This document shows positions 1-13,981 of a DNA stretch of 13,981 nucleotides, piece after piece. Made by a program: the position numbers and the translations under genes. The stretch spans positions 1 through 13,981 of the forward strand of contig JAKALC010000011.1 in NCBI GenBank assembly GCA_021813335.1. Reading direction: 5' to 3'. This DNA comes from a bacterium (GTDB lineage: Bacteria; Patescibacteriota; Minisyncoccia; Phycocordibacterales; SBAW01). The notes beneath the pieces are model-generated. The model was not told the origin of the DNA and did no database searches. It saw nothing but the letters and a program-made list of their open reading frames with translations. Numbering within the stretch: position 1 is the stretch's first letter; every line of letters starts with the position of its first letter.

Positions 1-2
1 TG

Positions 3-737
3 GAGGCGAACTACCAGAAGCTGATCGCCGCGAGCCAGAAGACCGCGGCGCAGATCCGCTCGGAACTCTTCATGTTGCGCGATTCGGCGGCGATCCCGTT
101 CGGCGAAGCGCTCACCTATGCGCAGGCCGCAGAGAGGGCGACGGGCACCCGCGCCGCCGTCACGCTCGCGGTCCTGAAGCAGGAAACGAACCTCGGCGAG
201 AATCTCGGTACGGGCACGTGGCGGGTGGATATGAACCCCGTGCGCGACCAGCCGGTCTTCGTCTACATTATGCAGGCCTTGGGCCTCGACCCCGACAAGA
301 TGCCGGTGTCGAGGCGGCCGTCCTACGGCTGGGGCGGAGCGATGGGGCCGGGGCAGTTCATCCCTTCGACGTGGGTCTGCTACGGCGGATTCGTCAATAC
401 GCAGACCGGCACCTGCGCGCCGCAGGGCGGCTCCGGCGGCTCCTTCTGGCAGGGTCCCTGGCAGTACGTCGCGTCGAGCGACCGCGTGCGCAAGCTCCTC
501 GGAGCGTCCGTGCCGAGCAACCCCTGGAGCCCGCAGGTGGCGATTATGGCCACCGCGATGCTTATGGCCGACAACGGCGCGGCGGCGCAGACCTACTCGG
601 CCGAGCGCCTCGCGGCGCTCCGCTATTTCGCCGGCTGGGCGGGCGCGAACAATCCGGCCTTCGCCTTCTACGGAGACAGCGTGATGCAGTTCGCGGCCCA
701 GCTCCAAGGGGACATCAATCAGATCGCCGGCTCCTAG
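3..737 (+). CDS. Lytic murein transglycosylase-like protein (MltB/SLT_2 type), 5'-partial
   Basis: The frame is open from the window edge (no stop in 3-71, EANYQKLIAASQKTAAQIRSELF precedes the listed Met). It contains GAMGPGQFIPSTW, a motif characteristic of MltB-type lytic transglycosylases. The upstream part looks coiled-coil. Stop is TAG at 735-737. Confidence 0.7.
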   Translation, partial: EANYQKLIAASQKTAAQIRSELFMLRDSAAIPFGEALTYAQAAERATGTRAAVTLAVLKQETNLGENLGTGTWRVDMNPVRDQPVFVYIMQALGLDPDKMPVSRRPSYGWGGAMGPGQFIPSTWVCYGGFVNTQTGTCAPQGGSGGSFWQGPWQYVASSDRVRKLLGASVPSNPWSPQVAIMATAMLMADNGAAAQTYSAERLAALRYFAGWAGANNPAFAFYGDSVMQFAAQLQGDINQIAGS

Positions 738-749
738 GCGTTCGCGGAA

Positions 750-793
750 CCGCAGAAGGGCACCTTCCGCATGCGGAAGGTGCCCTTCTGCGG
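750..793. repeat. Perfect 44-bp palindrome (22-bp arms), REP/REPIN-like unit and probable transcript-end hairpin between convergent genes
   Basis: In ccgcagaagggcaccttccgca|tgcggaaggtgcccttctgcgg every position pairs. It is centred in the 67-nt gap between stop 735-737 (+) and stop 805-807 (-). There is no U-tract on either side. The 16-mer gcagaagggcaccttc recurs at 9365-9380, and its reverse complement recurs at 9590-9604 (15/16). Confidence 0.8.
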
Positions 794-804
794 CGTGAGC
801 CGCG

Positions 805-1332
805 CTACACCGGGCAGACCGGCGGCTTGTTGATGGCGCGCGCGAGGAATGCCGCCGAAAGGATGAGGAGAACCACCCCCGCGATGCCGACGCCCGTGCC
901 GAGGTACGGTACCGTCGCGAGGAGCCCCGTGCCGCCTACGGCGGCGAAAAGCGTAGTGAAGAACACCGAACCGCACGATACGCATCCGAAGCCGATGAGC
1001 GCGAAGAGCGAGCCCGCGATTCCGCCCGCCACGCTTCCCGCCGCGGGCGCGGCGCGATAGGTACGGAGGTAGAACGCGAGGAGAGAGACGTTCACGCCGA
1101 TGAGGAGCGCGGCGAGAGCCGTGTATCCCAGAGAAGACAGGGGAGCGTTCGTGATCGAAGAGACGAGGAGGCCGCCGACGAGGGAGAGCGCGAGCGAGTG
1201 GGAGAGCGACGGGTCGGCGAGGAAAAGGGAAGCGAGCGGGAGCGCGGGCAGCCAGACGGCGAGCAGGAATACGAGAATCGCCGTGACGCCGGCGAGGAGG
1301 AGATACGGCACTTTCGTAAAGACCTTCCGCAT
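805..1332 (-). CDS. Polytopic membrane protein with intramembrane CxxC (GFGCVSCGS), function unknown
   Basis: ORF 805-1434. The start was trimmed to the ATG at 1332 (MRKVFTKVPYLLLAGV...) because the 34 upstream codons are not membrane-like. About five hydrophobic segments are present. No family was recognised with certainty. Confidence 0.6.
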   Translation of the reverse strand: MRKVFTKVPYLLLAGVTAILVFLLAVWLPALPLASLFLADPSLSHSLALSLVGGLLVSSITNAPLSSLGYTALAALLIGVNVSLLAFYLRTYRAAPAAGSVAGGIAGSLFALIGFGCVSCGSVFFTTLFAAVGGTGLLATVPYLGTGVGIAGVVLLILSAAFLARAINKPPVCPV

Positions 1333-1443
1333 AGCGCGTTGTTCCCGCAGTATAGCCCGGAAACATTCCCCCACTTGAGAATGCGCATAGCTTCCGTGGC
1401 ATGGGAGATGTGTCAACTGGGTCCGAATACCCATTACGGGCTG

Positions 1444-1474
1444 TTGACAATTTTGTTTGTCTATTTATTATAAT
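1444..1474 (+). promoter_or_regulatory. Sigma70-like promoter for the secreted-protein gene
   Basis: TTGACA at 1444-1449 is followed by TATTAT at 1466-1471 (16-nt spacer), overlapping TATAAT at 1469-1474. The surrounding DNA is AT-rich. An AAGGAGG Shine-Dalgarno at 1517-1523 lies 5 nt before ATG 1529. Confidence 0.55.
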
Positions 1475-1528
1475 AATCGGTACACAGAGTTCCTTTTCAT
1501 TCACCGAACCGAACCAAAGGAGGACAGA

Positions 1529-2197
1529 ATGTTCAAGCTTCTAGCACTTATCGCTGCAGCATTCGTTTCGTTCGCAACCGCAGCTCTCGCCGAGGACTGT
1601 CCCGCAGCCGCCCTGCGGCCGGTTATCAAGCCCGGGGATTCTTGGACGTATAAGAAGATCGACGACTGGCGCGGCGTCGTGAAGGAGACGTTCACGATGA
1701 CCGTGTCCTCCGTTGGCGGCTCAGCGATCGAGCTCGTCCGAAAATCCGACGCGGTGCCGACGAGGACCATAACTGAAACCCTCGATCTAAACGGTCTCAC
1801 CGGCATTGCCTTGTCAGGCAACACCAGCATCCGCTGGACACCGGATAACAGGATGTTTGTCTTTCCACTCAAGGTCGGCACAACGTGGCAGTCGGATGTG
1901 CATTACGCGCGGGGCGACGGCATCACCGGGTCCATGTCGCTCGCGAACGCGGTCGTCGGCTGCGAGCGCATCGGGGGATTCGACGCTTTCAAAATTACGG
2001 CAAACGGATCATACTTTCCAGACGGCATGCAGGGAAATGGTTACATGATTCGGACCGTATGGTACGCTCCCGCAATCGGCGGCATCGTCAAGGAACACTT
2101 CGAGACCAGTTGGAACGGGACCCCCGGTGTACGGGTCACTACGGAACTCACGGGGTATACTTTCGCTGCAGTTCGCGCAGCGACAAGAAACAAGTAA
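1529..2197 (+). CDS. Secreted hypothetical protein (Sec signal peptide)
   Basis: ORF 1457-2197, trimmed to ATG 1529 behind a strong SD. The N-terminus MFKLLALIAAAFVSFATAALA|EDCP is a classic signal peptide with an AxA site. The body looks beta-rich and soluble. G+C is lower than in the core genes. Confidence 0.65.
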   Translation: MFKLLALIAAAFVSFATAALAEDCPAAALRPVIKPGDSWTYKKIDDWRGVVKETFTMTVSSVGGSAIELVRKSDAVPTRTITETLDLNGLTGIALSGNTSIRWTPDNRMFVFPLKVGTTWQSDVHYARGDGITGSMSLANAVVGCERIGGFDAFKITANGSYFPDGMQGNGYMIRTVWYAPAIGGIVKEHFETSWNGTPGVRVTTELTGYTFAAVRAATRNK

Positions 2198-2224
2198 TCC
2201 TCCAACAAAGGGCGTACAGCATTA

Positions 2225-2253
2225 AGCCGGACGGAAACGTCCGGCTCTTTCTT
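2225..2253 (+). terminator. Rho-independent terminator of 1529-2197
   Basis: A 9-bp stem agccggacg / cgtccggct with a GAAA tetraloop (2234-2237) is followed by ctttctt. The IS left end begins immediately after, at 2256. Confidence 0.7.
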
Positions 2254-2255
2254 AC

Positions 2256-3177
2256 GAGGCCATCTAAAAACTCATTTCCGGCATCGTGAAAGCTTTTTTG
2301 CATAGCAACGAATGAGTGCGACGGACACAAGCCCTTCATACTGCGCCCGGGTGTGCTCCCAGAGGTAATCGAGCCGTCGTTGCTGATCAAGGCATGCAAT
2401 GGAGCGCTCCACCTTCCAGCGACAGGGTGCATACCTGCGCTCAGCCCGATCATCCCAGAGGCGGGGTGGCTTGTGGCGATTGGCGAAGCCGCGATGATCA
2501 ACTGCGGATTTGATGCCTCGCCTGCGCAACTCGCTTCTGAACTCCGCGCTGTCATAGCCCTTGTCCGCCCGAAGCCGCTTCGGTCTGCGGCGTCGGGTGC
2601 CAACAACAAGCGCATCGATGGTCGGCAGCGCCGAATCAATGTCCGCCACGTTCGCTTTCGTGGTGAGTACGGCAAGCGGCAGACCGTTGCCGTCTATTAA
2701 AATGCTCCGTTTTAAGCCGTTTTTCTTCTTGAATCCCGAGTATCCAACCTGATCGTGACCCCCTTTTTATTCTGTCGAACAGAAGCATCGAGATACGCAT
2801 TCTGCCAGTTGATCTTGCGGCGGCGGTTCAGTTCCATGAGCAGAATGCCGGCCATGGCCGCCCATCGGCCTTCTCGGTGCCACGAAGTGAAGCGATACCA
2901 GCACGTTTTGCCGGAGCCATAGCGCTCGGGTGGGATATCCTCCCAGCGGCAGCCGGTGGAGAGGACATAGAGGATGCCGTTCATCGTTTTGCGGTCATCG
3001 GAACGAGGCCTGCCGGTTCGCGCGGGCACCGGCATAAGCGGAGCGAGGAGGGACCATTCCTTGTCTGAAAGGTCTGACGGGAGCGGTTTGAGAGAAGACA
3101 TGAGCAAAAGTGAGGCGGATAATGCCCCTGCTCCTTGGAACTATTTTAGCATGAAAAGAGAGTTTTTAGATGGCCTC
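2256..3177 (-). mobile_element. IS5-family insertion sequence (IS427/IS1031-like), apparently intact, 922 bp
   Basis: Perfect 18-bp terminal inverted repeats: gaggccatctaaaaactc (2256-2273) and gagtttttagatggcctc (3160-3177). They enclose a two-frame DDE transposase. No unambiguous target-site duplication was seen. Confidence 0.85.
2272..3107 (-). CDS. IS5-family DDE transposase made by -1 programmed frameshift (orfA 2712-3107 joined to orfB 2272-2763)
   Basis: orfA reads LSDKEWSLLAPLMP...GRPRSDDRKTMNGILYVLSTGCRWEDIPPERYGSGKTCWYRF (DUF4096-type N-terminus). The -1 frame opens at 2763 and reads GGHDQVGYSGFKKKNGLKRSILIDGNGLPLAVLTTKANVAD...DKGYDS, typical of IS5 DDE cores. The slippery run AAAAAG-GGGG (minus strand) lies at 2759-2768. 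Confidence 0.85.
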
Positions 3178-3779
3178 CGTAAAACCTTCCGGCGGCAAGG
3201 CTCTGGAATTTTGGTCGACAGCAAACTCAACTCCGTGTTTTGCGAGCACTATTCGCTCAATCTCGATAGCAACATAACTCGGATCAATATTTTGTGCGCT
3301 GAATCTGTCCTGTACAGCTTCTTGCACTGCACTTCGCTCTTCTGACCGAGATTCATGAGGCGTTAGGAGCAAGCCCAAGACGCGAGCTGCCTTCCATTGC
3401 CGTCGGCGTATCGATGTACTGCGTTGACCACAGCGGGCAGCATGTATCTCTCGTCGCTTTCATGCTTCATATGCCCAACGGCTTCGTAAGCCATCTTTAG
3501 CAACGGCTCTTTATCCTCGGGTCGCGGAACTTGCGCGTCTCCGACAAAGCCACCGATATATACTCGGTCGCCGTCGACGTTACGATTGCGGATCGGGATA
3601 TTTCTCGCGATCGCATTTATGCGATCGAGAAAATCTCGGAATTGGTCAAATGATATTTGTTGTACCTTTTCCGGGTGTTGTTGCAAATCATCAAAGAAAT
3701 CGTAAGCGCCCGATCTATTCAGAAATGCGTCTACTTTCGCTCCGCTAGCTTCGCGAACCGCTTCCGAACCCTGTCTCAT
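3166..3779 (-). pseudogene. Fic/DOC-family (AMPylase-type) gene, frameshifted and 3'-clipped by the IS
   Basis: ORF 3363-3779 ends ...AVVNAVHRYADGNGRQLASWACS*. HRYADGNGR fits the Fic motif HxFx(D/E)GNGRxxR. The expected continuation AARVLGLLLT... is in another frame (ORF 3166-3378), so a frameshift lies at about 3385-3392. The last three codons plus the stop of the second ORF lie inside the IS inverted repeat (3166-3177). Confidence 0.7.
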
Positions 3780-3877
3780 ATCTCAATCTTAGCAGATTTA
3801 CCTGCCACGAACTTAGACCCTCCGCAGCGCATCGTCGGGCTATGCGTCCGCATACCTCCGATACTAAATACTTCGGG

Positions 3878-3962
3878 CGGAGGAGGTGAGATTCGAACTC
3901 ACGGTGCCTTGCGGCACGCCTGTTTTCAAGACAGGTGCACTAGACCGCTATGCGACTCCTCC
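3878..3962 (-). tRNA. tRNA-Ser(UGA), type II with long variable arm
   Basis: The minus strand reads GGAGGAG TC GCA..TGC A CCTGT CTTGAAA ACAGG CGTGCCGCAAGGCACC GTGAG TTCGAAT CTCAC CTCCTCC G. All four arms pair and the anticodon is TGA. No CCA is encoded. Confidence 0.9.
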
Positions 3963-3967
3963 CGGAC

Positions 3968-4234
3968 TTACCGCGCCGATGATGAATGATTCGTCGGCGC
4001 GTGCTCGTGCGCGTCCTTGGGGCGGAACCAGATGAGGTAGATGATCTCGAGGATGCCGAGCGTGTTCACGACGAGGAGCGCGACGAACCACCATTTCTGG
4101 CTTCCGCGCGCGGCGTACCAGAGCGAGAATCCCTTGAGGACGACGGTCCAGAGGAGCGCGACGAGGATGAGCGGCACGAAGATGCTGCCGGGGCCGGCGG
4201 CGAGCGGCGAGTAGAACAGGGAATAAGCGTGCAT
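3968..4234 (-). CDS. Small two-TM membrane protein (resembles the DUF5652-type small proteins common in CPR genomes)
   Basis: ORF 3968-4252, with an alternative ATG at 4234 (MHAYSLFY...). The segment LLWTVVLKGFSLWYAARGSQKWWFVALLVVNTLGILEIIYLIW matches my recollection of the W-K-x-x-A-L-W-x-A-A-R...NTLGILxIIYL signature. Confidence 0.6.
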   Translation of the reverse strand: MHAYSLFYSPLAAGPGSIFVPLILVALLWTVVLKGFSLWYAARGSQKWWFVALLVVNTLGILEIIYLIWFRPKDAHEHAPTNHSSSAR

Positions 4235-4263
4235 ATGCGCCGAGCATACCATACACTTGCCCT

Positions 4264-4671
4264 ATGCGGTATCTCGGCGTCGACTTCGGCACGAAGAAAG
4301 TCGGCCTCGCGCTCTCCGACGAGGCGGGCATGATGGGTTTCCCGCATAAAGTCGTGCCCGCCTCGCCGCGGCTTGCCGGCGAGCTCTGCGCGCTCATCGC
4401 CGCGGAGAACATCGGCGCGGTCGTCATCGGGGAATCGAGGAACCTCGCGGGCGGCGATAATCCGATCGCCGCCGCCGCCCGCGCGCTCGGCGACGACCTC
4501 GCCCTGCGCGCGGGCGTGCCGGTCTTCTACGAGCCGGAAGCGTTTACGACCGCGCAGGCGCGGCGCGCGCCGAGCAAGGAAGGGAAAACGCGCGCGCCGA
4601 AAGGGAGCGCTCCCGTCGACGCCTCGGCCGCGGCCCTTATCCTGACAAGCTATCTTTCCCGTCATTCATAA
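4264..4671 (+). CDS. ruvX: Holliday-junction-resolvase-like / pre-16S rRNA nuclease YqgF (RuvX)
   Basis: The N-terminus MRYLGVDFGTKKVGLALSDE is the canonical YqgF start (LGxDxGxKRxGxAxSD). Size (135 aa) and the internal VVIGES segment also fit. Confidence 0.8.
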   Translation: MRYLGVDFGTKKVGLALSDEAGMMGFPHKVVPASPRLAGELCALIAAENIGAVVIGESRNLAGGDNPIAAAARALGDDLALRAGVPVFYEPEAFTTAQARRAPSKEGKTRAPKGSAPVDASAAALILTSYLSRHS

Positions 4672-5012
4672 TGAATAAACCCCGCATTTCCCTCGACGAG
4701 TTCTCGAAGATAGACGTGTCCGTCGGCACGGTCAGAAGCGCCGAGCGCGTGCCGGACACCGACAAGCTCCTGCGGCTCCTCGTTGATTTCGGGGAAGAGG
4801 CCGGTCCGCGGCAGATCATTTCGGGCATCGCCGCGTACGTGCCGGAACCCGAAACGCTCGTCGGCCGCCAGCTCGCATTCGTGACGAACCTCGAGCCGCG
4901 CGCGATACGCGGACTCGAATCGAACGGAATGCTCTTCGCCGTCGGATCGGGAGAGGCCTTCGCGTTTCTTTCGCCCGACCGCGCCGTGCCGCCCGGCACC
5001 GCCGCGCATTAG
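4671..5012 (+). CDS. tRNA-binding domain protein (CsaA/Trbp111-like)
   Basis: FSKIDVSVGTVRSAERVPDTDKLLRLLVDFGEE..RQIISGIAAYVPEPETLVGRQLAFVTNLEPRAIRGLESNGMLFA matches the EMAP/CsaA OB-fold pattern. The start overlaps the ruvX stop (TAATG). Confidence 0.75.
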   Translation: MNKPRISLDEFSKIDVSVGTVRSAERVPDTDKLLRLLVDFGEEAGPRQIISGIAAYVPEPETLVGRQLAFVTNLEPRAIRGLESNGMLFAVGSGEAFAFLSPDRAVPPGTAAH

Positions 5013-5042
5013 CGCCCCCGCGCTGCGGTATACTTCCCGCAT

Positions 5043-6140
5043 ATGTCCTTCGCGTTCGGCGAGCGATTGCGTGCCGCGTTTGCGCCCCCGCGCTATCTCG
5101 CGCTTCCCCTGTCGGGCATCGACCTTTCGACAAGCGGCGTCAAGACCGTGCGTCTCGCCGAAAGCGCCCACGGCCTCATCCTCGCCGGATACGCGCAGGT
5201 GTGGCTGCCCTCCGGCGCGTTTTCCGACGGCGAGATCGTCGACCGCAAAGCGGTCGTCGCCGCGCTCGCGGAGGCCGCGAGAATTTCCGGCATCTTCACC
5301 GCGAACGCCGCCCTTCCGGAATCAAAGTCGTACCTCTTCGAGACCGCGGCGCCGGGCGCCGGGAAGGACGCCTGGCGCCTTTCGGTCGAACAGCATCTCG
5401 ACGAATTCGTGCCGCTCGCGCCGCCCGAGACCGCGTTCGACATCGTCGGGGTAGGGAAGAACGCGGCAGGCGACACGCTCCTCGCGGGCATCGGGTTCGC
5501 GCGGCGCATCGTCGACGACACGGTTTCCGCCTATGACGAAGCCGGCATCCGCGTGCGGGCGCTTGAGGGCGAGACCTTCGCGATGGCGCGCGCGCTTTTG
5601 CCGCGCGGGGACGATTCCACCGTCCTCATCATCGACGTCGGCAAGACGACGACGAAAATCGCCGTCGTCGCGAAGCGCGTTCCGCGCTTCGCGACGACCA
5701 TCGGCATCGGCGGCCATGCGCTCACGCTCGCGGTGCAGAAGCACTTCGGCGTGAGTGAAGCCGAGGCCCGCACGGTGAAAGCCGAACGCGGCATCGTGCC
5801 GAGCGCCGGCAACGAGGATTACCTTGCGGCCATGCTGTCGACCGTGTCCGCCATCCGCGACGAGATTTCCCGCCGCCTCGAGTACTGGCAGAGCAAAGCC
5901 GCGCTCTCCTCGGAGCATGAGCCGGTATCGCGCGCCATCCTCGCGGGCGGCAACGCCTCGGTGCGCGGGCTCCCCGAGTACCTCGAGGGAGCGTTCAAGG
6001 TCCCCGTCGCTACGGGCGACGTCTTCACGAACCTCGCGCCGCGCGATACCTGGCTCCCGTCCCTCGACTACACCGAGTCGCTCGCGTACGCGACGGCCAT
6101 CGGCCTCGCGCTCTACGACGACACCCAACCGTATGTATAA
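5043..6140 (+). CDS. pilM: Type IV pilus assembly ATPase-fold protein PilM
   Basis: Actin-like fold signatures are present: GIDLSTSGVKTVRL, LIIDVGKTTTKIAVV and IGIGGHALTLAVQKHFGVSEAEARTVKAERG. It is followed by pilN and pilO. Confidence 0.8.
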   Translation: MSFAFGERLRAAFAPPRYLALPLSGIDLSTSGVKTVRLAESAHGLILAGYAQVWLPSGAFSDGEIVDRKAVVAALAEAARISGIFTANAALPESKSYLFETAAPGAGKDAWRLSVEQHLDEFVPLAPPETAFDIVGVGKNAAGDTLLAGIGFARRIVDDTVSAYDEAGIRVRALEGETFAMARALLPRGDDSTVLIIDVGKTTTKIAVVAKRVPRFATTIGIGGHALTLAVQKHFGVSEAEARTVKAERGIVPSAGNEDYLAAMLSTVSAIRDEISRRLEYWQSKAALSSEHEPVSRAILAGGNASVRGLPEYLEGAFKVPVATGDVFTNLAPRDTWLPSLDYTESLAYATAIGLALYDDTQPYV

Positions 6141-6687
6141 CGAGCGCACCAATCTCCTGCCCGCGAGCCGCCAGCGCGCCGTTCTCCGCAATTATTTCCT
6201 GCGCCTCGGCGTCGTCACGGCCGTGCTTGTCGCCGCCCTTCTCTTCGCGGCCGCGGCGCTCCTCCTCCCGACCTACGTGTACCTATCGGCGAGCGAAAAG
6301 GCGAAGCAAGCGCATCTCGCGAGCATCGAATCCGCCCTTTCCTCCGCCGACGAATCCGCCCTTTCCTCGCGCCTCATCGCGCTCTCGAACGATGCAGCCG
6401 TCCTTACGGCGCTCCAGGATGCGCCGTCCGCGAGCGCGACGGTCCGCGCCCTCCTGGGCATCCTCCGTCCCGGCGTAACGCTCTCGAGCATCACGTATGC
6501 GTCGCCTTCCGGCGCGGCGCGGGGAACGCTCGCGGTCTCCGGGATCGCGGCGACGCGCGATGCGCTGCGCAGTTATCAGCTCGCGCTCCAGAACGCCCCG
6601 TTCGCCGCGAATGCGGACTTGCCGGTTTCCGCATACGCGAAAGACAGCGATATTCCTTTCACGATCACCGTAACGCTCGCGCCATGA
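6133..6687 (+). CDS. pilN: Type IV pilus assembly protein PilN
   Basis: The real start is MYNERTNLLPASRQR (the NLLP motif typical of PilN) followed by one TM segment. It overlaps the pilM stop by 8 nt. The long upstream part of ORF 5824-6687 is out of frame with pilM and was rejected. Confidence 0.7.
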   Translation: MYNERTNLLPASRQRAVLRNYFLRLGVVTAVLVAALLFAAAALLLPTYVYLSASEKAKQAHLASIESALSSADESALSSRLIALSNDAAVLTALQDAPSASATVRALLGILRPGVTLSSITYASPSGAARGTLAVSGIAATRDALRSYQLALQNAPFAANADLPVSAYAKDSDIPFTITVTLAP

Positions 6688-7241
6688 AATCCCCCCTCTC
6701 CCACCTGCTCGCCGCGCTCGCCGTATGCGCCGTCATCCTCGCCGGCTACGGGGCGGCGTATGCCGCCGTCGCCGCGGAAAGCGCCTCCGTCGCGGCGCTC
6801 GAGAGCCAGATCGGCGCGGCGACGGCGACGGCGAACCGCATCGCCTCCGCGCGCGCGGCGCTCGCCGAGATCGCGGGCGACGAGGCCGCCGTGCAGGCGT
6901 ACTTCGTTCCCGAGTCCGCCATCGTCGCGTTCATTAACGCCCTCGAGGAGCGCGGCCGCGCGCAAGGGGCCAGCGTGAGCGTCGCGTCCGTTTCGGCGCA
7001 GACCGTGAAGGCGCATCCCATGCTCGCGCTCGCGCTCACCGTGACGGGCACCTTCGGCGCGGTGATGCGCACGGTCGGCTCCGTCGAGTATGCGCCGTAT
7101 GATCTCGCCATCTCGACGCTCTCCGTCGGGCAGGACGCGAAGAGCGGCTGGCGCGCCGATCTGACGCTCTCCGTCGGTTCGGCGCTGTCCGCCGCGACGA
7201 CGACGCTCGCGGCGCCGGGAGCCGTAGCGCCCGCCCGCTGA
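6684..7241 (+). CDS. pilO: PilO-like pilus assembly protein
   Basis: The call rests on position after pilN with an ATGA overlap, an N-terminal TM (LLAALAVCAVILAGYGAAYAAV), a coiled-coil-like segment and then a compact C-terminal domain. Sequence motifs are weak, so this is mainly a synteny and architecture call. Confidence 0.55.
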   Translation: MKSPLSHLLAALAVCAVILAGYGAAYAAVAAESASVAALESQIGAATATANRIASARAALAEIAGDEAAVQAYFVPESAIVAFINALEERGRAQGASVSVASVSAQTVKAHPMLALALTVTGTFGAVMRTVGSVEYAPYDLAISTLSVGQDAKSGWRADLTLSVGSALSAATTTLAAPGAVAPAR

Positions 7242-7553
7242 ATGCGTATGACCCTTCCTCCCCTCACCTCCCTCGCGAAGCGCTTCAGGTACGGCGCGTC
7301 CATCGACCCCGTCCGCGACTGGCTCGTCCTCCTCATTGTTGCGGCTCTGGCGTTCATCGGCATCGTCGCGTGGAATATCTGGGCGTTCGATACCGTCGCG
7401 GGCGGAGGTACCATCGGTTCTCCGGCTCCCGTCGCGCCGCCCGCCTTCAGCCAATCCTCGCTTGACACCATCCGCGCCATCTTTGCGAGCCGCGCGGCGG
7501 AGGAAGCGAAATACGCGGACGGCACGTATTCTTTCGCGGATCCCTCGCACTAG
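7242..7553 (+). CDS. Small single-TM protein, last gene of the pil operon, function unknown
   Basis: The ATG directly follows the pilO TGA (TGAATG). The TM segment is WLVLLIVAALAFIGIVAWNIWAF. Codon usage matches its neighbours. Confidence 0.5.
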   Translation: MRMTLPPLTSLAKRFRYGASIDPVRDWLVLLIVAALAFIGIVAWNIWAFDTVAGGGTIGSPAPVAPPAFSQSSLDTIRAIFASRAAEEAKYADGTYSFADPSH

Positions 7554-7634
7554 CCGGAGGAACCGCGCCAAGCGCAGCGAAGCGAAAACAACGGCTCGCA
7601 TCCGAGCCCGCTTGGTAGTAGGGTGGGGAAGTTC

Positions 7635-7706
7635 GCCCCCGTAGCTCAATGGACAGAGCCGCGGACTTCTAAGCCGCTGATGTGGGTTCGATTCCTACCG
7701 GGGGCA
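7635..7706 (+). tRNA. tRNA-Arg(UCU)
   Basis: GCCCCCG TA GCTC AATGGACA GAGC C GCGGA CTTCTAA GCCGC TGAT GTGGG TTCGATT CCTAC CGGGGGC A. The cloverleaf closes and the anticodon is TCT. Confidence 0.9.
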
Positions 7707-7737
7707 CAGCTGGTCCGCCCGTCAGCGGACGAGACAG

Positions 7738-7819
7738 GGGCATGTGGCGGAACTGGTATACGCGTACGTCTCAGAAGCGTATGTCGCAAGACGTGAGGGT
7801 TCGACTCCCTCCATGCCCA
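7738..7819 (+). tRNA. tRNA-Leu(CAG), type II
   Basis: GGGCATG ... TACGT CTCAGAA GCGTA, variable arm TGTCGCAAGACGT, GAGGG TTCGACT CCCTC CATGCCC A. The anticodon is CAG. Confidence 0.85.
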
Positions 7820-7834
7820 CACGAAAATAAAAAT

Positions 7835-7907
7835 GCACCCTTAGCTCAGTCGGTAGAGCAGCGCATTTACACTGCGAAGGCCGGGGGTTCGAGTCCCTCA
7901 GGGTGCA
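7835..7907 (+). tRNA. tRNA-Val(UAC)
   Basis: GCACCCT TA GCTC AGTCGGTA GAGC A GCGCA TTTACAC TGCGA AGGCC GGGGG TTCGAGT CCCTC AGGGTGC A. The anticodon is TAC. Confidence 0.9.
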
Positions 7908-7946
7908 CTTGAAACTAAACGCCCGGCGGTCTAGGTTTCCAGGGAT

Positions 7947-8645
7947 ATGACCGAACGCGGGGATCCGCCCGGCGCCGCGTGCGTCGGCATCATTATGGAC
8001 GGGAACCGACGCTGGGCGCGTTCGCGCGGCTTGCCGAGCATCGACGGACACACCGCGGGCTTCGCGAAGGCGAAAGAAATCATCCGCCACGCGTTTTCGC
8101 GCGGCATCGGCACCGCGATCCTCTACGCGTTTTCGACGGAGAACTGGAATCGCGCGCCGGAGGAGGTCTCCTATCTTATGCGGCTCTTCGCGAACGCTCT
8201 TGCGGACGAACTCGCCGAAATTTCCCGGGAGGGCATCCGCATCCGGTTTCTCGGCGACCTCGCGCGCCTGCCGGAGGAGCTCCGCGCCGCCGCGCGGAAA
8301 CTCGAGACCGAAAGCGCCGCGGGCGGCGCGGAGAAGACGCTCGCCATCGCGCTTTCCTACGGCGGCCGCGCGGAAATACTCGCGGCGATGAACCGGCTTC
8401 TCGCCGCGGGGACACGCGCGGTCGGCGAGGAAGAGATGAATGCCGCCCTCTGGAGCGCGGGTCTGCCGGACCCCGACCTCGTCATCCGCACGGGCGGCGA
8501 GAAGCGCCTCTCCGGATTCCTCCCGTGGCAGTCGGTCTACAGCGAGCTTTTTTTCACCGATACGCTCTGGCCCGATTTTTCGCGGGAGGAATTCGACGGC
8601 ATCCTGGCCGGCTTCGCCGCGCGCGAGCGGCGGCGCGGGAAGTGA
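7947..8645 (+). CDS. uppS: Undecaprenyl (di-trans,poly-cis-polyprenyl) diphosphate synthase
   Basis: VGIIMDGNRRWA, AILYAFSTENWNRAPEEV, and the IRTGGEKRLSGFLPWQSVYSELFF and RERRRG tail are all canonical UppS blocks. Confidence 0.9.
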   Translation: MTERGDPPGAACVGIIMDGNRRWARSRGLPSIDGHTAGFAKAKEIIRHAFSRGIGTAILYAFSTENWNRAPEEVSYLMRLFANALADELAEISREGIRIRFLGDLARLPEELRAAARKLETESAAGGAEKTLAIALSYGGRAEILAAMNRLLAAGTRAVGEEEMNAALWSAGLPDPDLVIRTGGEKRLSGFLPWQSVYSELFFTDTLWPDFSREEFDGILAGFAARERRRGK

Positions 8646-8668
8646 CGGGAAGTGCTACGCTCCTAGGG

Positions 8669-9391
8669 ATGGAACTTCCCGTCCTCTACGAAGACGCGGA
8701 CGTCGTCGCGGTCGCGAAGCCCGCGGGGATTGCGACGCATCCGGACGGACGCTCGAGCGCGCCGACCGCCGAGGATTGGTTCAAGGAGAAGTACCCTGGC
8801 GTAAAGCTCGAGCGGCCCTATGCGCACCGCCTCGACCGCGACACCTCCGGCGTCCTCGCGTTCGCGAAAAGCGCGCCGGCGCATGAATTCCTCCGCAAAG
8901 CGTTTACCGGCCGCGCCGTGCGGAAAACCTATCTCGCCTTCGTGTACGGCGTGCCGAAAGAACGGAAAGGAACTATCGATTTCGACATCGGCCGCTCGCG
9001 CAAGGACTTCCGCCTGCGGAGCGCCCAGCCGAAGGCGCGCGGGCGCCTGCGCGCCGCGGTGACGCGCTACGAAGTCGTCGCCGACGACGGCGCATACGCG
9101 CTCCTCAGAGTCGAGCCGGAGACGGGCCGGACGCACCAGATCCGCGTGCACCTGAAAGCCATCCACCATCCCGTCGTCGGCGACCCGCTCTACGCGCCGG
9201 AGCGCCCGCCGGCGCTCGGCGCGGAGCGCCTCGCGCTCCACGCCTATGCGCTCGACCTGCCGCTCCCGTCGGGCGGGCAGGCGCGCATCCTCGCTCCGGT
9301 CCCCGCCGACCTCGCCCCCGCGCTCGCGCATTTCCCCTCCGCGCGCGGAAGATTTTCGGAAACTGCAGAAGGGCACCTTCTGCAACTGTAG
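8669..9391 (+). CDS. RluA-family pseudouridine synthase (no N-terminal S4 domain)
   Basis: The start is MELPVLYEDADVVAVAKPAGIATHP. The catalytic block HRLDRDTSGVLAFAK and ETGRTHQIRVHL are present. The last 9 codons and the TAG stop (9389-9391) overlap the structured element described below. Confidence 0.85.
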   Translation: MELPVLYEDADVVAVAKPAGIATHPDGRSSAPTAEDWFKEKYPGVKLERPYAHRLDRDTSGVLAFAKSAPAHEFLRKAFTGRAVRKTYLAFVYGVPKERKGTIDFDIGRSRKDFRLRSAQPKARGRLRAAVTRYEVVADDGAYALLRVEPETGRTHQIRVHLKAIHHPVVGDPLYAPERPPALGAERLALHAYALDLPLPSGGQARILAPVPADLAPALAHFPSARGRFSETAEGHLLQL

Positions 9392-9631
9392 AACCGGTCT
9401 CAAAAATAATGGCCGAGCGAGAGCCGGATTTTTCGAGCGAGAATCGCCGGCGCAGACTGAAACGTATCGAGATACGCTGAAGGCGAGCCGTTGCGGTTCG
9501 GAGCCGAAAAATCCGGTTCGTAGCGGCCACGCATTTCCAAAGGTTATTTTTGAGACCGGTTCTAATAATTTTTACAGGTTCCGGCTGCAGAAGGTGCCCT
9601 TCTGTAGCTTCTGCAGCCGGAATTGTTTTTA
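9363..9631 (+). ncRNA. Candidate structured RNA / cis-regulatory leader upstream of rplS (alternatively a MITE/REPIN-like hairpin element)
   Basis: There are three nested inverted-repeat pairs. A is 9363-9384 with 9586-9606 (21/22). B is 9389-9409 with 9544-9564 (21/21). C is 9421-9435 with 9505-9519 (15 pairs including one G-U). A small core hairpin is cgtat/atacg at 9462-9475. The strand is assigned only from the downstream terminator. Confidence 0.4.
9581..9631 (+). terminator. Intrinsic-terminator-like hairpin 30 nt upstream of rplS
   Basis: A perfect 13-bp stem ccggctgcagaag (9581-9593) / cttctgcagccgg (9608-9620) with a 14-nt loop is followed by aattgttttta. The 5' arm overlaps the segment complementary to 9363-9384. 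Confidence 0.6.
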
Positions 9632-9660
9632 GCAGGAGCGCGTGGTAGAGTGCGCGAATT

Positions 9661-10176
9661 ATGCAGAAGGTCATCACGCCCGTGAACGTCGAAGGACGCG
9701 CGAAACTCGGCATCCGCCCGGGAGATACCGTCCGCGTCGTGCAGAACATCGTCGAACTCAAGAAGGGCCGCGGCACCGACAAGAAAGAGAAGACCGTCAA
9801 AAACGCTCGTACGCAGGCGTTCGAAGGTCTCGTGCTCTCCGTCAAGCACGGCACGGAGCCGGGCGCCACCTTTACCGTCCGCGCGGTCCTTTCGGGCGTC
9901 GGCGTGGAAAAGACCTTCCCGCTCTATTCCCCCGTCATCGATTCCATCGAGATCATGAAGCGCTCGAAAGTCCGCCGCGCGAAGCTTTATTTCATCCGCG
10001 AGAAGGCCGCCAAAGAAATGCGCCGCCAGCTGAGGAACGCGCGCATGGTGAACCTCAAGAGCGACGAAGAAATCGCACCCATCGCGCCCATCGCGCCCGC
10101 GGAGACAGCGAACGAAGAAGTCGCTCCGGGGACGGAGCCGGTAGCAGAAGAGAAATCAGCTGAAACAATTAGTTAG
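9661..10176 (+). CDS. rplS: 50S ribosomal protein L19 with acidic/Pro-Ala-rich C-terminal extension
   Basis: GIRPGDTVRVVQNIVE...RTQAFEGLVLSVKHGTEPGATFTVRAV..GVGVEKTFPLYSPVIDSIEI..RSKVRRAKLYFIR is canonical L19. About 50 extra C-terminal residues include IAPIAPIAP. Confidence 0.9.
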   Translation: MQKVITPVNVEGRAKLGIRPGDTVRVVQNIVELKKGRGTDKKEKTVKNARTQAFEGLVLSVKHGTEPGATFTVRAVLSGVGVEKTFPLYSPVIDSIEIMKRSKVRRAKLYFIREKAAKEMRRQLRNARMVNLKSDEEIAPIAPIAPAETANEEVAPGTEPVAEEKSAETIS

Positions 10177-10249
10177 GAAGCGTGGCTCATTTTTTATTTA
10201 TCCACAACTAGTAGACACTATTACCTTGAGGATATGTTACTATATCCAG

Positions 10250-10939
10250 ATGGGGAAGCGCGGCCCAAAGCCTGGTTTTAACGCAAAAAGGAAGATTGCG
10301 GAAACATGGTCGCCTAACCTTGCGTATGCAATTGGACTGCTAGCGACTGACGGCTGTTTATCGCCTCCAGGACATCTTATAGATTTAACTTCTAAAGATC
10401 GCGAACAGCTTGAAAATTTTCGGCACTGCATAGGCATCGACCTGAAAATAACAAAAAAACATTCCGGCGGCAGAGAATATTTAAGAATACAATTCAAAAA
10501 TACTCTTTTTTATAATTTCCTTATTTCGATAGGACTTACACCGGCGAAATCTAAAACGCTCGGCCCACTTGCGATTCCACAAAGATACTTTTTTCATTTC
10601 CTGCGCGGCGTTTTTGATGGCGACGGCAGTACCTATTCATACTGGGATCCTCGCTGGAAGTCGAGCTTTATGTACTATGTATGTTTTGCATCGGCGAGCA
10701 GGTTGTTTATTGATTGGCTACGAGAAAATATTGAGAAGCATCTTTCTGTGAAAGGACATGTGACATCGGCGAAAAGGAATACCTGTTATCAGCTGAAATA
10801 TGCCAAAGGTGACAGTCTGAAGATATTGCGACGAATGTACCAGAATGCGTCCAAAGGATCTTATTTATCGCGCAAGAGATTGAAAATAGAGCATACATTA
10901 CGTATAGTAGGGGAGTCTTTGTCCCCAAGAAGAAGTTGA
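10250..10939 (+). CDS. Free-standing double-motif LAGLIDADG homing endonuclease-like protein
   Basis: Two LAGLIDADG motifs are present: LAYAIGLLATDGCLS and FLRGVFDGDGST. G+C is markedly lower than in rplS. The start was set at ATG 10250 (MGKRGPKPG) rather than the TTG at 10226. The stop lies 9 nt before tRNA-Leu. Confidence 0.8.
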   Translation: MGKRGPKPGFNAKRKIAETWSPNLAYAIGLLATDGCLSPPGHLIDLTSKDREQLENFRHCIGIDLKITKKHSGGREYLRIQFKNTLFYNFLISIGLTPAKSKTLGPLAIPQRYFFHFLRGVFDGDGSTYSYWDPRWKSSFMYYVCFASASRLFIDWLRENIEKHLSVKGHVTSAKRNTCYQLKYAKGDSLKILRRMYQNASKGSYLSRKRLKIEHTLRIVGESLSPRRS

Positions 10940-10948
10940 CAAAGTAAC

Positions 10949-11029
10949 GCCCAGGTGGTGTAATGGTAAACACGTATGCTTGAGGTGCATATGCCGCAAG
11001 GCGTGGAGGTTCGAGTCCTCTCCTGGGCA
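10949..11029 (+). tRNA. tRNA-Leu(GAG), type II
   Basis: GCCCAGG ... TATGC TTGAGGT GCATA, variable arm TGCCGCAAGGCGT, GGAGG TTCGAGT CCTCT CCTGGGC A. The anticodon is GAG with G37. Confidence 0.85.
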
Positions 11030-11037
11030 CAAACAAC

Positions 11038-11058
11038 AAACGCCTTAGGGCGTTTTTT
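11038..11058 (+). terminator. Rho-independent terminator after tRNA-Leu(GAG)
   Basis: aaacgcc ttag ggcgttt is followed by a T-run. The outer flanks (acaaacaacaaa / ttttttgtttgt) extend the pairing. Confidence 0.7.
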
Positions 11059-11104
11059 GTTTGTGCGCAGAGGGCACCAGAGTTCCCAATAAACAGAGTC
11101 AGAA

Positions 11105-11320
11105 ATGAAAGCGATCGGCGCGTGGAGAGGTATGCTAGGGAAACAGTGGTATAGCTGGGATGAGTTTGTAGAAAAAGTTAAAGAGTGGAAAGTGTCATCA
11201 GCCATTCAATATCTCGCTCGCTATAAACTTGATCCAAGAATGCCAAGCGTTCCGCGCTTGATCTATCCGAACGAATGGAAAGACGTAGGCGGTAGCTTCA
11301 AGGCAGTATTGGACCTTTAA
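11105..11320 (+). CDS. Small protein resembling a single 'integrase repeat' unit
   Basis: WYSWDEFVEKVKEWKVSSAIQYLARYKLDPRMPSVPRLIYPNEWKDVGGSF fits my recollection of the roughly 50-aa unit W-x-[ST]-[FWY]-[DE]E...S-x-x-[EQ]Y...DPR[LM]PS-x-P-x-x-x-Y-x-x-EWKG-x-G-x-F. The gene is low G+C and has its own terminator. Confidence 0.45.
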   Translation: MKAIGAWRGMLGKQWYSWDEFVEKVKEWKVSSAIQYLARYKLDPRMPSVPRLIYPNEWKDVGGSFKAVLDL

Positions 11321-11350
11321 TCCGATACCGCACGTGCAAACGAAGATTCG

Positions 11351-11389
11351 ACGCCAGGTCGCCCGAACGGGACCTGGCGTATTTGTTTG
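11351..11389 (+). terminator. Rho-independent terminator of 11105-11320
   Basis: A 10-bp stem acgccaggtc / gacctggcgt with a 10-nt loop is followed by atttgtttg. Confidence 0.7.
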
Positions 11390-11582
11390 CAGATTTCTGA
11401 CATAGGACAATCGATGCATTTTCTCCGTACTCACAATGCATTTTGCATAGATAGAACCCAGTTCGGAAACAGGGGTAATCCTGCGCACCCGCGATTCGAT
11501 TGGCGCTCGGTTTCCGCCGTGCTAGCATCTTTTTCGGGAAGTTCGATAAAACGGTTCATTCAACAAACGGGAGATCGCAGCG

Positions 11583-11819
11583 ATGTGCTATGCGTCTTTG
11601 GCGGCGCGGGGCGTCAGTTGTATCCGGACCGTCAGGAAACCGGAGCAGCTGAAGCGCAGGAAGCCCCGGCTGGGCATCGAAAAGTTGAAGGTCCTGAAGG
11701 AAAACCGCCTTCGTGAGGCGCGCCGGGCGGCGGCGAAGCTCGCGCGGCGAAAGCGCAAAAAGGCGAAGAAAGAAAGGGAGGCGCGGAAGATTTTGCGCCA
11801 GCGCAAACTTCTCCACTGA
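11583..11819 (+). CDS. Highly basic Lys/Arg-rich 78-aa protein (possible nucleic-acid binder), function unknown
   Basis: A GGGAGA SD at 11569-11574 lies 8 nt before the ATG. The + strand is purine-rich. The ORF ends 10 nt before a strong hairpin. The sequence is RKPEQLKRRKPRLGIEKLKVLKENRLREARRAAAKLARRKRKKAKKEREARKILRQRKLLH. Its low complexity keeps confidence modest. Confidence 0.4.
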   Translation: MCYASLAARGVSCIRTVRKPEQLKRRKPRLGIEKLKVLKENRLREARRAAAKLARRKRKKAKKEREARKILRQRKLLH

Positions 11820-11828
11820 ACAAAGTCA

Positions 11829-11856
11829 AAGCCCGGACGCGGATGCGTCCGGGCTT
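11829..11856. terminator. Bidirectional terminator hairpin between convergent genes
   Basis: A 12-bp stem aagcccggacgc / gcgtccgggctt has the loop ggat. On the minus strand it is followed by tttgactttg, so it is the better terminator for the minus-strand operon. Confidence 0.7.
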
Positions 11857-11873
11857 GCTGATTGCGTTGCGGT

Positions 11874-12101
11874 TCAGAGGAGGCGGTAGAGCGCCTTCAC
11901 CGCCATTTCCGCGAAATGGCTCGCGGCCGGGATGGCGAAGGCGACGAGCAGAGCAATTCCGATCTCGCCCGTCCACTCTACTTCTGAAATTTCCCCCTTG
12001 TTTCTCGGCACTTCGAGGATCTTTTCCATCCACTCCTCGTCCACGATGGCCGGAGTGATCCCCTCGGTACCGACGATCTCGATCCTTATCTCATTCCCCA
12101 T
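11874..12101 (-). CDS. 75-aa protein with acidic N-terminal domain and C-terminal hydrophobic anchor, unknown function
   Basis: ORF 11874-12164 was trimmed to ATG 12101, which follows AGGGGAGAGGTGAGA (a strong SD). The sequence is MGNEIRIEIVGTEGITPAIVDEEWMEKILEVPRNKGEISEVEWTGEIGIALLVAFAIPAASHFAEMAVKALYRLL. Confidence 0.5.
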   Translation of the reverse strand: MGNEIRIEIVGTEGITPAIVDEEWMEKILEVPRNKGEISEVEWTGEIGIALLVAFAIPAASHFAEMAVKALYRLL

Positions 12102-12170
12102 TCTCACCTCTCCCCTGAAATGAACAGCTGCGGATTCGAACGTGGAATTCGTTTCTGGACTCACGGTATC

Positions 12171-12368
12171 TCATCGCCGCCATGCTCGCCACCCGAAGAA
12201 GCCGGCGAGCGCGAAGCTCGCGACGACGGCGAGGGTCTGGAACCATCCCCACTCCGTCTTGAGCGTATGCGTGACTCCGGCGATGATCAGATACAGGCCG
12301 ACGGCGGCGAAGATAGGCGCCTTGAGCGCGTCTTCGTGTTTCCGGTCATGCTCATCATCCTGCGGCAT
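12171..12368 (-). CDS. 65-aa two-TM membrane protein, unknown function
   Basis: ORF 12171-12488 was trimmed to ATG 12368, which follows AGGGAGGAAGAA. The sequence is MPQDDEHDRKHEDALKAPIFAAVGLYLIIAGVTHTLKTEWGWFQTLAVVASFALAGFFGWRAWRR. Confidence 0.5.
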   Translation of the reverse strand: MPQDDEHDRKHEDALKAPIFAAVGLYLIIAGVTHTLKTEWGWFQTLAVVASFALAGFFGWRAWRR

Positions 12369-12378
12369 TTCTTCCTCC

Positions 12379-12522
12379 CTAGCGGTAACCGAGGACGCTG
12401 TTCCAGTCCACGGTTGTTGCGATGAGCGCAAGTAGAAAAAGGGTCCCGGCGAGAACCCCTTTCCAATCATCGCGCCCGGATGCGCCAAGCCAACCCTGGC
12501 GCTCCTTTGTGTGATAGTCCAT
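12379..12522 (-). CDS. 47-aa single-TM membrane protein, unknown function
   Basis: ORF 12379-12579 was trimmed to ATG 12522, which follows CAGGAGAGATCCT. The sequence is MDYHTKERQGWLGASGRDDWKGVLAGTLFLLALIATTVDWNSVLGYR. Its stop lies 10 nt before the next start. Confidence 0.45.
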   Translation of the reverse strand: MDYHTKERQGWLGASGRDDWKGVLAGTLFLLALIATTVDWNSVLGYR

Positions 12523-12551
12523 AGGATCTCTCCTGAAGTTGATCTGATACA

Positions 12552-12579
12552 ACAATAGCATTTTCATATAAAAAGTCAA
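12552..12579 (-). promoter_or_regulatory. Sigma70-like promoter of the three-gene mini-protein operon
   Basis: On the minus strand, TTGACT (12579-12574), a 16-nt spacer and TATTGT (12557-12552) are present. This lies about 30 nt upstream of ATG 12522. Confidence 0.45.
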
Positions 12580-12644
12580 TACTACCAGAGTGAATTCTCA
12601 CCCTAAACGCAACAAACCCTGACGCATTGAAAAGGTGCGGCTTT

Positions 12645-12693
12645 TTGACTTCTTGACTGACACTAAGTGTCAGTCAAGAAGTGTCAGTCAAGA
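12645..12693. repeat. 35-bp perfect palindrome plus tandem 14-bp repeats (operator/iteron-like) in a divergent intergenic region
   Basis: acttcttgactgacact (12648-12664), a centre base a, and agtgtcagtcaagaagt (12666-12682) form the palindrome. The unit agtgtcagtcaaga occurs in tandem at 12666-12679 and 12680-12693. An extra TTGACT lies at 12645-12650. Confidence 0.8.
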
Positions 12694-12747
12694 CAGGCAA
12701 TTGTTCTGGACAACTCACCACGAATCAGGGCGATATATACTGTGCTG

Positions 12748-13292
12748 ATGCTCTACACGGGGAAGGGAGACGGGGGACGACGAAGGTGTTCGGGTGCGAC
12801 CAGCAGAGGATCTCGAAGTCGTCGGAACTGCCGGAAGCGCTCGGCGCTCTCGACGAGTTGAATGCGTTTCTGGGCTTTGCGCGGGTGTGCGCCGCGGGCT
12901 CGCCGCGCATCGCGGCGGCCCTGCGCGGCGCGCAGGAAGCGCTTTTTGTCGTGCAGGCGGAAACCGCCGGAGCAGACAAACGCCTCGCGCCGGACGCCGT
13001 GGAGAAGATGGAGGCCGTCATCAACGGCATAGAACGGGAGATCCCGCCCCTGAAGGGGTTTTCCATTTCCGGCGGAACGGAACTCTCCGCGCTCCTCGAC
13101 GTCGCGCGCACGCTCGCGCGCCGGGCCGAGCGGCGGCTCGTCGCTGCCGCGGATGCGGGCGCGCGCGCCGTTCCGCCGGAGACGAAGGCGTATATGAACC
13201 GCCTCTCCTCGCTTCTCTTCGCGCTTGCGCGGCTCGCCAACCACGAAGCGGGCGTCGCGGAAGAACAGCCGCGTTACGGTCAAGCGGCGTGA
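12748..13292 (+). CDS. PduO-type ATP:cob(I)alamin adenosyltransferase, interrupted by a 1-nt frameshift in a G5 run
   Basis: MLYTGKGDGG (12748-12777, frame of ORF 12667) must join TTKVFG..RISKSSELPEALGALDELNAFLGFAR (frame of ORF 12681-13292). GGGGG at 12772-12776 would need to be G6. The rest (MNRLSSLLFALAR) is family-typical. Confidence 0.75.
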
Positions 13293-13981
13293 TTCTCGTT
13301 CAGGGTGATTTCGTGGATCGACTGGTTGCGGTGCACGACCTCGTCGTTTCGCACGCTCCTGAAGAACTCGTATTGGCTTCTCGGGTGTCGGCCGTACCAC
13401 GTGAGGAAGTCGCTCTCGATTGCCTTTGATTTGAGGGACGCCTCGTTCTGCTTGAGGAAAAGAGTGTATTGGTCAAACGCGTGTTGCTCGAAGAGGTAGT
13501 TGGTCTCAAGCGACCAGCGCGGGTTGATGAGGTATATGAAGTAGGACATCCAGAAATAAAAGAACGCAAAGAACAAGGGGATGATCGTATGGCGGATGAT
13601 GCCGGCCGGCTGTTCTTTGCGTGCGAGGGCGGAGATGACGACCACATGTATCGTTTCATTGTCGGAAGCGAAATGCGCGAAACGCGCGATGGTCGAGAGC
13701 TTGAGCGCGCGTGTTTCGTCGGTGTAGAAAAGCGTGAGGAGCGTGAAGGCTGCCGAGGCCCAAGAATGATAGGGGACGCGCGCAATCACTTCGACCGCAC
13801 GGAACTTGAGATACGAGGGCTTGCCATAGATGGCGTTGCCGCACCACACGAGTATCCCGCCGAGGAATCGCGGCAAGAGGCCGGGGCGGTACCGGTCAAG
13901 CGACGCTTTGTATTCTTGGAGCGCCGCCTCGTCATTTAAGGATTCTATAAGCTTTTCGAATTCTGCGTGTTCTGTCGACAT
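13280..13981 (-). CDS. Alternative oxidase (AOX/PTOX)-like membrane-associated di-iron carboxylate protein
   Basis: Four iron-ligand blocks occur in the AOX order: RAVEVIARVPY (E), SDNETIHVV (ExxH), NYLFEQHAFDQY (E) and RNDEVVHRN (ExxH). The ATG lies exactly at the window edge, so the true start could be further upstream. The gene overlaps the convergent adenosyltransferase by 13 nt. Confidence 0.65.
   Translation of the reverse strand: MSTEHAEFEKLIESLNDEAALQEYKASLDRYRPGLLPRFLGGILVWCGNAIYGKPSYLKFRAVEVIARVPYHSWASAAFTLLTLFYTDETRALKLSTIARFAHFASDNETIHVVVISALARKEQPAGIIRHTIIPLFFAFFYFWMSYFIYLINPRWSLETNYLFEQHAFDQYTLFLKQNEASLKSKAIESDFLTWYGRHPRSQYEFFRSVRNDEVVHRNQSIHEITLNENHAA

Follow-up and report, generated by a model that had tools for sequence, protein, structure and literature searches.

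The window analysed here, the whole 13,981-nt stretch of DNA, carries a run of nested inverted repeats between the genes rluA and rplS. Its features, together with two others from elsewhere in the window, are as follows.

8669 to 9391, + strand: rluA, an RluA-family pseudouridine synthase gene of 240 amino acids (Pfam PF00849, homologues and comparison of the C-terminus)
9356 to 9390, + strand: left half of an outer module, with local hairpin A at 9363-9384 (absent from relatives; aligns with 741-803)
9389 to 9564, unstranded: MITE, a 172-bp body (9391-9562) with TA on each side (copies, ends and fold)
9389 to 9409, + strand: left terminal inverted repeat of the MITE, TA followed by GAACCGGTCTCAAAAATAA, the 5' arm of helix B (21/21 complementarity)
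9544 to 9564, - strand: right terminal inverted repeat of the MITE, the 3' arm of helix B (21/21 complementarity)
9565 to 9624, + strand: right half of the outer module, with an inverted motif A at 9586-9607 and a hairpin at 9579-9622 (alignment and fold)
9623 to 9630, + strand: T-run TTGTTTTT, which aligns with the last rluA codons of relatives (TTGCCCTC, TTGCTCTC, TTGCCGTC)
9643 to 9651, + strand: extended -10-like motif TGGTAGAGT, which ends 9 nt before the rplS ATG
9661 to 10176, + strand: rplS, the gene for ribosomal protein L19, 171 amino acids (Pfam PF01245, Patescibacteria homologues)
741 to 803, unstranded: second palindromic member of the motif A family, with a perfect 22+22 nt palindrome at 750-793
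2256 to 3177, - strand: resident IS5-family insertion sequence of 922 bp, with perfect 18-nt inverted repeats GAGGCCATCTAAAAACTC

An earlier note on this DNA recorded three nested long-range complementarities upstream of rplS, and all three are present: helix A pairs 9359-9384 with 9586-9611 (26 nt, 92% complementary), helix B pairs 9389-9409 with 9544-9564 (21/21 paired) and helix C, in the predicted folds, pairs 9421-9438 with 9503-9519. Folding of both strands, one of the checks proposed in that note, gave structures far more stable than shuffles; the 9350-9665 fold is at -153 kcal/mol against -101.8 +/- 5.5 for the shuffled sequences (z = -9.3), and the opposite strand has an identical z-score. 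Each arm of A is itself palindromic (CTGCAGAAGG-GCA-CCTTCTGCA), and because of this the minimum-energy and centroid folds contain a local hairpin A plus the terminator hairpin and no long-range helix A. With the long-range helix forced the energy is -152.7 kcal/mol, and that of the minimum-energy fold is -153.0, so that the helix-A and terminator states are isoenergetic. That these two states exclude one another, as the note had it, is accurate as geometry; the isoenergetic alternative pairing is a trivial consequence of there being two copies of motif A, each of them a palindrome.

The 3' hairpin (9579-9622) has a stem of 15–16 bp (-35.1 kcal/mol) followed by UUGUUUUU, and it has the geometry of an intrinsic terminator, a GC-rich stem-loop directly 5' of a U-run; in this sense the terminator-like hairpin described previously is there, with its T-run at 9623-9630 and the rplS ATG at 9661. 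A consensus terminator scan did not call it, its loop being 14 nt against the 3–8 nt that the scan accepts. A very stable hairpin would lie at the 3' end of uppS-rluA transcripts, which would probably terminate at 9579-9630. We consider it very probable that the nested helices are two stacked palindromic DNA insertions, one within the other, and not a single RNA device.

The inner insertion, which comprises helices B and C and the core, is a MITE, a short transposon with no coding capacity, and is related to the IS5-family insertion sequences. Its 176 nt leave no room for a transposase gene, and no ORF confined within it reaches 60 amino acids; it folds as a single long hairpin (-90.6 kcal/mol, z = -9.6), and its 21-nt terminal inverted repeats (termini GAACCGGTCTC) are perfect in the window copy and invariant in 5/5 copies. 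Full 176-nt copies are found at four other, unrelated loci in other assemblies with 94–96% identity to the window copy, and the five full-length copies together, which come from at least four assemblies (L005 and L006 are two contigs of one MAG; L015 and L017 are from JGI metagenomes), are 94–99% identical. The flanks of the five are unrelated, identity begins and ends exactly at TA...TA, and TA is present at all ten of the ten MITE ends. Neighbours of the copies include rpoD, ABC transporter genes and a P-type ATPase gene. (An AGAAGG motif in L017 lies inside the P-type ATPase gene and was set aside as a coincidence.) Among the alternatives in the earlier note the third, a non-autonomous mobile hairpin element, is correct for B and C, as the near-identical copies at unrelated loci show; for the outer part, helix A and the terminator, it is only probably so (below).

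Contigs end at or inside the MITE in four independent short-read assemblies made with k = 141, which is the signature of a multi-copy repeat: the L001 contig starts at MITE base 1, those of L002 and L003 begin within it, exactly 140 nt (k-1) from its right edge, and those of L026 and L027 end 112 and 141 nt, respectively, inside its left edge. One copy is present in the approximately 18 kb of the source genome that were examined. An nhmmer search with the five-copy profile found no further or diverged copies in all the DNA collected, blastn of 9340-9660 gave no match among plasmids and phages, and none of the viral contigs scanned contained an exact match to the 17-nt terminus GAACCGGTCTCAAAAAT.

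The MITE shares its terminus with an autonomous element that can be named. Locus L022, from another organism, contains an 870-bp IS5-family insertion sequence that carries the MITE-identical terminus of 17–19 nt, GAACCGGTCTCAAAAAT, at both ends, encodes DUF4096 and DDE_Tnp_1, and matches NCBIfam NF033580 (transpos_IS5_3, IS5 family). It shares only those 17–19 terminal bases with the MITE. Small two-ORF IS5-family elements of this type, which we take to be the IS427-like group in ISfinder terms, resemble the MITE in terminus and in TA flanks but encode a transposase, which the MITE does not, and the interiors of the two are unrelated. An IS630 origin of the MITE, suggested by the TA flanks, was rejected: the GAACCGG termini in L022 enclose IS5-type ORFs, and the IS630-type element that adjoins them has its own, different termini. 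The element at 2256-3177 indicates that IS5-family transposons live in the present genome as well. Its OrfA matches DUF4096 and is 33% identical to that of L022, its OrfB matches DDE_Tnp_1, and its terminus differs from that of the MITE (11/18 positions alike); the two insertion sequences, this one and the L022 element that has the MITE terminus, are related but distinct. In ENA, contigs begin within the 2256-3177 element, roughly k-1 nt from its right end, and the contigs that were found via PilM are short and break inside it.

The first three bases of the left inverted repeat, TAG, are the present stop codon of rluA. More generally, at three of the five loci the terminal TAG of the MITE serves real genes, four in all, as their stop codon, and when the MITE and one TA are removed in silico a TAA or TAG stop remains at each of these four genes. 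TA likewise flanks the L022 insertion sequence on both sides, as well as five ends in a Bdellovibrionales MAG. The consistency of the TA, together with the stop-codon reconstructions, suggests that it is a target-site duplication rather than part of the element. In ISfinder, the IS427 group makes duplications of 2–3 bp, TA or TNA. An empty site, that is, an rluA-rplS locus with the outer module and without the MITE (...CTGCAACTGTAATAATTTTTACAGG...), was not found, the MITE-free relatives being also free of the outer module. One candidate for it, L023, was discarded; its 100% identity to the window begins only at rplS nucleotide 90, and upstream of that the two diverge.

The outer insertion (9356-9390 plus 9565-9624) is about 95 nt long, and its left half now encodes the RluA tail SETAEGHLLQL. 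The TAA stop codon in the loop of this left half was probably the TA target of the MITE. The module aligns end to end with 741-803, where each arm of the palindrome is again self-complementary, the 27-nt central spacer is lacking and the fold is at -55.1 kcal/mol. These are the two members of the motif A family, a candidate REP-like palindromic repeat family, in the 14-kb window, and the other DNA compared contains none. From these two members the outer module, helix A with the terminator, is probably a mobile palindromic element too.

Relatives that have the rluA-rplS gene order (the closest RluA relative is 79% identical) have 12–27 nt from the rluA stop to the rplS ATG; the junctions in L024, L028/29, L030/31 and L034-36 measure 12–24 nt. 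The rluA reading frame in the window ends with the TAG at 9389-9391, and, as had been noted, its last codons and stop contain segment A and the initial 3 nt of B; the comparison indicates that the 3' end of rluA is rewritten by the insertions. In silico deletion of 9356-9624 yields a normal RluA C-terminus (236 amino acids) with a TAG stop inside TGGTAGAGT, which is the arrangement seen in L028. The T-run at 9623-9630 aligns with the last rluA codons of relatives, from which we infer that it was coding sequence of the ancestral rluA and did not arrive with the insert; it is more T-rich than those homologous codons.

The earlier note saw no room for a promoter between the U-tract and the rplS ATG and concluded that rplS depends on read-through. 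Both statements are undermined by the motif TGnTAnnGT, which is conserved at a fixed spacing upstream of the ATG in 8/8 distinct rplS upstream sequences, whatever the upstream gene; matches to TGNTANAGT in the window occur only at 9643-9651. There is no Shine-Dalgarno sequence between this motif and the rplS ATG, and in relatives the motif overlaps the rluA stop. It may well be rplS's own promoter, from which a nearly leaderless mRNA would be made, and with a likely promoter at this position rplS need not depend on read-through. The conserved rplS-proximal motif was also considered as a small hairpin, a reading that was rejected when the stem was found to be lost in L024 and L034, where TGnTAnnGT is kept.

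The following history would account for the locus. In a first step, suggested by the comparison with relatives, the palindromic module of about 95 nt would have inserted into the last codons of rluA, so that an RluA tail ending in RFVFSRSAW was replaced by one ending in RFSETAEGHLLQL; its GC-rich hairpin would thereby have landed directly 5' of a T-run that was already there, creating a terminator-like signal. In a second step, to which the copies, ends and flanks of the MITE point, the 172-bp MITE would have taken as its target the TA in the TAA stop newly provided by the module, duplicating the TA, and its terminal G would have regenerated a TAG stop. Helices B and C would then be the inverted repeats and the palindromic body of the MITE, and helix A the pairing of the outer module's two inverted motif copies. 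The gene-less MITE was presumably moved by an IS5-family DDE transposase supplied in trans, probably of the transpos_IS5_3 type with two reading frames joined by a frameshift, for which the 19–21-bp terminal inverted repeats would be the binding and cleavage sites. Expression of rplS would be from its own extended -10-like motif at 9643-9651. The insert appears to be tolerated, and at most it may insulate rluA and rplS from each other.

A stronger form of this last idea is that the insert has been co-opted and is under selection to uncouple rluA from rplS, as a transcription terminator or a site of RNA processing. The hairpin does abut a T-run more T-rich than the codons of the relatives, uncoupling is at least plausible given that the rplS promoter-like motif overlaps the rluA stop in relatives, and Correia and SPRITE elements have been proposed to act comparably; but this is a single lineage, the T-run could have drifted once it was non-coding, and relatives manage without a terminator at the rluA-rplS junction, and we think co-option improbable. 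The same doubt attaches to a broader speculation, in which the MITE and the A-family module form a layered gene-end system in compact GC-rich Patescibacteria genomes and the insert between rluA and rplS has been domesticated as an insulator rather than remaining inert selfish DNA. If that were true, such a system would prefer stop-codon TAs, regenerate the stop with its terminal base and supply terminator or processing hairpins.

The main proposal of the earlier note fares worse. It read the 270-nt structure in its entirety as a cis-regulatory attenuator, either a riboswitch or an L19-sensing leader, in which helix A is an antiterminator opposed to the terminator hairpin and rplS expression requires read-through. 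Two mutually exclusive isoenergetic states and a strong hairpin with a U-run 30 nt before the rplS ATG are compatible with this, but the states follow trivially from the duplicated palindrome, the conserved promoter-like motif lies between the U-run and the ATG, and the core is a repeat that stands beside unrelated genes. Copies elsewhere and a lack of conservation in relatives had been named in the note itself as counting against an attenuator, and both were found: the structure was looked for in eight distinct rplS upstream regions and was absent from every one, including the 12–27 nt spacers of the rluA-rplS junctions, and among the five copies 0/64 pairs changed on both sides (a comparison that has little power at 94–99% identity). 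The Rfam search suggested for riboswitches, r-protein leaders and 6S gave no match to any of them; at gathering thresholds the whole window contains five tRNAs only, and in E-value mode 9300-9720 gave only generic hairpin/miRNA-type hits far below threshold. The L19 leader (Rfam RF00556) and other r-protein autoregulatory leaders occupy the same position, immediately upstream of rplS, but the insert, which is built of mobile repeats, differs from them in matching no Rfam family, in showing no covariation and in not being conserved in relatives. An attenuator is thus most unlikely, and the idea of a single regulatory RNA finds no support in the evidence.

Just as hard to credit is the reading of the B-to-B hairpin (9389-9564) as a mobile or duplicated gene for a structured small RNA, 6S-like or other: its great stability and the G-U wobble kept on the strand as given in 5/7 variable paired columns would fit (the five-copy alignment has 15 variable columns, and we treat the 5/6 stem transitions that are G-U-compatible on one strand as not significant), but both strands fold equally well, as expected of a DNA palindrome, the orientation of the element relative to neighbouring genes varies between loci, the stems are not significantly depleted in variable sites when the inverted repeats are excluded (p = 0.16), no promoter was called for 9389-9564, and neither the 6S covariance models nor any other Rfam family matched even at E = 10, which leaves the 6S-like sRNA of the earlier note without support.

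Two stacked palindromic insertions have parallels in other bacteria. The Neisseria Correia elements (CREE/NEMIS) share with the MITE a size of about 100–200 bp, the absence of coding capacity, terminal inverted repeats, TA flanks, multiple copies at or beside gene ends and a long hairpin when transcribed; the Correia hairpin is a substrate of RNase III and can affect the expression of neighbouring genes (PMC10969869). The terminal and internal sequences of Correia are unrelated to those of the MITE, whose host belongs to the Patescibacteria (CPR), an autonomous element with the same terminus, of the IS5 family, can be named for the MITE unlike for Correia, and five copies of the MITE are known so far against more than 100 of Correia. 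In pneumococci, the small palindromic BOX, RUP and SPRITE repeats insert within each other and may bear terminator-like hairpins (PMC10969869). The nesting in their clusters resembles that of the outer module and the MITE, but their sequences and host phylum are unrelated, and the outer module has two known members here. The stacked insert is a case of ordinary biology; what is unusual is the host group.

The analysis has a corrective value, in that a convincing terminator/antiterminator fold beside a ribosomal protein gene is best explained by stacked mobile palindromes, and this is a caution for structure-based searches for regulatory RNAs. The conserved TGnTAnnGT 9 nt before the ATG suggests that L19 may be made from a nearly leaderless mRNA across the group. 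Our literature search found no report of MITEs in Patescibacteria (CPR), and the elements described here belong to two families in these bacteria, one of IS5-related MITEs and one of palindromic repeats. The MITE lies repeatedly in stop-codon TAs and itself supplies the stop, and in this way it can live in genomes that have almost no intergenic space.

The nested helices upstream of rplS are, in our judgement, very probably stacked mobile palindromes. The DNA has a GC content of 61%, and its L19 and RluA have their homologues in Kaiserbacteria, Paceibacterota and Minisyncoccota, which places the source among the Patescibacteria (CPR). The complementarities listed in the earlier note (helices A, B and C and the 3' hairpin) all exist in the sequence, and are arranged as follows.

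7947-8645: uppS
8669-9391: rluA
9359-9384 with 9586-9611: helix A, 26 nt, 92% complementary
9389-9409 with 9544-9564: helix B, 21/21 paired
about 9421-9438 with 9503-9519: helix C
9579-9622: 3' hairpin, 15-16 bp stem, then TTGTTTTT
9661-10176: rplS, separated from rluA by a 269-nt spacer

The predicted fold of 9350-9665 has a free energy of -153 kcal/mol (shuffles -101.8 ± 5.5; z = -9.3), and the opposite strand is equally anomalous (z = -9.3); such strand-symmetric stability is the expectation for a DNA palindrome and is not specific to RNA. Each arm of helix A is self-complementary (CTGCAGAAGG-GCA-CCTTCTGCA), and the minimum-energy and centroid folds consist of a local hairpin A, the B/C hairpin and the 3' hairpin, with long-range helix A unused; forcing the latter costs 0.3 kcal/mol (-152.7 vs -153.0). 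The claim that helix A and the terminator are mutually exclusive states is thus correct as thermodynamics, and is a trivial consequence of one palindrome being present twice in inverted orientation.

Helices B and C with the core they enclose (9389-9564) have the sequence-level features of a MITE, and accord well with the mobile hairpin that had been offered as an alternative reading. When a one-genome-per-species collection was scanned for the 19-nt terminus GAACCGGTCTCAAAAATAA, one MAG proved to carry two complete copies on separate contigs (L005 and L006), and one Bdellovibrionales chromosome gave five terminus matches; JGI metagenomes contain two further complete copies (L015 and L017) and, in L022, an 870-bp element that has this terminus too. 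All five full copies measure 176 nt and are 94-99% identical; the sequences on either side are unrelated, and the similarity starts and stops exactly at TA...TA (9389 and 9564 in the window). The neighbours differ from locus to locus: rluA and rplS in the window, rpoD and a helicase gene in L006, ABC ATPase and ABC-2 permease genes in L015, and P-type ATPase and PLP-enzyme genes in L017. In addition, contigs from four separate assemblies of the source environment (k=141) end at or inside the MITE; L001 starts at its base 1, L002 and L003 start exactly 140 nt (k-1) inside its right edge, and L026 and L027 run 112 and 141 nt past its left edge before they stop. These breaks are the behaviour of a de Bruijn graph at a multi-copy repeat, and put the repeat edges at the same two positions. 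Nothing similar was found in plasmid, phage and viral collections, and the literature searched gave no relevant account of MITEs in Patescibacteria.

The MITE is absent from relatives in which rluA and rplS are adjacent, and in these almost nothing separates the rluA stop from the rplS ATG (12 nt in L028 and L029, 15 nt in L024 and in L034-L036, 24 nt in L030 and L031). Alignment of these junctions with the window shows that the entire extra segment is 9356-9624, and its deletion in silico gives a 236-aa RluA ending ...HFPSARGRFVFSRSAW*, whose restored TAG stop falls inside TGGTAGAGT, as it does in L028. The present RluA tail, SETAEGHLLQL, is therefore encoded by inserted DNA, and by this alignment the supposed U-tract TTGTTTTT (9623-9630) would be ancestral rluA coding sequence, which now stands 3' of the inserted GC-rich hairpin by happenstance. 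Without the MITE and one TA, the insert is a 95-nt module that aligns end to end with 741-803, the sole large difference being a 27-nt central spacer, and for this reason we read it as a second, older palindromic-repeat insertion. The one further occurrence of the helix A motif in the window, at 750-793, is a perfect 22+22 nt palindrome with self-complementary arms, and 741-803 appears to be a second member of the helix A repeat family. It lies at the 3' end of an ORF (72-737) and either just precedes or overlaps the end of an ORF on the opposite strand (805-1434 or 734-1504). Contig L023, whose positions 1-700 were compared with 9200-9760, is 100% identical to the window for 3.3 kb from rplS nucleotide 90 onward. 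Upstream of there it diverges sharply: the first 90 nt of rplS differ, and its rluA is of another lineage. The contig is either a metagenome chimera or marks a recombination breakpoint inside rplS.

We infer that the palindromic-repeat module entered the end of rluA first, where its loop TA would have become the rluA stop codon, and that the MITE later inserted into that loop TA, converting CTG TAA TAA to CTG TAG plus MITE. The flanking TA would then be a true target duplication; the exact empty site was not found among the rluA-rplS relatives compared. At three of the five loci the terminal TAG of the MITE, made up of the target TA and the first G of the element itself, serves as the stop for four real genes: rluA (9389-9391), rpoD (L006, 5401-5403), and the ABC ATPase and ABC-2 permease genes (L015, 1221-1223 and 1394-1396). 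Removal of the MITE and one TA leaves a TAA or TAG stop at each of the four, and in L015 two convergent, overlapping stop codons had the target TA in common. These cases suggest that, in such compact GC-rich genomes, the element preferentially lands on the TA of stop codons.

A transposase-encoding element with the ends of the MITE exists in L022, where TA followed by GAACCGGTCTCAAAAAT and ATTTTTGAGACCGGTTC followed by TA surround two overlapping reading frames (Pfam DUF4096 and DDE_Tnp_1), both of which match NCBIfam NF033580, an IS5-family transposase; this is a small frameshift-type IS5-family architecture. The likeness to the MITE is confined to the terminal 17-21 nt, and the MITE interior is unrelated. 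An IS630 origin was considered and rejected; the IS630-type gene adjoining in L022 has its own, different termini, so the TA flanks do not point to such an origin. Contig L022 (1-2175) wraps onto itself, its IS5-type and IS630-type elements abutting at TA on both sides and the IS630-type transposase ORF stopping at a TAG formed with the IS5-type terminus; its insertion sequences, nested or in tandem, were collapsed during assembly. The source genome itself carries the IS5 family:

2256-3177, minus strand: complete IS5-family element, 922 bp, with perfect 18-nt inverted repeats GAGGCCATCTAAAAACTC

A frameshift near AAAAAGGGGG probably links its OrfA (DUF4096; 33% identical to that of L022) and OrfB (DDE_Tnp_1). 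ENA contigs L037-L039 begin about k-1 nt inside its right end, and it is therefore also multi-copy. Its terminus is different from that of the MITE, with 11 of 18 positions alike in direct comparison, and the MITE's cognate autonomous element was not seen in source-genome DNA. The MITE would presumably be mobilised in trans by an IS5-family transposase. The five Bdellovibrionales copies (L004, L007, L011, L012 and L014, MAG OZ253553.1) are a different element that starts with TA and GAACCGGTCTCAAAAATAA, with a common 66-nt left end and varied interiors; L007 has no matching right terminus at up to 3 mismatches. They suggest that this terminus type has spread across phyla. About 70 nt past the right end of the window, L001 (4662-5597) encodes a 311-aa protein with HTH_38 and rve domains, an IS30-type domain pair; if the MITE, the palindromic module and the IS5-family element are counted with it, mobile DNA is dense here for a small genome.

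Transcription may terminate at 9579-9630, and co-option of the insert as an insulator or terminator, which is compatible with stacked palindromes, is unlikely. The riboswitch or L19 attenuator favoured by the earlier note, and its 6S-like sRNA, fared worse. Rfam at gathering thresholds reports five tRNAs and nothing else, and in E-value mode 9300-9720 gives sub-threshold hairpin-type matches only, with no 6S RNA, riboswitch or L19 leader. Across the five MITE copies 98.8% of cells pair, and no pair has changed on both sides, in copies so similar that the power to detect this is low. The 128 paired columns include 7 of the 15 variable ones and the 48 unpaired columns the other 8 (p = 0.03); without the invariant inverted repeats the counts are 7 of 86 and 8 of 48 (p = 0.16). 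Given this value and the lack of two-sided changes, there is no sign that pairing is under selection outside the ends recognised by the transposase. The element fails the tests that define a riboswitch or r-protein leader and a 6S RNA. A dedicated rplS attenuator is highly improbable, since the relatives' 12-24 nt spacers lack the structure, and we give just as little credence to the MITE hairpin as an sRNA gene.

It had also been argued that a promoter would not fit here and that rplS depends on read-through. Neither is supported, as a conserved promoter-like motif lies downstream of the U-run. TGnTAnnGT (mostly TGCTAGAGT) is kept in 8 of 8 distinct Patescibacteria rplS upstream sequences collected (window, L023-L025 and L028-L034), ending exactly 9 nt before the ATG, with GCGCG next in most. 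Its presence does not depend on which gene lies upstream (rluA, a DUF2157 gene or a PhoD-like gene), and in several relatives it contains the stop codon of rluA. In the window it is TGGTAGAGT (9643-9651), the sole match to TGNTANAGT in 14 kb. No Shine-Dalgarno sequence follows the motif in the sequences compared. It fits an extended -10 element (TGnTATAAT, of which the T, the A and the last T are conserved), and 9643-9651 may be a promoter giving a nearly leaderless rplS mRNA. Reading this conserved motif as a small hairpin is the weaker view, as the stem is lost in L024 and L034 where the motif is kept; read-through dependence is unsupported on either reading.

Directly downstream of rplS, 10226-10939 is a 229-237-aa ORF with a weak LAGLIDADG_3 match (window, L001, L023 and L030), its position kept in L030, where L19 has 79% identity to that of the window; the ORF is possibly a homing-endonuclease-like gene that stands by itself. 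Three tRNA genes (Arg-TCT, Leu-CAG, Val-TAC) are clustered at 7635-7908, just upstream of uppS, and others lie at 3876-3962 (Ser-TGA) and 10949-11030 (Leu-GAG), the latter followed by a hairpin with T-runs (11023-11070).

By analogy, the element may work like other bacterial MITEs. The Correia elements of Neisseria, whose hairpin transcripts are cleaved by RNase III, share TA flanks, inverted repeats and a long hairpin with it, and the pneumococcal BOX/RUP/SPRITE clusters share nesting and terminator-like hairpins with the insert (PMC10969869). The main value of these findings is that an attractive but false regulatory RNA is explained away; more modest leads are the insertion at stop-codon TAs and the conserved rplS motif, which suggests a leaderless mRNA.

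Follow-up and report, generated by a model that had tools for sequence, protein, structure and literature searches.

Bacterial MITEs and other small nonautonomous insertions are exemplified by the Correia/NEMIS elements of Neisseria, ERIC, and the MITEs derived from IS5. The insertion described here, found in a CPR/Patescibacteria-type organism, is similar to these elements in being short (~137 bp), noncoding, hairpin-forming, intergenic, and located next to promoter elements, as well as in being polymorphic between close lineages and having end modules that are common to other loci. It differs from them in that it lacks both clear terminal inverted repeats and a secure target duplication, its whole unit is present in a single copy in the assembly, and no partner transposase has been identified.

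The palindromic array in the middle of this insertion can be compared with several other systems. As in the case of the proteobacterial REP/BIME sequences and REPINs, short palindromic units are found in this host as singlets, inverted pairs, and tandem pairs, and they form several families. However, the unit of the array is found at just two loci, one of its copies resides in an IS remnant and not after a gene, and no RAYT (Y1) was found in the genome. The array also resembles the remnant of Tn10 "nearly precise excision," reportedly described by Foster and colleagues in 1981, and the circle or dimer junctions of IS3, IS30, and IS21, in that it is a short perfect palindrome whose identical arms meet as ...CA/TG... 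and is nested in mobile DNA. Unlike those structures, it has no known parent element, its spacer measures 1 nt in one copy and 5 nt in the other, and its flanks fit neither of the two orientation models. Finally, the combination of an inverted pair with an adjacent direct repeat of one arm is shared with FRT-type and operator-type arrays, whereas the absence of a recombinase or regulator gene nearby, the symmetric 1-nt spacer, and the lack of conservation set this array apart from them.

The array is located in a genome of 0.66 Mb (88 contigs, 62% G+C, 92% complete, 7% contamination), one contig of which (C69) constitutes the window, i.e., the whole 13,981-nucleotide stretch of DNA analyzed in this work. 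It probably represents ordinary repeat or mobile DNA inside a lineage-specific noncoding insertion, either a MITE/REP-like mosaic or a decayed remnant. As this case illustrates, a palindrome that strikingly resembles an operator can turn out to be repeat DNA of recent, strain-specific origin, and a few related loci, together with contigs from a sister lineage, are sufficient to tell the two apart. For the biology of the CPR, it provides one well-polarized small noncoding insertion that splits a conserved back-to-back promoter of the leaderless type and is associated with the decay of the downstream cobalamin adenosyltransferase gene.

The palindromic array and its flanking genes

The first-pass annotation of this region had recorded a perfect 17+1+17 palindrome, a tandem 14-bp unit with an extra TTGACT at position 12645, and a total of four half-sites capable of slipped pairing, all in a divergent control region between a minus-strand promoter (12579-12552) and the start codon of an adenosyltransferase gene (ATG at position 12748). 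This anatomy was borne out in every respect by reading of the sequence and by the repeat search (Table 1). The two 17-nt arms (12648-12664 and 12666-12682) are 100% complementary and are separated by a single nucleotide, and the TTGACT hexamer is found at positions 12645-12650 and 12653-12658. When the degenerate fourth unit is counted, the array becomes an imperfect 2+2 inverted arrangement, in which the unit at 12642-12650 looks truncated. The 11 bp to the left of the window arm are identical in 8 of 11 positions to those of the second copy of the arms on contig C57 (see below).

The window contains three copies of the 11-mer half-site, compared with 0.05 expected by chance, and none of the 200 shuffled sequences reached this number. 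Folded as single-stranded DNA, the array forms a hairpin of -16.9 kcal/mol (z = -4.6 relative to the shuffled sequence). Logan contigs (assemblies, not reads) from the separate samples X1 to X4 of one mine-drainage study were used as an independent source of sequence. Contigs from X1, X2, and X4 span all or part of 12620-12679 and 12650-13981 and show no more than one difference from the window. Thus, the array is independently covered in three samples and is not an artifact of the MAG assembly.

Table 1. Features of the array, of the insertion around it, and of their surroundings (window positions unless a contig is named)
Feature	Position	Strand	Remarks
Apparently complete/intact IS5-family IS	2256-3177	minus (frames)	DUF4096 and DDE_Tnp_1; 18-bp perfect terminal inverted repeats
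mem1, first mini-membrane-protein gene	12379-12522	minus	Divergent from PduO; weak homologs at the same position in loci L098 and L099
Mini-membrane-protein operon promoter	12552-12579	minus	TTGACT, 16-nt spacer, TATTGT; conserved in relatives
Lineage-specific noncoding insertion	12583-12728	none	146 bp here, 9 bp in sister lineage; 16 relatives also compact
28-bp module, left end of the insertion	12589-12616	none	Identical to C41:4657-4684
Degenerate, apparently truncated fourth unit	12642-12650	none	T-run and TTGACT; read from sequence
Perfect 17+1+17 palindrome	12648-12682	none	Two 14-bp units in inverted orientation, each side extended by 3 bp
14-bp unit AGTGTCAGTCAAGA, head-to-tail pair	12666-12679 and 12680-12693	plus	Read from sequence
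TATACT, conserved, putative PduO -10	12736-12741	plus	6 nt before the ATG, leaderless-like; conservation observed, promoter function predicted
PduO-type cob(I)alamin adenosyltransferase gene	12748-13292	plus	PF01923, E 7.5e-39; frameshifted in the G5 run at 12772-12776
Decayed IS481/IS3-like element	C57:12340-12920 (L001:1250-1830)		~30-bp inverted repeats starting with TGT

To the left of the array, a three-gene operon of mini-membrane proteins is encoded on the minus strand. Its promoter was the sole sigma-70-like match that a promoter scan detected in the region. No homologs of the mini-membrane protein mem3 were found in 150 genomes of the order. To the right, the N terminus of PduO is split by the frameshift in the G5 run. 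Contigs from samples X1 and X2 agree with the window in this run, while the sister lineage in X3 has a G6 (an extra G behind position 12771) and an intact frame; the frameshift is real in the population.

A lineage-specific insertion in a conserved back-to-back promoter

Scanning metagenome contigs with the PduO protein yielded 71 loci with 55 to 79% identity. Many of these have the gene order rplS, (LAGLIDADG), tRNA-Leu, a variable interval, PduO, and a convergent gene for an alternative-oxidase-like protein. The same back-to-back promoter as in the window was recognized in 16 of the 71 loci. Its elements are, in order, a small gene on the minus strand, the ribosome-binding site of that gene, a -10 element, a 17-nt spacer, AGTCAA (which is the -35 TTGACT of the minus-strand gene read on the opposite strand), 12 to 20 nt, a -10 hexamer, 6 to 10 nt, and the ATG of PduO. 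The -10 hexamer of PduO is TATACT in most of these relatives and a one-base variant of it in three. Given the distance of just 6 to 10 nt from the -10 element to the ATG, this layout implies that the PduO mRNA may be leaderless or nearly leaderless across this CPR family. Loci with the compact promoter include L076, L079, L092, L093, L098, and L114, to be compared with the span 12552-12750 of the window.

The distance from AGTCAA to TATACT is 156 nt in the window versus 12 to 20 nt in the 16 relatives and in the allele of the sister lineage. This sister lineage, which is ~90% identical to the window, was found in X3 and X4, i.e., among the same mine-drainage samples. Its contigs join position 12582 to position 12729 via the nine letters CGCCCGGGC, which produces the compact spacing, and the extra G that keeps PduO in frame is found on the same sister contig. 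Because the outgroup loci are compact as well, the difference is due to an insertion in the lineage of the window and not to a deletion in the sister lineage. The insertion thus displays a presence/absence polymorphism at an otherwise conserved site. In X3 and X4, there is also a third allele, which has the right end of the insertion in common with the window but a different interior (contig matches with loose ends at position 12718).

The element itself likely spans positions ~12589 to 12725, or ~137 bp (range, 128 to 146 bp), with boundaries uncertain by up to 6 bp. If the ancestral spacer measured 16 nt, the trinucleotide CAG at 12586-12588 and 12726-12728 could be a 3-bp target duplication, although a 3-bp match is weak. 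The two ends of the insertion show by eye a 7- to 8-nt imperfect match at best, and no inverted pair between them came up in the repeat search. The 28-bp module at the left end is repeated on contig C41, and in both places it begins 10 nt from AGTCAA, upstream of a gene for a small membrane protein on the minus strand. That this match starts within a few base pairs of the left edge of the insertion suggests a true element terminus. On C41 (C41:4166-4724, or L146:1167-1725), the product of the gene downstream of the 28-mer is 132 aa long, has a transmembrane helix at its N terminus, and gives subthreshold matches to winged-helix domains (PadR, E 0.16; MCM_C wHTH, E 0.04); the end of the contig is reached 40 bp past the repeat. 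Five relatives searched for the 28-mer yielded no copy.

No second copy of the whole 137-bp unit was found in this genome, which is 92% complete and fragmented, so that further copies may be unassembled; the 28-mer on C41 and the arms on C57 are the only parts that recur. Contig depth is elevated at positions 12527-12659, an increase that may reflect the promoter conserved in related species and not copies of the repeat. Inside the insertion, to the left of the palindrome, a small, weak terminator-like hairpin (12623-12639) is followed by a T-run on the plus strand (12623-12645 altogether), with no gene reading into it.

The palindrome motif was absent from all 44 relatives that had at least 150 bp of upstream sequence. 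Comparison of the relatives, one of the checks that the first-pass annotation had proposed, showed that the palindrome is neither conserved nor located at an island boundary; instead, it belongs to a separate small insertion. The order of the mem1-like gene, promoter, PduO, and alternative oxidase gene is conserved across the site without a break in synteny, and relatives likewise have LAGLIDADG and tRNA-Leu after rplS. The junction that separates PduO from the mini-membrane gene is ancestral and conserved, so the palindrome does not mark the boundary of the 10.2- to 12.7-kb segment. A direct repeat derived from tRNA-Leu was not detected, the longest common word being 10 nt versus 9.4 nt expected by chance. 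Accordingly, the idea of an att site at an island edge is not supported.

The interval between tRNA-Leu(GAG) and PduO (11031-12747 in the window) varies among relatives from 8 bp to 2.6 kb and contains differing small genes, such as a basic78 homolog in L080 and mem1-like genes in L098 and L099. A LAGLIDADG gene after rplS is also present in G004, L094, and L106, with ~50% identity. Genomes of the same genus are too rearranged for a direct synteny comparison. The sets of relatives used for the synteny and 28-mer searches, as well as for the 60-genome and five-genome searches described below, include the unpublished genome G002.

The second copy of the arms and the palindromes of the host genome

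A search of the genome and its relatives for the half-sites, likewise suggested by the first-pass annotation, revealed one further locus in the genome and none in the relatives. Exact arms are found only in the window and at C57:12580-12606. The C57 copy is a 27-bp perfect palindrome with 12-bp arms and corresponds to the core of the window palindrome minus the central 4 bp; the center measures 1 nt in one copy versus 5 nt in the other, the difference being the 4-bp CTAA. This copy is part of a decayed IS481/IS3-like element, in which an 88-aa HTH_Tnp_1 frame is followed by the palindrome and then by an 80-aa C terminus of the integrase core (the last 75 codons of that core). Compared to a 289-aa homolog (L057:1495-2364), the palindrome sits at the joint of ~145 missing codons (residues ~79 to 223, or ~435 bp).

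Both copies have GCTTT just outside the left arm. Beyond the arms, the similarity between the flanks of the two copies is at chance level, as 143 and 132 of 300 shuffled sequences scored as well. Homology of the window flanks to the ends of the C57 IS, suggestive by eye, was rejected on the same grounds, and the protein similarity ends after 7 residues.

Wider searches for the arms returned no matches in 60 relatives, in plasmids, or in 400 genomes of the phylum, the latter with arm spacings of up to 400 bp permitted. The 24-nt pattern had 0 matches in JGI metagenome contigs, and in five genomes of the same genus or family, arms with 2 mismatches did not exceed the control frequency. A looser 20-nt pattern matched 31 sequences in GTDB genomes of many phyla and one viral contig, whose sequence is identical to that of one GTDB match. 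These were rejected as instances of a conserved motif, being unrelated hairpins with different flanks and loops, found about as often as expected for a random stem. Rfam searches gave nothing at the gathering thresholds and chance-level matches at permissive ones. Literature searches with the motif returned primers only, and no work on MITEs in the CPR was found among the papers searched.

Some segments of C57, ribosomal-protein genes among them, are present a second time on C21 and C29, at 67 to 72% nucleotide identity. Thus, the bin mixes two related organisms, in line with its estimated contamination of 7%. The composition of C57 is close to that of C69, so that both contigs probably belong to one genome.

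Perfect palindromes like the one in the window are not rare in this genome. A genome-wide search detected 151 perfect inverted repeats (arms of at least 11 nt, loops of at most 7 nt). Several multicopy families consist of perfect palindromes of 21 to 48 bp with loops of 0 to 1 nt, arranged as singlets, tandem pairs, and inverted pairs; examples are C30:17569-17611, C79:765-806, C51:157-203, C51:16353-16400, and C18:5770-5880. A 0.66-Mb genome is thereby seen to carry many families of short perfect palindromes. Members of one family (on C51 and C41) are found inside long open reading frames. At C18, arm copies that become progressively shorter ("stuttered") lie on the flanks of the palindrome.

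Origin and possible role of the array

The array is most simply viewed as a part of a MITE/REP-like mosaic or decayed remnant. An insertion of ~137 bp entered the short spacer between the -35 element of the mini-membrane operon on the minus strand and the -10 element of PduO. The insertion is a mosaic of dispersed-repeat modules, with the palindrome array as its central module. That the array is perfectly symmetric and contains a tandem copy of the 14-bp unit would be most simply explained by hairpin-prone replication, combining template switching with slippage. The present effect of the array is probably structural: the -10 element of PduO is displaced by ~137 bp from the DNA that once lay upstream of it, with the hexamers of the minus-strand promoter left intact. 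The element may be, or may have been, mobile. In agreement with such an origin, there are no additional promoter-like sites in the insertion and no match to it in Rfam, and the genome harbors both the multicopy palindrome families and an IS5-family IS. Weighing against it are the lack of convincing terminal inverted repeats, a target duplication limited to the doubtful CAG, the lack of a transposase tied to the element, the recurrence of just two modules instead of the whole unit, and the restriction of the arms to two loci of the genome, with no matches in the other collections searched. The insertion and the PduO frameshift co-occur in one lineage, and they could have arisen in either order. 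The arms stand at two unrelated sites that have no common flanks, target duplications, or known parent element.

The terminal dinucleotides ...ACA/TGT... are typical of IS3, IS481, IS21, and Tn7-like elements, and the arms of the palindrome meet in just this way. This raises the possibility, rated here as rather unlikely, that the array is the scar of a lost transposon, with the arms representing the last 12 to 14 bp of its two ends and TGT...ACA at the center. The interior would have been lost as in nearly precise excision, or else the palindrome would be a junction of abutted ends (a circle or dimer). In either case, the second right-hand unit would correspond to a subterminal binding site of the transposase. 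Such a scar would fit the nesting of the C57 copy in another IS, and the 4-bp CTAA that distinguishes the two centers looks like an IS5-type YTAR target. However, TGT at the center places the interior of the element outside the palindrome, yet the outer sequences at the two loci are unrelated; in the back-to-back orientation, the outer ends are not known to match any IS terminus, and there is no flanking target duplication. Furthermore, searches of the genome, the 60 relatives, the 400 genomes of the phylum, and the GTDB and JGI collections turned up no element bounded by such ends. A nonmobile origin, in which a fold-back template switch made the palindrome and the C57 copy is templated filler from a C69-type array at an IS deletion, appears very unlikely. 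It would account for the position of the C57 palindrome exactly at the joint of the ~435-bp deletion, for GCTTT as a possible microhomology outside the left arms, and for the stutter of truncated arm copies on C18, which is expected from template switching. However, it leaves the whole 137-bp insertion and the left end shared with C41 unaccounted for, and the 4-bp difference between the centers means that the C57 sequence is not a simple copy.

The interpretation offered by the first-pass annotation stands in part: a general suspicion of mobile DNA has held up along with the anatomy, but none of the three proposed roles has. An operator for a dimeric or tetrameric protein, gained with the insertion and regulating the mini-membrane operon and/or PduO, is an unlikely assignment. 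Four half-sites in a 2+2 inverted arrangement between divergent genes would suit it, as would the 28-mer at the same distance from the -35 element upstream of the C41 transmembrane protein and the position of the C57 palindrome directly after the intact 88-aa HTH_Tnp_1 frame; this C41 protein, membrane anchored and winged-helix-like, and the C57 88-aa HTH remnant are the candidate binders. However, the array is missing from the orthologous promoter in the 16 relatives and in the sister lineage, and its other copy lies in a dead IS and not at a promoter. Neither core promoter is overlapped: the array (12645-12693) is 66 to 114 bp away from the minus-strand -35 (12574-12579) and 43 to 91 bp away from the PduO -10, and PduO downstream is a pseudogene. 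The 14-bp spacing would put neighboring sites on different faces of the helix, and the winged-helix matches of the C41 protein are below the Pfam thresholds.

An extension of the same idea is a portable cis-regulatory cassette, in which the 28-mer and the 2+2 array would be carried to promoters 10 nt from their TTGACT -35 elements, with the C41 winged-helix protein as a candidate recognizer. Alternatively, a palindrome with 12- to 14-bp arms might be a minimal module that is copied and pasted via template switching. This pair of proposals is quite unlikely. If true, such a cassette would rewire small-membrane-protein operons, making it a rare case in which mobile binding sites rewire the promoters of ultra-small bacteria.

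It is highly improbable that the array is an intrinsic terminator, a set of origin iterons, an att/dif site, or an assembly artifact, even though it forms a strong hairpin, lies to the right of the weak terminator-like hairpin mentioned above, and is located in a tRNA-Leu-PduO interval of variable length. The terminator scan did not list it, the hairpin is not followed by a T-run on either strand, and both neighboring genes read away from it. The iterons or origin remnant envisaged initially would have to make do with just two direct copies at a nonhelical 14-bp period, and the window contains no rep-like open reading frame. The absence of a tRNA-derived repeat and the continuous synteny speak against a recombination site, and the contigs from three samples speak against an artifact.

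With respect to possible sources of transposition functions, profile searches of the genome detected no Y1 transposase (PF01797) and no intact rve gene. The window itself contains the IS5-family IS listed in Table 1. A terminal inverted repeat found in the repeat search bounds the segment 9389-9564, and the ends of this segment resemble those of the IS at 2256-3177.
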